Of a stretch of DNA of 64,000 bases, positions 1-64,000 are shown piece by piece. This DNA comes from Oliverunavirus OLIVR1 (lineage: Duplodnaviria > Heunggongvirae > Uroviricota > Caudoviricetes > Schitoviridae): positions 1 through 64,000 of IMG/VR virus record IMGVR_UViG_2974724996_000001. One strand, given 5' to 3'. Positions within the stretch are counted from its first letter, which is position 1. Every line of letters begins with the position of its first letter. The notes under the pieces were generated by a model that was given only the letters and a program-made list of their open reading frames with translations, ran no database searches and was not told where the DNA came from. Position numbers and translations under genes: made by a program.

Positions 1-59
1 ATCAAACTCATTAATATTCTTATTATATAGATAGGGATAAATGGGGGAGGTGTGTCTAT

Positions 60-134
60 TGGAATGTAGCTCAATGGTAGAGCACCTGACTGTTAATCAG
101 GTGGTTCCCGGTTCGAGTCCGGGCTTTCCAGCCA
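60..134 (+). tRNA. tRNA-Asn (anticodon GTT)
   Basis: Cloverleaf read by eye: D-arm gctcaatggtagagc, anticodon stem cctga/tcagg with loop cTGTTaa, T-arm cccgg-ttcgagt-ccggg, 3' CCA encoded; one acceptor mismatch. Confidence 0.75.
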
Positions 135-135
135 A

Positions 136-210
136 TGGCTCTTAGTTCAGTGGTAGAGCGTCAGATTTTGGATCTGGATGTCCTTGGTTCGAGTCCAAGA
201 GAGCCAGCCA
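136..210 (+). tRNA. tRNA-Gln (anticodon TTG)
   Basis: Acceptor tggctct/agagcca perfectly paired, T-arm cttgg-ttcgagt-ccaag, anticodon stem tcaga/tctgg (one G-U) with loop tTTTGga, CCA encoded; lies 1 nt after the previous tRNA. Confidence 0.7.
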
Positions 211-427
211 GTTTAGGAATGATGAAGCGTAAAAGGTAGCGTATGTAGCGAGGGGGAAGGATGATGTCTGGAATTAACCAGTGAACACCTCCGTGAGATT
301 ACCATCATCAGCGTTCATCAGTCCTTGGGAACCAAGAAGCTAAATCCTTTCGTGGATGATAAAGGGCTTGGTTCCCTAAATTTTTCAGAGACCTACAGGG
401 GTTTCGTCACAGTTACCCTGTAGAAGG

Positions 428-470
428 GGGAGCCAAGGAAGTGATTCCGCCTTGGCTCCCTTTTCATTTT
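428..470 (+). terminator. rho-independent terminator (11-bp stem gggagccaagg/ccttggctccc, then T-run)
   Basis: Perfect 11-bp inverted repeat followed by ttttcatttt; downstream of the tRNA pair and upstream of the first CDS. Confidence 0.7.
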
Positions 471-483
471 TAGGAGAACCTCC

Positions 484-915
484 ATGAAACTATTTGATCC
501 TTACGGTTCTCTATCGGCAGCAATGACTGGGATAGAAGTCCATGAAAAACTTTCCCGTGGATCGGGAAGGACACAGACTATGCTGGCAGCAGCAGAAGAC
601 ACAGGCGGCGTAATCATATGTACGCAACAAGCGTATGATGGCATTGTACGTAGGATCAATAGCGTCAATAGACGCAATGATCGTGTTAGAGTTCTAGTTG
701 TGGATCCAACAAAACCCGAGGATATTTATCGAAAGGTAAGACACGGTCCTATCTACTTTGATCATCAATGGATGCTGGAAGTCCATGAGTACCTTATTGT
801 TAGAACAAGTGATTTGTTTTTTCAAATGGTACAAATGATGCCTTCTCCAGATTATAAACATCGCTTCGATGGACCCACTTTCAGTAGTGCGTTCTTGAAT
901 AATCTCACTCCTTAA
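484..915 (+). CDS. hypothetical early protein
   Basis: 143-aa ORF, RBS aggag 6 nt upstream of ATG; no recognisable motif. Confidence 0.55.
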   Translation: MKLFDPYGSLSAAMTGIEVHEKLSRGSGRTQTMLAAAEDTGGVIICTQQAYDGIVRRINSVNRRNDRVRVLVVDPTKPEDIYRKVRHGPIYFDHQWMLEVHEYLIVRTSDLFFQMVQMMPSPDYKHRFDGPTFSSAFLNNLTP

Positions 916-926
916 AGGATACCGCC

Positions 927-1115
927 ATGCTTATGTACTTGGTTCAAGAAGCTTGGCTCCGTGCTAAAGAAAACGGCTACGAGGAAGAACTTCGTATGCT
1001 ACCCGCATTTCAACTAGCAATCGCTCTCCGTGATAAAGATTCTGATATCGGACAATACAGTCTGGAAAAGGTTCTACCTACGGTAATTGATTTCATTAAT
1101 AATGGATACAAGTAA
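927..1115 (+). CDS. hypothetical protein
   Basis: 62-aa ORF tightly packed between neighbouring plus-strand genes. Confidence 0.4.
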   Translation: MLMYLVQEAWLRAKENGYEEELRMLPAFQLAIALRDKDSDIGQYSLEKVLPTVIDFINNGYK

Positions 1116-1522
1116 TGTCTGAAGTAATCATGAAGGGTAATCTTCGGTATACCATCACCTTCAACATCGATCCTAATACAGAACGTAAACATCCTGTCTG
1201 TACCTTTGTAGACGGTCAGCCTTTGGGTCTGCATCGCAATCGTGGCGAGGCTGAACAAGCAATCAACAAAGATTTCTTTTCTCGATCACTTACAGAAGGT
1301 GCACGTTATAGGCATGTAAAGCGTGGTGGCGTTTACACCGTTATTGCAACAGCAAAGCTTCAGGCCGATAATTGGATAACCAATACACTTGAACCCGCCA
1401 CAGTTGATATGACAGAGATGGTTGTTTATCGATCCGAAGATGATCAATCTGTCTGGGTTCACTCAAAAAGTGAATTCATAGACGGTCGTTTTGAAATCAT
1501 TGACGATACACCTGTGCAATAG
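1115..1522 (+). CDS. hypothetical protein
   Basis: 135-aa ORF, start overlaps previous stop (ATGA-type coupling). Confidence 0.5.
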   Translation: MSEVIMKGNLRYTITFNIDPNTERKHPVCTFVDGQPLGLHRNRGEAEQAINKDFFSRSLTEGARYRHVKRGGVYTVIATAKLQADNWITNTLEPATVDMTEMVVYRSEDDQSVWVHSKSEFIDGRFEIIDDTPVQ

Positions 1523-1533
1523 CCATTCTAAAG

Positions 1534-1555
1534 ATTATCCGAATAATCGGATAAT
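1534..1555. promoter_or_regulatory. perfect palindrome attatccga-ataa-tcggataat (9-bp arms, 4-bp spacer); candidate operator
   Basis: Exact inverted repeat seen directly in sequence about 25 nt upstream of the HU gene RBS. Confidence 0.3.
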
Positions 1556-1580
1556 AACCCAGCAATAAGGAAACATTATA

Positions 1581-1853
1581 ATGACAACCCTCGCAAACGT
1601 TGTGTCCACCGTCTCGGAACATTTCGGTATCAGCAAGTCTGAAGTTGAAAAGGTTCTGAAGCAGGGCTTCGAAACCATCAAGTCCGAAGTGGCTGTTGGT
1701 AACGAAGTCAGCATCCCGGGCTTTGGTAAGTTCAGCACGTCTGAACGTGCAGCCCGTGTAGGTCGTAATCCGGCCACCGGTGAGGAAATCCAGATTGCTG
1801 CATCAACGAGCGTGAAGTTCAAGGCTGCAAGCTTGTTCAAGAACGCTCTGTAA
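1581..1853 (+). CDS. hup: HU/IHF-family DNA-binding protein
   Basis: 90 aa; contains the GFGKF...R.GRNP.TGE.I.I signature of bacterial histone-like HU proteins; RBS aggaa. Confidence 0.9.
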   Translation: MTTLANVVSTVSEHFGISKSEVEKVLKQGFETIKSEVAVGNEVSIPGFGKFSTSERAARVGRNPATGEEIQIAASTSVKFKAASLFKNAL

Positions 1854-1884
1854 TACATCCAGTCGTCCCCGCCTCTGGATGTCT

Positions 1885-1929
1885 GGGGAAGAAGGTTCCT
1901 GCCATTTCCTTCTTCCCCTTTCTTTTTTG
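1885..1929 (+). terminator. rho-independent terminator after HU gene
   Basis: 11-bp stem ggggaagaagg/ccttcttcccc followed by tttctttttt. Confidence 0.75.
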
Positions 1930-2460
1930 AATACCCAGTAGAGCGACCTGCTGGGGGTAGACGATCTTCCTCTCTGCTGCCGTGGGGGAATGATCTCGGC
2001 AGGTGGGTGTCTGTTGGTTGACGCTTGGGTTCATACCCCTTGCTACGTTGGTTCAATTCCAACCCCACCTGTTTATAATTTAATTAGATGAGTAAGGCTC
2101 GTGTGGACAAGCGCGCTTTAACAACGTCCTAACCTTGTTCCCTTATAGGAGCGTGCGTCTTGCAAGCCAGTACGTTATGCGGGGGATAGTAAACCTTACT
2201 CTTCTAATTAAATTGGGTTACCCGAGTAATGACGGGTATACCCCTTGGCCTTGGTTCTGGGCCTTATACTCAACCTCGTTCTCGTAGTCTGACGGTGATC
2301 AGAATACTCCGATCCCCTGCTTAGGACATAATGGCAGGTAACCCTGAACCGGGGTCATTTGTATAGTCCAGTACATTGCTGGAAGGTCAAGGGTGGGTCT
2401 TAGCTGGCCAGCATACATGTTATGAAGTGGCTACCTCGTTCAATTCGAGGCATTTCATGT
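1930..2460 (+). other. ORF-free structured region with tRNA-like hairpins
   Basis: No credible ORF; T-arm-like hairpins ttggg-ttcatac-ccc, gttgg-ttcaatt-ccaac (+ acceptor-like caggtgg/ccacctg), cctcg-ttcaatt-cgagg; long-range inverted repeat aatttaattagatgagtaagg (2073-2095) / ccttactcttctaattaaatt (2194-2216). Confidence 0.35.
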
Positions 2461-2491
2461 GACCTGCCTATTTAATTTCTGGAGAAAGATT

Positions 2492-2737
2492 ATGATAGTA
2501 ATCAGGATTGAGCTTCACTCAGCCGTAACCCAAAAGGTTACAGAGCTAGGGCGTATGCACATAGCAAACGATGGTAGCTCTCTTGATCCTACTATCGGCC
2601 ATTATGATGGTAAGGTTCTTCGTAAGCCTGACTTCGTTCGTGAAACACGAACTGCCCATGTCCACGGACACAAGAGGCAGGCACTTACAATATGGCATCT
2701 CCTAGGTAAGATGCTCAAGGAGATGGGTTATGTTTGA
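2492..2737 (+). CDS. hypothetical protein
   Basis: ORF with RBS ggagaaag upstream of ATG 2492 (track start 2459 has no RBS). Confidence 0.4.
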   Translation: MIVIRIELHSAVTQKVTELGRMHIANDGSSLDPTIGHYDGKVLRKPDFVRETRTAHVHGHKRQALTIWHLLGKMLKEMGYV

Positions 2738-3023
2738 TAACATATACAAAGCTTGTTTCGCCATAACGTTAGACTACGGCGGACTTAACCGAGATCGCGG
2801 CGAAGACCAGATCAAGGAAGAGTATGCAGACTTCACGGCAACCTATGAGGCTCGCTATCCCGGTGTAGATCTACCGGCTATTGATGCTTGGTTTGGTTCT
2901 CTGGATGATGAGGCCATGGAGGTCGCCACTGCTGGTGAAGAGTCTGAGATGCAGGCTCTCTTTGAAGACGCCCCCGAAGGAGCGTACACTCTGCTCGAAC
3001 ATTGGTTCGAAGAACATTGCTAA
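2730..3023 (+). CDS. hypothetical acidic protein
   Basis: 97-aa ORF, overlaps previous stop; acidic C-terminus. Confidence 0.45.
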   Translation: MFDNIYKACFAITLDYGGLNRDRGEDQIKEEYADFTATYEARYPGVDLPAIDAWFGSLDDEAMEVATAGEESEMQALFEDAPEGAYTLLEHWFEEHC

Positions 3024-3070
3024 TCACGGTAGGCCACCGTGTAGGGTGTTAAGACAATACCCGGAACGAC

Positions 3071-3137
3071 ATCGCTGTAGCTCAGCCCGGTAGAGCATGT
3101 GCGCACAAGGTCGCTGGTTCAAATCCAGTCAGTGATG
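3071..3137 (+). tRNA. tRNA-like element, degenerate (no canonical anticodon arm)
   Basis: Acceptor atcgctg/cagtgat (one G-U), perfect D-arm gctc-agcccggta-gagc and T-arm gctgg-ttcaaat-ccagt, but only 15 nt (palindrome tgtgcgcaca) where the 17-nt anticodon arm should be; total 67 nt. Confidence 0.35.
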
Positions 3138-3236
3138 TCAATCTATTTCAAATCCATCCTGTGGATGGTAGAGGCCAGCATGTCTGATGCAGGGTTCCCT
3201 AGCGGTGCTGGCCTCGTTCTATTAAGGAAACCCTCC

Positions 3237-3524
3237 ATGATCAGAAAGCTTCTTGATTACTTTCGTAATCGTACTCACAAATATAAAGTCGGTGATCGAG
3301 TAATATTTGTCAACGACTTCGGTGTCGTCTATCTATGGACCATTAGCGAGTTGACCACTTGGGAAACCGCCTCGGGGAAGGTCCTCCCAGCCTATCATCC
3401 CATGGGTACCCAGACACCTTGGTTCCCCTATGAGGAGTCTCGTCTCCATAAAGCCACTGATCTTGATAAGATGAGCACCCCTACCGAGCTTCAAAAGAAG
3501 TATGGCTTCACCCCAACTGAATAG
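3237..3524 (+). CDS. hypothetical protein
   Basis: ORF track 3099-3524; start reset to ATG 3237 (RBS aaggaaa) because upstream part overlaps the tRNA-like element. Confidence 0.4.
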   Translation: MIRKLLDYFRNRTHKYKVGDRVIFVNDFGVVYLWTISELTTWETASGKVLPAYHPMGTQTPWFPYEESRLHKATDLDKMSTPTELQKKYGFTPTE

Positions 3525-3959
3525 TATGGTTGTAAATGAAACCTCCTCATCATGTTCAAAACAAAGCAGTTCGTCCTTCATGGAAACAACTTTTCCGTGA
3601 ACTTAAATGCTCCATCTCTGGACATGTTTTCTATGTGGCATGGGGGAATGGCTACCGTGGTTTACCTCAGTCTCATTGTTTTTGTTGTGGTGTCAAAGGT
3701 CCTTCTGCCATTCCTTCTTGCGAAGAGTGGATAGAACCTATCGGTTGAACCAAAGAAATAAACTACTCCCCGAACGAAGTGAGGGGAAAATTACTTCCAC
3801 TAATATTAATTCGTCCATGAATAATGGATGATAGCCGGGGTAGCCCAAGCACAAGGCAAGAGGTTCTGTGAACAACGGAGATAGTGTGAGTAGGGTGGCT
3901 GATCTTCCTTTCAAGGATGCTCATTCACGAGTCTCACCCCCGGCACCAATTTAATCAAA

Positions 3960-4009
3960 GTGTATCTGATGAGTCCTTATTGGACGAAACGCATTAGGGC
4001 GTCATACAC
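3960..4009 (+). ncRNA. hammerhead ribozyme, type I (stem I open), minimal
   Basis: Stem I gtgtat(3960-3965)/atacac(4004-4009); core CTGATGA 3966-3972; stem II gtcc-ttatt-ggac 3973-3985 (G10.1-C11.1 present); GAAA 3986-3989; stem III cgc-attagg-gcg 3990-4001 closed by A15.1-U16.1; cleavage triplet GUC with C17 at 4003. Confidence 0.7.
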
Positions 4010-4284
4010 ACCTAGTAGAGAGCCACTCTGTGCTGCACGCAGATGAACTATGGGCATGTGGGATTGTTACCGGTAGCAGTCCAAGGGGTATAAGCAGAAT
4101 ACTCAAAGCTCTCACTATTAACTTCAAGGAATGATAGACATGGAATATGATTATTCTGAATATGGTTTTTGTTATGTGTTTCATAAACATAAAGTAGTCT
4201 TCATTTGTAGTCGTATAATTACAGAAGGATATCTATCCGCAGGTAGTATTCAATATGAGCAAGACACATTAGGAGAATAATATT

Positions 4285-4518
4285 ATGTCTAATGAACTTA
4301 CGTTAACTGAGCACCGTCAAGAATACATACATGCTAAACGTTTTTACGAAGAGGCAAACGTAAATAAACTAACGCCTCACGTAGCAAAGCATGAAGCACG
4401 GCTTATGGAGTATCATGCACTTTCCATTGTACATTGGGAATGGCGTAATACACCTCTTCCTATCTCGAAAGCAGACTTCCTTTCGCTTAAATCTTTGCAA
4501 GATAAAGCAGGTTTGTAA
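4285..4518 (+). CDS. hypothetical protein
   Basis: 77-aa ORF, RBS taggag upstream. Confidence 0.5.
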   Translation: MSNELTLTEHRQEYIHAKRFYEEANVNKLTPHVAKHEARLMEYHALSIVHWEWRNTPLPISKADFLSLKSLQDKAGL

Positions 4519-4583
4519 GGAATAACATTACTTAAGTAATCCTTATATAGATTATTGTGCATATATTTTTTGGAGACAAATAA

Positions 4584-4662
4584 CCAAGGGTAGTTCAACT
4601 GGTAGAACCCCGGGTAGGTAGCTCCTATCTGGTATATGGAAGTTCAAATCTTCCCCCTTGGG
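4584..4662 (+). tRNA. tRNA-like element, anticodon unassigned
   Basis: Perfect acceptor ccaaggg/cccttgg, D-arm gttc-aactggta-gaac, T-arm ggaag-ttcaaat-cttcc; 29-nt middle lacks a canonical 5-bp/7-nt anticodon arm (best: ggtag-gTAGCtc-ctatc). Confidence 0.4.
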
Positions 4663-4754
4663 CCTCACTAATATTATATTAGTAATCCAGTAGATGATAG
4701 TCTTACAGATGTCAGAGGGTAGGGTACACTGGGGCGCAAGCCCCATAAACTTAA

Positions 4755-4769
4755 GTACCCCCCGGGTAC
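4755..4769 (+). promoter_or_regulatory. hairpin gtaccc-ccc-gggtac (6-bp stem, 3-nt loop); candidate N4-type vRNAP early-promoter hairpin
   Basis: Seen in sequence 80 nt upstream of gene 4848; N4 virion RNAP promoters are 5-7 bp stems with 3-nt loops carrying a central G on the template strand (here the template loop would be GGG). Confidence 0.25.
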
Positions 4770-4847
4770 ACCCCCTATACACTGACCATGGGTACCCCCA
4801 TTCAGTCGCTCCGCTCCTTCTAGTCGCAGCTTAAGGAGCACATCATC

Positions 4848-5189
4848 ATGGCATCATCCATCACTCAGACCTTCGGTAAGGTCCTCAACACCATCGGTAC
4901 AGTAGCTGATGCAGCTACCAAAACCGTAGACAACGTAGCAGCAGGACTGGACATGCTCGACATGTTCGTCATGACTGCAAAGCAGAAGCAGGAAGCGCGT
5001 ACCGCAGCTGACATGCATACGTTCTATGACGATCTTCAGAACGAAGTAGCTCTTGAGAATGCACTCAAGGCTGAACAACTGGAAATCGCATTGAACAATA
5101 ATGCACAGTTGAAGAAACACTTCACCAACCAGCATGAAAAACTTAACTCTGTCATCAACAAGGTTCGTACCAAGTATAACCCTGAATAA
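4848..5189 (+). CDS. hypothetical protein
   Basis: 113-aa ORF with strong RBS aaggagcac; alanine/coiled-coil-rich. Confidence 0.6.
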   Translation: MASSITQTFGKVLNTIGTVADAATKTVDNVAAGLDMLDMFVMTAKQKQEARTAADMHTFYDDLQNEVALENALKAEQLEIALNNNAQLKKHFTNQHEKLNSVINKVRTKYNPE

Positions 5190-5295
5190 CAAATTGGTCT
5201 CTGAGAAATCGGAGACCGAAATCCTTAATTAGATAGTTCTAGTTAATAATCTACTAAGATTATTAGATAGCATTATCTTAAAATGGAGAAATAAA

Positions 5296-5511
5296 ATGGC
5301 AAATGAAATCCATCCAGAAAAAATCAATGAAAACTCTAAACTTGGAGAAAAACTCCGAAAATTCAGAGATTATCTGAAAGCAGTGAGACCACATTCACAT
5401 AAAGAAATTCTCTGGGATTTCCTCGCTGCAATCGTCATCAATATCGCTGAAGGAGTATCCTTCGAAGATATGCTCAAGGAGATTGAATTCTTCTCCGAAC
5501 ACAAGGATTGA
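5296..5511 (+). CDS. hypothetical protein
   Basis: 71-aa ORF, RBS ggag. Confidence 0.45.
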   Translation: MANEIHPEKINENSKLGEKLRKFRDYLKAVRPHSHKEILWDFLAAIVINIAEGVSFEDMLKEIEFFSEHKD

Positions 5512-5517
5512 TCCAAA

Positions 5518-5706
5518 ATGATCCCTCAGAAGCCTGTGCCTTGTGCACATATCGCAGACTATTATGAATGGAAAATCTATCACCTTGGTGAGAGAAATCT
5601 CGGTAATACCTTGTTGTACAAGGGATACCTTCATTGGGCTGCTGGCTTCATTGAGGGTTATTGGAATAACCTCTATCGTGCAGTCATTACCATTAGGAGA
5701 GTATAA
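5518..5706 (+). CDS. hypothetical protein
   Basis: 62-aa ORF. Confidence 0.4.
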   Translation: MIPQKPVPCAHIADYYEWKIYHLGERNLGNTLLYKGYLHWAAGFIEGYWNNLYRAVITIRRV

Positions 5707-5900
5707 TGGGCTTTAAAAGAATAGCGGGAATGTATCCGCATAAACACACCAAACGTAGATTTTATCGTTGGGCGGGAAAAAATCTTGGTGCGATTGTTGT
5801 AAAACACGAACGTATTATTCGAGATTATAAAGGTAATCTCTGGACTATTCGTACCTTCGTAGATGGTAAAATACTAATGATATCACGAGTATGGACATAA
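5706..5900 (+). CDS. hypothetical protein
   Basis: 64-aa ORF overlapping previous stop. Confidence 0.4.
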   Translation: MGFKRIAGMYPHKHTKRRFYRWAGKNLGAIVVKHERIIRDYKGNLWTIRTFVDGKILMISRVWT

Positions 5901-5997
5901 CCATCAATCTCACCACTACAGCAGCAGGCTGTATCAGCACTTCCGTTGTAATTATTGCACTAATTATTGGTGTAATATCTGCCTTTAAGGGATAAAC

Positions 5998-6177
5998 ATG
6001 AGACTCCTCAAACATCAATATGACTACAAGTTCGATGATCCCATTGAGGATCAAGAAGAACTTCCGGAAGAACTTGATGAAATCCTGAACCAAAGGAAAA
6101 GAAATGCTCAAGGCAAACTTCGCGGTATGGACCGCAGGAATGACCCTTCTCGTCGTAATAGCTCTAACCGTAAGTAA
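5998..6177 (+). CDS. hypothetical small acidic/basic protein (59 aa)
   Basis: ORF below track cutoff; RBS aaggga before ATG 5998; fills gap between plus-strand genes. Confidence 0.3.
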   Translation: MRLLKHQYDYKFDDPIEDQEELPEELDEILNQRKRNAQGKLRGMDRRNDPSRRNSSNRK

Positions 6178-6245
6178 TAACGGAATGAGCAATTGCTTGA
6201 ACAATCACAGCAGGGATACCTGCGTTAACCTCTTGAGGTAAGGTA

Positions 6246-6440
6246 ATGGAATTCTGGCAACTTGTTGCAACTGGTATCCTTCTGCATCTAGCAACTGCTT
6301 ACTACCTAATACAGTTGATGGGTGCTCTTGATAGGATGAGGGTATTTGGTGGAACCATAACTATTGGTCTCTTCCCTCTCATCATCGTAGCAACCACTAT
6401 TGTATGGTGGTGCTACTTGTTGTTCGGATATAAAGCATGA
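6246..6440 (+). CDS. small membrane protein (two predicted TM helices)
   Basis: 64-aa hydrophobic ORF, RBS gaggtaagg. Confidence 0.45.
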   Translation: MEFWQLVATGILLHLATAYYLIQLMGALDRMRVFGGTITIGLFPLIIVATTIVWWCYLLFGYKA

Positions 6441-6778
6441 GAAGTCTCAGCGCTAACAGCTATGACATAGCTATCTTGAACCAACTGAAAATGCTCAAGC
6501 TTAGGCTTGAACTCAAAGAACCACCAGCAACAGGCATATGTGATTTTGTTAAATCACCCTTCACAGAACTTCAGTGGTCTGAGGTACGTGATAGGTTGGA
6601 AAAGGCAATGGCTACATGGCCTAATCATTCTGGCGATATGGTGTTCCCTGTTGAGGGAACATCCTACAATTACTGGCGTAATGAGCAGTTTCGGTGGGAT
6701 CCAAAAAATGAATACGGGGCAAAACGTATTGCCCTTCTTGATTACCTCTATAATTACTTCAAAAATGCAGTGAGCTAA
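6437..6778 (+). CDS. hypothetical protein
   Basis: 113-aa ORF, overlapping start/stop with previous gene. Confidence 0.5.
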   Translation: MRSLSANSYDIAILNQLKMLKLRLELKEPPATGICDFVKSPFTELQWSEVRDRLEKAMATWPNHSGDMVFPVEGTSYNYWRNEQFRWDPKNEYGAKRIALLDYLYNYFKNAVS

Positions 6779-6830
6779 TAACCATTGCGTTTTTGTGGTT
6801 TAGACATCCTGACGTGAAAGGTAAACATCA

Positions 6831-6977
6831 ATGAAATTCCGTGTTCACTACGTCCTCGAAGGCGAAAAATACACCAAGGACGTTGAAGCTGATCGTCCTG
6901 AAGACGCAGCAAAACATGTTCGGAAAACGGTGCAAGGTGCCATCGTTTCCAAAACCAAGGTAGTGCGCGAAGCATAG
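6831..6977 (+). CDS. hypothetical small protein (48 aa)
   Basis: ATG 6831 preceded by aaaggtaaaca; short, low support. Confidence 0.25.
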   Translation: MKFRVHYVLEGEKYTKDVEADRPEDAAKHVRKTVQGAIVSKTKVVREA

Positions 6978-7039
6978 TCGCTCCGCTCCTATTAGAGGAA
7001 TAATCCTCGACCTAACCATGAAATATTAAGGAGATTATC

Positions 7040-7438
7040 ATGGGCATTCTCGACACACTCAACGCACGCAACAACTCTTCTGCTGGTCGTTCGGCAGCTA
7101 ACGGCTCTCAGCAGGATCGTCCTGTTGCACAGACGTGGATGAACATCGGTTATGAAGCGAACGGTCAGTTCGTCAATCTGCCGCTGGGCCTCGCCATCGA
7201 CACCATGGAACCCATCAACATCCGTGGCCAGAACGAAGAGTTCGTTGCTCTTCAGACGGCACGTAATGAACTCCTGAAGGAAATTCAGGAACTGGGTGAC
7301 AAACTGGAACCCGGTGCGGTTCTCACACTGCCGCTGACCATCCAGATTCGTCGTGTCAATGACAAGGTGGTCGTTGACAGCGAAAGCAACCCGTTCAGCA
7401 TGGCAAATGCTGGTCTCAAGCTCGTCGCTGCTGAATAA
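7040..7438 (+). CDS. hypothetical protein
   Basis: 132-aa ORF with RBS taaggag; followed by terminator. Confidence 0.6.
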   Translation: MGILDTLNARNNSSAGRSAANGSQQDRPVAQTWMNIGYEANGQFVNLPLGLAIDTMEPINIRGQNEEFVALQTARNELLKEIQELGDKLEPGAVLTLPLTIQIRRVNDKVVVDSESNPFSMANAGLKLVAAE

Positions 7439-7445
7439 TATCTTG

Positions 7446-7481
7446 GGCATCATCTCTTCGGAGATGATGCCTTTAAATTTT
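7446..7481 (+). terminator. rho-independent terminator
   Basis: ggcatcatctc-ttcg-gagatgatgcc then tttaaatttt. Confidence 0.75.
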
Positions 7482-7601
7482 ACAATCCGATAGTATTTAT
7501 AGGAATAATGAGTCCAATAAGTAGAAGTCAGTTTCAACTCGACTATAATCTATTTCTACTTTTTTGACTCATTTTGACTAAGGGAACCAATGGAGTAACC
7601 C

Positions 7602-7919
7602 ATGATAAGGTATGCTGTTAAACACCTACCAACAGGTCATTACATACCTCAACCAGAGGGTAGAAATGGACGTGGTGGTAGCCATGTCAAACCTGATCCA
7701 GACAGTAACAAAGCTAGGTTGTTCATGACTGAGCGCTCTGCGAAGATTTACATCACTACTTACTGCATGGGTAAGTTTGTAGCCAGCAGAGGTGTGGACC
7801 CGGGACATCCCGGTAATGATTGGGAGGCTGATTACTACGAAGATATCTCAATTATCCCTCAAGCAGATCGTAACAAGGATGACTTCGAAGTCATCCCACT
7901 CAAGGTGGATATGCCATGA
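7602..7919 (+). CDS. hypothetical protein
   Basis: 105-aa ORF, RBS ggag. Confidence 0.5.
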   Translation: MIRYAVKHLPTGHYIPQPEGRNGRGGSHVKPDPDSNKARLFMTERSAKIYITTYCMGKFVASRGVDPGHPGNDWEADYYEDISIIPQADRNKDDFEVIPLKVDMP

Positions 7920-8101
7920 CAGGATTAGAATTAGCCATTGTCGAAGCTGCCATAGCTTTGATGAACGTCACGAACCAAGAGAATTGGGAACGTGTTCTCA
8001 ATATAGCTTATGCAGAAGGTCAACTCGAATTCAATGAGATGACTGAAATGTCTGCAAAGCTTATCGATCTCGCTCAAGCTGTATCGGAATATAAGCCATG
8101 A
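7916..8101 (+). CDS. hypothetical protein
   Basis: 61-aa ORF, translationally coupled. Confidence 0.4.
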   Translation: MTGLELAIVEAAIALMNVTNQENWERVLNIAYAEGQLEFNEMTEMSAKLIDLAQAVSEYKP

Positions 8102-8424
8102 ACCAGCAAGAAAAAGCTGTGATTGATGCAGCAGTAGAATTTGTTCGCAAGGATGGTCGTGGTGATACGATCAATAAATTGAATGAAGCTGTGGCGAAAT
8201 ATATTCACCTACAGCCTCAGAATAATCGGCATAGATATTATGCTGAAACCTTTCCAAATTGGTGGGTTCTCGACCGTGTCACTCTTCAACAGATGGTGAC
8301 AGATAAACAAATGAGAGCAAGTAAAATCAGTATTGAACATCCAGAATGGAAAGACCTAATCCGTGACTCCCTCACTCTTGAGCAAATTATTATTTGCAAA
8401 AAGGAAATTGAGAATGAAAATTAA
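8098..8424 (+). CDS. hypothetical protein
   Basis: 108-aa ORF. Confidence 0.45.
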   Translation: MNQQEKAVIDAAVEFVRKDGRGDTINKLNEAVAKYIHLQPQNNRHRYYAETFPNWWVLDRVTLQQMVTDKQMRASKISIEHPEWKDLIRDSLTLEQIIICKKEIENEN

Positions 8425-8605
8425 TCACATAACCCGAGTACAAGACAATGGTTTGGTTATTCCGGTAACCATTGTGAGTCATCGTGATCTTCTTGGTAGG
8501 CCGATGGCCTCATCCTTCCATGGATGGATGTCCGAAGAAGATGTCAAATTCACTCTTAAACGACTGCGTGAAATCGACAGTCAACAGGAGAAATTCAATG
8601 GCTGA
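8414..8605 (+). CDS. hypothetical protein
   Basis: Start set to ATG 8414 (RBS aaggaaattgag) within track ORF 8363-8605. Confidence 0.4.
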   Translation: MKINHITRVQDNGLVIPVTIVSHRDLLGRPMASSFHGWMSEEDVKFTLKRLREIDSQQEKFNG

Positions 8606-8822
8606 AAAAACCATGAAAGAAATTCTCACTGATAAACAATTCCAAATATTCAGTGATGTATATCGTCGTGACTATAGACGTGCACAAGATGCATTGAGAA
8701 TTGCTCACAACCGTGAGCAAGAAGCTCGTAACCATGCAGAGAGTTGGTTAAAGGAAATCAATGGACTCAAAGCCATTGCTCTTAAGCATGGCTTCGATAT
8801 CACCAAGGAACCATCATCATGA
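8598..8822 (+). CDS. hypothetical protein
   Basis: Start set to ATG 8598 (RBS caggag) within track ORF 8484-8822. Confidence 0.45.
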   Translation: MAEKTMKEILTDKQFQIFSDVYRRDYRRAQDALRIAHNREQEARNHAESWLKEINGLKAIALKHGFDITKEPSS

Positions 8823-9412
8823 AAACCAAAGATGAATTGCTCACAAGCATATCATCTTTATCGGTTGGGGAATTAAGAACCCTCAACCGATACTATCTCC
8901 ATCCAAATAATCAACGAGCATGTAATACTTGTCATCAAGTCTTTGATGGCATACGTGAGCATTTCCCGATTAAAAAATACCAAGATAATGGTAACATTTC
9001 TTGGAATGTGAAATGCAAGACATGCTTCAACGCAATCAATCGAGAACGAAGAATTGAATATCGTAAGTATGCTGAGACATTCATTCGCAGTAAACTTGCT
9101 TCATATCGAAATAGAGCCAAACAGGAAAATATACCATTTAATCTCACCGCAGATTATCTGATTGATTTATGGAATAATCAAAAAGGTCTCTGCCATTATA
9201 TAGGCGAACCGATTGATTTCACTCTTACTGTTCCTGCTGGCACTCATCCACACCTCGCAACACCATCTTTGGATAAGCTAACTCCATCCAAGGGTTATGT
9301 TATCGGAAATGTGGTGTGGTGCTCTTATGGCATCAACCGGATGAAAAACGATCTCGATTACGACATGTTCATAAAAGCTTGTGAGCTTATTTTGAAAAAC
9401 AGGAATATATAA
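8819..9412 (+). CDS. Cys-rich protein with degenerate HNH/His-Me-finger-like C-terminal motif
   Basis: 197 aa; CNTCH...CKTC zinc-finger-like pairs; C-terminal SLDKLTPSKGYVIGNVVWCSYGINRMKND resembles the HNH core pattern with His replaced. Confidence 0.3.
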   Translation: MKTKDELLTSISSLSVGELRTLNRYYLHPNNQRACNTCHQVFDGIREHFPIKKYQDNGNISWNVKCKTCFNAINRERRIEYRKYAETFIRSKLASYRNRAKQENIPFNLTADYLIDLWNNQKGLCHYIGEPIDFTLTVPAGTHPHLATPSLDKLTPSKGYVIGNVVWCSYGINRMKNDLDYDMFIKACELILKNRNI

Positions 9413-9946
9413 ATGCAATCAAAATCAAAGAGTTACTGTGGAATAGGAAGCCGTGAAACTCCAAATGATATCTGTGATTTGATGACAGGCTTTGCATCTC
9501 TGGCTGAGGAACTCGGCTGGAAATTGCGATCTGGTGGCGCTGAAGGTGCTGATCTCGCCTTTGAAAAAGGTGTGATTAAGGGAACCAATAAAGAGATTTA
9601 TCTCCCTTGGGGATCCTTCAATGGAAGCAAATCCATGCTATTTCCTCCTTCTGCTGAAGCCATGAAAATGGCTGAACAATTCCATCCAAACTGGGCTGCT
9701 TGCAGTCCCGGAGCCAGAAAGCTTCATGCACGTAATGCTCATCAGGTCATGGGACAACATCTCACTAATCCTGTTCAGTTTATCCTTTGCTGGACTAAGG
9801 ACGGCAAAGACATTGGCGGCACTGCCTTGGCTATTCGTATAGCCAAAGCCCATGGCATCTCTGTGTTCAACATGGGAGGCGAAATCGATGAAGATCAATT
9901 GGAGTATATCCTGCGAGATAAGGCTCCCTCATTCCTCAAGAAATAG
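9413..9946 (+). CDS. DprA/Smf-like (SLOG-type) Rossmann-fold nucleotide-binding protein
   Basis: 177 aa; GIGSR...SGGAEGADLAFEKG resembles the DprA/Smf Rossmann-domain signature. Confidence 0.35.
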   Translation: MQSKSKSYCGIGSRETPNDICDLMTGFASLAEELGWKLRSGGAEGADLAFEKGVIKGTNKEIYLPWGSFNGSKSMLFPPSAEAMKMAEQFHPNWAACSPGARKLHARNAHQVMGQHLTNPVQFILCWTKDGKDIGGTALAIRIAKAHGISVFNMGGEIDEDQLEYILRDKAPSFLKK

Positions 9947-9955
9947 GAGACAGAA

Positions 9956-10390
9956 ATGAAGTTCATTATAGCACTAATTATTGGTGTACTCTATGCTGGT
10001 AATGTTACCGCACAAAATCAGTATGTGTCCACCGATAACTATGGTGGACTTGTTCATCAATACATTGAGGCAGCAGAGATATTGGAGGAATTCCAGACTC
10101 TAGTTGTCTTTGACAAAGCATGTGTCTCTGCATGCACGATTTATCTTAGCACCGAATATACATTCCCTAAATGTATGAAAAAGGGGACAATCTTCGGCTT
10201 CCACAAACCACGTTTCACTAAGGACACAAAGGTCAAAGACCAAAACTATCTGGATCTTATGATCCGAGCTATGTGGAATAGTTATCCTCAACCTATCAAG
10301 GATTATCTAACTATTCATGGATGGCCTGAAGGAAATAAATATACAATCATGCTTGACAAAGATATGGAAGGGGTCTTGCCTTATTGCTAA
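9956..10390 (+). CDS. secreted hypothetical protein (signal peptide)
   Basis: N-terminal MKFIIALIIGVLYAGNVTA is a Sec-type signal peptide. Confidence 0.5.
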   Translation: MKFIIALIIGVLYAGNVTAQNQYVSTDNYGGLVHQYIEAAEILEEFQTLVVFDKACVSACTIYLSTEYTFPKCMKKGTIFGFHKPRFTKDTKVKDQNYLDLMIRAMWNSYPQPIKDYLTIHGWPEGNKYTIMLDKDMEGVLPYC

Positions 10391-10426
10391 GATGCAATAG
10401 TTCATGAACCAAGGAAGGAACATCCT

Positions 10427-10960
10427 TTGCCTACTTATCGCGTCCACGTTAATCGTCCTCAAAAGAAAATCTATGTACTTCCTCTGGCAGATGCTGCTCC
10501 TGCAAATACAGTAGTAGCTGGCCAATTCGCACATGATGCTGATATTGAGGCAGCGGATCCACTGGAAAGCTCCATCAACCATGTGGTTTTCCATCACGTT
10601 CAGGAAATTCTTGGTAAGGCAAAGGACTCTGCTCCTAACACCTTCTCGACATTCCCTGATAATATTACTGATCTGGGTAATTACCAGATTTTCACCACTC
10701 CACCTCCTATCCCGGTAGACAGTGTTGAACTTGGTGCTGATTTCAGTATTGCTGTTGCTGCAACACATCAGCTTGTACCTGTGTTCACTCCAACTGATGC
10801 CACCAATAAGGCTGTGACTTATAGTTCTGCGACTCCCGCAGTTGCTACCGTCAATAGTTCCGGTCTTGTTACCGGCGTATCTGCCGGTACCTCTGTCATC
10901 ACCGTTACTACGGCTGATGGTGCAAAAACCGATACGGTTACTGCAACCATTACTGCTTAA
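10427..10960 (+). CDS. bacterial Ig-like (Big_2) domain protein
   Basis: TTG start with RBS aaggaagg; C-terminal ATVNSSGLVTGVSAGTSVITVTTADGAKTDTVTATI matches the Big_2 fold pattern. Confidence 0.5.
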   Translation: MPTYRVHVNRPQKKIYVLPLADAAPANTVVAGQFAHDADIEAADPLESSINHVVFHHVQEILGKAKDSAPNTFSTFPDNITDLGNYQIFTTPPPIPVDSVELGADFSIAVAATHQLVPVFTPTDATNKAVTYSSATPAVATVNSSGLVTGVSAGTSVITVTTADGAKTDTVTATITA

Positions 10961-10983
10961 TAATAATCAAATAATGAACTTAG

Positions 10984-11012
10984 AAAGCCCTGCCATGTGC
11001 AGGGCTTTTTTC
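10984..11012 (+). terminator. rho-independent terminator
   Basis: aaagccctgc-catgt-gcagggcttt then ttttc. Confidence 0.75.
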
Positions 11013-11129
11013 ATTTAAGGACATTGTCATGAGATATGTGATCACCGCAGCCGCAGTGCTGATGATTATCTACATAATACTGCAATAGTTTTTTGTGCTC
11101 AGACAGAACAATTGGAAAGGTAAACTGCA

Positions 11130-11486
11130 ATGTGTGATCGTTGTGTTGAAAATTTGAAAGTGCTTCCTCCGGAATTGCTTCCTCTTCTTGAGAAGCACAG
11201 AGCAAAAATCACCAAGCTGATTGAAGAAATGGATACTGATTTGGCTGAAATAATCGCCGAAGCGAAGATCAGTGATGATGCTTCTCCTGAAGAACTGGTA
11301 TTTGCTCAACAGCAAATCCTCAATACGAATAAGGCACTGTCCTTGATTGGCGTAGTCGCTTACGCGATTGCTGCCAATAATCACGATCCATACATCGTAG
11401 AGGACCTGATCCATGCCACCGGTCAGATGGCAATGGTCGGTCATTACAAATTCGGAGAAGAAGCATTCCTCCGAAAACTCAATTGA
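11130..11486 (+). CDS. hypothetical protein
   Basis: 118-aa ORF, RBS ggaaagg. Confidence 0.5.
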   Translation: MCDRCVENLKVLPPELLPLLEKHRAKITKLIEEMDTDLAEIIAEAKISDDASPEELVFAQQQILNTNKALSLIGVVAYAIAANNHDPYIVEDLIHATGQMAMVGHYKFGEEAFLRKLN

Positions 11487-11493
11487 GGACATC

Positions 11494-11844
11494 ATGTTTA
11501 AAAAACTGAAAGCATGGAGACGTAAGCATTGGCCGACCCAGATTGAACAGTTTCAGGACGGTGATGCCTTTGCTGCTGAAGAAATCAGCAAATACGGTAT
11601 TCACGATGGCGTCAATGTCATCATGAGTTTGCCTTCCAATAAAAGAAATGCCTTCGATAGAGGCATGATCAATCACGCAGAAAGAGCCATGGCTCAATAC
11701 CATGCTGGCTGGAAATGCGCCGATCAAATCATCGAAAAAGCATCTTATCATGTCGCTGTGGAGGTGATTACTCGTAAAAATCCCGCCAATAATCCTGCCT
11801 ATCAAAAAGGCATGGAAGACAGATTGCTGAAAGAACAGCCATGA
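11494..11844 (+). CDS. hypothetical protein
   Basis: Start set to ATG 11494 (RBS gagga) within track ORF 11413-11844. Confidence 0.45.
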   Translation: MFKKLKAWRRKHWPTQIEQFQDGDAFAAEEISKYGIHDGVNVIMSLPSNKRNAFDRGMINHAERAMAQYHAGWKCADQIIEKASYHVAVEVITRKNPANNPAYQKGMEDRLLKEQP

Positions 11845-12026
11845 TTAAGAGAACTCAAATCATTCTTGAACACGGCGATCTATTCAAAGCAATCAAAGAC
11901 CACATTGGCCGACAAGATGGCATGAGTGCCGGTGATGTCTGTAATTTTCACATCTCTTTTGAGAACGACAAACCTGTCGTAACAGTCAATCTCTCTGACA
12001 AGAAGGTAGAAAACAGTGGACTATAG
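11841..12026 (+). CDS. hypothetical protein
   Basis: 61-aa ORF, coupled. Confidence 0.4.
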   Translation: MIKRTQIILEHGDLFKAIKDHIGRQDGMSAGDVCNFHISFENDKPVVTVNLSDKKVENSGL

Positions 12027-12408
12027 TAAAGCAATATTCGTCTTTGGCTCTAATGAAGGCGGTTTCCATGGTGCTGGTGCAGCCAAGTTTGCGCTGGATC
12101 ATAAGGGTGCCATCCTACGTGTCCCTGAAGGCCCACAAGGCCAATCCTACGCAATTCCTACCAAAGATACATCCATTCGCAATACCTTATCTCTTGAAGA
12201 GATACAGCGATACGTAGTTCGCTTCATTGCTTATGCAATGGTTCATCCTGAATTGAAATTCCAAGTCACTCGCATCGGCTGTGGCCTCGCTGGTCTCAAG
12301 GATGAGGAAGTTGCCCCGATGTTCATTGGAGCACCTGACAACTGCTGGTTTGATACCGCATGGGAACCATGGGTAGGTGAGGACCGAAATTACTGGGGCC
12401 ATAAGTAA
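12016..12408 (+). CDS. conserved phage protein, possible Rossmann-like fold
   Basis: 130 aa; N-terminal IFVFGSNEGGFHGAGAAKFA glycine-rich motif. Confidence 0.4.
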   Translation: MDYSKAIFVFGSNEGGFHGAGAAKFALDHKGAILRVPEGPQGQSYAIPTKDTSIRNTLSLEEIQRYVVRFIAYAMVHPELKFQVTRIGCGLAGLKDEEVAPMFIGAPDNCWFDTAWEPWVGEDRNYWGHK

Positions 12409-12629
12409 TGGACAGCGTTAGCGACTGGCCATTCAACCCCGCAGGAGGCATCTTTGTTACTGTGGCTGGAAACAATAGCTTTGGGATTAGTAAGGATAAT
12501 CGGCTTATCCATTTTCCTACTAATGGAACAAACTCAGAAGAGGTTAAAGACCTCGGGCCTGCTACGGCCAGAAACATCGAGTCGCTTAAATACGCTCTTG
12601 AGCGACTTGCTATCCACTCAACAGACTAA
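12408..12629 (+). CDS. hypothetical protein
   Basis: 73-aa ORF; protein-like composition, preferred over the overlapping 5' extension of the next ORF. Confidence 0.4.
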   Translation: MDSVSDWPFNPAGGIFVTVAGNNSFGISKDNRLIHFPTNGTNSEEVKDLGPATARNIESLKYALERLAIHSTD

Positions 12630-12648
12630 TGATCCAAAGGAGAAAGCC

Positions 12649-13464
12649 GTGGACTTGCAGACTGCACAAATCGATATGGAGAAAATGTTCCATAAAAACC
12701 AGCTTCATAGCCGGATTAAAAAGGAATTCGTAAACTCAGATATCGACTTCCGGACCGCTTTTACTGAGATCGGTATTGATCATAAATTCGGGTTCGACCT
12801 ACTTGTGCAAATGGTTCTGTATAAGCGTGTCAACCTCCCAACGCTTGTTGGTATCCTGCGTCGTCATTATCAGGGCGATTGCCAAAAGACCGCTGACGCT
12901 CTCTTGACGGCAGCAAAGCACAATCTAGTTGATTGGGCTGCAAACATCGAAGTCTTCATCATTCGCTTTGATATTGATGCTGAAGTGATGAATGAAATTG
13001 AAGTCTATCAATACCCACTTCCCATGATTGTGGAACCAAAGGAACTGAGGAACAACCGTGACACAGGTTACTTCACTAAAAAGGACTCTGTGATCCTCAA
13101 GAGCAACAACCATCATGATGACGATGTGTGTTTGGATTTCTTGAATAAGATTAATAAAGTAAAGCTCAAGGTCAATTCTGACACTGTAGCTTTCCTCAAA
13201 AATAACTGGAAGAACCTCGACCGTCCAAAGCCCGGTGAAGAACGTTCAGAATATCAGAAGCGTGTCAAGGCTTTCAACAAATATGACCGGACTTCCAAAG
13301 ATGTCCTGACTCATTTGGAAACCATGGGTGGAGAGTTCTATCTTACCCACAAATATGACAAGCGTGGCCGTGTTTATTGTCAAGGTTACCATGTAACTTA
13401 TCAAGGTAATGACTGGAACAAAAGTTGTATAGAATTTGCGCATGGAGAGTTAGTTGAAGACTAA
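12649..13464 (+). CDS. T7-like single-subunit RNA polymerase, small subunit (N4 RNAP II p4A-like, N-terminal half)
   Basis: GTG 12649 with RBS aaggag; 271 aa ending ...YDKRGRVYCQGYHVTYQGNDW..., matching the T7 RNAP DWRGRVYAV...NPQGND region; stops where 17656-18867 resumes the alignment. Confidence 0.7.
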   Translation: MDLQTAQIDMEKMFHKNQLHSRIKKEFVNSDIDFRTAFTEIGIDHKFGFDLLVQMVLYKRVNLPTLVGILRRHYQGDCQKTADALLTAAKHNLVDWAANIEVFIIRFDIDAEVMNEIEVYQYPLPMIVEPKELRNNRDTGYFTKKDSVILKSNNHHDDDVCLDFLNKINKVKLKVNSDTVAFLKNNWKNLDRPKPGEERSEYQKRVKAFNKYDRTSKDVLTHLETMGGEFYLTHKYDKRGRVYCQGYHVTYQGNDWNKSCIEFAHGELVED

Positions 13465-13978
13465 GAAATTACCGCCACAAGATTACCTTATCGAACGGCT
13501 CTATTATGATCCGGTATCAGGTTGCCTCTGGTGGCGGGAGCATCCTGCCATGCACAAGAGGTGGAACAATAGGTACGCTAATCAGCGTGCCTTTACTGCT
13601 CAAGATAAGAAAGGTTACCATGTAGGTGCAATAAACGATGTGCAGTATCGAGCTAATCGTATCATCTTCAAAATGCTCTACGGTTACGACCCTATTCAAG
13701 TAGATCACGATAATGGGGTCACTAATGATGATCGTGTAGTAAATCTTATCGAAGTAACCCACACAGGTAATCAACGAAACATGAAACTATCCAAGGCCAA
13801 TAAGTCAGGGGTAGTTGGTGTTTCGTGGAATACTGAAAAAGATATGTGGGAAGCCACCATCGGCATTAAAGGTAAACGTGTCGTGATTGTCCGTTCGCCC
13901 AATAAACAAGTTTGTATTGACGCTCGTCGTCAAGCCGAAATTGATGAGGGATATCATCCCAGTCATGGAAAACGATAG
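13454..13978 (+). CDS. HNH homing endonuclease with AP2 DNA-binding domain
   Basis: TTG start overlapping the upstream stop; VDHDNGVTNDDRVVNLIEVTHTGNQRN is the HNH_3 motif; GVVGVSWNTEKDMWEATIGIKGKRV is AP2-like. Confidence 0.8.
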   Translation: MKTKKLPPQDYLIERLYYDPVSGCLWWREHPAMHKRWNNRYANQRAFTAQDKKGYHVGAINDVQYRANRIIFKMLYGYDPIQVDHDNGVTNDDRVVNLIEVTHTGNQRNMKLSKANKSGVVGVSWNTEKDMWEATIGIKGKRVVIVRSPNKQVCIDARRQAEIDEGYHPSHGKR

Positions 13979-14333
13979 TGGAGTTCGCTCATGGGGAACT
14001 CTTGGAGGATTAATGCCTAATCCTGGTAACCATCCCAAATGCCCTCGTTGTAAAGGCGAGGGCTTCTACCTTGCCTATGAGGGCAAGGGATACATGTATG
14101 ACGGTTCCTTCTCCCACAATCGGTGGGAGGACTGCCGCTGTTACCCTGAGATAAAGGAGAGCGAATTGCCTCGCTCCCTCGATCCGCCGCCAATTTATAC
14201 CATTGTGCATCATCCGAAGAACCCGAAGCAATGGTACTGGCTCATCATTCACCGTGATCGGAGAGGCTCCTTTAGGCGTCCTCAACGTATCCACACATTG
14301 GGATTGGATGGAATAAGTGGAGAGTGTTTCTAA
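13965..14333 (+). CDS. zinc-ribbon protein (CPRC...CRC)
   Basis: Start set to ATG 13965 in track ORF 13887-14333; two Cys pairs. Confidence 0.35.
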   Translation: MENDSGVRSWGTLGGLMPNPGNHPKCPRCKGEGFYLAYEGKGYMYDGSFSHNRWEDCRCYPEIKESELPRSLDPPPIYTIVHHPKNPKQWYWLIIHRDRRGSFRRPQRIHTLGLDGISGECF

Positions 14334-14622
14334 AGCCAGACATCGTAAACAAGCTGCCCTCATTAGGAAACTGAAGAGAGAGCTTCGGGATGCCCAATAC
14401 AAACGGTACGTCATTCGAATGCAATGGCGTTCCGGCAAGTGCAACGGTGATCCAAGAAATTGGAGATCGTGGCGTACCTTCGCATCCGTACCTATCCTCT
14501 TCTATTCTGAGGAGGAAGCATGGGGCTATTTCTATGAGCACGATGTACTGAAGAATGCTGGCCGTAAGGCATCAGCATCTGTGGAAGTCGTCTGGCTACC
14601 GGAGAAAATCAATGAAAGCTGA
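14317..14622 (+). CDS. hypothetical basic protein
   Basis: 101-aa ORF. Confidence 0.4.
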   Translation: MESVSKARHRKQAALIRKLKRELRDAQYKRYVIRMQWRSGKCNGDPRNWRSWRTFASVPILFYSEEEAWGYFYEHDVLKNAGRKASASVEVVWLPEKINES

Positions 14623-14959
14623 TCTAATCTTACCCGATGGCAGCGTACTTGAATACAAAAGTGTGAATGACTCATTAGCTGATGATCGTTATCGGCTTTT
14701 GGTTATTGATGACATGTGTGCTGTTAATCGCTTCATGAACGGTCACGATGTAGCTCTGACTGAAAGCGAACAGACCATCCTTTATCGATTTGTCGCTGAC
14801 GAATTTGATAGGCAGATGGAAAACATGTTGTTCCGTGCTCCCATCCGTAAACCTTACCAGCCTGTGGATTACCACAGCACCAAAATTGGTAAGACCCGAG
14901 CTAAGCTTCTCAAGAAACGAGCCAAGGACAAAGCCAACCGCAAGAGGCCAAGGAAGTGA
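14612..14959 (+). CDS. hypothetical protein
   Basis: Start set to ATG 14612 (RBS ggagaaaa). Confidence 0.4.
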   Translation: MKADLILPDGSVLEYKSVNDSLADDRYRLLVIDDMCAVNRFMNGHDVALTESEQTILYRFVADEFDRQMENMLFRAPIRKPYQPVDYHSTKIGKTRAKLLKKRAKDKANRKRPRK

Positions 14960-15423
14960 GCAGATACAAGGAAGACATCAAAGCAGGCGACAAGGTTATA
15001 TGCCTTGTCGGCTACTATAAATCATATGGGATCGGGGACATAGCAACAGTTGTACGTCTCGACATCAGCGGTGCAGGTAACCCTGTTCTCATCCTCAAAA
15101 ACCCCCTCAGTGACTGCGGCACATCGATGTATTCCGTCGATAACTGGAAGTTCCACAGCAGACCCAAGGAGATTAAACACATGGGCTACGCTCGTACCCT
15201 CTATTTCGCTGGCAAGCTCGCCAACTTTGTTGAAGAGCAGGGCCAAATCCCACGCATCTCTGATCGTACCATCGGACGGCACAGCAAGTCCGAGGTGATC
15301 AAGGACGTTCGTGCCGTCATTCAAGACGGTGAACAGTGGGTTGTCCTTCAGACTGTTGGCTTCATCAAGACCAAAGAACCGGTACCGGAACTGGCACAGG
15401 TCGAATTTACCGAGTGCCGCTAA
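14956..15423 (+). CDS. hypothetical protein
   Basis: 155-aa ORF, GTG start overlapping previous stop. Confidence 0.45.
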   Translation: MSRYKEDIKAGDKVICLVGYYKSYGIGDIATVVRLDISGAGNPVLILKNPLSDCGTSMYSVDNWKFHSRPKEIKHMGYARTLYFAGKLANFVEEQGQIPRISDRTIGRHSKSEVIKDVRAVIQDGEQWVVLQTVGFIKTKEPVPELAQVEFTECR

Positions 15424-15469
15424 TTTCTTTTCCTCGGCTCGGTTAACCGAGTAATCAGGAGAATAATCA

Positions 15470-15586
15470 ATGTTCTTCAAACTCATCGGGGTCATTGTGA
15501 TCCTCGTCACCTTGGTAGTAGGGGCTTACTGGTTAGCCACTAATATCGGTTTCAACAAGAACCAGAAAACAAAGAAGAGGAAGTGA
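15470..15586 (+). CDS. tiny single-pass membrane peptide (38 aa)
   Basis: ATG 15470 with RBS aggagaa; MFFKLIGVIVILVTLVVGAYWLATNIGF then a lysine-rich tail; immediately precedes the SPFH gene. Confidence 0.4.
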   Translation: MFFKLIGVIVILVTLVVGAYWLATNIGFNKNQKTKKRK

Positions 15587-15591
15587 CTCAA

Positions 15592-16440
15592 ATGAGTCTG
15601 CGTTCAATCATCGGCCTGCTGTTTGCAGGTATTATCGGAGTAATCACCCTTGGCGTCATCGGCGGATCGTTCTATACGGTCGATGAAGGTGAAAAGGCAG
15701 TCATCCTCCGTAACGGTGCCGTCACCGGCATTGCTACTCCCGGGTTTCACTGGAAAGCTCCTTTCCTCGACTCAGCCGTGGACATCTCCCTGCGTGACGA
15801 GACGATCACCTTCGATGAAGTCAAGGCTTACACCAAGGACAGCCAGACAGCGACCGTGCATCGTATTTCCATCACCTACCGTGCGAAGCCCGGTAATGAT
15901 GACGTGCTTGCCATATATAGCCGTTATGGCTCGGTTAAGAATGCTGTCAGCCAGATGGTCACACGTCGCGTCAGCGAGTCCCTCGAAACTGTATTCGGCC
16001 AGTTCACTGCCGACACAGCAATCAAGGAGCGTGAAAAGCTTGGTCAGGAATTCTCCAAGCGTATCCGCAACATTGATGGTCCCGTTGAAATCCTCTCTGC
16101 TCAGATCGAGAACTTCTCTCTGCCTGACAGCTATGAGCGGAACATCGACGCCAAGATGAAGGCTGAAGTTGCTGAAAAGCAGGCGGAAATCGATAACCGT
16201 ACAGCGGTTGCCAATGCCAACGCTGCTGCCACTGTCAAGAGGACAGAGGCTGATGCCTCTGCCCATGCTGTTCGGGTGCAGGGCGAAGCTGAAGCTGCTG
16301 CTCTCCGTGCCAAGAACGATGCCATCAAGGAGTCTCCGAACCTGATTGAGCTTACAAAAGCTCAGCAGTGGGATGGAAAACTCCCAACTACATTCGTTCC
16401 CGGATCGGCTGTTCCATTTCTGAACCTGCCATCTAACTAA
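15592..16440 (+). CDS. SPFH/band-7 (stomatin/prohibitin/HflKC-like) membrane protein
   Basis: N-terminal TM helix followed by ...YTVDEGEKAVILRNGAVTGIATPGFHWKAPFLDSAVDISLRD... typical of SPFH domains; alanine-rich coiled-coil C-terminus. Confidence 0.7.
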   Translation: MSLRSIIGLLFAGIIGVITLGVIGGSFYTVDEGEKAVILRNGAVTGIATPGFHWKAPFLDSAVDISLRDETITFDEVKAYTKDSQTATVHRISITYRAKPGNDDVLAIYSRYGSVKNAVSQMVTRRVSESLETVFGQFTADTAIKEREKLGQEFSKRIRNIDGPVEILSAQIENFSLPDSYERNIDAKMKAEVAEKQAEIDNRTAVANANAAATVKRTEADASAHAVRVQGEAEAAALRAKNDAIKESPNLIELTKAQQWDGKLPTTFVPGSAVPFLNLPSN

Positions 16441-16509
16441 ATAACCTTTTTGGTTTCCTGATCTACGGATCAGGTTTCCCAACAAGTTACTCAAATAAGG
16501 AGACAAGTA

Positions 16510-16701
16510 ATGGCTGAACCAAAGGAAATACCCACATATACAGCGATGTATTATATAGAAGCTGGTTATCTCCACAAAAAATCCTTCATCGGTAACGACC
16601 ATGAGGACGTGCTGAAACAGATCAAGGCCGACGAAGGCGACAAAGTCGAGATCGTTGCCATCTGGATCGGGGACATTCCTGATCCCATTTGGATTGGTTA
16701 A
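16510..16701 (+). CDS. hypothetical protein
   Basis: 63-aa ORF, RBS taaggag. Confidence 0.45.
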   Translation: MAEPKEIPTYTAMYYIEAGYLHKKSFIGNDHEDVLKQIKADEGDKVEIVAIWIGDIPDPIWIG

Positions 16702-16704
16702 GCT

Positions 16705-16983
16705 ATGGATCCTCAGCATTACCCTACACTGTCTACATATCGCCGTAGGAAGCTCAGGGAAGCGTATGTCGAGGAACAAGAGGGCAAGTGCCACCACTGC
16801 CATCAACCCCTCTCAGGGGAGCCAAATCAAAAGGTGAGACGTGCTTCTATTAATGAGAGCCGTTTTCCTGTTGGCTTCTTCAAACATCCTGTCCATCTTC
16901 ATCATAATCACAATACTGGTATGACCATCGGTGCGGTCCATGCCAAATGCAACGCAGTCTTATGGCAGTATCATGGTGAGTAA
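16705..16983 (+). CDS. endonuclease VII-like HNH nuclease
   Basis: CHHCH ... HLHHNHNTGMTIGAVHAKCNAVL matches the endonuclease VII family pattern (CxxC ... DHDH.TG..RG.LC..CN). Confidence 0.6.
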   Translation: MDPQHYPTLSTYRRRKLREAYVEEQEGKCHHCHQPLSGEPNQKVRRASINESRFPVGFFKHPVHLHHNHNTGMTIGAVHAKCNAVLWQYHGE

Positions 16984-17655
16984 ATGGTCAACTGAGACTG
17001 CCTTAAAAGCATCCGGAATACGGGTTCCTCTGAACCCGTTCAAGAGGAAACGGAAACGCAATCAGCAGGACCGGTTCCTCAACAAGAGGGAAGCATCTGA
17101 GCATCCTTCTCATCACGCGAAAAGGTGAAAAATGTTCGAACTGACGGCGATCCGTCTAAGTAGTGATCGATGGTGAAGCAGGAGAGGCACGCAGTCTTTG
17201 CGCAATAACCTAAACTGGTCATGAATGACAGTTACTGGTCTTTGAAAAGAAAGTAAGAACTCATAAAGAAACGATTAGCTCTTGATCGATGTCAAGGCCA
17301 CGAAAGGGTGGTTACCTTAAATTCCAAAAGAGTTGTCATCCAAGGATGGAGACGATTTCCGGTCTCTGCAAAACCGGTACATATAGCCAAAACCACATAT
17401 GACGCTAGGTCGTGGTAGGCATTTGTCGCTCAGCCCATTTGGGTATTCGGAGTGAGAACTACTCTAGGCCCGCTAACTGCCCTCATCAGTAAAGCCCGCC
17501 AATCATCATCAGGTGACTCTACGATCCAGCAACACTGCATGTATGAAATACGTGTAATGCTATGACGATAGCAACGGGAGCACGTCCCACGATACAGTCA
17601 CTGCTGCGATCAATAGCGCCATCGCTATTACTGAACCTATTAGTCTAATAAGGAG
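16984..17655 (+). other. 672-bp ORF-free region immediately upstream of the RNAP large-subunit gene
   Basis: No ORF over 30 codons with an RBS on either strand; many local inverted repeats; ends at RBS taaggag. Confidence 0.4.
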
Positions 17656-18867
17656 ATGACTATGTTTGAAACCTTCACTGCCAAGCAGTACCTGAAGATC
17701 GATATCGCCAACAACTTCGGTGATAACCTTGATAAGGCCCTGTGGCAGGATCGTATCAAGTGGTTTGATGACAATGAACATCAGCTTGAAGCAATTGCCA
17801 AGAATGCTGATGAGCCTGCTCTTTATTGTGCAGGTGTACGAGCATGGCGTAATGCCCAAAAAGGCAACGTCAACCATTACCCAATCTCTCTGGATGCAAC
17901 ATCATCCGGAATTCAAATTCTGTCTGCACTCACCGGTGACCGCAAGGGAGCCGAAGTATGCAACGTAGTGGATGTTGGCGAGCGACGTGATGCCTACAAA
18001 TTTCTCTATGAAATCATCGTCAAGAAGATCAACGGCACTGCCAAGATCGACCGCAAGGATACTAAGCGGGCTATCATGACGGCTTTCTATAATTCTGAAG
18101 CTGTTCCGAAGGAGGTCTTTGGAGAAGGTCAATTGCTCACCACCTTCTACGAAACCATGGGTGAAGAGGCTCCCGGTGCGTGGGAACTTAACGAAACCAT
18201 GAAGGACCTCTGGAACCCAAAAGCTCTTAGCAATGACTGGGTTATGCCTGACAACTTCCATGTTCACGTAAAAATCATGGGCCAACAAACTGATTATGTT
18301 CAGTTTTTAGATAAACCCTATGAAGTAACCTATGCAATCAATACCTGCATCGAAAAGGGTCGTTCATTAGGCGCTAACATGACGCACTCTATTGACGGCA
18401 TGATCGTTCGTGAAATGGTTCTGCGTTGCAACTACGACCAGAAGAGCATTGTATGGCTTCTTGGTCTGTTGGAAGGCAAAGCCTCTATCGAAGCGAACCC
18501 AGAAAACAGTAAAATGATGCAGACACTCTGGGGTCATTATACTGACTGTGGTTTTCTCTCCGCACGTATCCTTGACTATCTCGATGATGAGTCCATCAAG
18601 TTGGTCGATAAAGTCGTAATCTTCGATCTTATTGCAAGTCTTCCGAAACATCCTTTCGAAGTTATTGCAGTACATGATTGCTTCCGTTGCTTGCCAAACT
18701 ACGGCAATGATCTTCGTCGTCAATATAACCAGCTTCTTTCCAATATTGCCAAATCTGATTTGCTTAGCTTCTTGCTTTCGCAAATTATAGGTAAACTGGT
18801 AAAGGTTGGTAAGCATGATCCAGAACTCTGGAAAGACATCCTCGAAAGTAACTACGCACTTTCTTAA
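17656..18867 (+). CDS. T7-like single-subunit RNA polymerase, large subunit (N4 RNAP II p4B-like, C-terminal half)
   Basis: 403 aa; ISLDATSSGIQILSAL (T7 LAFDGSCSGIQHFSAML), KRAIMTAFYNS (motif B KRSVMTLAYGS), NMTHSIDGMIV (NFVHSQDGSHL), IAVHDCFRCLPNY (motif C HDSF). Confidence 0.85.
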   Translation: MTMFETFTAKQYLKIDIANNFGDNLDKALWQDRIKWFDDNEHQLEAIAKNADEPALYCAGVRAWRNAQKGNVNHYPISLDATSSGIQILSALTGDRKGAEVCNVVDVGERRDAYKFLYEIIVKKINGTAKIDRKDTKRAIMTAFYNSEAVPKEVFGEGQLLTTFYETMGEEAPGAWELNETMKDLWNPKALSNDWVMPDNFHVHVKIMGQQTDYVQFLDKPYEVTYAINTCIEKGRSLGANMTHSIDGMIVREMVLRCNYDQKSIVWLLGLLEGKASIEANPENSKMMQTLWGHYTDCGFLSARILDYLDDESIKLVDKVVIFDLIASLPKHPFEVIAVHDCFRCLPNYGNDLRRQYNQLLSNIAKSDLLSFLLSQIIGKLVKVGKHDPELWKDILESNYALS

Positions 18868-18875
18868 TACCTTGG

Positions 18876-18905
18876 CCTCACACTTCGGTGTGGGGTCTTT
18901 TTAAT
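18876..18905 (+). terminator. rho-independent terminator
   Basis: cctcacac-ttcg-gtgtgggg then tctttttaattt. Confidence 0.7.
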
Positions 18906-18933
18906 TTATCTACGATAGTCTTGGAGATATATA

Positions 18934-19290
18934 ATGTTAATGGAAAATCGAGAGGCAATTCTTGCTCGTATTACTGACCGTATATTAATCCAAGATTTAG
19001 GCTTTCTCCTGAATGGAGTTCCTAGCCCTTGTCATATTTGGCAAGGTGGGACTTCAGGAAACGGCAGAGGCGGTGGCTACGGACGGATGTCCCTGTACGG
19101 ATGTACTACAGCGGTTCACATCGTCATGTGGCGACTTCACAATGGTCCTATCCTGCCTAAAAGGCAAATTGACCATATGTGTAATAACCGCCTCTGCTGT
19201 AATATTCTTCACCTTCAAATGGTGACCAATCTCAAAAACCAAAGGCTTAGAGCCAAGAGAGCTAAGGAGGCTCTATACTACCATGTCTGA
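18934..19290 (+). CDS. HNH homing endonuclease (HNH_3 type)
   Basis: 118 aa; G..GYGR...G...AHIVMWRLHNGPI...IDHMCNNRLCCNILHLQMVTNLKN. Confidence 0.75.
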   Translation: MLMENREAILARITDRILIQDLGFLLNGVPSPCHIWQGGTSGNGRGGGYGRMSLYGCTTAVHIVMWRLHNGPILPKRQIDHMCNNRLCCNILHLQMVTNLKNQRLRAKRAKEALYYHV

Positions 19291-19356
19291 CAATGTTCTC
19301 GCATACGGCCTGCTGTTGAGCAGGTACAGGCAATTCAAAAACATCTGTACTAAGTG

Positions 19357-19390
19357 AAGCCCTCCTAGAAATAGGGGGGCTTTTTTATAT
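19357..19390 (+). terminator. rho-independent terminator
   Basis: agccctcc-tagaaata-ggggggct then tttttat. Confidence 0.7.
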
Positions 19391-19407
19391 CAATAAGGAG
19401 TCAAGTA

Positions 19408-19911
19408 ATGCGAAGACTATTTGTCGATCTTGATGGGGTCATGGCAGATTTTGATACTCATTTCCGTAATCTTTTCAATTGCGATCCCCCCAGTAAAATA
19501 GGGGGCGTAAACGATGATGAAATGTGGAAGCTTATTCATGATAAGGGGGATTTCTTTGAAACCATACCTGTCTTCGAAGGGACATTGAGTTTCTGGAAAA
19601 AGATCACAGATTATGCGGATTTTGACCCCATCATCCTCACTGCTGCTTCTAAAAAGCATTACCATGCAATGGCGATCCAAAAGAGAAAATGGGTTCGTCA
19701 GACGTTGTCAACAGAGCATTTGATCCTTCCTGTATGGGGATCTTCCTCCAAGACACTTTTCATGCACGCCCCCGGCGATGTTCTAATCGATGATTACAAG
19801 AAAAATTGTGATCGTTGGAATGCTGCTGGTGGTTACGCTATCCACCACACCGACTTTGATAAGTCCTTCAAGGAACTTATTGAAATAATGGAAACCCCTT
19901 TCTTTGGATAA
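19408..19911 (+). CDS. HAD-superfamily phosphatase, 5'(3')-deoxyribonucleotidase-like
   Basis: N-terminal FVDLDGVMADF is HAD motif I (DxDG[TV]); 167 aa, the usual size of phage dNMP nucleotidases. Confidence 0.55.
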   Translation: MRRLFVDLDGVMADFDTHFRNLFNCDPPSKIGGVNDDEMWKLIHDKGDFFETIPVFEGTLSFWKKITDYADFDPIILTAASKKHYHAMAIQKRKWVRQTLSTEHLILPVWGSSSKTLFMHAPGDVLIDDYKKNCDRWNAAGGYAIHHTDFDKSFKELIEIMETPFFG

Positions 19912-19947
19912 TTTATCCAAATAACCCACAAAAAGGATACCCATATA

Positions 19948-21027
19948 ATGGATGCCTCTGAAATTAATCTCTATCGCGGTTCTATGCGTCAGGTCCGTTA
20001 CTGGATCGGACGTGCTCTGAAAGTAGGGCTTATCCCTATGGTTCAGGGTTCCCCAGGCATTGGTAAGTCTGCCATGATCCGTGCAACCGCCAAGGACTTG
20101 AACCTCAAGGTTCTTGATGACCGTGTGGCCACTAACGGTCCAGAGCATTATTCCGGTTTGCCGGATGTCTCTGGTAATAAGGCTGTCTACAAACCATTCG
20201 ATGTGTTCCCGTTGGAAGGTGATCCACTGCCCAAAGACGAGAATGGCAACGAAATGGCAGGTTGGCTTCTCTACTTGTCTGAGTTTAACTCTGGTCTGCC
20301 TACCACCCTCGTAGGCGTCTACAAGCTCCTTCAAGAACGTGAAGTGGGTCAACGTCCGCTGCACAGCAAGGTATACATCGTTGCTGACGGTAATCGTGAT
20401 GAAGACCGTGCAATTACTCAGGCACTTGGTTCAGCGCTTCAGCGTCGTCTTCTGTGGCTTGAGGCATTTGTTGACGGAACCCAGCCGACTCACTTCGATG
20501 ACTTCATGCAGGATGTTGCCATCCCGCAGAAGTGGAATACCAAGACTGTTGCCTTCCTGAACTGGAAGCGGGCATATTTGAACAACTTTGATCCTGAACA
20601 TAAGGATAAGACGTTCGCTTGCCCGGGTACGTGGGAATGGGTCTCTAAGCTCTCTGATGACGAAGAACCCATTGCAGCCGATGCACCTCTTTATTGCGGT
20701 GCCGTTGGTCCTGTTGGCGTTGAGTACGTCAATTTCTGCGAAGAGTTCGGCAATCTGCCTGATCTTGCCAGCATTCTTGCTGACCCCCGCACTGCACCTA
20801 TCCCGGATGCCACAGAGAGCCAACGTCAGTGGGCTATTATCGGTATGCTTATCGATGAAACCACTGACAAAAACTTGTCTGATCTCGGTGACTATGTAGA
20901 TCGCTTCTCTCTCGAATTCCGTATCCTGTACTGGCGTTCGGTTCAGATCAAGCATCCGCATTTGCGCCGTGATCCGGCATTCATTCGTGCACAGACTGCA
21001 CTGGCACGCTACCTGTTCGGAGAGTGA
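19948..21027 (+). CDS. MoxR/CbbQ-like AAA+ ATPase
   Basis: Walker A VQGSPGIGKS, Walker B-like KVYIVAD; paired with a downstream VWA protein as in MoxR-VWA modules. Confidence 0.65.
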   Translation: MDASEINLYRGSMRQVRYWIGRALKVGLIPMVQGSPGIGKSAMIRATAKDLNLKVLDDRVATNGPEHYSGLPDVSGNKAVYKPFDVFPLEGDPLPKDENGNEMAGWLLYLSEFNSGLPTTLVGVYKLLQEREVGQRPLHSKVYIVADGNRDEDRAITQALGSALQRRLLWLEAFVDGTQPTHFDDFMQDVAIPQKWNTKTVAFLNWKRAYLNNFDPEHKDKTFACPGTWEWVSKLSDDEEPIAADAPLYCGAVGPVGVEYVNFCEEFGNLPDLASILADPRTAPIPDATESQRQWAIIGMLIDETTDKNLSDLGDYVDRFSLEFRILYWRSVQIKHPHLRRDPAFIRAQTALARYLFGE

Positions 21028-21028
21028 T

Positions 21029-22234
21029 ATGACCCATTCGATGCAGACACTTCAGAGAGAGCTTGACCGATGCAAATCGGTCATCCTGCTGCATCGCGGT
21101 GAGGCTCATCTCGCACACTTGCTCTTCTCCACCAGTATCATCTGGGCAGAAGATGCGGTTACTGCATATATTAATGGTTTCATTATTGCAGTAAATCCGA
21201 ACTACTTCATGAAACTGCCTACGTCTTCAAGAGAAACGTTGATTGCCAGCCTTCTCTGGAAACTTGCTATGCTTCATCTCGTCCGTGGACAAGGTAAAGA
21301 TGCTTGGCTCTGGCAGATGGCTTCAAGCTATTGGGTCAATAATGAACTCCATAGTCGAGGTTACTCGTTCGATGGAATGACCCCTTGGCTTGATCATCGT
21401 TACGATGGGCAGGCTGTTGAGGAAATCTACGATGACCTCGTTCTTCGTGAAGAGCAGGGAACTTTGGATGATCCACAAGCATTGTGGGGAGCCTACGACG
21501 ATGACGGTAATTATGACGTTACCGATCTAAGGCACCCTACTGAAGGTAAAATGATGGCGGGTTCTCCAGTCCCCCCTGTTGATCCTTCACTTGCTCAAAA
21601 GATGACTACCGCTGTAGTGAAAGCAGTTCAGTACGCTGCTCAAGCAGGCGGTGGTTACAGTGGATCAACTCCTGTAGCAGACATGGTAAAGCAATTCCTC
21701 AATCCCAAAGTTAATTGGGAAAGAGAAGTTCTGCCTTTCATGACTGCACAGGAAGGATGGGACTATAACTGGCAGATACCCAGCAGACGCATCAGACATA
21801 CCTACCTACCTTCGCTTGCAAAGAGTAGTCAAGGTGGTCTGGATCACATTGCGTTCATGGGTGACAGTTCTGGTTCTATTACCAAAGCCCAACTTGTCCG
21901 TATCAATTCAGAAGCTCACTTCATCAAGAAGCGTTTCAATCCCGAGCTATTCACCATGTTGAATTTCGATGACGAAATTCAGATGGAAAAACGAATGACT
22001 CGTTATGACCGTTTCGATGAAATGGAAGTAATCGGAAGAGGTGGTACAGACCTCTGGTGCGTCCGTAATTGGATTATCAAGAACAAACCCAAGGCTGTAG
22101 TAGTCTTTTCGGATTTGGTCTGTGATCCGATGGTTGCACTGGAACCAAAGGATATGGTCCCGATATTGTGGATCGTCTTTAATAACCCCGGTGCCGTGGT
22201 TCCCCATGGTCGGGCAATCCACATCAACGAGTAA
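21029..22234 (+). CDS. VWA (von Willebrand factor A) domain protein
   Basis: Start set to ATG 21029 overlapping the upstream TGA; MIDAS motif HIAFMGDSSGSIT (DxSxS). Confidence 0.6.
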   Translation: MTHSMQTLQRELDRCKSVILLHRGEAHLAHLLFSTSIIWAEDAVTAYINGFIIAVNPNYFMKLPTSSRETLIASLLWKLAMLHLVRGQGKDAWLWQMASSYWVNNELHSRGYSFDGMTPWLDHRYDGQAVEEIYDDLVLREEQGTLDDPQALWGAYDDDGNYDVTDLRHPTEGKMMAGSPVPPVDPSLAQKMTTAVVKAVQYAAQAGGGYSGSTPVADMVKQFLNPKVNWEREVLPFMTAQEGWDYNWQIPSRRIRHTYLPSLAKSSQGGLDHIAFMGDSSGSITKAQLVRINSEAHFIKKRFNPELFTMLNFDDEIQMEKRMTRYDRFDEMEVIGRGGTDLWCVRNWIIKNKPKAVVVFSDLVCDPMVALEPKDMVPILWIVFNNPGAVVPHGRAIHINE

Positions 22235-22240
22235 CCATTG

Positions 22241-22270
22241 GGGGAGCAATAGCTCCCCCTCCTTTTATTA
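22241..22270 (+). terminator. rho-independent terminator
   Basis: gggggagc-aata-gctccccc then tccttttatta. Confidence 0.7.
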
Positions 22271-22280
22271 GAGGTGTAAT

Positions 22281-22865
22281 ATGATCTGTAATGGTCAGGC
22301 GCTTTATCTGGCTAAGCCAGTAGTTAACATGACAGACCGTAAACACCGTCAGCATGGTGTATCTTGGGGTCTTTCCGAAGTTGGTTATGATCTCAGAACC
22401 AAACAGAAAATAGAATTTGTGCCACCTGATCCTTACGGATTTTACTCAACAATCAACAATGAGTATTTATTATCCAAAGGGTATTTTGATGATGTTCTTA
22501 AAGAACATTTCTTTGGATATACCAAAGTTTTCAAAGAAGACGGTACATTTGAAAAAACATTAGGACGAACTGCTTTGGCTTCGTCTGTAGAAGAATTTGA
22601 TATCCCGCTTAATCTGTGGGGTGAGCTTCGTAACAAGAGTACCTTAGCTCGTCAATTTATTGACGCAACCATTGGTACCGATATCGAACCGGGTTGGAAA
22701 GGCTTTTTGACTATTGAAGTAATATTTCATGGTAATAAACCTATTACCATTCCTGCCGGTTCCGGAATAGCAAAGGCTGTATTCCATGAGCTTCGCCACA
22801 TGGCTGAGTACAAAGGCAAATACCAATATCAGCCTGATGAACCCGTTCTCTCCAAATTTGAATAA
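22281..22865 (+). CDS. dcd: dCTP deaminase / dUTPase-superfamily protein
   Basis: SEVGYDLR and IDATIGTDIEPGWKGFLTIEV...G..IAKAVF match dCTP deaminase family patterns. Confidence 0.75.
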   Translation: MICNGQALYLAKPVVNMTDRKHRQHGVSWGLSEVGYDLRTKQKIEFVPPDPYGFYSTINNEYLLSKGYFDDVLKEHFFGYTKVFKEDGTFEKTLGRTALASSVEEFDIPLNLWGELRNKSTLARQFIDATIGTDIEPGWKGFLTIEVIFHGNKPITIPAGSGIAKAVFHELRHMAEYKGKYQYQPDEPVLSKFE

Positions 22866-22876
22866 GGATCAAGACC

Positions 22877-25399
22877 TTGGAAGTTACTCACCACTCCGAT
22901 TATGATACCCATGCCATCATGGGTGTCAGTGCTGCCAAAGCATTTGGCATCATTAACTCAGCAGAGTTCATTACAGTTCTGTCGAGCACACTCTATTCAG
23001 ATGCCTTTTTGGCTGTCATTCGCGAAGTGGTGTGTAACGCATGGGACGCCCACAAAATTACCAATCAAACCCACATCCCCGTTCAAATCAAAATCGATGA
23101 AACCTCTTTGATTATCAAAGATTTTGGTCCCGGTATCGATCCGGCTAAAATGACGGAAATTTATTGCACCTACGGGGGTTCGACCAAAAAAGCTCAGGAA
23201 AACCAAACAGGTGGTTTTGGTCTTGGTTCCAAATCTCCCTTTGCTTACACAACGCACTTCACTGTTACTGTAAGCTGGGGTGGTAAAAAGACCATCTGGG
23301 CAATCTCTCGCGGTTCCGCTGATACCAAAGGTATGCCTGATGCTCGCATCATCGTATCTGTACCAACCACGGAAACAGGGGTTGAGGTAGAAATCCCGAT
23401 CAACGATCCTGCTGATGTTACGAAATTCAAAAAAGTTATCAGTCAGGTCGTAGGCTTTGGTGAAATCAATGCCACTCTGAACGGGATGCCTATCCCGACT
23501 GTTCCTATCAGCAAAGGGGAAGAAGGTTTCCTTGTTACCAATAGAATTCCTCCATCCCAAAACGGTCTGCTCTATGTTCGCTATGGTAATGTGGTTTATC
23601 CAATTCCATCCCATCGTGAATATGAAGAACTCTACGAGGGAGCCAAGGAAATTCTTGAACGGTCTCGTAATGAATATGAAAGAGGCTACGCATACAGTAT
23701 ACGGCCCTCTTTGAATGTCATTTTTGAGGCTGCTGCAAATAGCATTTCCGTCACGCCTTCTCGTGAAAGTATTCATGCCTCAGATCGAACCATTGCTACC
23801 ATAACCATCTTGTTGAAGAAATTCATTGATGCCTTCAGCAAAGTAGGAAGTGATGGGCATCTCGCCAGAGAGGAACAACTGATTATTGATCAAATGATCA
23901 GAAATAAACAAGATCTTCGTGATATGCTATTTGATGATAATATTATCAAAACATATTACCAAAATAAGGAAAACAAATACCGTACATTGCAGGGAGACTT
24001 CTTTTCCGCAAAGGAGGTAATCCTTGGTTTTGCTGTTCAAGGCTATATGTTCAATAATGATAATTTCCTCGCCAAACTAAAAATGGCACGTCTCAATCGT
24101 GCCATCAAAGAGGAATCTGCTGATAAGGATTTGTTAATCCAATTCAGAAAAATCATGAAAGAGCATCCGTATATGTGGGATAGAGGCAAAAGTCATCGCC
24201 CACATCATATTCGGTACACGGGTATTCTAACCAAAGCTGTCAAAGCTAATCTCAACCCTAAGAACCTTATCATCTGGGATAGAGAAGGTTACATGGGCCG
24301 TAGGGCATTTGCAGGTCAAGAGTTGTACCTATCACAAGATAGCCTCAAAAACTTGTTAATCATGTCCAAGCGTGTGGTGATGATTGTTGGTTCAAAAAGC
24401 CAGATCAGAGACACTCCGTGGGGACGTACCAAGCCTGATGGATGGGATTATATCCCAGAACGAGGTTGCCTCGTTTATTTGATGGGTGCTCGTAAATATG
24501 CCAATAAAAATGAGACCATTCGGTTCTTTAAGAAGCAGGGTTTCATCGTTATCGATATAATCGCTGAAGAGGAGAAATATGCTCCAAAGCCTCTACTTGC
24601 TCCTACCATCACAAAGACTGATAAGCCCGTGTTCAAGAAACCCAAAGATCACTTCGTGGGTCTTAAAACCTTGATTTACACATCCGGGGATCAACAATTT
24701 TTTGGAAGACGACAACATCTCGATAAAAGTGATGAAGAGAAAATCTGGATCAAAAATCCTGAATTTGTTTTCACGGCTTACTGCACACGAGATGACTCCT
24801 ATCGAGCCAGATTCTTTGAATTTGGCGATCAGAAGGCTTTGGAAATTGTCCAACGCTTTGGTGATAAGGGCGCAATTGCACTCAATAAGAACCAAAGAGA
24901 AAAGATGATTGCTGCCGGGGCTATCGACGGAGAAACGTATGTCATGGATAGAATTATTGAAGGGGTGATTAATAATCCCTCTTTCAAGGATTACTATCAA
25001 AATATGAATTGGTTCAGTGGCTACAAGCAATTGAACGGATTACTATATAATGACATTCTCCTGTATACCAAACTTGGTAAACAGCTTCCGAAAGTACCGA
25101 CTCTCAATGAAGATGAACTTGAGCTTCTGGAATTATTCACTCATTTTCGTCAGAAATTCAAATATCAATATTCATCAATTGCTTCTTCAAAGAAATTTGC
25201 AAAAGCCGGTGAAGTTATTGATGAATGGAAAAGCAAAGCCAATAAGAACCCTCTCAAGGGCATCATTGCTGATGATGTGGATAAACGTCTCAGTTTCATT
25301 GATCTGTCAGATATTCTCGAAAATCTCGCAGATGATAATACGTCTCCACGTAATCGTGCATATCTTGAAACCCTTCTTCTCACAACCTTTCTTGGTTAG
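22877..25399 (+). CDS. rIIA: GHKL-ATPase domain protein, rIIA-like
   Basis: 840 aa; N-box REVVCNAWDAH (ExxxNAxDA), G1 box IKDFGPGI, G2 box GGFGLGSKS; T4 rIIA has the same N-terminal histidine-kinase-like ATPase. Confidence 0.55.
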   Translation: MEVTHHSDYDTHAIMGVSAAKAFGIINSAEFITVLSSTLYSDAFLAVIREVVCNAWDAHKITNQTHIPVQIKIDETSLIIKDFGPGIDPAKMTEIYCTYGGSTKKAQENQTGGFGLGSKSPFAYTTHFTVTVSWGGKKTIWAISRGSADTKGMPDARIIVSVPTTETGVEVEIPINDPADVTKFKKVISQVVGFGEINATLNGMPIPTVPISKGEEGFLVTNRIPPSQNGLLYVRYGNVVYPIPSHREYEELYEGAKEILERSRNEYERGYAYSIRPSLNVIFEAAANSISVTPSRESIHASDRTIATITILLKKFIDAFSKVGSDGHLAREEQLIIDQMIRNKQDLRDMLFDDNIIKTYYQNKENKYRTLQGDFFSAKEVILGFAVQGYMFNNDNFLAKLKMARLNRAIKEESADKDLLIQFRKIMKEHPYMWDRGKSHRPHHIRYTGILTKAVKANLNPKNLIIWDREGYMGRRAFAGQELYLSQDSLKNLLIMSKRVVMIVGSKSQIRDTPWGRTKPDGWDYIPERGCLVYLMGARKYANKNETIRFFKKQGFIVIDIIAEEEKYAPKPLLAPTITKTDKPVFKKPKDHFVGLKTLIYTSGDQQFFGRRQHLDKSDEEKIWIKNPEFVFTAYCTRDDSYRARFFEFGDQKALEIVQRFGDKGAIALNKNQREKMIAAGAIDGETYVMDRIIEGVINNPSFKDYYQNMNWFSGYKQLNGLLYNDILLYTKLGKQLPKVPTLNEDELELLELFTHFRQKFKYQYSSIASSKKFAKAGEVIDEWKSKANKNPLKGIIADDVDKRLSFIDLSDILENLADDNTSPRNRAYLETLLLTTFLG

Positions 25400-25419
25400 T
25401 GATATAATGAAAGGATAAT

Positions 25420-27222
25420 GTGATGTCTAATAAAGATATCATTACTGTAGTAGGCGCCGTGGCCGATAAGGATAAGGTAGTCTTCTACACAGACACAGGT
25501 GATAAACGAATTGTTCCTCAATCCGATCCTCGCCTTGCTGTTCTGCTTCAAAAGGTCATCCCGGAAATCCAGCGTGGCCGCAGTGTCACTGTATCCCTTG
25601 AGGATTACAGCCTCTATGAGGAGTTCGAAAAGAAAACGAACAGTCTTGTTCGTTTCTTCCGTGCTGCCAAAGAGAAAGTCAAAACCATCGTGGAAGCCTT
25701 CATTCCTGCTGCTCCTGAAAAGGACGACAGTGATGTAGAAGAGGATACCAAGGCGTATCATGCCAAGGTCACTGCTGAAGCTGAAATAGCTGTGGATGCT
25801 GTAGCAACTGAGACTCTTCTTGAAGAGGCTGAAAAGGTGGCTCCTGTAGTTCCCCAAAAGCCTCGCTATGAGGATCTCAAGCAAGATCTCAAGCCAATCA
25901 AAAATGATGAGCCAATCGCAGACGATGAGACCCTTGTGGCTGTCATCAATGGCGTTGCCATCCCCGGTGTTGAGAACCTGAAAAGCTATATTCAGCACGC
26001 TCTGAAACATAACTCTCCCAAGGCTGTCACTGCGTTCTTGGAACGTATCGCCCGAGTAATTGACCAACGTGGTCACTCTATTCCGGACCTGATGCGTTTC
26101 CTTGAACGCGGTGATCTGCCTCTGGCAGAAGACGGCTCGATCATTGCCTATAAAATCCTGCGAAAGACTGATCGTCATCCAGGATTTACCTATGTGGATT
26201 GTCATTCCGGCAAAGTCCATCAGAGAGTAGGTACCTATGTTCGAGTTGACGAAAGTCTGGTTGATAAGAACCGCCGTAACGAATGCAGCAATGGTCTCCA
26301 TGTTGCTCGTCGTGGCTATATCGGCCACTTCAGTGGGGATGTTTGCACCATCATCAAGATGGCTCCTGAAGACGTGATTGCTGTTCCTCACAACGATCCC
26401 AATAAGGTTCGTGTGTGCGGTTATCACATCATCTTCGAACTCCCCAATCACGTTTATAACGTGCTTCGTTCCAATCGCCCCATGACCTCTGATACCGAAG
26501 CAGCAGCAATGCTGGCCAAGGCCATCAGTGGTGACCATGTGGGTGTACTGGAAGAGGTCTGGATTGGTGGTTCCTATGGAAGCAACCTTTCCATTAAGAA
26601 CCGTGTGGACGGATATAAAGCAACTTCTGAAATTCAGAAGACCAAAGTGGACAAGACCGAGAAGGTCTCGAAGAAAGCTGCTGCTTTTGACGATGCTACC
26701 AAAAATGGCATCGATCCCCGTCAACTCAACCAGAAGATCAAGGAAGAAAATTCCAAGATCGCTGAAGAGAAGAAGGCTACCGGTTCTCTTTCGATCTCTG
26801 ATCGCGCTCGGGAAATGTTCAACAGACAGCTTTACGCTGATGTGAAGGCACTTTCAAAGACCAAGAAGAAGAGCCTTCGTGCACTCGGTTTCAATGAGAA
26901 CGAAATCGACACCATCAATGTTGGTCATGCCACAGAGACTCTTGTTGTAAAACAGGAAACTCCCAAAGCGGAACCAAAGAAGAAGGTTGAAAAACCTGCT
27001 TCGTCTAAGGCTACCAAGCCGGTGAATGTCAAAAACGATCCTCCGGCTGAACCTGCAAAGCCGGGTCTTCTGGACGGAAAGGATCTGACTGAGCAAGAAG
27101 TCCTCTACTTGAAAAACAAGTGGGAGGAGCTTTATGCACTCAAGAAGAAAAAGAAAAAGTCTTGGGTAGCACTTGGTTTTTCGACCAAGGAAATCGAAGA
27201 TATCGAAAAGAACAAACCGTAA
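25420..27222 (+). CDS. rIIB: rIIB-like protein (by position), Lys/Glu-rich C-terminus
   Basis: 600-aa ORF immediately after the rIIA-like gene; no motif recognised, call is positional. Confidence 0.35.
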   Translation: MMSNKDIITVVGAVADKDKVVFYTDTGDKRIVPQSDPRLAVLLQKVIPEIQRGRSVTVSLEDYSLYEEFEKKTNSLVRFFRAAKEKVKTIVEAFIPAAPEKDDSDVEEDTKAYHAKVTAEAEIAVDAVATETLLEEAEKVAPVVPQKPRYEDLKQDLKPIKNDEPIADDETLVAVINGVAIPGVENLKSYIQHALKHNSPKAVTAFLERIARVIDQRGHSIPDLMRFLERGDLPLAEDGSIIAYKILRKTDRHPGFTYVDCHSGKVHQRVGTYVRVDESLVDKNRRNECSNGLHVARRGYIGHFSGDVCTIIKMAPEDVIAVPHNDPNKVRVCGYHIIFELPNHVYNVLRSNRPMTSDTEAAAMLAKAISGDHVGVLEEVWIGGSYGSNLSIKNRVDGYKATSEIQKTKVDKTEKVSKKAAAFDDATKNGIDPRQLNQKIKEENSKIAEEKKATGSLSISDRAREMFNRQLYADVKALSKTKKKSLRALGFNENEIDTINVGHATETLVVKQETPKAEPKKKVEKPASSKATKPVNVKNDPPAEPAKPGLLDGKDLTEQEVLYLKNKWEELYALKKKKKKSWVALGFSTKEIEDIEKNKP

Positions 27223-27240
27223 GGTTTGTATCTTCATCAG

Positions 27241-27272
27241 AAGCCCTCAGAGAAATCTGGGGGCTTTTTTAT
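27241..27272 (+). terminator. rho-independent terminator
   Basis: aagccctcag-agaaat-ctgggggctt then tttttat. Confidence 0.65.
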
Positions 27273-27292
27273 GTTAGTAAGGAATACCAGTA

Positions 27293-27460
27293 ATGAACGC
27301 GGATAAACTCAAAGCCGCCCTCGCTGGACATGTAGTTCAGAAAGAGACTTTCACTGTTCTTGACAGCGAAGGTAATACAATCCATGTCGAACGAGATGTG
27401 GTTATTAAATGGTCCACTATTGAGGAAATCCTTGAAATGGCCAAACAGTTTCAGAAATAA
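27293..27460 (+). CDS. hypothetical small protein (55 aa)
   Basis: ATG 27293 with RBS aagga; below track cutoff. Confidence 0.3.
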   Translation: MNADKLKAALAGHVVQKETFTVLDSEGNTIHVERDVVIKWSTIEEILEMAKQFQK

Positions 27461-27469
27461 AGGTGACTT

Positions 27470-27769
27470 ATGGCTGGCGTTGGTTGTCGTGTCGAAGACA
27501 GTGTTCTGATCAAACTCAATGATCTAGGGCTTTCCCTCAAGCGAATTGGCGAACTTACTGGCTACCACCATAGCACCGTCAAGCTGAGACTGTCCGAACT
27601 GGGTGTCGAACCCACAGACACCCGCAGAGCTTTCATGGATAATGTCTATGAAAAACTTACTCCCGCTCAACGTAACTGGTTGGCCGATGAATTAAATTTA
27701 GGTCAACCGATTAGTGCATTCATTAGAATGCTAATCGTTGAGAAATTCAATAACAGGAAGAAGCCATGA
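27470..27769 (+). CDS. helix-turn-helix DNA-binding protein
   Basis: LGLSLKRIGELTGYHHSTVKLRL is an HTH-like segment; RBS aaggtg. Confidence 0.45.
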   Translation: MAGVGCRVEDSVLIKLNDLGLSLKRIGELTGYHHSTVKLRLSELGVEPTDTRRAFMDNVYEKLTPAQRNWLADELNLGQPISAFIRMLIVEKFNNRKKP

Positions 27770-27948
27770 CTCAGTTACACAGGCTCGGTGCTTATCGTAA
27801 AAAGATGGTACGACACCTCAATCATGCAGAAATGGCCTATAAAAAGGCTACGACTGATGCAGAGAAGGTGCAAATCCTTGATGAACTGATGAGGCTGAAA
27901 GCCAATGCAGACAAGGAGCAAACCGATGCTACCCCACCGAGGAATTGA
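27766..27948 (+). CDS. hypothetical protein
   Basis: 60-aa coupled ORF. Confidence 0.35.
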   Translation: MTQLHRLGAYRKKMVRHLNHAEMAYKKATTDAEKVQILDELMRLKANADKEQTDATPPRN

Positions 27949-28378
27949 AGATACTGCCCTCTGGTTCCATAGAGCAAAGCCTGAACCAATCTCAAAAGAC
28001 CTGTCCACTCAGATAGGCGTCCATCTCGAAGAAGTAGCCGAGATGCTTGAGACCTTCACGTCTGCTGATGGACGAGTTGGTTATCTGCTAACGAAGAGCC
28101 AAAGCTATCTGGAAGAACTTTCCAAAGCCCTCAAAGAGACGGATCAAGACGTCATTATCAAAGACCGTATCGAGTTTCTGGATAGCATCGCTGACCAGAT
28201 CGTGACTGCCGTTGGTGCAGGTCAAATTGCTGGCATGGATGTAGTAGGTGCACTTAACGAAGTGAACCGCTCTAACTTCAGTAAATTTGACAGTAATGGT
28301 AATCCCATACTTGACAATAATCGAAAGATAATCAAAAGTAAGGATTATTCAAAACCTGATCTCACACCTTTTGTGTGA
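27905..28378 (+). CDS. MazG-like all-alpha NTP pyrophosphohydrolase
   Basis: HLEEVAEMLE ... EFLDSIADQIV ... EVNRSNFSKF resembles the MazG/NTP-PPase EExxE...D motif layout; exact start uncertain. Confidence 0.45.
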   Translation: MQTRSKPMLPHRGIEDTALWFHRAKPEPISKDLSTQIGVHLEEVAEMLETFTSADGRVGYLLTKSQSYLEELSKALKETDQDVIIKDRIEFLDSIADQIVTAVGAGQIAGMDVVGALNEVNRSNFSKFDSNGNPILDNNRKIIKSKDYSKPDLTPFV

Positions 28379-28403
28379 GAGAAGCCCATCTACGGAGATA
28401 ATA

Positions 28404-28955
28404 ATGACCTCGGAAAATGAACATGATGAAGCTGCTGCCTTGGCTCCTACCCAGTCTTTGTTTGCTGGCAATGCTGCTGTGGCTCCGGTTTCTGAACCAA
28501 AGGAAGAAGAAGCAGTCGAAACTGTTCAAGCGGTTGAAGAAGTCGTTACAGAAGCACCCGAACCCACGGACGCTGGCGACTCTGAGCAAACCATGGAAGC
28601 AGTGCAGACTGAACATGCAGCCGAAGACCTTACAGTTGCCGAAGCAACTGTCGCTGCAACGGAACAGCCGAAGACGCTGAAAGAGCTTCAAGCTGAAAAG
28701 GCTGCTCTTGATGCCAAGATCGCTGCTCAACAGAAGGCCGAACGTAAGGCCGTAGTCGATCAGATTGCTATAGTAGTTAAAAACTACAACATTCCGGTTG
28801 CCGAACTCGTGGAAGCCCTTGGTGGCTTGCCCAACCCTCGTAAGGGTACAAAAGCACCTGTCCTCTTTACGGACGGAAAGAACAATTGGACTGGTCGGGG
28901 CAAAATCCCGAACTGGCTCAAGGATAAAAATATCGAGGATTACCGCATTAAGTAA
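28404..28955 (+). CDS. H-NS/MvaT-like nucleoid-associated DNA-binding protein
   Basis: Start set to ATG 28404 (RBS ggaga); acidic/coiled-coil N-half; C-terminal KAPVLFTDGKNNWTGRGKIPNWL matches the H-NS core motif TWTGQGRTP. Confidence 0.6.
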   Translation: MTSENEHDEAAALAPTQSLFAGNAAVAPVSEPKEEEAVETVQAVEEVVTEAPEPTDAGDSEQTMEAVQTEHAAEDLTVAEATVAATEQPKTLKELQAEKAALDAKIAAQQKAERKAVVDQIAIVVKNYNIPVAELVEALGGLPNPRKGTKAPVLFTDGKNNWTGRGKIPNWLKDKNIEDYRIK

Positions 28956-28967
28956 TGCAGTAATTAT

Positions 28968-29000
28968 CTCAGTAATCAAGCCCCGTTCGAAAGAATGGGG
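28968..29000 (+). terminator. rho-independent terminator
   Basis: aagcccc-gttcgaaagaat-ggggctt then ttctttat. Confidence 0.65.
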
Positions 29001-29023
29001 CTTTTCTTTATGCAGGAAAGCAC

Positions 29024-30328
29024 ATGACCCCCCAACTTATCCTTAATCCGAATGCTGGGCAGGAAAATGCTGCCAAAGCCTTCTTTGAATTTCTGCTGAC
29101 ATCCGGCAAGGAATTCATCATTGCTGGTGCCGCAGGTGTAGGCAAGACATTCCTTATGTCTTACATCATCGATAAAATCATGGTGCAGTACCAGAAAACC
29201 TGTGAGCTACTCGGTATCGAACCTGAGTACACAGAAGTCGTCATGACTGCCACGACTAACAAGGCAGCAGAAGTTCTAGGCAATGCCACAGGACGCCCTA
29301 CGAGCACCATACACTCGTATTTGAACATTCGGGTATCTGAGGACTATCAGACCGGTAAAACCGTCCTGACGCGCACCAGAGACTGGCATGTGAAGCGAAA
29401 CAAGATCATCTTCATTGATGAGTGTTCCATGATCGATAGTGATCTTTATCACATCCTTCATGAAGGCACAGAAAACTGCAAAATCGTCTATGTCGGTGAC
29501 CATAATCAGTTGGCTCCGGTATTCGAAAAAATCTCCCCCATTTATCTTCAGGGAAGTCCGTTCTATGAACTGACTGAACCAATGAGAAATAATGGACAGC
29601 CGGCTCTTATGGCCATTTGTCAACAGCTTCGTGAGACCGTCGAGTCCGGTGAATTCAAACCTATTCAGGTGGTTCCCGGTGTCATTGACTGGCTATCTGA
29701 TGGCGAAATGCTTCAGGGAATACAGGATACTTTCATCCCGGGTCCTAATCTGAACAGCCGAATTCTGGCATATACCAATAAAATGGTGATCCAATACAAT
29801 CAGTATATCCGTGAACTCCGTCAGCTTCCTGCACTCTATACAGCAGGTGAAGTACTGGTAAGCAATGGTTCTACCAAGGTGGGTTCTACCCAGCTTTCGG
29901 TGGAGCAGGAAATCACCATCAAGGAAGTTCAGAATACTCGTATCATCGAAATCACGAAAGACTCTGAACTCGAAGTCCAGCAAGTTACGCTGGAAACTTC
30001 TTTCGGTGAAGTAGTCTATAATGCACTACTCCCAGTGGATCGTGATCATTATGATAAGCTCATCAAATGGTTTGCCAAAACCAAAAATTGGGAACGGATG
30101 TACTTCCTTAAGAATAACTTCCCGGATTTGCGTCCCCGAGATGCTGCAACTGTCCACAAATCCCAAGGCTCCACCTATCAGAGTGTCTTCATCGATCTCG
30201 ACAACATCTCTAAGGTGACTAATCCGGATATGGCTGCACGTATGCTTTATGTGGCTTTCAGCCGAGCCAAGGAAAGAGTGTTCCTCTATGGAAATCTCAC
30301 CGAACGTTTCGGTGGTATTATCGAATAA
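29024..30328 (+). CDS. SF1B DNA helicase, Dda/RecD-like
   Basis: Walker A GAAGVGKT, Walker B IIFIDECSM, VGDHNQLAPV, ATVHKSQGSTYQSV, VAFSRAKERV. Confidence 0.85.
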   Translation: MTPQLILNPNAGQENAAKAFFEFLLTSGKEFIIAGAAGVGKTFLMSYIIDKIMVQYQKTCELLGIEPEYTEVVMTATTNKAAEVLGNATGRPTSTIHSYLNIRVSEDYQTGKTVLTRTRDWHVKRNKIIFIDECSMIDSDLYHILHEGTENCKIVYVGDHNQLAPVFEKISPIYLQGSPFYELTEPMRNNGQPALMAICQQLRETVESGEFKPIQVVPGVIDWLSDGEMLQGIQDTFIPGPNLNSRILAYTNKMVIQYNQYIRELRQLPALYTAGEVLVSNGSTKVGSTQLSVEQEITIKEVQNTRIIEITKDSELEVQQVTLETSFGEVVYNALLPVDRDHYDKLIKWFAKTKNWERMYFLKNNFPDLRPRDAATVHKSQGSTYQSVFIDLDNISKVTNPDMAARMLYVAFSRAKERVFLYGNLTERFGGIIE

Positions 30329-30340
30329 TGGAGTACAGTA

Positions 30341-30886
30341 ATGGCTGTCACGACAAAAGCGGAGTACCTACATCGTAAAGCGATAGACGAAAACAGGGTC
30401 AATTTTGTTAATGGTATAATTAAAGAACTAATGTCTTCTGACAAAGCTCGATTGGATACCATGATTAAAGAAATAATCGAAGAACATGAGAAGCTGACCC
30501 AAACGGATGGCTTCTTCTTTGATGGCCGAGTCTACACCAACAAAGTGGGTATTCCATTCAAATCCTTACAAAAGGTAGGAGTGCATCCTAGCCTGAAGGC
30601 TAGGGTTCTTGAATACAAAAAGCAATGCCGGGATATTGAAAATGATGAAGCCCGGATAGGACAGGGACTTGCGGTCCTTGTACGAAATGCTACATCCCCT
30701 CAGCATTTTCGTGATGCCGTTCCTGATATCCTTCTGCCTTTGGTTCCCTCTAGCTTCATTTCCACAAAGAACTTGAAGCGAACCATAGAAGAAGGAGCAC
30801 TTCTTACTACCAAATTGCACAGAGATCAGTTCCAGAAAACCATGGATAGGATTTATTTCTATCTTGGTTCCAGATTATTGGGGTAA
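30341..30886 (+). CDS. hypothetical protein
   Basis: 181-aa ORF. Confidence 0.5.
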   Translation: MAVTTKAEYLHRKAIDENRVNFVNGIIKELMSSDKARLDTMIKEIIEEHEKLTQTDGFFFDGRVYTNKVGIPFKSLQKVGVHPSLKARVLEYKKQCRDIENDEARIGQGLAVLVRNATSPQHFRDAVPDILLPLVPSSFISTKNLKRTIEEGALLTTKLHRDQFQKTMDRIYFYLGSRLLG

Positions 30887-30889
30887 TTA

Positions 30890-33499
30890 ATGAAGTATTA
30901 CACATACGATCCCAATCAATCAGAGTACCCTGTTTGTATATTGGTCAATAAAATCAAGAAAGATGACATTAAAAGGATCTATCTAGATCCGTATGGTCTC
31001 GATGCCAATGATGTCATCATCATTGATCTTCATCAAATTCCCGGCAAGAAAAAAACTCCTGCCAAGGACATGAAGGATTATATCACAAATGAGCTTCTTC
31101 CAGTCTTTGAAGACTTGAAGGTCCAGTATCTCATCGTCGGAGACGCCGAGTATTATAAGGTACTAACCAAATCTGCTAAAGCGGACCTTATGGTTGGCTA
31201 TGTGGTAGACTGTGCATACGGTCCGTACCACACGGTCTATGTACCTAACTACCAAGCCATGTTCCATGACCCTGATAAGGTCAAGGCTAAGGTAACAAAC
31301 AGCATTACTGCTCTAATGAATCACGCTAAAGGTTCTTATGAGGAACCCGGCTCAGACATTATCAAATATGCTGCATATCCAGAAACCATAGGTGAAATCC
31401 AAGAGTGGCTGGAAAAGCTCCTTGCCATGAAGTGCCCGCTTACAGTGGACATTGAAGGCTGGAGCCTAAAACCGTATCATTCTGGGATTGCCACGATCAC
31501 ATTCTGTTGGAACCAACATGAAGGGATAGCTTTCCCTGTTGATCTTTCAGATGATCCGGCTCTCGTTAGGCGTATGCTCCGTGATTTCTTTGAACGCATG
31601 GAATATGCGACTATTTATCATAATATCGCTTTTGACGTTATGGTACTAATCTACCAGTTATATATGAAACACATTACTGATACTAAAGGCTTGCTCCGTG
31701 GTCTCAGAGTGATGTTGAAAAACTGGCATGATACGAAGCTGATTACCTATTTGGTTACTAATTCCTGTGCAGGGAATAAGCTTGGTCTCAAAGACCAAGC
31801 ACAGGAGTTTGCAGGAAATTATGCGGTGGAGTCTATCAATGACATCACTAAAATCCCTCTCCCACAACTCCTGCAATACAACCTAGTGGATGGTCTCTCC
31901 ACTTGGTTCGTCTACAATAAACACTGGGATACCCTCGTGGCAGACCAACAGTTGAAGATTTATAATGAGATCTTCAAACCTGCTATTGTAGATATTATTC
32001 AAATGCAATTGACGGGCTTGCCCATCGATATGAAACGAGTCAAAGAAGTCAAAGCAATCCTCCAAAAGGATAATGATGACGCTCTTGATGAGATGAATAA
32101 AACTGCACTAATCCAGGAGTTCAATTATTTACGTGTTGAAGAGTACGTAAATAAAATGAATAATAAATGGGTTAAAAAGAGAACCACAGTCGATACAGTT
32201 CTTCAGACTATCGACACCAATACGAAACTAAAGGATGAGATTTATTTCAATCCTAATAGTGCACCTCAGCTACAAGCTTTGTTGTTTGAGGAATTGGCTC
32301 TACCGGTCCTTAATAAGACCAAAAGCGATCTTCCTGCCACTGATGCTAAAACGCTGAAAGCTCTGAAGAACCATACCAAAGACCCCAAGGTATTGGAGTT
32401 TCTGGATGCTCTTCTGAAGTACAAAGGCGTAGCAATTCTATTGACGACCTTCATTCCTGCGTTCGAGGCTGCTCGACAAGGCCCCGATGGTTGGCACTAC
32501 CTAATAGGTAACTTCAATTTAGGTGGCACTGTTTCAGGTCGCTTATCCTCATCTGATCCAAATATGCAAAATCTTCCTGCAACTGGATCGAAATATGCCA
32601 AGGTAATGAAGTCGTGCTTTGCCGCTCCCCCCGGGTGGCTATTCTGCGGTATTGACTTCAATTCTCTTGAAGATCGTATTAGTGCACTAACCACCAGAGA
32701 CCCTAATAAATTAAAGGTCTATACCGATGGGTATGATGGGCATTGTCTCAGGGCATATGCGTATTTTGGTGATCAAATGCCTGACATCGATCCTACAAGC
32801 GTTGAGTCAATTAATTCTATCGCTGATAAATACAAGGGACTTCGCCAAGATGGTAAAGTTCCTACGTTCTCGCTTACCTATGCTGGAACGTATATCACGA
32901 TTATGAAAAGCCAAGGCTGGTCTGAGGAGAAATCCAAAAAGATTGAAGCCAGTTATCACAACCTTTATCAGGTCAGTGATGAGTACGTTGCTAAAAAGCT
33001 GGACCAAGCTTGCAACGATGGCTATATTACCGCCGCATTCGGTCTCAGAGTTCGTACCCCATTGCTCAAGCAAGTTATACGGGGAACGAGCAGAACCCCT
33101 CACGAAGCTGAGGCCGAAGGCAGAACAGCAGGTAATGCATTGGGCCAATCATGGTGCCTTCTCAATTCAAGAGCAGGTTCCGAGTTCATGGGCAAAGTTC
33201 GAAAAAGCAGATACTGCTTGTCGATCCGCCCATGTGCACAAATCCACGACGCCCAGTACTTCTTGGTTCGGGACGATATCAAAGCAATCAAATATGCTAA
33301 TGACAATGTAGTCTTGGCATGTGAGTGGCAAGATGATCCTGAAATCTATCACCCAGATGTAAAATTAGGTGGTGAATTCGGTATCTTCTATCCTGATTGG
33401 AGCCAAGAATGCGGATTACCAAACAAAGCAACTCATGACCAAATAAGGGAGCAGGTCATGAAGCACTGGAACAAGCTCCACGAAAAGAAAGCTGCATAA
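30890..33499 (+). CDS. family A DNA polymerase (Pol I-like) with 3'-5' exonuclease domain
   Basis: Exo motif LTVDIEGWSL; motif A CGIDFNSLEDRI; motif B RQDGKVPTFSLTYAG; motif C AQIHDAQYF. Confidence 0.9.
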   Translation: MKYYTYDPNQSEYPVCILVNKIKKDDIKRIYLDPYGLDANDVIIIDLHQIPGKKKTPAKDMKDYITNELLPVFEDLKVQYLIVGDAEYYKVLTKSAKADLMVGYVVDCAYGPYHTVYVPNYQAMFHDPDKVKAKVTNSITALMNHAKGSYEEPGSDIIKYAAYPETIGEIQEWLEKLLAMKCPLTVDIEGWSLKPYHSGIATITFCWNQHEGIAFPVDLSDDPALVRRMLRDFFERMEYATIYHNIAFDVMVLIYQLYMKHITDTKGLLRGLRVMLKNWHDTKLITYLVTNSCAGNKLGLKDQAQEFAGNYAVESINDITKIPLPQLLQYNLVDGLSTWFVYNKHWDTLVADQQLKIYNEIFKPAIVDIIQMQLTGLPIDMKRVKEVKAILQKDNDDALDEMNKTALIQEFNYLRVEEYVNKMNNKWVKKRTTVDTVLQTIDTNTKLKDEIYFNPNSAPQLQALLFEELALPVLNKTKSDLPATDAKTLKALKNHTKDPKVLEFLDALLKYKGVAILLTTFIPAFEAARQGPDGWHYLIGNFNLGGTVSGRLSSSDPNMQNLPATGSKYAKVMKSCFAAPPGWLFCGIDFNSLEDRISALTTRDPNKLKVYTDGYDGHCLRAYAYFGDQMPDIDPTSVESINSIADKYKGLRQDGKVPTFSLTYAGTYITIMKSQGWSEEKSKKIEASYHNLYQVSDEYVAKKLDQACNDGYITAAFGLRVRTPLLKQVIRGTSRTPHEAEAEGRTAGNALGQSWCLLNSRAGSEFMGKVRKSRYCLSIRPCAQIHDAQYFLVRDDIKAIKYANDNVVLACEWQDDPEIYHPDVKLGGEFGIFYPDWSQECGLPNKATHDQIREQVMKHWNKLHEKKAA

Positions 33500-33835
33500 A
33501 TGGAAGACCCCATCAAGCCTGAACAGACCCCAGAACCAGCAGAAAAACTGATCTGGCTGTTTACCGTCAACATCGTTTACAACGTTGAAAATGGTCTTGA
33601 ACGTCATCGCCCCGTGAACGTGATTGTGAAAACATTCAATCCGTACATCAGCGAAACCGTGCTGGGCAATGTTCAGCAATCTGCTCAAATTCAAGCAATG
33701 GAATATAAGAAAATTCCCCGTAAGGCGAAGATTCTTGATGCCATTATTACCTCCTTCAATCTGCTTGGTCAGATGACCGATGAGCAGTTTCACAAGAAGG
33801 TTACCCCCGAGGCTGCACCAAGTGAGCAGGGATAA
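33500..33835 (+). CDS. hypothetical protein
   Basis: 111-aa ORF directly after the polymerase stop. Confidence 0.45.
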   Translation: MEDPIKPEQTPEPAEKLIWLFTVNIVYNVENGLERHRPVNVIVKTFNPYISETVLGNVQQSAQIQAMEYKKIPRKAKILDAIITSFNLLGQMTDEQFHKKVTPEAAPSEQG

Positions 33836-34148
33836 AGAGCATTCCGGTGGTCGAGTAAATTATTACTTGGCAAAGGTGGAGCATCCTCGTCGTGAGGATC
33901 AACCCCCATATCAGGCAGAATGTGAAGATATCATTTCTGCTCTTGGCATGACCTTTGATGAAGGTTGTGCCTTCAAAGCCATATGGCGATCTGCTTCTGC
34001 ACGAACCTTTGGTGGTGGAAAGGCTGGGCATGATCCAGTTTATGATGCCCAGAAGGTCCAACATTACGGTCGCCAAATGGAACATGTAGCCAGACACAAG
34101 GTACTCAGTCCCTTGGAAAAGGCTTGCACGTTAGGAACAGGGGAGTAA
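33822..34148 (+). CDS. hypothetical protein
   Basis: Track ORF 33780-34148; likely GTG 33822 start after weak gagg RBS; followed by hairpin gggga-gtaa-tcccc. Confidence 0.3.
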   Translation: MSRDKEHSGGRVNYYLAKVEHPRREDQPPYQAECEDIISALGMTFDEGCAFKAIWRSASARTFGGGKAGHDPVYDAQKVQHYGRQMEHVARHKVLSPLEKACTLGTGE

Positions 34149-34162
34149 TCCCCTGTTTCATA

Positions 34163-34263
34163 ATTGAGTGGCAGAGTGGCTTAATGCTGACGCGAAGGAA
34201 GACTGGATGGGTGAGCTACGCCTCTATACTCGCCAGCCGTGGGTTCAAATCCCATCTCAATTT
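34163..34263 (+). other. tRNA-like element (acceptor aattgag/ctcaatt plus T-arm gtggg-ttcaaat-cccat), 101 nt, too long for a canonical tRNA
   Basis: Seen in sequence; the 70-nt region between acceptor and T-arm has no canonical D or anticodon arms. Confidence 0.3.
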
Positions 34264-34294
34264 ATTACCATACTAATCACAAGGACATTATGTC

Positions 34295-35284
34295 ATGCAA
34301 TATACGAATAATCACGGGATCAGTCTTCCGATAGCTGTCTGGCTTCTGCATGACGAGTATGATCACATCAAAACCCCCAATTATATCTCAGCCACTACAC
34401 TATTGAAGCCCACCAAGCAGTTGATCCTCAGCCGCCGTGTGGCATTGGAAAACCGCGTTTATGACGTGTCTGACTTCCTTGCTTCCAGTCTCGGCACAGC
34501 TATCCATGATAGTGTTGAAAAAGCATGGACCAAAGCAGGTCCCCAGATGATGAAACTGTTAGGGTACCCTGACTCCATCTGTGACAAGATTGTAGTCAAT
34601 CCTGATCCGGAATGGCTCAAACTTAATGCCAATCTAGGTTACCATCCTGTATACCTTGAGCAAAGAAATACTCGTGAAATCGAGGGTTATATCGTAGGTG
34701 GCAAGTTCGATATGATTATCGACGGTCGTCTCTTCGATATTAAATCTACTTCAGTCTGGGCTTATCTCTTTGGTTCCAAAGATGAAGATTATGCCCTGCA
34801 AGGTTCAATCTACAAATGGCTCAATCCGGACAAGGTTCGAGATGACCATATTTACATCCAGTTCATTTTTACGGATTGGAAGAAAGCAGAAGCCAAGCAG
34901 AGAACTGATTATCCTCAAACCCGTGCTCAAGAGCATACTGTAAAGCTCTTAGATACTCCCGAAATTGAACGATATATGCGTTCTAAAATTCGAGAAATCG
35001 AACGCTATAAGGATTCTCCTGAAGAGGATATCCCTGAGTGTACTGACGAAGAACTGTGGCGTTCTGCTCCCCAGTATCGTTATTTCTCTGATCCAGAGAA
35101 AGCAAAAGACCTTAATGCTCGGTCAACTAAAAACTTCGATGATATGGCATCTGCCAAACAGTTCATGTCAGAGAAGGGCGGTAAAGGTGCTATTGTCACC
35201 AAGCCCGGCGAAGTAAAACGTTGCGCATATTGTCCAGCATTTCCCATCTGCAAGCAGAAAGACAGGTATAATATCGATGTTTGA
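34295..35284 (+). CDS. PD-(D/E)xK nuclease, Cas4/RecB-like exonuclease
   Basis: GGKFDMIIDGRLFDIKST (D...D/E.K core), QGSIYKWL, C-terminal Cys cluster CAYCPAFPIC as in Cas4/AddB Fe-S nucleases. Confidence 0.6.
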   Translation: MQYTNNHGISLPIAVWLLHDEYDHIKTPNYISATTLLKPTKQLILSRRVALENRVYDVSDFLASSLGTAIHDSVEKAWTKAGPQMMKLLGYPDSICDKIVVNPDPEWLKLNANLGYHPVYLEQRNTREIEGYIVGGKFDMIIDGRLFDIKSTSVWAYLFGSKDEDYALQGSIYKWLNPDKVRDDHIYIQFIFTDWKKAEAKQRTDYPQTRAQEHTVKLLDTPEIERYMRSKIREIERYKDSPEEDIPECTDEELWRSAPQYRYFSDPEKAKDLNARSTKNFDDMASAKQFMSEKGGKGAIVTKPGEVKRCAYCPAFPICKQKDRYNIDV

Positions 35285-46900: not shown

Positions 46901-49900
46901 GTAGCAATAATACGATCAGCCAGATCAGAAGGGAGATCACCTCGTCCATTATCGAGCCACTCTATGATATCTGTAATAATATCAGAGTAATCATTATTGA
47001 TCTTATCCTTCGCCTGTTGAACAGCGACATCCCTGTAAACCTTCTCTGTCTTGATGCCAAGACCTTGAGCAACGGTCATCCAAAATGCCTGCTCATCAGC
47101 AGGATTAGTCATATCCAAAATGGTACGAGTAGGCATGATAATCTCACGCCACAGCTTATCAGACTGGGGAGTGTTACCACCCTGCATCTGCATACGACCT
47201 ACCTTGGACATATTGAAATCGAAGAACGTAGGTACTTCATTTAGAACCGTACCTGACTTGGCAGCATAAGCAGCCAACTCCTTCATATGCGCCATGATGC
47301 TATCATAGGAGTATTTCAGTGTTCGATTTTTACCTTCCACAGACTTCTCATGAACAGGGTGCAAAGTACCCGGCTCATAGGTCATACCTCCCATGAACTT
47401 CTGAAAATTCTCATAACCAAACTTCTCCATGAAATTAAACATGGTCAAGTTTGGCAGATAAGGAATGCTTGCAGCAGCCGCCAGTGCCTCACGCTGTTGA
47501 GGGGCATTCTCAACCATCGAACGAAGCTGAGTACGTGGTATCTCACCGGACGGCTGACCAATGTGCACACCAAGAGCCTTTGACCCGCCAGTCAAAACAA
47601 TATCATCCAACAGCTTGGCACCTACGCCGAGATCAGCAAAGACTGCCTGAAGCGTTTCAGAACGATTATCAAAGTGGATACGGCTCTGGCTGAAGAACTG
47701 AGGATTACCCTGTGCATCCGAATAGTTCAGCATAATAGGAGAACCAACAGGAACAACACGACCTTTCTCGGTAGTGGTGTAACCTACTTGGATTAACCCA
47801 GCGGCATCCAAACCATGAATGACTTCAGCAGCCACGCCCTGAGCAATACCGATGACCTGAGTATCATCCGCATTAGGGTTCTTATCCACGCCCCAGTAAT
47901 CAATAATTTTATCCGCAAGAGCGGACTTAAATTCATCGAGAGACTGTCCTTGGTTGAATTGATCAACCATTTCCGGAGTCACTTGATCCATAGGAATACC
48001 AACGATATCGGCAATATCCGAACCGTCAAGTTTTGCCTTCTGCTTCTCGCCGTTAATGGCTTGGTTAATACCAGCCAAAACAGCATTCTGGACAAGCTGC
48101 TTATTATATCGAACACCACTTTCAGTACGATCCATGATGTTCAAATTACGACCTTCACGCCAGCGGTTAGCAGGCTTACCTGCCTGAATAGCGGCAAGCA
48201 GCTTCTTACCTTCCTTGGTATTGAAACGTGCATTCATGGCACGGATTATATCAGTACCTTTGGACAGTAATTTATCCAGAGCATCTATATTAGAGCCATC
48301 CGGGGTATAGGGGACATCTTTACCCATGAACTCCACCAAAAGACGCGGAGTAGCCAGCAAATCACGCAACTCATTAATAGGATTAATTAGTCGAGTAAGC
48401 CGAGACTTCTCCGTCTTAGGAACACGGTATGCTTTATGGAATTGGTTCTGACCTTCGCCATCTCCAATATTCAAGAGACGAGGGTATCGAGTTTCCGTGT
48501 CGTCACGGACCTCAGTGTCAACCTCTTCAACTGCTTCCACACTTCTTGCTGCTTCCGCTGCTCTGCGAGCTTTCTTGCCTTCCTGCTCGATTTTTTCATC
48601 TGCAATGACCTGTTCCATATCTACTTCAGGAGTCAATTGCTCGACCTGTTCAGTAGCAGTTTCGACCACAGGAGCCTCTACAGGGGCTTCCTGCACCGGA
48701 GTAGGTGTTTCTGCCTTTGGTTCCTGCGAAGCTTCCTGACGGCTCTCCTGCTCAACAGGAGGGGCCTTTTGATCTAGAACCAAAGAAGGAACCTCAATAC
48801 GGGGCATCTGAAGATCTGGGTAGATCTCAGACATATTATTAGCCAGCATAGCCAATGCCGTTGCTTCTGCATGAACTTGCTTAGCAAATTCAACAGAGCG
48901 TTCATTGTTAAGATGAACAGCGGCAGTGTACTGCTTATCAACAGGGAGCCACTGGTTATTAGGACCAGCAGAGACGTACTTGATTTTCTCACCCTTGCCA
49001 CCAGCAGCAGATTGAGCCAAGGCAGCAACCTTATTTGCCATGGACTGGGCAAACATATTCAAGGCCATCGAACGATTAGCCAACAAAGCTTGATTACCGA
49101 TGGATGCAGCTTCACCAATACCGCGGACATGCTGTTCCATGGAACGTTGCCACGGCTGATTACCGCCAGCAACCTCAATCTGACGAGTTACAATTTCAGA
49201 AGGACGAGGAGCCAGAGTATTACCGGTCTTGGTATCCTCACGTTCCAGAACTTCACCAACCTCTTTGGCATAAGCCTGACCCACACGTTGCATTGCAACA
49301 GCAGCTTTAATCTTGGCTTTTTCCAATTCCGTCAGAACAACATTACCCTTGTCTGACTGAAGCAAAACCTTTTCAGCCATATCAGGATTGACATTCTGAG
49401 GATGATGATCGGCTTGCCCAGCAATATTGCGGGCAGCTTGCTGCACTTCCGGATTACTGATGTTATTATCCGAGATATCAATATCTGGGATTATATCAGT
49501 ATTCGCGGCAAAGTTCAGGGCTTCTACTACCTGCGGGATTTGCGTGATTTTATTCAGAGTCGTAGCGTAGTTATCGAACGCAGCAAAACGCTCATCAGAC
49601 TGAGCTTCATCCAAAAATTCCGGACGTTCTTCAAATAGGTTCTGAGTATCACGAACCTGATCCGCAATGAACAGAGCAGCGGCTGCACGTTCCTCTTGAG
49701 ACTGGTTCACATCGCTAGCGATACGAGCCATAGAAACAACAGCCATTAAACGATCAGGAGCCTGACCATTATAGTCAGTGTTCATTTGTTGAAGCTGTGC
49801 CGGAGACAGACGCTTCAGTTCATCACGGGAGATCGTGGTAGCATCCTGCACACGCTGGATATATGCGTTGGCAGTTGCCTGCTGATCCATAGGAGCAGAA

Positions 49901-51297
49901 GCAGCAATCTCACGGAGACCTTCAGCAACGACCGGAGCTTCAGCCCGAGCAGTCTCGACTTCAGCCGTGACGTTCTCAAGGGACACCGGAGACTTAGCGG
50001 CTTCAGCAGCAGCAATACGTTCACCACGTCGAGCAACGGCACCGATTACTGAATTAACACCTGACATAATACCCTTGGCCGCAGAGCGAGGAACCGCTCC
50101 ACTTGCCTGCAATGCACCGGCAGCACCAAGACCAAGGATTGCACCTTCGGCTGTTGCGGCACCAAGGTTCTCACCGATACGACGAGTTTCATCGGCATTC
50201 TGTTGAATACCAACGTTCTGTGCCGCTTCACCGGTGAGGGACTGAATACCTTCCTCAAGACCTTCACGACCCATATTAGAAAGGGCATGACGAATGCCTT
50301 GTGAAGCCAACGGAGAACCTTCAAAGCGTGCTACCAGATTACCTGTAGCAGCAGCCAAAGGACCTTGGATTGATGCAGACTTAAGACCTGCATTATCAGC
50401 CACCATGGAACGGGCTTCATCAGGAGAGAGGCCAGCATTCACCAAACCACGATATGAAGAGGAATTCTTCATCAGATCTTCGTGGCTCATATCCAAAACT
50501 TCATTAACCACCTGAGAATATGAAGCACCACCTTCCATGACACCAATTGCCAACGGAATAGAGGATGAAGCTTTAAGAGCAGTTTCTCTGGCCCCAACGG
50601 ATGCGATATTCTTGCCAACCTTCGCAAACGTGTTGAGCATTCCACCAGTAGGGGCAGATGCCAGAATGGAACCAACACCTTCGGAGAGACCTGCTTCAAG
50701 CATGGTCGGGTTCTCATAGAGCCTGTATGCAGCATCAGACGCACCACGTCCAAAGGAACGAAGTTCAGCTACAAAGGAACCGTCCTTATCAGCATCCTTT
50801 TCATACTGAGCATCATTATCAGATTTATCCAATTCAGAAGCCATACCGGCCAGCTTACGCTGTGTACGCATAGCCTCAGTTTGCTGAGACTGTAGATACT
50901 TGGCATCTGCATCAACTGTCTGAGCAACAGCCTGTGCAGCTTGAGGACCAAGCAAACGAGCACCCAGAGTGACAGCACCACCAGCAGAATTCAGTAGACC
51001 AATGCCGATATTGGAACCAATATCACTTGCTTGCTCACCATCAGTACGGGCAGTACTCATCAAGGAACGGAGGCTTGCAGCAGATACATCGAGACGATCT
51101 ACAGCTTGTGTAGTAGGCAAGCCATATTTATTCTGGAAATCCAAAGGAGAAAGAGCAGCACGATCTTGAAGGATCGTGTTCTGTGTTGCCACATCATTCC
51201 CACGCATACGCGCCAAGTTCATCGAGGCAGCAGCATCCGGGGAAGTTACCGATTTGGTAATAGACGTGAGGTCATTGAGAAACTGATTATCAGCCAT
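40966..51297 (-). CDS. virion-encapsidated RNA polymerase-like giant protein (N4 gp50 vRNAP-like), 3443 aa
   Basis: Single 10.3-kb ORF; central region has RGVTKNPLTISIYGSGIDGI (T7-RNAP motif-B-like R..K.....YGS); size and position match the 3500-aa N4 vRNAP. Confidence 0.75.
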   Translation of the reverse strand: MADNQFLNDLTSITKSVTSPDAAASMNLARMRGNDVATQNTILQDRAALSPLDFQNKYGLPTTQAVDRLDVSAASLRSLMSTARTDGEQASDIGSNIGIGLLNSAGGAVTLGARLLGPQAAQAVAQTVDADAKYLQSQQTEAMRTQRKLAGMASELDKSDNDAQYEKDADKDGSFVAELRSFGRGASDAAYRLYENPTMLEAGLSEGVGSILASAPTGGMLNTFAKVGKNIASVGARETALKASSSIPLAIGVMEGGASYSQVVNEVLDMSHEDLMKNSSSYRGLVNAGLSPDEARSMVADNAGLKSASIQGPLAAATGNLVARFEGSPLASQGIRHALSNMGREGLEEGIQSLTGEAAQNVGIQQNADETRRIGENLGAATAEGAILGLGAAGALQASGAVPRSAAKGIMSGVNSVIGAVARRGERIAAAEAAKSPVSLENVTAEVETARAEAPVVAEGLREIAASAPMDQQATANAYIQRVQDATTISRDELKRLSPAQLQQMNTDYNGQAPDRLMAVVSMARIASDVNQSQEERAAAALFIADQVRDTQNLFEERPEFLDEAQSDERFAAFDNYATTLNKITQIPQVVEALNFAANTDIIPDIDISDNNISNPEVQQAARNIAGQADHHPQNVNPDMAEKVLLQSDKGNVVLTELEKAKIKAAVAMQRVGQAYAKEVGEVLEREDTKTGNTLAPRPSEIVTRQIEVAGGNQPWQRSMEQHVRGIGEAASIGNQALLANRSMALNMFAQSMANKVAALAQSAAGGKGEKIKYVSAGPNNQWLPVDKQYTAAVHLNNERSVEFAKQVHAEATALAMLANNMSEIYPDLQMPRIEVPSLVLDQKAPPVEQESRQEASQEPKAETPTPVQEAPVEAPVVETATEQVEQLTPEVDMEQVIADEKIEQEGKKARRAAEAARSVEAVEEVDTEVRDDTETRYPRLLNIGDGEGQNQFHKAYRVPKTEKSRLTRLINPINELRDLLATPRLLVEFMGKDVPYTPDGSNIDALDKLLSKGTDIIRAMNARFNTKEGKKLLAAIQAGKPANRWREGRNLNIMDRTESGVRYNKQLVQNAVLAGINQAINGEKQKAKLDGSDIADIVGIPMDQVTPEMVDQFNQGQSLDEFKSALADKIIDYWGVDKNPNADDTQVIGIAQGVAAEVIHGLDAAGLIQVGYTTTEKGRVVPVGSPIMLNYSDAQGNPQFFSQSRIHFDNRSETLQAVFADLGVGAKLLDDIVLTGGSKALGVHIGQPSGEIPRTQLRSMVENAPQQREALAAAASIPYLPNLTMFNFMEKFGYENFQKFMGGMTYEPGTLHPVHEKSVEGKNRTLKYSYDSIMAHMKELAAYAAKSGTVLNEVPTFFDFNMSKVGRMQMQGGNTPQSDKLWREIIMPTRTILDMTNPADEQAFWMTVAQGLGIKTEKVYRDVAVQQAKDKINNDYSDIITDIIEWLDNGRGDLPSDLADRIIATMGSDASMHGLHGLVSVANLFKARTDGSDVTQFEHFNYLEADGKTNGPIMTVALFASRMSGDVIRILRKGGIFLGEQDRSLNDHISSGRDTADLYESTTVSTGGFMDAFRETHSGNPKVIDRLNTLQRVMSALDANITLENDKDGNPTLKLKRGVTKNPLTISIYGSGIDGIAGKVATALLDTIYEKMSEGLVSGANLNDLTYNGFNNDLGQLLGETLNVNPKGEIEFHAAKGNDKSPAGVMSPKQYNALKSHVRVLFVDQMHKGIEDQILRHVNPSTQALQKATQLQSIFLTAAYQEAVYSTMLEKRNDPEFRQGDWLSQNDQKAIFKNISKLAAIIKTGTQNFFISGSEKSNIVPSVKFTGQDGKEFTVRAPETFGEAMDGTLGSPAYMFGPSPAGVKGVPSMVIGTGDGMIMQHMFAKGKPFNSLPVFDGINFSGKDMDAGSRKANEGVYEAMLANPMRAIADAFNTFLANDPVSMLLEGDNIDEVRQFIVDEVSKTVAGKRTLKGEDILTAEQIRNELISIADTLNELAMETDARNIVLREMSLSVDQMASAESPFSTEGTLATSLDADEMADIFNSRFEQVLADLKAGKDTAPAIEESSNAVLESLMDTTTPSESGTRIATIPSLMIWLDNAAKDLSTDQKTMMSSALQSLKNTGYRIVFGTRDQLNQYEATNYPEQYVSSDYLGKIVPETRHIYVTNITGETLLHELIHAATLDKVIGYYDNAVGLDGSDRDAVRRIEGLMGEWVVQSTEADSENLNTARASATNQVAGYIQQGNTALAVNEFMAWTLSNQELIKGAKKVSVKNPLFRIVGDALNALKTLIFGQRGPAVSDDIYSNLRFNTRILMKTPTPTELLRKDVRKAALFQSVSFGSNQRLTDLRNRFVAKVSEYLVDPTDPVGYRGRELDVAAAEVNAADVLASRVAGAFNMDAQAVSTFETIHTAMALETSLNPNALSRVQSIYKKVIDVLKVEDLMSDPLSTHPAVRASAQNKFDVITGAYLAKTDKLGRSDRLSTFLSLAMVDEGFRKFLATVDLPKNEQDMAGTTDAYLDNMGNNVLDNLTQRFAGDAGSKNVQEALDKLSIKMSEVAAADNLFFEQYTSGGMDKLDNFLKDNINKLSDKVIDVTNDVIKGSANKLVQNSARVVRFAATLANETTATEAVKGITSALNQTENLTVLREFVNEIVGRTKENASVFDMISEVRSAVQQTRQQFREKLPQQLASKFKRPLTAQTKTELFHGLAKTDAAALFERFGVQGTLDLISDDARLKAQISTLEGSISSLAPTRVKHLLAKSRQLATYMNTGNYGNNLLRNATAIAHLFGEIGQARKVDAELVKQIDALVSMYAIEQLDPHMRTNLSELVRNESEGMNYLLSYLVGTRSDEMSNVNTGNARINNYKGYVPSLAQQGVSLIVANDRRMGELAQRGYRPVGPYLGSTADNSRVSRSYYYAPVSGRATYNQGVLQTVHQTANGVQPGTGYSLENVSGRITDPTKIAQITRLIKNQKPTSEPLLPVYNEDGQIIAYERAMDPAMNAYLNKSTDLLDMAGVWRGRQVEEKLAQVYNDKLISNLSDIWNAAKKEKRTGEFVDLGTSTDPIHVDTWKLIPDSVRAEIKNKFGKDGFMVRRDMINDAVGFRSASVGDLWTGDTRISDATAKRVSDIAMGIFGKDAYQKLVGFERSLQNIVTELKVLIVVKSVVVPVSNALSNVYQLMHRGVPLRAIYNGMTQKTTETNDYVKRRVQEVQLDADLKAAQGRNDSVAIRKISNKIEAIRDSYKRMSIWPLIEAGEFSAITEGGVSNDDLKLSSIIDRATKYIPDGLRTPYRYGVLTKDTALYKGMAKAVQYSDFLAKAVLYDDLTKRQKMSKEEALGRINEEFVNYNRYAGRVRNYTESIGLIWFWAFKIRSLKIAVSMIRENPARSLLMGFMPPSLPLVGNVGDPISDNILTVALEGRLDNSIGPSTGLRAPTLNPWYALFK

Positions 51298-51365
51298 AGT
51301 ATCCTCAGTAATGTAATCATTCTTGATGGGTACATCACGTATAGATCGTAGCTGCTAAAATGGAA

Positions 51366-51386
51366 AGAGGGGGATCGTCCCCCCTC
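51366..51386. terminator. GC-rich hairpin agaggggga-tcg-tccccctct between gp51-like and vRNAP genes
   Basis: 9-bp stem, 3-nt loop, U-rich on both sides of the minus transcript; near-identical hairpin at 58599-58617. Confidence 0.45.
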
Positions 51387-51391
51387 TCATT

Positions 51392-53860
51392 TTATCGATT
51401 AATATTTGTACCTGTATACGGTGCCAATTGGCCGGAACCAGAAACAGAATTAAGCCTTGTATTAACCATTTCCAATTGGGCCTGTGCTTGCTGAAGCATA
51501 GCACGAAGTTCTCCATTAGAAGGATCAGCCTGTAGGGCAGCACTTGCACGTAGGATACGTTCTTGCAATGCAGCAGCCTGAGAAGCCAGAAGCTGCACTT
51601 GTGCCTGTGCCTGAGCTTGGTTCTGTACCGTATTTAAGCGACCAACACCCGGACTTACATTACCTGCCTGATTACTGCCCGCATTACGGAAGTTATCCGC
51701 CAGTTGAATAGCCCTCTCAACATTGATACGGCTACCGGATCGGCCTTCAGTTGGTCCACCAAAACGGTCACCTGACATAAACGAGGTACCAAACCAGCCA
51801 CCAAGATCACGGCCTTCTACAGAGTTTTGGGCAAGTACTGCCGCCACATCAGCAGGCATACCAGTACGCCGCATTATCTGATTAATGGCTTCAGTAATTG
51901 CAGTTTCCGGAACAGAAGACATGACACCCGGTGCATCCTTCGTACCTTTCAAGGTACGAACAATAGCAGCGGTATCTTGCCCAGTATACGGACGCTGTGC
52001 CAATTGCTGTTCTACCGGAGCCAAAGAATTAGACAGAGTATCGATGATACCTGTATTTGCAGCCGTCTGAGCATTCTGTAACAATTGAGAAGGTGTCAAC
52101 GGAGCAGGTGCCTGTGAAGAACGTGGAGCAGAGGCGGTAACTTCATTCTGAGCAGGCGTTGCGCCAGAGGTAACCGGGATATCATTCCCAATTGGAACCC
52201 CACGATCATCCGTCCGGAAATCAGTAACGTTATTTGAAGACGGAGCAACAGTATCTGAAGTGCTTTCCTGACGGTTAGCAACTTGTTCGGATACAGGTGT
52301 AGCTTCAAGATTATCAACAGCAGTTGGTGCTACTTGGATCGGAGCATTCGGATTACTGCGAGTACTTTCCTGAATAATAGTAGTAGCAGGATTACCCGTA
52401 TTACCAACCGGAGGCACGGAAGAAGCAGAGGCAGTGGTACCTGTACGCGCACCACCCCCTTGAACTACTGCATCACGTACCATTTCTGATGGCGTAGTAC
52501 CCTGAGAAGCGCTGTTAAATGCATCACGCAACCAAGGAGCAGCATTTGCTCCTTTGCCACCAGCACCCCAGACACCGGGATTACCGAAGCCAATGTGCAT
52601 AGTACCCTTGCGCATATAACCATCACCGGCACCAAAGCCAGTCAGACCACGCTCCTTACCCCGACGAACAATTTCTTGAAAGATTGGAACGTCAGCAGGA
52701 TTGGACCAATCTAGACGCTTACCATTGCGGTAAAATTCCACATCAGCAGCATCTCCGTCATTGTGACGAACAGAACCGGTACCAGAGGCTTGGTCCTTTT
52801 GGCCCCCAGAGAAGACACGCATTTCAATGCCCAACTCCGGCAGGAAGCTCATGGCATCAACCATACGATTAGATACCGGAAGATTACGACGAGCATTTTG
52901 GTTGTCATAACCAATGTAAGGAACGCCAGATTGCTCTGTATTCTTAGCAGCCCGGGGGGTAACCTGAGCGTATTCTTGAAGGATCACTGAAGGTGCACGG
53001 CTATTAGGAGCAGCGGGAGAAATCGAACTCAGAACATCTGGTTTGGGGAAATAAATCTCACCTTTCTCGGTGATATCCTTGGTCAGATTTTCTAGCGTCT
53101 TCGCATCCATGCCTTGAACACTACGGAGTTTCTGAAGAGCATCAGGAACATCCACAGCATTCTTGACGATGGAGTCAAGCAGACCCTTCTGTCCTTGGTT
53201 CCGGTAACGCTCATTGAAGTAGTCAGTGTTTTCTGCAACACTACGATTGAACTGCATACCGGTAGAAGCTGCATTGGTATTACCGCCCATGAAGTTAGCA
53301 ACCTCATCAGCGGTCATACCAGCGGCAGTAAACAACCGACTGTTCTCAGTCATCATCTGACGACCGCGAGCAATTTGAGCAGGATCACCACTCTCCATAA
53401 GAGCACGAGCCTGAGTCATTACCTCATTGGCTTGCGGGAAATTTTTACGTTGCTCATCTGCCCGAGCAGCAGCAGATATCCCCTGATCCAGATTAAACTG
53501 AGAGGTCTGGTTCTGGATACCACGGCCATCATTTTGAAGACGGTAGCCCTGATTATTAATCAAATCCCTCTCACGGTTCTGAAGGAACTGTCGGGCTTCT
53601 GGATTAAGGTCACGACCGCGCACACCAGCACCCACCGTACCAGAACGGAGAGCGTTAGCATATGCATCGGGATCGGTATAGCGGAGGGCGTCCATTATCA
53701 GAGAACCAGAGACATCAGCCCTACGGTTCTTATTGAAACGATCCAATCCCTCATTAAGGCCAGATGTAGCATTGCTCAGCAATGATGAAGCAAGCTGCAA
53801 GCTCTGAGCTGTACCGGAGAAATTAGGCGCATCAACATTACGCCATGTAAGCGGGGCCAT
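51392..53860 (-). CDS. virion protein with LAS/M15-type zinc peptidase (peptidoglycan hydrolase) motif, N4 gp51-like
   Basis: 822 aa; SGGQKDQASGTGSVRHNDGDAADVEF ... GTMHIGFG fits the SxHxxGxAxD ... H metallopeptidase pattern; Gly/Ser/Thr-rich C-terminus. Confidence 0.5.
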   Translation of the reverse strand: MAPLTWRNVDAPNFSGTAQSLQLASSLLSNATSGLNEGLDRFNKNRRADVSGSLIMDALRYTDPDAYANALRSGTVGAGVRGRDLNPEARQFLQNRERDLINNQGYRLQNDGRGIQNQTSQFNLDQGISAAARADEQRKNFPQANEVMTQARALMESGDPAQIARGRQMMTENSRLFTAAGMTADEVANFMGGNTNAASTGMQFNRSVAENTDYFNERYRNQGQKGLLDSIVKNAVDVPDALQKLRSVQGMDAKTLENLTKDITEKGEIYFPKPDVLSSISPAAPNSRAPSVILQEYAQVTPRAAKNTEQSGVPYIGYDNQNARRNLPVSNRMVDAMSFLPELGIEMRVFSGGQKDQASGTGSVRHNDGDAADVEFYRNGKRLDWSNPADVPIFQEIVRRGKERGLTGFGAGDGYMRKGTMHIGFGNPGVWGAGGKGANAAPWLRDAFNSASQGTTPSEMVRDAVVQGGGARTGTTASASSVPPVGNTGNPATTIIQESTRSNPNAPIQVAPTAVDNLEATPVSEQVANRQESTSDTVAPSSNNVTDFRTDDRGVPIGNDIPVTSGATPAQNEVTASAPRSSQAPAPLTPSQLLQNAQTAANTGIIDTLSNSLAPVEQQLAQRPYTGQDTAAIVRTLKGTKDAPGVMSSVPETAITEAINQIMRRTGMPADVAAVLAQNSVEGRDLGGWFGTSFMSGDRFGGPTEGRSGSRINVERAIQLADNFRNAGSNQAGNVSPGVGRLNTVQNQAQAQAQVQLLASQAAALQERILRASAALQADPSNGELRAMLQQAQAQLEMVNTRLNSVSGSGQLAPYTGTNINR

Positions 53861-53869
53861 GGTATCTCC

Positions 53870-54244
53870 TTAACGGGAAAGCGAATTATCACGAATATAC
53901 TGATCAACCGAGTCCTGCGACTGGCCTTCAACCACACCACGAGAACGTGCACGGTCAGAGAGGGTTGTGTTATAGGACTTTATCTGGTTTGCCAGATTGG
54001 CATTTGTGATATCCTTGGTAAATGCGAACTGCTGCTTAGCAAGCTTTTGGGCTTGAAAAGCATTCCAAAGATTACCAACAGTTGAGAGACCACTTAGACC
54101 CAACTGAAGAGTATCCATATTAAAACCCAGACCAGAATTACCAAACATACTGGAACCGGGAGCACGAGGTGCGGGAGGATAGTAATTCGGATTATTCTGG
54201 TAAGTAGACAAGGTGGAGTAATCACCAAACATTTTCTGCTCCAT
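53870..54244 (-). CDS. small virion protein (N4 gp52-like by position)
   Basis: 124-aa ORF between two large structural genes. Confidence 0.45.
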   Translation of the reverse strand: MEQKMFGDYSTLSTYQNNPNYYPPAPRAPGSSMFGNSGLGFNMDTLQLGLSGLSTVGNLWNAFQAQKLAKQQFAFTKDITNANLANQIKSYNTTLSDRARSRGVVEGQSQDSVDQYIRDNSLSR

Positions 54245-56925
54245 TACCCATAGACAGTGGGAAGCATCAAATTAAGCTTCGTATAGTCTGTTATCATGTC
54301 ATAGGACATTTGTGCAATATCCGTACCAGTCATCAAGGTGCGCGATAGGAACGTGGAGCTACCTTCATAAGAGTACGATACATTGCTTTTTGTAATCCAA
54401 GAAGAATTAAATACAACATCTGTGTAACCAATATTCTGGCCCCACATTTGCTGAATATTTTGAGACTGCTGTGCATAACTCGTTTGTAGATTTTGAGTAT
54501 CACCAATAATATTACCAGTAACGTTATTCATATAAGATGCATAGCCTTGAGATAGTGCATCAGTTAGTTGAAGAAGGTTATCAACACGCATCATAGCTCC
54601 CCAGTTAAGGGTAGCAAAATTGGCTCCCTGCTGGAATGCAGATGCGACATTAAATACTACGAATGAGATTATTGCACCAATTAGTGCACCAAATTGGTCT
54701 CCAAATAGAGTTGTTGTTGCATAAGAAATAATCTGAGAAAGAACAACAGCAGCAAGAGCATTCGCTACTGAACCAGCAATAGCAGCAGTAATACCCGTGA
54801 AACCCATAGCTGCGCCTACAGATAGATTAGCCCCAAGAAGACCAAAACCTGCACCGCCAGTAAATACCGCCGCTACAATAGCAAATACAACTACCAGAAG
54901 GATTTTAAATATTCCTCGCTGATACCATTTTTGCTTTACAATTTCATAGCAATTAAAAACAATGAAGATACACGCAGTAGACATCTGTGTACTGTCTACA
55001 AGAGACACTTCTTTCATTGTCGCATAGTGCAATGGTACAATGAAGCCAGACTCTTCCGGATCATTCAATGCTTCGTTTGCAGTAATCTCCACATATTTAC
55101 CATTGTAAACATAGTTAATATGTTTCAGGCCGTAGATATCAATGTACCGATATGAGTCCGTTTTATCTTGCCAATAGATACGAAGATGCTCCATCTCAGT
55201 ATGATCACCGTATTCGATGGCAAGTCCGCCGGGACTGTTAGGACCATCCCCAGCAAAGTAAGCACGCTCCCAGACTCTATTAGGCAGTTGCTGGAACCAA
55301 ACCTCCCCATTTACAGCATCAGGCTTTCCTCGACCTGCTACTACATACTCTTCCATACTGACCCAAGAGATACGAATATCATATGGGATGTTTGAGGTAC
55401 CTGTAGTTTTGATCTGTACTTCATTGGTTAGTAGATTAATCATGGACTCAAAGCCCGGATACTCAGGGATCACCCCTGCGTAATACATCGCAAGGTCTTC
55501 CATCCATTGATTATAATCAGCCATCTGTTGAATGTATTGTTCCATTCTGGTAGGACCATATTGCTGAGTATTCATGAGCTTCTTGAAGAACCTATATAAA
55601 TATTTTTTACAAGCGTTCTCTTTGACATTCAGCGATACGCCAAATACCAGAAAAGCAAAGTCAATATCCCCAAGATTAGGGTTATCGGCAACCTTAGCGA
55701 TAAGATCATCAAAGCTTTGTTTCAAAAGCTTTTTATAACCCTTCCCAGTCTGCTGATACACATCTGTATAATAGTCATTTGCAATGAACCTATTCTCTAT
55801 ACGAATAGGCATAGGGGCATAGAATTCCCCTTCAATTCGAACAGGGTTCGCAATCATATTTTCCAGAGCCGAATTGTACCCTGAACCAATTCGATAAAGC
55901 CAGATATGCTGACCGGACCACTCAGATACAATAGTATCTGTCGTATCTGTTCTATGGGATCGAATAGCTGTAAGTACATCTGTTACTACAGTAATCTTTG
56001 TAGTAATCGTTACCCCTTCATTCTCTTCAGAAGTCTCAGTGACTTCAGTCGTCTGAGTAACTTGTGGAGTGGTCATAAAGTAAAGATCATAGCGACGATT
56101 AATCAATCGTGCATTTGAACTTTCTGGATCCTGTCCAATGTACTCTGTGCGAGTAAAATGAGAGGACCTATGAGCATAGGTCTCAGTGTGTTCAACATCT
56201 TCTGTAGTCTCCTCTGTCGGAGAACCATCGGAATAAGATACCTCTGTCGTTGTAACTGTATGCAGGGTTACAGACGGAACTGTATTATTGTCATAATCAA
56301 CCGTCCATCCAGAAGTGGATGGGTAAGGCTGTCCAGAAGACAGGACAACAACTGGACCTGTTACAGTTGGTTCAGTAATATTTTCTTTAATATAACTATA
56401 TAATATATATAAGTAAGTAGCGTCCTTGAAAAATTCAGAAGGTGTAAAGAGTGCTGTAGCACCATCAGAATATTCAATATAAATCTGGCCGCTATCAAGC
56501 ATGAAAGCTTTCCATGCTTTTGTAAATTCTTCCGGCCTATTTGTCATAATATACTGCTCTGCCCATGCAGTATAATCTGCTCCAATTGGTTCAGCCAATT
56601 GAAGATAAGGAACCCATCCGGGTACAGCAGGTAACTGAGACGTTACAACTGCATTATTGATATTCTCAAAACCATTGATCTCAGCAGACGGCAAACCAAC
56701 TGATGGGTAGTTGTCACGGGTCCATCTGTAAAAGGAGCGGAAATCCATTTGAGGACCGCCCAAATAGCCATAACGCAGGGTAGTAGCCAAACTATCCTGC
56801 GTGTCAGATGTGATATTCTTTAGTACCAGCGATTTAATATAGCTGGGGCGTTCTTCCTCTGCCCCAGCCATATTGTACGCCACAGAAGATACATAAGTAA
56901 GCTTCTTGGACGAAAACAGTCCCAT
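54244..56925 (-). CDS. large virion/ejection protein with C-terminal transmembrane segments (N4 gp53-like by position)
   Basis: 893 aa; several hydrophobic Ala/Gly-rich helices near the C-terminus. Confidence 0.5.
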   Translation of the reverse strand: MGLFSSKKLTYVSSVAYNMAGAEEERPSYIKSLVLKNITSDTQDSLATTLRYGYLGGPQMDFRSFYRWTRDNYPSVGLPSAEINGFENINNAVVTSQLPAVPGWVPYLQLAEPIGADYTAWAEQYIMTNRPEEFTKAWKAFMLDSGQIYIEYSDGATALFTPSEFFKDATYLYILYSYIKENITEPTVTGPVVVLSSGQPYPSTSGWTVDYDNNTVPSVTLHTVTTTEVSYSDGSPTEETTEDVEHTETYAHRSSHFTRTEYIGQDPESSNARLINRRYDLYFMTTPQVTQTTEVTETSEENEGVTITTKITVVTDVLTAIRSHRTDTTDTIVSEWSGQHIWLYRIGSGYNSALENMIANPVRIEGEFYAPMPIRIENRFIANDYYTDVYQQTGKGYKKLLKQSFDDLIAKVADNPNLGDIDFAFLVFGVSLNVKENACKKYLYRFFKKLMNTQQYGPTRMEQYIQQMADYNQWMEDLAMYYAGVIPEYPGFESMINLLTNEVQIKTTGTSNIPYDIRISWVSMEEYVVAGRGKPDAVNGEVWFQQLPNRVWERAYFAGDGPNSPGGLAIEYGDHTEMEHLRIYWQDKTDSYRYIDIYGLKHINYVYNGKYVEITANEALNDPEESGFIVPLHYATMKEVSLVDSTQMSTACIFIVFNCYEIVKQKWYQRGIFKILLVVVFAIVAAVFTGGAGFGLLGANLSVGAAMGFTGITAAIAGSVANALAAVVLSQIISYATTTLFGDQFGALIGAIISFVVFNVASAFQQGANFATLNWGAMMRVDNLLQLTDALSQGYASYMNNVTGNIIGDTQNLQTSYAQQSQNIQQMWGQNIGYTDVVFNSSWITKSNVSYSYEGSSTFLSRTLMTGTDIAQMSYDMITDYTKLNLMLPTVYG

Positions 56926-57812
56926 TACACCAATCCATTATTTGCCTGAATATGGTTCATTACCTGATCAATTTTAACGTTCGTAAACGCATTAGGCGGA
57001 GACAAGCCTTCATCAATCGTCTTCATGGTAATCCAGGCATCTGTATAAAGCTTTGCAGCCTTCATTTCACTGTCACGCTTATAGCTAACGATCTGCTGCT
57101 CATACAGGTCTTTCTGTTTACCTACAGAGCCTTCTACCTCGGAACCATCAGTACGCTGGTTAGCAGTCTGTGCTCTTGCAGCTTCCATCTGCTCGGTAAC
57201 CATCAGTTTCTGAACAGGCAGAAGTTCATCTGTTTGGTACTTGGTCTGCTCCGTCTGAGCCAGCACATTAGCGTAGGTAGCGTCTTCAGTTGAAAGCTTA
57301 ATCTTGGTCAAAGCATATTCAACTTCGGCTGTCATTGCCTGTGTACGAGCCAAAGCAAGCTGAGCTTTAGCAGTCTGTAGCTGGACACGCGCAATGACCG
57401 TCTCGATCATTGCCCTCTGTGCCTGCTGTTGGATCATGATGGCCTGCCAAAATGCCTGATCCTTCTGTAGAAGGAACTGAGTAGCATTAGCCATAGTCGA
57501 AGCAGTTAATTCAATATATGCTTTGACATAATCATTACCAGTAATACGACCGGCAGAGTATTCATCTTTCAGGTGCCTCTTTACAGAGGTCATCAGGACA
57601 TCGAATGTACCGTCACCATCAACAGTTCTCGTTGTGAGATCGTCATTGGAGAGACTAGTGACATCTTTCCAGATTGGATCATTTGGATCCTTTTCCGGTA
57701 TGTTAAATGACGGATCATTTAAATTAATATCCGGAAATGAAAAATCCTTGCCAGAGATCAACTCTGGCAAGAGTTCATTAGCGAGTTCCCCCGCACCGCT
57801 TGAAGTTGCCAT
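56925..57812 (-). CDS. virion protein (N4 gp54-like by position and size)
   Basis: 295 aa, Gln/Ala-rich coiled-coil centre. Confidence 0.45.
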   Translation of the reverse strand: MATSSGAGELANELLPELISGKDFSFPDINLNDPSFNIPEKDPNDPIWKDVTSLSNDDLTTRTVDGDGTFDVLMTSVKRHLKDEYSAGRITGNDYVKAYIELTASTMANATQFLLQKDQAFWQAIMIQQQAQRAMIETVIARVQLQTAKAQLALARTQAMTAEVEYALTKIKLSTEDATYANVLAQTEQTKYQTDELLPVQKLMVTEQMEAARAQTANQRTDGSEVEGSVGKQKDLYEQQIVSYKRDSEMKAAKLYTDAWITMKTIDEGLSPPNAFTNVKIDQVMNHIQANNGLV

Positions 57813-57826
57813 AAGGCATTACTCCC

Positions 57827-58564
57827 TTAATCGTTAGTTGCCCCAGAGGCCAACTGAGAAGCTTGCAGAGTTGCAAGTTCTTTATCCGTCAACGGAGGAA
57901 GCATTTCAATAGCAAACTTTCGGACCCACTGGGTCTGAATGTCTTCCTTACCGTTCTTCTTGGTCACACGGATTTGGAGGAACTTCTGGGAACGAAGGAA
58001 TTTGTAGATGCAATAGGGAACGTGGTAACCGTTCTCTGTTGCTTCGCCAAACGGTACATACTTCGACACAGTGCCAAGGAATTCATTAGCAACAGTGAAA
58101 ATGCCACCGGGAAGATTTGCATCTTTCGGATCCATATTCGTGATACGAATACGAACCAGACGCATGTTCTCTTCATAGAGAACCTTGCGAAGGGAAGCAG
58201 GCTTCTTAGCAGGAGTAGCAGACTTCACAATCTCCTTGGCTTCCGGCTGCATTTCTTCTTTTTCCTCATCTTGCTTATCAGCAAGTTTATCAGCAATCCT
58301 CGCTTTCAAAGCATCAATACCGATATTATTGGAAAAAGAAATACCCATAAGCTTTGCTCGCTGCTTGAGCATATCAAGCTCAGAGGGCATCTCAAGGTCA
58401 TCTTCGCCTTCATCGGAACCAAGGGAATTACTTTCCTCAGTGACATCCTCAGCAGACGGTGTAACTTCATCGGGCTGGGCAGCAATCTGCTTTTCAAGAT
58501 CTTCCTCGGAAGGCTCGGTCTTGGCAGGGCCGGTCAGATTACCGAATAGATTATTAGTAGACAT
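57827..58564 (-). CDS. hypothetical structural-module protein
   Basis: 245 aa, acidic N-terminus. Confidence 0.45.
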   Translation of the reverse strand: MSTNNLFGNLTGPAKTEPSEEDLEKQIAAQPDEVTPSAEDVTEESNSLGSDEGEDDLEMPSELDMLKQRAKLMGISFSNNIGIDALKARIADKLADKQDEEKEEMQPEAKEIVKSATPAKKPASLRKVLYEENMRLVRIRITNMDPKDANLPGGIFTVANEFLGTVSKYVPFGEATENGYHVPYCIYKFLRSQKFLQIRVTKKNGKEDIQTQWVRKFAIEMLPPLTDKELATLQASQLASGATND

Positions 58565-58598
58565 TATTCAAGTCCTTACTGGGTTAATCAGGTGAAGA

Positions 58599-58617
58599 AG
58601 GAGGGGGATACCCCCTC
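58599..58617. terminator. GC-rich hairpin ggaggggg-ata-ccccctcc directly downstream of the major capsid gene
   Basis: 8-bp stem, 3-nt loop, then ctcatttt; same consensus as the 51366 hairpin. Confidence 0.5.
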
Positions 58618-58632
58618 CCTCATTTTGACCGA

Positions 58633-59856
58633 TTAGATCGGAGCAACAGTCTTGATGATTGCCAGACGCTCAGGACGCTTGATCAGAATACCGTAGTACC
58701 ACTTGATCGAGGAGAACCCGGTCTCGCCATACGGATCATTACGATCCGCAGTTTCACGACCGGGCATCTTGGTCATGACAGTAAACTTGAGGGTCTTGCC
58801 ATCGGTCTGGAAACCAATGGTAGAGAATGCCTCAGAGCCGACTACGAAAATCGGGAACACGTCATAGCGTTCCACACCACCAACAACCGTAGACTGGTAG
58901 CCCGGGTTATCATCGACCTCTGCACCAGCACCAGCCCAATGAAGCATTTCCGGAACTTCGATGAAGCGGAATGCACCAACCGAGCCAATTTCACCGTTCA
59001 GAAGCGTACCAGCGTCAGCATAGTGCTGAACTGGGATGAAGGCCGGATTACCAAACAGATCGGTCATGCCACGCAGAACGATGGACAGGTCCGAACTATG
59101 GTAAGCCACACGACCACCAGCGATGGTTTTCGTATCAATCAGACGAGAACCAGAAATGATCTTCGTCTGCTTCGGAGTACGATTGTCGTTGAGGATCTTA
59201 TCCAGACGCATGAGGTTCTTATAAGAAACCACAGAGGCCGGGACAGTAGCACCACCAACAACTTCTTCCTCACCGGTGATCTCGTCATCAGACGTAGCAG
59301 CACCAGAGTAAAGGATCGTACCAGCACCGGCCAGTAGGTCCTTCTGAAGAACAGCTTCAGTAAGCTGAACAGCACCGTTCATCAGTTCACGGGACAGATG
59401 CTTCATCAGTTCATCGTCCGAGTCGAAGTCCAGACTTTCCTGAGTGAATTCAGTGAAGAAACCGAACTTGTGGATCGAGCCTTCACGCATCAGACGAGTG
59501 AAACCTACACGGTTCACACGACCACCATTTTCAGTGAGAGTAGGCAGCTTACCAACAATCGTACCGATATCACGGCTGGAACCATAGAGATTACCATTCG
59601 CAATGGTAACACCGTTGGCATCAATACCTTGGTCATTGATGTTACGGTCATCCAGAAGGGGAACGTATTCATAGACCTTGACGGTCTTACCGTAGTTCTT
59701 CGGCATGTTAATAGCCGAAGCAAGAGGCATGAAATACTGATCCTTCCGGGCCTCAATGATAGCGCCCTTTAGATAAAGGAACGTATTCATCTGGTCGGAG
59801 CCATCTCCGTCGATGGTGGATTTTACACCGTCAATAGGTGCGTTGTAGTTCAACAT
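58633..59856 (-). CDS. major capsid protein (N4 gp56-like)
   Basis: 407 aa (N4 MCP is about 400 aa); located between putative scaffold and terminator hairpin; expected position in N4 gene order. Confidence 0.7.
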
Positions 59857-59890
59857 GGTATTACCCTTTTAATACCCTGAGTAATATTAC

Positions 59891-61057
59891 TCAGAAGCGA
59901 TTGCCGTACTGCTTCGTAAACTCCTCATCCGACATAGCCAACGGATTGATAATAGGAGCTGTTTTACGAGGCGTGGTTTTTGGTGCTGCGGCAGCTTTCG
60001 CTTTGTCGTTGTTTGTAACGGATGACTTAGGAGCAGCGACTCGGGTCTCAATAAGCTGTGGCTGTGTTGCAGGAGCTACCTGTTTCTCAGCTTGACGCTC
60101 TGGTACCTTTACCAAATCTGCAAAGCCATTGTTGTCACGGAGGTGATCACCGACTTGCTTATATGCCTCAATAAAAGGTGTTGTATGTGGAATTTTCCCA
60201 AGAGCTTTTTGACGGTCCATTTCACTAACAATCCGGTCATAAATACCGAGTTGTCGTTGTTCATGGATGACCTCAAGAAGCGAGGGATTGTTCATCAACA
60301 CCTCATGACTTTTTGCATCCCAAGTTGTGTTCATTACAGTAAGACTATCCAAGCCACCTTCCTGAGATTTCAGGTTATCAAGGGCTTCACGGAAGACTAC
60401 TTGTTGATCAGTAACTTCTGGAATACTTGTCCGGTAGTTTACTTCCTCTTCATTATTAAAATCAAGAGGGTCAATACCGGCTTCTTTAACAAGCTTCTTG
60501 ATAGCATCCGGATTTTTATTACGGAGGTCCACAAGGAAAGCCAAATCAGCCTGATCTACATTCAGGAGATTATTCTGTTCAAGGAAACGAAGGGTCTTCA
60601 GATGTGGCTGAATATCCTGCATCTTACGACCAAATCCAGCACCCATCTGCATGAGGCGGATTGCATCATCAGCATCCTTGATTTCAATTGTTTTACCATT
60701 GGCCTTGATAGGAGCAATGATACGTTCATAGAAAGCCTGAAGATCAGGTCCTTTATTCTCTGGTTCAGCCGGAGGCACAATAGGCTTGCCATCAGCATCT
60801 AGTTCTGGTTCAGTGACAGGAGGAACAACATCTTCCGGCTTAGTAACCTCGGGAACATCAGGCTGTTTCTCAACCTGTTCTTCAACAGGCGGTTCAACAA
60901 CAGCAGGAGTTTCCTCAATAACCGGTACGGGAGTATCTTCTTGTGTTTCTACTGAAGGAACGTCAGATGGGGCAACTTCTTCAGCCACCCCGTTGTTACG
61001 TTCTGGTAGAGCCAAGAATTCCTCGTCGGACATCTCAAGGTAGTTCTTACCAGTCAT
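59891..61057 (-). CDS. putative scaffolding/structural protein, acidic Pro/Glu/Val-rich N-terminus
   Basis: 388 aa immediately upstream of the MCP gene. Confidence 0.4.
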   Translation of the reverse strand: MTGKNYLEMSDEEFLALPERNNGVAEEVAPSDVPSVETQEDTPVPVIEETPAVVEPPVEEQVEKQPDVPEVTKPEDVVPPVTEPELDADGKPIVPPAEPENKGPDLQAFYERIIAPIKANGKTIEIKDADDAIRLMQMGAGFGRKMQDIQPHLKTLRFLEQNNLLNVDQADLAFLVDLRNKNPDAIKKLVKEAGIDPLDFNNEEEVNYRTSIPEVTDQQVVFREALDNLKSQEGGLDSLTVMNTTWDAKSHEVLMNNPSLLEVIHEQRQLGIYDRIVSEMDRQKALGKIPHTTPFIEAYKQVGDHLRDNNGFADLVKVPERQAEKQVAPATQPQLIETRVAAPKSSVTNNDKAKAAAAPKTTPRKTAPIINPLAMSDEEFTKQYGNRF

Positions 61058-61064
61058 GGTTCAA

Positions 61065-61415
61065 TTACTCTCCGTCTTCTTCTGTTTCAGCACGGAGATG
61101 TTCGATTTCTTCATCAATCTCCGGGAGACGATCACGAAGGTTATCAGCCTTCGTCTGGGTAATCTGAAGCCAACGTTTCAGATGACCGGGAGCCTGAGCC
61201 ATAGCGAGAGCATCTTCTCGCTGTTCCTTGGTCAACAGAGGATCACCAGATGAAGCAACAAAGTTGGCAGCAGCATCAATGATGTATTCCTGCATGATGA
61301 TTTTCTGGAAATCAGGGTTACGAAGCAGAACAGCTACTCGCTCCGAGAAAGCAATTTCTTCAAGAGCTTTCTTCTTCTGATATTCGAGACCTTCGATCTC
61401 AAGTGCTTTTGACAT
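61065..61415 (-). CDS. hypothetical acidic coiled-coil protein
   Basis: 116-aa ORF between portal and scaffold-like gene. Confidence 0.45.
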   Translation of the reverse strand: MSKALEIEGLEYQKKKALEEIAFSERVAVLLRNPDFQKIIMQEYIIDAAANFVASSGDPLLTKEQREDALAMAQAPGHLKRWLQITQTKADNLRDRLPEIDEEIEHLRAETEEDGE

Positions 61416-61440
61416 TATTGATATTCCTCTATGGGTTAAT

Positions 61441-63771
61441 TTAGCCAGTAATGTTTATCGCAGGATTACTTGCTGGGTCAAGTGATGGATCGTAAAATTG
61501 TGAACCAAGGGAGTAAGACGGATCCCGAGCAGCCAAAGCATCTCTAGCCAATGTGGTATCAGCAGGACGATTATTGTTACTATTACTGTTCTTACTTAGT
61601 TCATTAAACCCTACGGCAGCTTCAATATCAGGCTTGGTCTCTTGACCATTTGCCTGTTTACGAGGCTTCAGCAAAGATTTGGTAACTTCCAGAGCTTGGT
61701 TACCACGAGCCTGCCCAGCTTGTTTCTCAAGCTCACGCTCATGCTTTGTACCAGTTTCTTGCTCAACCGTATCAAGGTCTTGCTGATTTGCCTTGGCACG
61801 TTCTGTTTCAGCCTTAGCAACATTAAGGGCAATCTCACTATCCAGTAATTCGATTTCTTTCTGAGCTTTCATAACAGCAAGCTGTTTCAATTGCTGTTCA
61901 ATTGGGTCAGGCTGAGGTTCGAACTTTTCAAGCATCTTGGCAAGATCAGGCATACGCTGGAGCTTAGCAATCTCAACTAGAATGATTTTGACCATACCAA
62001 AGTCCACGGTGTTACCCATGGTCTGAAGCATGAATGCAAGGTCCTGAGCCTTTTTGTTATCAACCTCAGCAGTCGAAATATCGACAATAAGATCGAAATT
62101 ACCAATGAGGTCTTCGCGTTTGACAGTAACAAACTCATCATTGGTTACACGAACAACTTCTTCCTCAGAAAGGAAGACAGCATTCATAGCAATGATTTTA
62201 TCACCAATACGCTTAATACCATTTGCGAGACGACGAAGAATACCCATTTCACGCTTGGATGATGCATCCAAGACACCACGAATACCAGCAGCCACATCGC
62301 CAAATGCTTCACCCGACATACCCCCTGCAAAAGCCTTCACACCCGAGAGGCTCTCTGCTTCTTGGTTCTGCATAGTGACCATCAGCATAGCTGACTGCGG
62401 TATCTCGGGGTACTTATGTTCAACGTGACCAAGGTTCGGATTAGTGGTCGGATTAAACTCATAATCAAGACCAGCATCAAACTTTCGACGGTTCAGGGAG
62501 TCAAGCATGCCCTTGGCAAAACCCTGCTGGCTGTTAGCAGATCGACCCATAAGGTCAATCATGCCACGCATTACAGCACCCAGAACTGCCTGATTATCAC
62601 CAAGGATTTCAGCATCCGGTTCGCCCATAAGCTCACGCTTAACAGGCATATAAGTCTCAATCACAAACGGCAGCTTCTTATCCGGAAAAGGATTTTCCTC
62701 CATGCGGACAATAGCGCCACCAACCCAAGTGGCAACAATAGGAACAAGTTCCCCTGTTCCATGAATGTCATAAAATCCCCAATACTCAAATGCCACCACA
62801 CGTTTACGCAAACGGTCTTGGAAGTTTGAGTCTTGTGGAGTCTGGCTTTCGTGGTCAGGATTGACCAACGGTGTTGCCATTTCCCAGTTTACATACTGAA
62901 GGTTCTTGTACCGATCAGGCTCCTTAAGCATATCTGCCTGAGAAGTCTCAAAGGATACGATGGCAAAATTTGCTTTATCAATGTCACCTTCACAGGAAGG
63001 ATCTACATAGAAATTATGAGGGTTAACAATAGAGACGTTCGGACGATTTTCAACGACCTTCTCTACATCAACTTCTTGCTGGCCTACCTGAATAGCAATA
63101 ACAACAGTACCGGTCTCTTCGAAATATCGAATAGCTTCCTTTACATCGTCAGAGACAGACTCATCATACTCACGGGGATTTTCATCCCTGAGAGTCATTG
63201 CTTGCTGGATCATCTCAACTTGCTGGTCTTCCTGTGGCTCCATATAGCCCCATACAGGAACAACCTCTTTCACCATTTTGGTAATACGAGTCCAACCGGT
63301 ACGAACAATAACCGAGCCTTCATCGACAGCAGTACGGACGTACTCATCAATGAATTTCACTCGGGAAATTTTAGTACGCCATTGCCAATTCAGAACAATA
63401 TCATTCTGATTGGCTCCCTTGCGATCTTCGAAGGTAGCAGGCTTAACTTGATACAACTTGTCTGAACCAAGGAAAGGCTCTGACAAAGCAGCATAACGCC
63501 ATTCAGCTTGACGACGAATAAGCTTTGGCTGGATCGAAGATCGTCCTTTCATGGACTTAGGCTTGGCTTTGCCACGAACCTTCATCAAATCATTCCAACC
63601 AGACACCTTGGTGGAATGTGTATCATGGGCAGACTTCGACATATCGAGGTCACCCTGAAGCTTCATGATATTAGGTTCATTGGCCCAATCGGTCAGCTTA
63701 GGTGCCTCAACCGGATTAAGTTCTGCACTCTCAGGACCAAGAGCTTTTTCGGTAACCACTACCTTCGCCAT
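61441..63771 (-). CDS. portal protein (N4 gp59-like)
   Basis: 776 aa (N4 portal 763 aa); RBS aaggtgag; position two genes upstream of the MCP gene. Confidence 0.65.
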   Translation of the reverse strand: MAKVVVTEKALGPESAELNPVEAPKLTDWANEPNIMKLQGDLDMSKSAHDTHSTKVSGWNDLMKVRGKAKPKSMKGRSSIQPKLIRRQAEWRYAALSEPFLGSDKLYQVKPATFEDRKGANQNDIVLNWQWRTKISRVKFIDEYVRTAVDEGSVIVRTGWTRITKMVKEVVPVWGYMEPQEDQQVEMIQQAMTLRDENPREYDESVSDDVKEAIRYFEETGTVVIAIQVGQQEVDVEKVVENRPNVSIVNPHNFYVDPSCEGDIDKANFAIVSFETSQADMLKEPDRYKNLQYVNWEMATPLVNPDHESQTPQDSNFQDRLRKRVVAFEYWGFYDIHGTGELVPIVATWVGGAIVRMEENPFPDKKLPFVIETYMPVKRELMGEPDAEILGDNQAVLGAVMRGMIDLMGRSANSQQGFAKGMLDSLNRRKFDAGLDYEFNPTTNPNLGHVEHKYPEIPQSAMLMVTMQNQEAESLSGVKAFAGGMSGEAFGDVAAGIRGVLDASSKREMGILRRLANGIKRIGDKIIAMNAVFLSEEEVVRVTNDEFVTVKREDLIGNFDLIVDISTAEVDNKKAQDLAFMLQTMGNTVDFGMVKIILVEIAKLQRMPDLAKMLEKFEPQPDPIEQQLKQLAVMKAQKEIELLDSEIALNVAKAETERAKANQQDLDTVEQETGTKHERELEKQAGQARGNQALEVTKSLLKPRKQANGQETKPDIEAAVGFNELSKNSNSNNNRPADTTLARDALAARDPSYSLGSQFYDPSLDPASNPAINITG

Positions 63772-63803
63772 GTCTCACCTTATTACTTTAGTAATATACT
63801 GGG

Positions 63804-64000
63804 TTATTTAGTTTTTTCACGTCCTTGAAGGATTACCTTAATTTCCCTCAAATCGCCAGACTGCTGAGCCAGCAGGTTCTGGATTTCTTTGATAGCATTA
63901 CTAAGACCATCGAGATTGTTTTCTGCGGTGGTTACTCGATAAGTCAAATTTTCAGTAACAGAGTTGATCCTACGTAGATCATTTTCTACGTTCTTAAAAC
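63804..64000 (-). CDS. C-terminal end of an upstream late protein (partial, continues beyond window)
   Basis: Open frame from the window edge to TAA at 63804-63806 (...KEIQNLLAQQSGDLREIKVILQGREKTK*). Confidence 0.4.
   Translation of the reverse strand, partial: FKNVENDLRRINSVTENLTYRVTTAENNLDGLSNAIKEIQNLLAQQSGDLREIKVILQGREKTK

Follow-up and report, generated by a model that had tools for sequence, protein, structure and literature searches.

For the prokaryotic prohibitins (SPFH4), a periplasmic orientation and a link to FtsH have been predicted; they were described without an operon partner, at a time when none of them had been the subject of a study (Hinderhofer et al. 2009; PMC2636767). 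Agrobacterium phage OLIVR1 encodes a protein that resembles them in its length, N-terminal anchor, SPFH domain with a long helix, prohibitin-like C-terminus and predicted periplasmic orientation, but it differs, together with most of its phage-borne relatives, in having a dedicated micropeptide gene in front of it. The HflK/HflC-FtsH system of Escherichia coli has the same kind of fold, that of an SPFH cage protomer anchored at its N-terminus and facing the periplasm, and HflK is the best PDB sequence match of the OLIVR1 protein (6.7e-7; Foldseek E ~1e-14 for HflK/HflC). However, OLIVR1 has one SPFH gene where E. coli has the K/C pair, a link to FtsH would be by analogy, and the scores for the NCBIfam hflK and hflC models, 40 and 33 bits, lie below the respective cut-offs of 159 and 134. 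SPFH-NfeD operons (QmcA-YbbJ, stomatin PH1511-PH1510) also join an SPFH gene to a dedicated membrane partner, the two being co-transcribed, and QmcA is among the fold matches. In the phages, in contrast, the partner is 32-45 aa long (61-67 aa in a form found in some contigs) with one TM helix, has neither the OB-fold NfeD domain nor a Pfam match, and is encoded in the opposite gene order; the SPFH domain of QmcA is cytoplasmic whereas that of OLIVR1 is predicted to be periplasmic. An NfeD partner is indeed absent from the locus, as the initial annotation had implied.

The window, the whole 64,000-nucleotide stretch analysed here, matches OLIVR1 (N4-like, Schitoviridae) at 100%. The gap of interest is bordered on its left by RNAP1, the N4 gp15 homologue (12523-13464, plus strand; GenBank gp44), with 50.7% identity to N4 RNAP1 and 65% to that of ZX86 by tblastn, and on its right by RNAP2, the N4 gp16 homologue (17662-18867, plus strand; Pfam RNA_pol 1e-17), with 54% identity to N4 RNAP2. 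These genes are ~50 nt apart in N4, 0.5-2.7 kb in relatives and 4.2 kb in OLIVR1, and the earlier claim of inserted DNA agrees with the empty gap in N4; every ORF that it named is present on the plus strand, at or near the positions assigned. We read the 4.2-kb stretch as a hypervariable accessory island between both subunit genes of the N4-type RNA polymerase II, within an overall explanation, layered assembly plus a membrane cage, that we regard as moderately probable.

What stands out in the block is the pairing of a prohibitin/SPFH protein with a very small, as yet unnamed membrane peptide that is found again in many phages. The SPFH gene (15592-16440, plus strand; the ORF can also be read from 15583) encodes a 282-aa SPFH/Band_7 protein of the prokaryotic prohibitin type, and profile searches bear out the assignment (Pfam Band_7 2.9e-29; phrog_200 5.9e-52). 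PDB sequence matches are to HflK and prohibitin, and an identical protein at NCBI carries the name 'prohibitin family protein'. An N-terminal TM anchor is followed by the SPFH domain, a 69-residue helix and a conserved C-terminal motif, W-D-G-K-L-P...P-G...P-F. The AF2 model (pLDDT 85.8) has the same TM helix, SPFH domain and 69-residue helix, and full-length Foldseek matches are to the solved cage protomers of erlin, HflK/C, PHB1/2, stomatin and QmcA (E 1e-16 to 1e-11); as modelled, the protein has the cage-protomer fold.

The gene in front of it (15470-15586, plus strand), which lacks a GenBank annotation, encodes a 38-aa single-pass TM micropeptide (MFFKLIGVIVILVTLVVGAYWLATNIGFNKNQKTKKRK); AGGAG precedes its ATG by 8 nt, and its stop lies 5 nt before the SPFH ATG. 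It scores 33.7 bits (E=2e-9) against a leave-one-out family HMM, for which the best unrelated ORF among the 1,936 small ORFs of the window scores 5.3 bits. Alignment of 37 diverse members shows G7 and G18 to be invariant, 11 residues apart, and the family has a basic tail. Judged by this profile, the ORF is a member of a so far unnamed family of micropeptides that accompany phage prohibitins. Such a peptide lies directly upstream of the SPFH homologue at 66 of 84 viral and 20 of 78 genomic loci, proportions that apply to close relatives only because the loci are the best 80 matches of each scan; it is absent from the other 18 viral and 58 genomic loci and therefore is not obligatory for such SPFH proteins. 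The family profile gives 87 matches of at least 15 bits, all of them no more than 400 nt upstream of an SPFH gene on the same strand, and no other ORF in the SPFH loci reaches 15 bits (26,409 small ORFs scanned). By a cruder criterion, any small TM ORF, the background upstream of other ORFs is 3.5%. The distance from peptide stop to SPFH start is mostly -10 to +3 nt. A search with the peptide alone returned 30 proteins, each 35-44 aa long, with no Pfam domain and with either no name or the label 'hypothetical'; in all three reverse look-ups checked a Band_7 gene comes next. The initial proposal that the 38-aa peptide is a true partner of the SPFH protein is thus supported by this pairing and by the confinement of the profile matches, and the distribution of the 15470-16440 module, which had been put forward as a check, shows the pair recurring in many phages.

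An analogous pair, a small two-TM protein with an SPFH lipoprotein, is present in four Schitoviridae genera including that of N4 (N4 gp19-gp20, S6 gp044-045, QDWS595 gp45-44, Moo19 gp30-31). The suggestion that an SPFH gene is alien to N4-like phages is accordingly not supported: N4 gp20 and its S6, QDWS595 and Moo19 homologues are SPFH proteins, each following a small membrane protein. The two kinds of pair come from one phage family, and their SPFH proteins, each of ~280 aa, have 29% identity and a common C-terminal W-[DN]-G-x-L-P-T-T-x-x-P-G...P-F motif; in both, the small membrane protein in front has a C-terminal tail that is basic, and it adjoins or overlaps the SPFH start. They differ in that the N4-type partner has 62-68 aa and two TM helices, with N4 gp19 going undetected by the micropeptide profile (-9.9 bits), that the N4-type SPFH protein is a lipoprotein with a lipobox Cys whereas that of OLIVR1 is TM-anchored, and that the N4 pair lies ~1.4 kb downstream of RNAP2 rather than between RNAP1 and RNAP2. 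By analogy, the OLIVR1 pair is best explained as a functional counterpart of N4 gp19-gp20.

Our best guess is that the pair forms an SPFH cage that faces the periplasm and has the peptide as a subunit. The prohibitin would be anchored N-in/C-out and oligomerise to a periplasm-facing inner-membrane cage, like HflK/C or mitochondrial prohibitin; the micropeptide would lie N-out with its basic tail in the cytoplasm, packing through its conserved glycine face as a stoichiometric membrane-embedded subunit or client of the cage. Expressed with the early genes, as its position between genes that are early in N4 would suggest, the pair may fence off a patch of membrane, and during infection it would most likely serve to change either the integrity of the membrane or the way in which the host controls the quality of its membrane proteins (FtsH-type proteolysis, as HflK/C and mitochondrial prohibitin suggest by analogy). 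This role, in a layered island, is one that we consider rather probable.

Superinfection exclusion or (anti-)defence, in which an early membrane pair would block entry of competitor genomes or neutralise membrane-acting abortive-infection effectors, seems to us unlikely, if the best of the alternatives. Its early-region position and membrane location fit such a role, as does the presence of the module in Agrobacterium and Brucella/Ochrobactrum genomes, within regions that resemble prophages; its neighbours are phage genes in the sole such region examined gene by gene. The SPFH pair also adjoins a P22 gp17-like 'superinfection exclusion' gene in N4 and Moo19, but adjacency to this gp18 homologue is confined to the Enquatrovirinae, and strictly lytic phages of widely differing types commonly carry the module. 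PADLOC gave no family except one marginal match (PDC-S54, E=0.0076), and the literature searched held neither support for an exclusion or defence role nor an experiment on it.

N4-like phages typically have a long, high-yield infection. A cage that buffers envelope stress or controls holin-related events independently of FtsH, thereby stabilising the membrane or timing lysis, we hold to be somewhat less likely again. Published links of bacterial SPFH proteins to membrane stress responses speak for it; in addition, OLIVR1 has an rIIA homologue a few kb downstream of the module, and RHph_N1_10 has one near its SPFH gene. Weak holin matches exist for one of the 37 peptides (a PHROG) and for N4 gp19 (a Pfam family, E=0.038), but they are insignificant, and neither in OLIVR1 nor in most of the inspected loci does the module adjoin lysis genes.

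The preferred explanation, a periplasm-facing cage encoded in a layered island, extends to how the island was assembled. At its left end is a 174-aa HNH_3 homing-type endonuclease gene (13454-13978, plus strand; Pfam HNH_3 8.2e-10). Its TTG start at 13454 is right and the GenBank start at 13550 too short, because the match to phrog_99 ('HNH endonuclease', 4.1e-44) spans residues 1-173. Homologues occur in 2,140 phage records; N4-like phages of Pectobacterium have the best of them (43%), and in EE36phi1, too, the gene adjoins RNAP1. The gene had been called an HNH-AP2 HEG: its identity as a mobile homing-type endonuclease is supported and the HNH_3 part stands, whereas Pfam AP2 gave no match and the top PDB sequence match, an AP2 factor, has E=0.68, so that an AP2-like DNA-binding domain at the C-terminus is possible. 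Like other free-standing HNH_3/phrog_99 homing endonucleases it abuts a conserved polymerase gene and carries a recoded duplicate of the end of its target; it departs from them in its weakly supported AP2-type domain.

The duplicate is seen in the last 11 codons of RNAP1. The present 3' end (EFAHGELVED*; 13432-13464, plus strand) and a downstream segment (EFAHGELLED*; 13981-14013, plus strand) agree in 9 of 10 residues but differ in 9 of 10 sense codons (22/33 nt identical). The downstream segment can be aligned with IEFANGETLD*, where the RNAP1 of ZX86 ends, and shares the GATTAATGCC junction found there: in both phages the TAA overlaps the start codon of the gene that follows (TAATG). Stops are present upstream in the frame of the OLIVR1 segment. 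Codon by codon, then, the current end reads as a synonymously recoded copy brought by the HNH gene, and 13981-14013 as the orphaned relic of the ancestral end. The comparison identifies the HNH gene as a separate insertion, whose scar closes at 14013, before the gene described earlier as encoding a Zn-ribbon protein.

That gene (14012-14333, plus strand), with probable start at ATG 14012 rather than GenBank's 13944, is 53-57% identical to ZX86_30 of Ochrobactrum phage ZX86, which stands immediately after RNAP1. The ORF and its CxxC...CxC motif are present, and no family matched significantly (best PADR1 Zn-ribbon, E=0.03-0.04), leaving 'Zn-ribbon-like' as a description. A 155-aa ORF (14956-15423, plus strand), for which GenBank gives the antisense ORF gp49c, has a homologue in the same gap of RHph_Y38 (EVB52_031; 32% identity, E=1e-15). 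At the right end, a 92-aa protein (16705-16983, plus strand) has the HNH beta-beta-alpha-Me motif HLHHNHNTG...HAKCN and matches phrog_14729, a PHROG of unknown function, at 1.9e-33; its designation as endonuclease VII-like is weakly held, with endonuclease VII PHROGs at 1e-5 and 1e-3 and Pfam Endonuclease_7 at 20.3 bits, below the cut-off of 23.6. Homologues are found in the same gap of RHph_I1_6, N38 and Y38 (61-66%) and in Vibrio and Pseudomonas N4-like phages (50-60%). From these comparisons, the three genes form a resident layer common to related rhizobial N4-like phages. Of the other small ORFs, all on the plus strand, that of 101 aa (14317-14622; GenBank has 14390-14551 in another frame) has no Pfam, PHROG, NCBIfam or PADLOC match and no homologue in the relatives' gaps; that of 115 aa (14612-14959, GGAG upstream of ATG 14612; 134 aa from 14555) has a basic C-terminal tail and no family match; and that of 63 aa (16510-16701), with a strong RBS, AAGGAG, has neither a family match nor convincing similarity to same-position ORFs of relatives.

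The peptide-SPFH pair is a further, separate acquisition, with B1VFA-like rhizobiophages as the likely donors. B1VFA-like contigs have the nearest SPFH relatives (69%) in the same peptide-SPFH order. The 11 Rhizobium records listed as SPFH matches include no N4-like rhizobiophage, and the SPFH query matched nothing in the four gaps compared from rhizobial N4-like relatives. GC climbs from ~45% to 50-54% over 15400-16400; the module has 53%, the window 45.5% and the likely donors 58-60%. The left edge of the GC-richer segment is marked by a 14-nt perfect palindrome, CTCGGTTAACCGAG (15438-15451), between the 155-aa ORF and the peptide gene, and the right edge by a hairpin, CCTGATC-TACG-GATCAGG then TTTCC (16457-16474, plus strand), directly 3' of the SPFH stop, for which the terminator scan made no call. 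An insertion scar of the module was looked for and none found.

The island was thus built in at least three layers: resident small genes (the CxxC protein, the 155-aa ORF and the endonuclease VII-like protein); a free-standing HNH homing endonuclease that entered the end of RNAP1 with a recoded 3' end, orphaning the original downstream; and a two-gene membrane module, putatively from B1VFA-like rhizobiophages, in which the micropeptide would be translationally coupled to an SPFH4-type prohibitin. So compared, the block between the two RNAP genes is a mosaic of older genes and later acquisitions and not one mobile cassette. The initial annotation had taken 13454-16983 to be HEG cargo that moved whole between two bounding nucleases, and there is a nuclease at either end and part of the block is richer in GC than its flanks. 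This is very improbable: three interior or end genes are present in situ in relatives, the HNH gene has its own scar ending at 14013 and is separated from the SPFH module by four ORFs, of which two or more are resident, the endonuclease VII-like gene is kept at 50-66% across many N4-like phages, and the block was found at no related locus.

GenBank annotates the genes of the peptide-SPFH region on the wrong strand, placing a 'band 7-like protein' on the minus strand, where an antisense ORF of 344 aa does exist, but that ORF has no NCBIfam or PADLOC match, the plus-strand ORFs have the Band_7 match and homologues, and protein-level features of the peptide are kept across 27 SPFH lineages, delimited at 80% identity, while the DNA diverges, and we give next to no credence to the 38-aa ORF being a chance ORF or mere leader and/or the minus-strand gp49c-gp52c being the real genes. 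The ~680 bp between the endonuclease VII-like gene and RNAP2 (16984-17661) hold no convincing gene, with no Rfam match, tRNA or homologue of the relatives' ORFs, and include a conserved hairpin element (17425-17459) common to OLIVR1 and Autographiviridae rhizobiophages.

The sequence is a 100% match to Agrobacterium phage OLIVR1 (MT234338.1), an N4-like podovirus of the genus Oliverunavirus within the Schitoviridae. The block considered here is flanked by gp44 (RNAP1, 12523-13464) and gp57 (RNAP2, 17662-18867), homologues of N4 gp15 and gp16, which make up the two-subunit RNA polymerase II; the paper describing OLIVR1 does not mention this region (PMC10132094). RNAP1 and RNAP2 are ~50 nt apart in N4 and ~0.3-0.6 kb apart in N4-like phages of Klebsiella and Achromobacter. 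The spacing is 0.5-1 kb for RHph_X3_15 and ort11, 2.2-2.7 kb for ZX86 and the Demetervirinae of Rhizobium, and 4.2 kb for OLIVR1, and in the relatives examined it is occupied by small genes. The gap is thus a plastic island. Rfam and tRNA scans of the gap gave no match. All of the ORFs named in the initial annotation are present on the plus strand, and that annotation grouped those at 13454-16983 as the cargo of a single homing endonuclease cassette. This reading is not supported: three of the OLIVR1 gap genes occur in situ in the gaps of relatives, and the HNH gene is a separate insertion with its own scar.

The HNH gene (13454-13978) abuts RNAP1 and has a secure HNH_3 domain (Pfam 38.6 bits, cut-off 24.8). 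The additional AP2 assignment is tentative, with no Pfam AP2 match in the protein, including its C-terminal 70 aa searched alone, and only a weak PDB match to AP2IX-6 (E=0.68). In a profile search the match to phrog_99 spans residues 1-173, and the TTG start at 13454 is therefore right and the GenBank ATG at 13550 too short. Alignment with Ochrobactrum phage ZX86, which lacks the insert, is informative. The ZX86 RNAP1 ends in IEFANGETLD, with its TAA stop overlapping the ATG of the next gene (GATTAATGCC), which encodes a CxxC protein. The same junction is present in OLIVR1 at 13981-14013, where it encodes EFAHGELLED and a stop; it begins two bases past the HNH stop codon and has in-frame stops upstream. 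The functional OLIVR1 RNAP1 terminus lies at 13432-13464 and encodes EFAHGELVED, so that the HNH gene is flanked by a recoded duplicate of the RNAP1 end: nine of the ten residues are the same, nine of the ten sense codons differ, and 22 of 33 nt are identical. We infer from this duplication that the HNH gene arrived together with a replacement of the last 11 RNAP1 codons, displacing the original end, and the scar has the pattern that would be expected if a homing endonuclease had passed from one N4-like phage to another. It illustrates how such an enzyme can insert beside an essential gene and leave it intact, and it also shows that the CxxC gene begins at the ATG at 14012. A member of the same HNH family also adjoins RNAP1 in Sulfitobacter phage EE36phi1.

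A second HNH_3 endonuclease gene (1.1e-13; 18934-19290) lies directly after RNAP2, between terminator-like hairpins at 18874-18897 and 19356-19383; a relic or duplicate of the RNAP2 3' end was looked for after this gene and is absent. The match to RNAP2 is broken in two in JWAlpha and JWDelta, both Achromobacter phages, and the RefSeq JWAlpha record has an endonuclease annotated between them.

Other gap genes have relatives in N4-like phages. The CxxC protein (14012-14333) shares 53-57% identity with the product of the gene directly after RNAP1 in ZX86; its Zn-ribbon label rests on a CxxC...CxC motif, which is present. The 155-aa ORF (14956-15423) has 32% identity (E=1e-15) to a gene within the RHph_Y38 gap. 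The small protein encoded at 16705-16983 shares 61-66% identity with genes in the gaps of RHph_N38, Y38 and I1_6, 50-60% with Vibrio and Pseudomonas N4-like phage proteins, and 41% with one from Brochothrix phage A9. Because homologues are found in so many phages, this is a conserved small protein kept across N4-like phages and not the homing nuclease at the end of a cassette. Its designation as an endonuclease VII is less secure: there are matches to two endonuclease VII PHROGs, phrog_2914 (1e-5) and phrog_423 (1e-3), and a CHHC...HLHHNH...HAKCN motif, in which the second Cys pair is partly replaced, but the Pfam score (PF02945, 20.3 bits) is below the cut-off of 23.6. The best match is to phrog_14729 (1.9e-33), a PHROG without known function, and a PDB sequence search returned no match. 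In Vibrio phage JA-1 the gene (3748-4101 of the collected locus) seems to be split or frameshifted, and the annotated part is the C-terminal 42 aa only. A 63-aa ORF was considered as the positional homologue of the ORF preceding the endonuclease VII-like gene in relatives, and the alignment is unconvincing.

The island also contains a two-gene module consisting of a 38-codon ORF (15470-15586) encoding a micropeptide with a single transmembrane (TM) helix and a gene for an SPFH protein (15592-16440). The SPFH assignment is strong, with a Band_7 (PF01145) score of 102.8 bits against a cut-off of 23.6 (E=2.9e-29). The AF2 prediction (pLDDT 85.8), which is of the monomer only, gives the 282-aa protein an N-terminal TM helix (residues 3-24), an SPFH domain of strands and helices (26-176), a 69-residue helix (179-247) and a conserved C-terminal tail. 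Foldseek returns full-length matches to solved cage protomers, including erlin, HflK/C, prohibitin (PHB), stomatin and QmcA (E 1e-16 to 1e-11), and the modelled protein has the architecture of a cage protomer, with an anchor, an SPFH alpha/beta domain, a long coiled-coil helix and a C-terminal cap. Among PDB sequences it matches HflK (6.7e-7) and prohibitin (1.7e-6) about equally well, and NCBI names the identical protein a 'prohibitin family protein'. It is not an HflK or HflC equivalog (TIGR01933, 40.3 bits, cut-off 159.4; TIGR01932, 33.2 bits, cut-off 134.4), and the OLIVR1 record contains only this one SPFH gene and no K plus C pair. Nor does an NfeD gene encoding an OB-fold domain adjoin it: the partner is 38 aa long, and no Pfam family was found in 37 micropeptide members or in neighbouring ORFs. 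The distribution of charges, with R4 before the TM helix and DEGE after it, predicts an N-in/C-out topology and a periplasmic SPFH domain. A periplasmic SPFH domain has been proposed for the prokaryotic prohibitins (SPFH4), which have also been proposed to substitute for HflK/C (PMC2636767). None of 162 close SPFH relatives, including those without a micropeptide, has a lipobox.

An AGGAG lies 8 nt ahead of the micropeptide ATG, and the ORF ends 5 nt short of the SPFH ATG. Similar ORFs precede the SPFH gene in rhizobiophage B1VFA, Mesorhizobium phage Cp1R7A-A1 and Logan contigs. Loci with SPFH relatives were gathered from viruses and from genomes, 80 of each (the best 80 of each scan). By a crude criterion, 47 of 147 other distinct SPFH genes are preceded by a small TM ORF; for the other ORFs of these loci the figure is 31 of 879 (3.5%). 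The micropeptides align without gaps through the TM segment, with invariant glycines G7 and G18 exactly 11 residues apart and a K/R-rich tail following. When a profile of the family was run against 26,409 small ORFs of the loci on both strands, all 87 matches at 15 bits or above were located on the same strand as an SPFH gene and at most 400 nt upstream of it, with none elsewhere. The tiny peptide is thus a partner gene, as had been surmised. Among these best-matching loci, those with enough upstream sequence number 84 for viruses, of which 66 have the peptide, and 78 for genomes, of which 20 do; the only one of the latter to be inspected gene by gene comes from Agrobacterium and resembles a prophage. 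The distance from micropeptide stop to SPFH start is mostly -10 to +3 nt, and this short spacing suggests that the two are translationally coupled. A leave-one-out profile scores the OLIVR1 micropeptide ORF at 33.7 bits, and the next, unrelated ORF of the window at 5.3. Used by itself against 5.8 billion proteins, the peptide profile retrieves 30 of 35-44 aa, all unnamed or 'hypothetical' and without a Pfam domain, and a Band_7 gene directly follows in the three of three checked by reverse look-up.

The SPFH-micropeptide pairing is real and widespread in phages, and apparently undescribed so far. The family is represented in neither Pfam nor PHROGs, and a literature search on phage SPFH function, anti-phage SPFH proteins and small-protein partners of prohibitins found no relevant study. 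SPFH proteins occur in 294 of 50,697 phage records; the authors of PMC13239085 state that the role of phage SPFH proteins "remains unclear". SPFH genes accompanied by a partner in their operon are already known, and the pair is a variation on that pattern; a survey of prokaryotic SPFH proteins found SPFH4 to lack an NfeD homologue and named no other partner (PMC2636767). Prokaryotic prohibitins had been described without any partner. A conserved and probably translationally coupled micropeptide offers a concrete two-component handle on the phage SPFH class.

Two variations on this arrangement were seen. B1VFA-like phages have a second conserved small TM ORF (46-47 aa, MRPED(I/M)NTIN...) directly upstream of the micropeptide (5737-5877 in loci L006 and L008, 2235-2378 in L002), forming a three-gene arrangement; this ORF is absent from OLIVR1. 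A group of IMG/VR contigs encodes a longer micropeptide of 61-67 aa with an extra conserved tail, FKRQPERYTYK.DEAGNEYVQDN (for example L073 2739-2924, L029 2739-2930, L044 2745-2930).

Several features point to a separate acquisition of the module by horizontal transfer. Searches returned no SPFH match in rhizobial N4-like relatives, either among the 11 Rhizobium records listed or in the four gaps searched, and the nearest SPFH proteins (69% identity) are encoded on metagenomic contigs that resemble rhizobiophage B1VFA (118-122 kb), where the gene adjoins NadM and NAMPT genes. The GC content of the module is 53%, compared with 45.5% for the window and 58-60% for the B1VFA-like contigs, and the module is bracketed by a palindrome (15438-15451) and a hairpin (16457-16474). 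A repeat search found no direct repeats flanking it, and a promoter and terminator scan gave nothing informative.

SPFH proteins are nonetheless not foreign to N4-like phages, contrary to the initial annotation. A spread listing of tblastn matches contains weaker SPFH homologues in several Schitoviridae, and N4 gp20 is a Band_7 protein (1.2e-23) with the same C-terminal motif as the OLIVR1 protein, to which it is homologous (29% identity over 214 aa, E=3e-25, BLASTP). N4 gp20 has a lipobox, whereas the OLIVR1 protein does not. It is preceded by gp19, a 68-aa protein with two TM segments and a basic tail whose stop codon overlaps the gp20 start; the OLIVR1 peptide has one TM segment, and gp19 scores -9.9 bits against the micropeptide profile and is not a family member. 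The two pairs are therefore analogous and not demonstrably homologous. The gp19-gp20 arrangement is also present in Erwinia phage S6, Alcaligenes phage QDWS595 and Shigella phage Moo19. The N4 pair is downstream of RNAP2, whereas the module of OLIVR1 is placed between its two polymerase genes; OLIVR1 has no copy of gp19-gp20 at the N4 position, and seems to fill their role with a rhizobiophage-type module in the polymerase gap.

By analogy with the solved cages, the phage prohibitin would form a ring or cage around a patch of the inner membrane from its periplasmic side. The positive-inside rule predicts an N-out/C-in orientation for the micropeptide. The face bearing its two glycines would pack on another helix, most simply the SPFH anchor, and the micropeptide may be a stoichiometric subunit, in line with translational coupling. 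HflK/C and mitochondrial prohibitins regulate FtsH-type proteases; the cage structures of prohibitin relatives are known and their clients mostly are not. Since HflK/C and prohibitin act on FtsH-type proteases and SPFH4 is a proposed stand-in, our leading guess is that the module modulates membrane-protein quality control early in infection.

A role in superinfection exclusion or defence is a live alternative. In the Enquatrovirinae the gp19-gp20 pair is directly downstream of a P22 gp17-like gene (N4 gp18, 3269-3583 of its locus; Moo19 gp29, 378-692), annotated in Moo19 as 'superinfection exclusion', and this neighbour is a weak contextual hint of a conflict-related role. PADLOC gives only marginal matches, to PDC-S54 for the SPFH protein (0.0076) and to PtuB for the endonuclease VII-like protein (0.004). 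Membrane stabilisation or a role in lysis timing is likewise a live alternative. A bolder form of the quality-control proposal, which we consider rather unlikely, makes the micropeptide an obligate subunit of the prohibitin cage, embedded in the membrane, and the pair a viral HflK/C mimic, capturing or reprogramming host FtsH or another inner-membrane machine early in infection; the short basic cytoplasmic tail would then act as a pseudo-substrate or adaptor, and gp19-gp20 would have met the same need independently. If so, prokaryotic prohibitins would have their first known dedicated partner in the micropeptide.

Six genes in the GenBank records of OLIVR1-3, gp49c-gp54c (15022-17222), including two designated 'band 7-like', are placed on the minus strand and appear to be on the wrong one. 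The 344-aa minus-strand ORF has no NCBIfam or PADLOC match, and the overlapping plus-strand ORFs have the Band_7 domain and homologues in other phages; at least gp49c-gp52c are thus most plausibly shadow ORFs. In the OLIVR1 record neither the micropeptide nor the endonuclease VII-like gene is annotated, and the micropeptide is also unannotated in Cp1R7A-A1 and one Agrobacterium prophage, an example of how small ORFs drop out of annotation. Upstream of RNAP1, a 130-aa ORF (12016-12408) covers GenBank gp43 ('N4 gp14-like') and overlaps gp42 in another frame, and the gp14 homologue of OLIVR1 is probably annotated in truncated form; the corresponding position in ZX86 is occupied by a 'macro domain protein'.

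Finally, the window contains one copy of a 35-nt element, GTCGCTCAGCCC-NNNN-GGGTATTCGGAGTGAGAAC (17425-17459, with wider similarity over 17423-17541), that is common to the early regions of the unrelated Autographiviridae rhizobiophages Alfirin, Paso and RHph_TM34 and of a single IMG/VR contig. Neither covariation nor an Rfam match was found for it. The element folds into a hairpin interrupted by an internal loop, its stems are nearly invariant (one substitution, at the last base) and its loop is variable, and it may be a processing or regulatory site.

Follow-up and report, generated by a model that had tools for sequence, protein, structure and literature searches.

The window analysed here comprises the left 64 kb of the N4-like Agrobacterium phage OLIVR1, in which an EndoVII-like ORF (16705–16983) and the RNAPII large-subunit gene (gp57; 17662–18867, + strand; PF00940, E = 1e-17) flank a non-coding gap of 678 nt at 16984–17661 (+ strand). 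The best start of the RNAPII gene is the ATG at 17662, preceded by the Shine-Dalgarno sequence AGGAG at 17651–17655. The first-pass annotation had placed an ORF-free stretch of 672 bp at 16984–17655; the lack of ORFs is borne out and the extent is corrected to the 678 nt given above. The length is indeed unusual, as the other gaps between annotated CDSs in the first 30 kb are all no longer than about 200 nt, and the N4-like relatives of OLIVR1 have merely 22–144 nt ahead of the RNAPII large-subunit gene. The description of the region as the 3′ end of an inserted cassette is loosely right, and the locus is better regarded as a hypervariable slot than as one cassette, because related N4-like rhizobiophages hold 1–2.5 kb of unrelated small genes at the same place, between their two RNAPII subunit genes.

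The coding potential of the gap was assessed at several levels. The longest ORF wholly within it does not exceed 47 aa, and GenBank annotates four ORFs of 33–47 aa there (gp53c–gp56). The Pfam search of gp53c–gp56 gave no match, tblastn with the largest overlapping ORF (65 aa) found no relative beyond OLIVR1-3, and the codon-usage log-odds over 17000–17600 are negative in all six frames, against positive in-frame values for both flanking genes. A hidden gene or pseudogene is ruled out by the Pfam search, by tblastn with the 65-aa ORF and by the codon scores in all frames, and if this is right the ORFs annotated in GenBank are spurious. The protein-coding gene against which the first-pass annotation had cautioned was thus looked for in the ORFs, Pfam, tblastn and codon scores, and none was found; the mobile-element remnant that it had suggested is likewise not supported, as nothing in the gap points to a decayed gene or a transposon.

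In its 3′ part, the gap holds one copy of a structured-RNA family that had not been described before and that Rhizobiaceae phages carry; the core of this copy is secure over 17304–17623, with homology to phage Alfirin beginning at about 17143. OLIVR1 and Alfirin can be aligned pairwise across ~480 nt, and some blocks are 100% identical. For the 5′ part of the gap (16984–17142, ~160 nt), BLAST finds no homologue outside OLIVR1-3; the MFE fold places here an 8-bp GC-rich hairpin, ACGGGUUC-CUCU-GAACCCGU (17020–17039, + strand), 37 nt past the EndoVII stop, with no U-tract after it and not called as a terminator. The Alfirin homology starts, in the pairwise and multiple alignments, at the hairpin GACGG-CGAU-CCGUC (17143–17156, + strand), whose counterpart in Alfirin is GGCG-ACA-CGCC. 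OLIVR1 and Alfirin share a 20-nt block, GATCGATGGTGAAGCAGGAG (17165–17184, + strand), without a difference; an annotated 34-aa ORF of Alfirin begins with it, and the OLIVR1 frame stops after 12 codons. Within the core, the B0 hairpin AAGG-GUGGUUA-CCUU (17304–17318, + strand) was read by eye from the alignments, in which MAFFT puts the loops out of register. Its GG/CC core is constant, its outer pairs vary by phage (GAGG/CCUC, AUGG/CCAU, UAGG/CCUA, AGGG/CCCU), and its loop is GUGRYUA in most members. Shortly 5′ of B1 lies a variable hairpin, CAUAU-(11 nt)-AUAUG (17380–17401, + strand), also read by eye, with GGCC-AUAUA-GGCC, GAGAGC-UAAAC-GCUCU and CGCAC-GGUAU-GUGCG at comparable positions in the homologues.

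The most conserved part of the element is the B1 module (17425–17459, 35 nt, + strand), which was defined by covariation, RNAalifold and a covariance model. Its outer helix Pa (UCGCUC 17426–17431 : GAGUGA 17450–17455) is separated by a 1×5 internal loop (A17432 against AUUCG 17445–17449) from the inner helix Pb (GCCC 17433–17436 : GGGU 17441–17444), which closes the loop AUUU, and a conserved GAAC forms the 3′ flank; all of these are on the + strand. The module was first examined in 13 sequences and then in 26 distinct sequences, in an alignment that had been fitted to the model, where 91.5% of cells are paired (100% in Pa) as against 31–56% in slid controls, and 6 of the 10 pairs display compensatory changes. 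RNAalifold recovered B1 independently. The invariant G·U pairs and the GNRA-type loops (GUAA, GCAA) of B1 argue for an RNA read on the + strand, and the unpaired bases of both B1 and B0 are near-invariant. As B1 starts with GUCGC, ends with GAAC and measures 35 nt, a solitary CRISPR repeat (Racr-like) was considered; it is disfavoured, since B1 is one module of a larger conserved RNA and has a 1×5 internal loop, and no arrays matching it were found in representative genomes.

The 3′ domain (17512–17623, + strand), supported by covariation and RNAalifold, is a long interrupted helix that closes a variable apex. From its base upwards, it is composed of P1a (GGUGACUCUA 17512–17521 : UAGCGCCAUC 17614–17623), an internal loop (C17522 against AA 17612–17613), P1b (GAUC 17523–17526 : GAUC 17608–17611), a bulged C17607, P1c (CAGCA 17527–17531 : UGCUG 17602–17606), a conserved internal loop (ACACUGCA 17532–17539 against GUCAC 17597–17601) and P2 (UGUAU 17540–17544 : AUACA 17592–17596), which occurs as variants in the homologues; all are on the + strand. 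P1a-P1b-P1c together amount to 19–20 bp with a 1×2 internal loop and a 1-nt bulge, kept by covariation, and no part of the element varies more than the interior of P1. In 22 distinct sequences, aligned after the variable interior had been cut out by hand, 92.3% of cells are paired (slid controls, 26–41%) and compensatory changes occur at 13 of 19 pairs; a smaller set of 10 sequences was also examined, and RNAalifold predicts P1a–c and P2 unaided. The values observed for B1 were reached in 0 of 500 shuffles, and the covariation of the 3′ domain is 0.454 against 0.135 ± 0.019 in shuffles, statistics that overstate independence because the sequences share phylogeny. Conservation among the members ends abruptly at the end of P1a. 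In the MFE fold an alternative hairpin, AAUAGCG-CCAU-CGCUAUU (17612–17629, + strand), is possible, which would reuse the 3′ strand of P1a and hence exclude it; at the corresponding place in Alfirin, ph02 and ph03, UAGAGC-CACC-GCUCUA can form.

The first-pass annotation had called the region structure-rich and had offered a flat structure prediction as grounds for giving up its reading. Folding energy alone does not support the description: the whole region against 20 shuffles gives an MFE z of −4.1 on the + strand and −5.35 on the − strand, 200-nt windows across the gap range from −1.3 to −2.0 and match the genome background, and several coding windows of the same genome reach −3 to −6. Covariation with homologues does support it, for the 3′ half of the gap. 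A flat prediction would therefore have been a misleading guide, as the energy is unremarkable, yet the structure is real by covariation. It is highly probable that the 3′ part of the gap forms a real, conserved RNA structure on the + strand.

The known RNA classes were compared with the element by an Rfam 15 scan, of the kind that had been proposed for GOLLD, ROOL and group I/II introns. At the gathering threshold, only tRNAs were found in the window; at E ≤ 10, the interval 16400–18300 yielded only three chance snoRNA-like matches, and six homologous loci yielded nothing at the element. The element is thus not GOLLD, ROOL, a group I/II intron or any other family in Rfam 15, the families without a match including 6S, Y RNA-like, ToxI, ROSE and alphaproteobacterial sRNAs, and neither ARAGORN nor the Rfam tRNA model found a tRNA or tmRNA in 16984–17661. 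Type III toxin-antitoxin RNAs consist of tandem repeats of ~34–36 nt, and a ToxI-like antitoxin or pseudo-ToxI was rejected, as neither tandem nor direct repeats of this sort are present. The likeness to ToxI goes no further than ~12 nt of the box of group B; the start of the ToxI repeat is confirmed by three ToxIN papers. No account of this RNA was found in a literature search.

All homologues lie in non-coding gaps of unrelated phages and run in the same direction as the genes; the element sits in early regions. Among the T7-like Agrobacterium and Rhizobium phages, the members are Alfirin, Atu_ph02/03, Paso and the TM34/Y48 group; the members with large genomes are the 116–122 kb phages V1VFA-S, B1VFA, X66 and N1_10, together with plasmid pLM21S1, the rhizobial phage and plasmid-prophage genomes with the element being of the 100–120 kb class; and IMG/VR adds 16 further contigs. 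Two metagenome loci (L009, L010) and four IMG/VR loci (L014–L017) were discarded as chance or coding matches without the other modules, as were seven identical loci (L033, L037, L039, L044–L047). The family spans at least three unrelated lineages, all of them phages of Rhizobiaceae. With the B1 covariance model as a marker, one copy was found in the 64-kb window, one in the whole Atu_ph02 genome and one in the first 50 kb of V1VFA-S. The element is absent from the N4-like relatives of OLIVR1, and the B1 patterns gave no match in 185,579 representative bacterial genomes. No protein neighbour is common to all lineages: upstream synteny is confined to the T7-like group, the upstream genes of which (Pfam uninformative) include none in common with OLIVR1 or group C, and a conserved protein partner gene was rejected for this reason. 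Judging by the sequence comparison, the OLIVR1 copy probably came from recombination with an Atuphduovirus-like T7-type Agrobacterium phage.

Downstream of the element, the spacing to the next gene is short in many members. The distance from the end of P1a to the start codon, for the 21 members whose downstream ORF is callable, is 9–15 nt in 7, 34–41 nt in 7 (with 38 nt in OLIVR1), 62 nt in 1 and 102–110 nt in 6; outside this count, TM34 and IMGVR8 have, by eye, an ATG ~16 nt past P1a with a Shine-Dalgarno straddling the helix end. The ribosome-binding site of the next ORF lies 0–30 nt past P1a in most members. The genes that follow are unrelated (RNAP subunit, small unknown proteins, holin, small ORF plus integrase, AAA ATPase). 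No terminator follows the element in OLIVR1 according to the scan, and the aligned tails of the homologues lack a hairpin-plus-U-tract; clear terminators occur only past gp57 (18874–18897) and gp58 (19356–19383). In V1VFA-type phages, one promoter-like motif occurs on both sides of the element, its second copy standing before the next gene.

Several types of promoter were also sought. Neither a sigma-70 promoter nor an intrinsic terminator was found within 16984–17655. The early promoter of N4-type virion RNAP is a DNA hairpin with a 5–7 bp stem and a 3-nt loop, and the full listing holds no hairpin with a stem of at least 5 and a loop of 3 between 16819 and 17637, the nearest being the AT-only TATTA-GTC-TAATA at 17638–17650. 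CATCCAAGGATG at 17337, which has a 2-nt loop or else a 4-bp stem and a 4-nt loop and is not repeated elsewhere, was rejected as such a promoter. The box of group A, TTAGGTGACACTA, matches 13 nt of the SP6 promoter without a mismatch. Promoters of T7/SP6-type single-subunit RNAPs have a ~23-bp consensus at many sites of a genome; TTAGGTGACACTAC, with up to 3 mismatches allowed, has a single occurrence in the whole Atu_ph02 genome, and the OLIVR1 version of the box occurs once in the window. In OLIVR1, the look-alike (17510–17525) is one strand of the covarying helix, and from group to group (A, B and C) the box changes together with the tail (pairs 6–15 with 49–58). A promoter of the SP6/T7 type was ruled out, as the box is single-copy and pairs with the tail. 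Of the earlier suggestions, a large ncRNA or a region with promoter or regulatory function for the RNAP gene, what stands is a conserved multi-hairpin RNA on the + strand, covering the 3′ 320–480 nt and placed as a leader; the promoter part falls, with no sigma-70-like or N4-type hairpin promoter and an SP6 look-alike that is a helix strand.

The favoured reading, to which we assign a probability of roughly 45–50%, is that the element is a cis-acting structured leader for the ORF directly downstream, and the fold does lie directly upstream of a ribosome-binding site without an intervening terminator. On this reading, the element would be read on the + strand within an early transcript that runs on into the RNAPII large-subunit gene, and would fold as a row of stem-loops (B0, the variable hairpin, B1 and the 3′ domain), where sequences ~90 nt apart would form the ~20 bp helix P1a-P1b-P1c with its fixed internal loop and bulge. 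The leader would set the expression of the next ORF, with the long helix beside or inside the ribosome landing zone, because its 3′ strand ends 9–40 nt before the start codon in most members. Opening, cleaving or binding the helix may gate translation or fix a stable 5′ end of the mRNA. The cleaver might, as a conjecture, be an RNase III-type enzyme, which requires about two turns of dsRNA, and the binder might be a factor with affinity for the invariant loops of B1 and B0. The gene gated in OLIVR1 would be that for the large subunit of the RNA polymerase of the middle genes, and for that reason the element would help to time the early-to-middle switch. Against a leader stand the unrelated downstream genes, which are unusual for a cis-regulator, and the second promoter-like motif before the next gene in V1VFA-type phages, as expected of a free-standing RNA gene; the strongly conserved unpaired bases and the single copy would suit a leader and a specific protein partner of the RNA equally well.

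The main rival, which we consider possible and rather unlikely, is an early gene for a trans-acting ncRNA that binds or sequesters a Rhizobiaceae-specific host factor (e.g., a defence protein, a ribonuclease or an RNA chaperone), perhaps freed from the polycistronic transcript by cleavage of the P1 stalk. The restriction to Rhizobiaceae phages across at least three unrelated lineages with no protein neighbour common to all, the single copy per genome, the near-invariant unpaired bases of B1 and B0, the early-region location, and the V1VFA-type arrangement between two promoter-like motifs, like a separate transcription unit, all agree with it, and if it holds, exchange among unrelated phages of one host clade would follow from the binding of a host factor. 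It is at odds with the lack of a terminator or other defined 3′ end in any member, with a ribosome-binding site of the next ORF within 0–30 nt in most members, and with there being no evident mimicked host RNA, the B1 patterns being absent from the 185,579 representative bacterial genomes. A related and doubtful proposal is that of a horizontally mobile, host-clade-specific RNA device, an early-expressed phage RNA whose invariant B1 and B0 loops would bind a Rhizobiaceae factor, for instance to lure away a defence system that senses or cuts RNA, or to commandeer a ribonuclease or chaperone of the host; N4-like, T7-like and phage-plasmid lineages would each have captured it independently for the fitness that it confers in these hosts. 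That the element is only an RNase III-type processing or stabilising site, which cuts the polycistronic early RNA and leaves protective hairpins, is improbable: its interrupted helix of ~19–20 bp, about two helical turns in which internal loop and bulge are fixed, is in the size class of RNase III substrates, and its position is intercistronic in early regions, but T7 has many such sites per genome where B1, as a marker, reveals a single copy, the B0 and B1 modules and ~35 nt of near-invariant sequence are needless for a simple site, and horizontal spread without flanking genes is not expected of one.

An element acting as DNA, be it a replication origin, a recombination or attP site, a phage RNAP promoter or a homing-endonuclease target, is very improbable. 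The SP6-like group A box, a 12-nt 'attL' annotated within the element in TM34-type records and the EndoVII/HNH-like gene adjoining it in OLIVR1 would suit such a role; against this, the box is single-copy in the Atu_ph02 genome and in the window and differs in groups B and C while covarying with the tail as a helix, the invariant G·U pairs would turn into C·A mismatches if the opposite strand were read, and the orientation always agrees with transcription. A phage attP shares identity with the 3′ segment of a host tRNA or tmRNA and adjoins an integrase; it was rejected here since the B1 patterns are absent from the representative genomes and most members, including lytic ones, have no integrase, and in Y48 the attP is instead probably a fragment resembling tmRNA that follows the integrase. 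Least credible of all is a decaying protein-coding remnant or a random, functionless spacer. The 5′ 160 nt without a homologue, the GATCGATGGTGAAGCAGGAG block with its 34-aa ORF in Alfirin and 12-codon frame in OLIVR1, and the ordinary MFE z-scores would be accounted for, but compensatory changes in more than 20 distinct sequences from three phage lineages are impossible under drift, and there is neither coding signal nor protein homology; this explanation is contradicted for 17304–17623 and possible for 16984–17142.

Comparison with known systems places the element near several of them. The RNase III signals of T7 early mRNA (R0.3, R1.1) and the rRNA processing stalks are interrupted dsRNAs of about two turns, the T7 signals lying at several sites per genome between early cistrons. 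Like these, the element has a ~20 bp interrupted helix with a conserved loop and bulge between early cistrons, in which distant 5′ and 3′ segments pair around a variable insert; unlike them, it is single-copy, has the additional B0 and B1, and shows strong primary-sequence conservation across unrelated phages, and the T7 signals are cleaved whereas the likeness of the element is one of predicted structure. It resembles translational operator and riboswitch leaders as a folded RNA before a ribosome-binding site, with the 3′ strand of the closing helix 0–30 nt from the Shine-Dalgarno, and in group A a possible alternative hairpin would compete with P1a, as in riboswitches; in contrast to riboswitches, what the closing helix encloses is variable and not a conserved ligand pocket, the downstream genes do not form one functional class, and there is no Rfam match. 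GOLLD and ROOL are likewise phage-borne, several hundred nt long and modular, with a conserved core and variable stems, and spread among unrelated phages, whereas the element is smaller (~320–480 nt), gives no covariance-model match at E ≤ 10, has no tRNA-cluster association and is limited to Rhizobiaceae hosts. As in lambdoid nut and HK022 put, which are cis-acting RNA modules of small hairpins in early leaders, the B1 inner hairpin GCCC-GNRA-GGGU is reminiscent of boxB, and the group A tail CGCUCUAACAA of boxA; unlike nut and put, the boxA-like string is confined to group A, there is no N-like protein, and the early genes of OLIVR1 are presumably read by phage polymerases, not by host RNAP.

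A seed alignment with more than 25 distinct sequences and clear covariation is available for a new RNA family. If the findings hold true, rhizobial and agrobacterial phages have in common a portable RNA module of ~300–500 nt that is hidden by current annotation and has no Rfam family, and a functional RNA is unannotated in the OLIVR phages, which are under development for biocontrol, where it would be worth knowing. That unrelated phages of one host family, lytic as well as temperate, have exchanged it would make it a candidate host-interaction or anti-defence RNA, a class of which few examples are known, and its position before a subunit of the N4-type middle-programme polymerase would provide a testable handle on the timing of the early-to-middle switch in OLIVR1.

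The non-coding gap between the EndoVII-like ORF (16705-16983; 92 aa; Pfam relates it to recombination endonuclease VII only weakly, below threshold, E = 5e-4) and gp57, the large subunit of an N4-type heterodimeric RNAPII (PF00940, E = 1e-17), extends from 16984 to 17661 (678 nt), with the gp57 start marked by a Shine-Dalgarno AGGAG at 17651-55 and an ATG at 17662. The first-pass annotation had described this region as ORF-free and unusually long, and both descriptions hold: no ORF longer than 47 aa lies wholly within the gap, its four tiny GenBank ORFs have no Pfam match, tblastn with a 65-aa ORF that overlaps the stop codon of the EndoVII-like ORF finds relatives in OLIVR1-3 only, and the codon-usage log-odds, with 13 long window ORFs as the training set, are below zero in all six frames across 17000-17600 and above zero in frame for both flanking genes, while annotated CDS elsewhere in the first 30 kb are never more than about 200 nt apart. 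A decayed gene was rejected, as coding signal and protein homology are both lacking. The description of the gap as structure-rich stands only in part: folding of the whole gap gives z = -4.1 and -5.35 (one per strand, 20 shuffles), but its 200-nt windows, with z of -1.3 to -2.0, are ordinary for the OLIVR1 genome, and within 12-22 kb the two strongest local folds are coding, at 14000-14199 (gp46) and 19000-19199 (homing endonuclease gp58), with z about -6.2 each (+ strand, 40 shuffles), so energy alone is insufficient to single out the gap. A search for known large phage RNAs and introns found no match, as Rfam 15 at gathering thresholds returned only tRNAs in the whole window and, at E <= 10 in 16400-18300, just three chance snoRNA-like matches, and ARAGORN made no call within the gap. 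Elsewhere in the window, a tRNA with a 4-nt anticodon (ccta) was called by ARAGORN at 40274-40350, a 102-nt tRNA-like Rfam match, possibly with an insertion, lies at 34162-34263, and a tRNA found by Rfam at 3071-3137 was missed by ARAGORN and GenBank.

The gap holds, with a probability of about 0.9, a real, conserved + strand RNA structure. Its B1 hairpin (17425-17459, + strand; GUCG-CUC-A-GCCC-AUUU-GGGU-AUUCG-GAG-UGA-GAAC) folds into a 6-bp outer helix (UCGCUC with GAGUGA), a 1x5 internal loop and an inner helix of 3-4 bp whose tetraloop resembles GNRA (GUAA, GCAA) in many members. A model-fitted alignment of 26 distinct sequences shows pairing in 100% of outer-helix cells, and compensatory double changes occur at 6 of the 10 B1 pairs, such as U-A to C-G, or GCCC/GGGU to GUCC/GGAU, CUC/GAG or CCGC/GCGG, with pairing of 31-56% when the partner strand is slid; the same picture was obtained from a 13-sequence MAFFT alignment unfitted to any model. 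Two G·U pairs of B1 are invariant or nearly so, and since the opposite strand would have C·A mismatches in their place, they point to + as the functional strand and to RNA as the molecule. The 3' domain (17512-17623, + strand) is formed by the box and the tail, the 5' and 3' strands of helix P1a, which is followed, beyond an internal loop of C against AA, by P1b (GAUC with GAUC) and, past a 1-nt bulge, by P1c, a helix of 5-6 bp that differs in nearly all lineages; unguided RNAalifold on the five sequences of group A, the homologues that include OLIVR1, Alfirin, Paso and ph02/ph03, predicts this P1a-P1b-P1c helix. With the variable interior (60-120 nt) excised by hand and the two strands only aligned by MAFFT, 92.3% of cells are paired in 22 distinct sequences against 26-41% in slid controls, with compensatory changes at 13 of 19 pairs; a 10-sequence version of the pairing count was also made. 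In shuffle controls, which overstate independence because the sequences are related by descent, none of 500 shuffles matched the observed B1 values, and the covariation of the 3' domain was 0.454 against 0.135±0.019 (n=22).

The remaining modules were assigned by inspection, as was an alternative tail hairpin. The B0 hairpin (17304-17318, AAGG-GUGGUUA-CCUU) has a loop near GUGRYUA and outer pairs that vary between lineages; the variable hairpin (17380-17401), a short distance 5' of B1, has a different sequence in each homologue at a comparable position; and group A members share a conserved internal loop, ACACURCA against GUCAC, followed by helix P2, which is UGUAU/AUACA in OLIVR1, UGCA/UGCA in Alfirin and Paso and UGAUG/CAUCA in ph02/ph03. 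A sub-module of AGCCUAAG, a short GC hairpin and CAGC lies between B1 and the box in TM34 and inside the P1 apex in IMGVR8 and Y48, and these differing positions suggest past shuffling of the RNA's peripheral domains.

Sensitive blastn against a phage collection matched 17416-17626 (approximate limits) to non-coding gaps in unrelated Autographiviridae of Rhizobiaceae, with the T7-like members including Agrobacterium phages Alfirin, Atu_ph02 and Atu_ph03, Rhizobium phage Paso, and the integrase-bearing TM34/RHEph15/Y48 group. A weak plasmid match led to a copy in Sinorhizobium plasmid pLM21S1, which as query retrieved Rhizobium phages V1VFA-S, B1VFA, RHph_X66 and RHph_N1_10 (116-122 kb); V1VFA-S resembles a phage-plasmid because it encodes ParA/ParB. 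A pattern drawn from this group found 23 loci in IMG/VR, 16 with the other modules, and seven identical GC-rich loci were dropped because the other modules were absent; two pattern scans of 185,579 representative bacterial genomes gave no match, and metagenome matches were rejected as chance, within coding DNA. The B1 covariance model found exactly one copy each in the 64-kb window, the whole Atu_ph02 genome and the first 50 kb of V1VFA-S, and none in the RNAP1-RNAP2 regions of three N4-like relatives. In every member the element occupies a non-coding gap and is co-directional with the surrounding genes; upstream genes are syntenic among the T7-like phages, and no neighbouring protein is common to these and OLIVR1 or the large phages.

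The window corresponds to the initial 64 kb of Agrobacterium phage OLIVR1, whose record MT234338 (Schitoviridae, N4-like) is 100% identical to the 3-kb query 16000-19000, with coordinates unchanged. The small RNAPII subunit gene, gp44 (12523-13464), lies 4.2 kb 5' of gp57, and an HNH endonuclease, several hypothetical genes and one SPFH/band-7 gene stand between the subunit genes. The GenBank 'band 7-like protein' is on the minus strand (15604-15750, 15772-16803 -), opposite a + strand ORF at 15583-16440 (285 aa, MTQMSLRSIIGLLFAG...EGEKAVILRNG) that looks like the true SPFH/band-7 gene, and gp49c-gp54c, the ORFs called on the minus strand, are probably antisense artefacts. The nearest gp57 relatives (62-64% identical), in Ochrobactrum phage ZX86, Sinorhizobium phage ort11 and Rhizobium phage RHph_Y2_6, likewise have the subunit genes apart, with 1-2.5 kb of unrelated small genes intervening and coding sequence reaching within 22-144 nt of the RNAP2 start, so the slot is hypervariable in the clade and the long non-coding stretch is peculiar to OLIVR1-3. 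Three nuclease-like genes surround the RNAPII genes, an HNH_3 endonuclease (13454-13978), the EndoVII-like ORF and an annotated homing endonuclease (18934-19290), a cluster consistent with the slot as a hotspot for mobile DNA. OLIVR1 can be aligned with Alfirin over about 17143-17650, so its copy has its closest relative in a T7-like phage that infects the same host genus, which suggests acquisition through recombination. The two share a hairpin (17143-17156) and a 20/20-nt identical block, GATCGATGGTGAAGCAGGAG, at 17165-17184 and at about 2310-2330 in Alfirin, where it starts an annotated 34-aa ORF (MVKQEGY...), whereas the OLIVR1 frame has only 12 codons; the block may be what is left of a small ORF, or a further RNA module. 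The segment 16984-17142 has no match beyond OLIVR1-3 and contains a strong hairpin without a U-tract (17020-17039).

Several identities were rejected for the element. In group A the box, TTAGGTGACACTA, shares 13 identical nt with the SP6 promoter, and a T7/SP6-type promoter was dismissed because the box occurs once per genome, has another sequence in homologue groups B and C and changes in concert with the strand it pairs with; no N4 hairpin promoter lies in the gap, and a promoter and terminator scan found nothing inside it, which leaves the earlier suggestion of a promoter region for the RNAP gene unsupported. An attP was rejected since the integrase is missing from most members, host genome scans were negative and a tmRNA-like fragment follows the Y48 integrase; this weak fragment (RHph_Y48 3810-3865, minus strand; Rfam E = 0.013), immediately 3' of the integrase gene, probably marks the real attP core, in place of the annotated 12-nt 'attL' inside the element. 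A ToxI-like antitoxin was set aside for want of tandem repeats.

Conservation stops sharply at the final base of P1a, no terminator was found 3' of the element by the OLIVR1 scan and no hairpin-plus-U-tract in the aligned tails of homologues, and an ORF with a Shine-Dalgarno begins shortly afterwards, which favours a cis-acting leader of the downstream gene, a reading whose chance is at best about even. In the 21 members for which an ORF could be called, its start codon lies 9-15 nt past P1a in seven and 34-41 nt in another seven; the distance is 38 nt in OLIVR1, 62 nt in Paso and, by eye, about 16 nt to the ATG in TM34 and IMGVR8. The earlier idea of a large ncRNA or RNAP regulatory region thus survives as a conserved + strand element in a leader-like position before gp57, but with no promoter in the gap. 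A free-standing trans-acting RNA working on a host factor is favoured by the mutually unrelated downstream genes, the single copy per genome and the carriage by unrelated phages all of one host clade, as well as by the V1VFA-type phages, where the next ORF is 102-110 nt from P1a and a promoter-like motif, CCGCAn-N17-TAAAAC...TCATCAA, stands both 5' of the element and between it and that ORF; the trans-acting RNA is the main rival and is rated less likely than the leader. In V1VFA-S, CTAAAACTnnnTCATCAA, probably a phage promoter or leader, occurs after CCGCAn-N17 at 11129-11146, 11566-11583 and 21615-21632, with copies 5' of the RNA element, an AAA-ATPase gene and gene 035, and another non-coding gap (1.2 kb) spans 20437-21680. 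A plain processing site is improbable, and a DNA-level role or no function is more improbable still.

The element is a new RNA family with no Rfam match, of an already known general kind, the structured phage leader or non-coding RNA, and no paper mentioning it was found in the literature. As a cis-acting leader, its stable 20-bp helix, which ends where ribosomes land, would need opening, cleavage or binding for the next gene to be translated efficiently. The size of the helix would suit an RNase III-type enzyme, the invariant loops of B1 and B0 are putative recognition surfaces, and the OLIVR1 product under such control would be the large subunit of the middle-gene polymerase.
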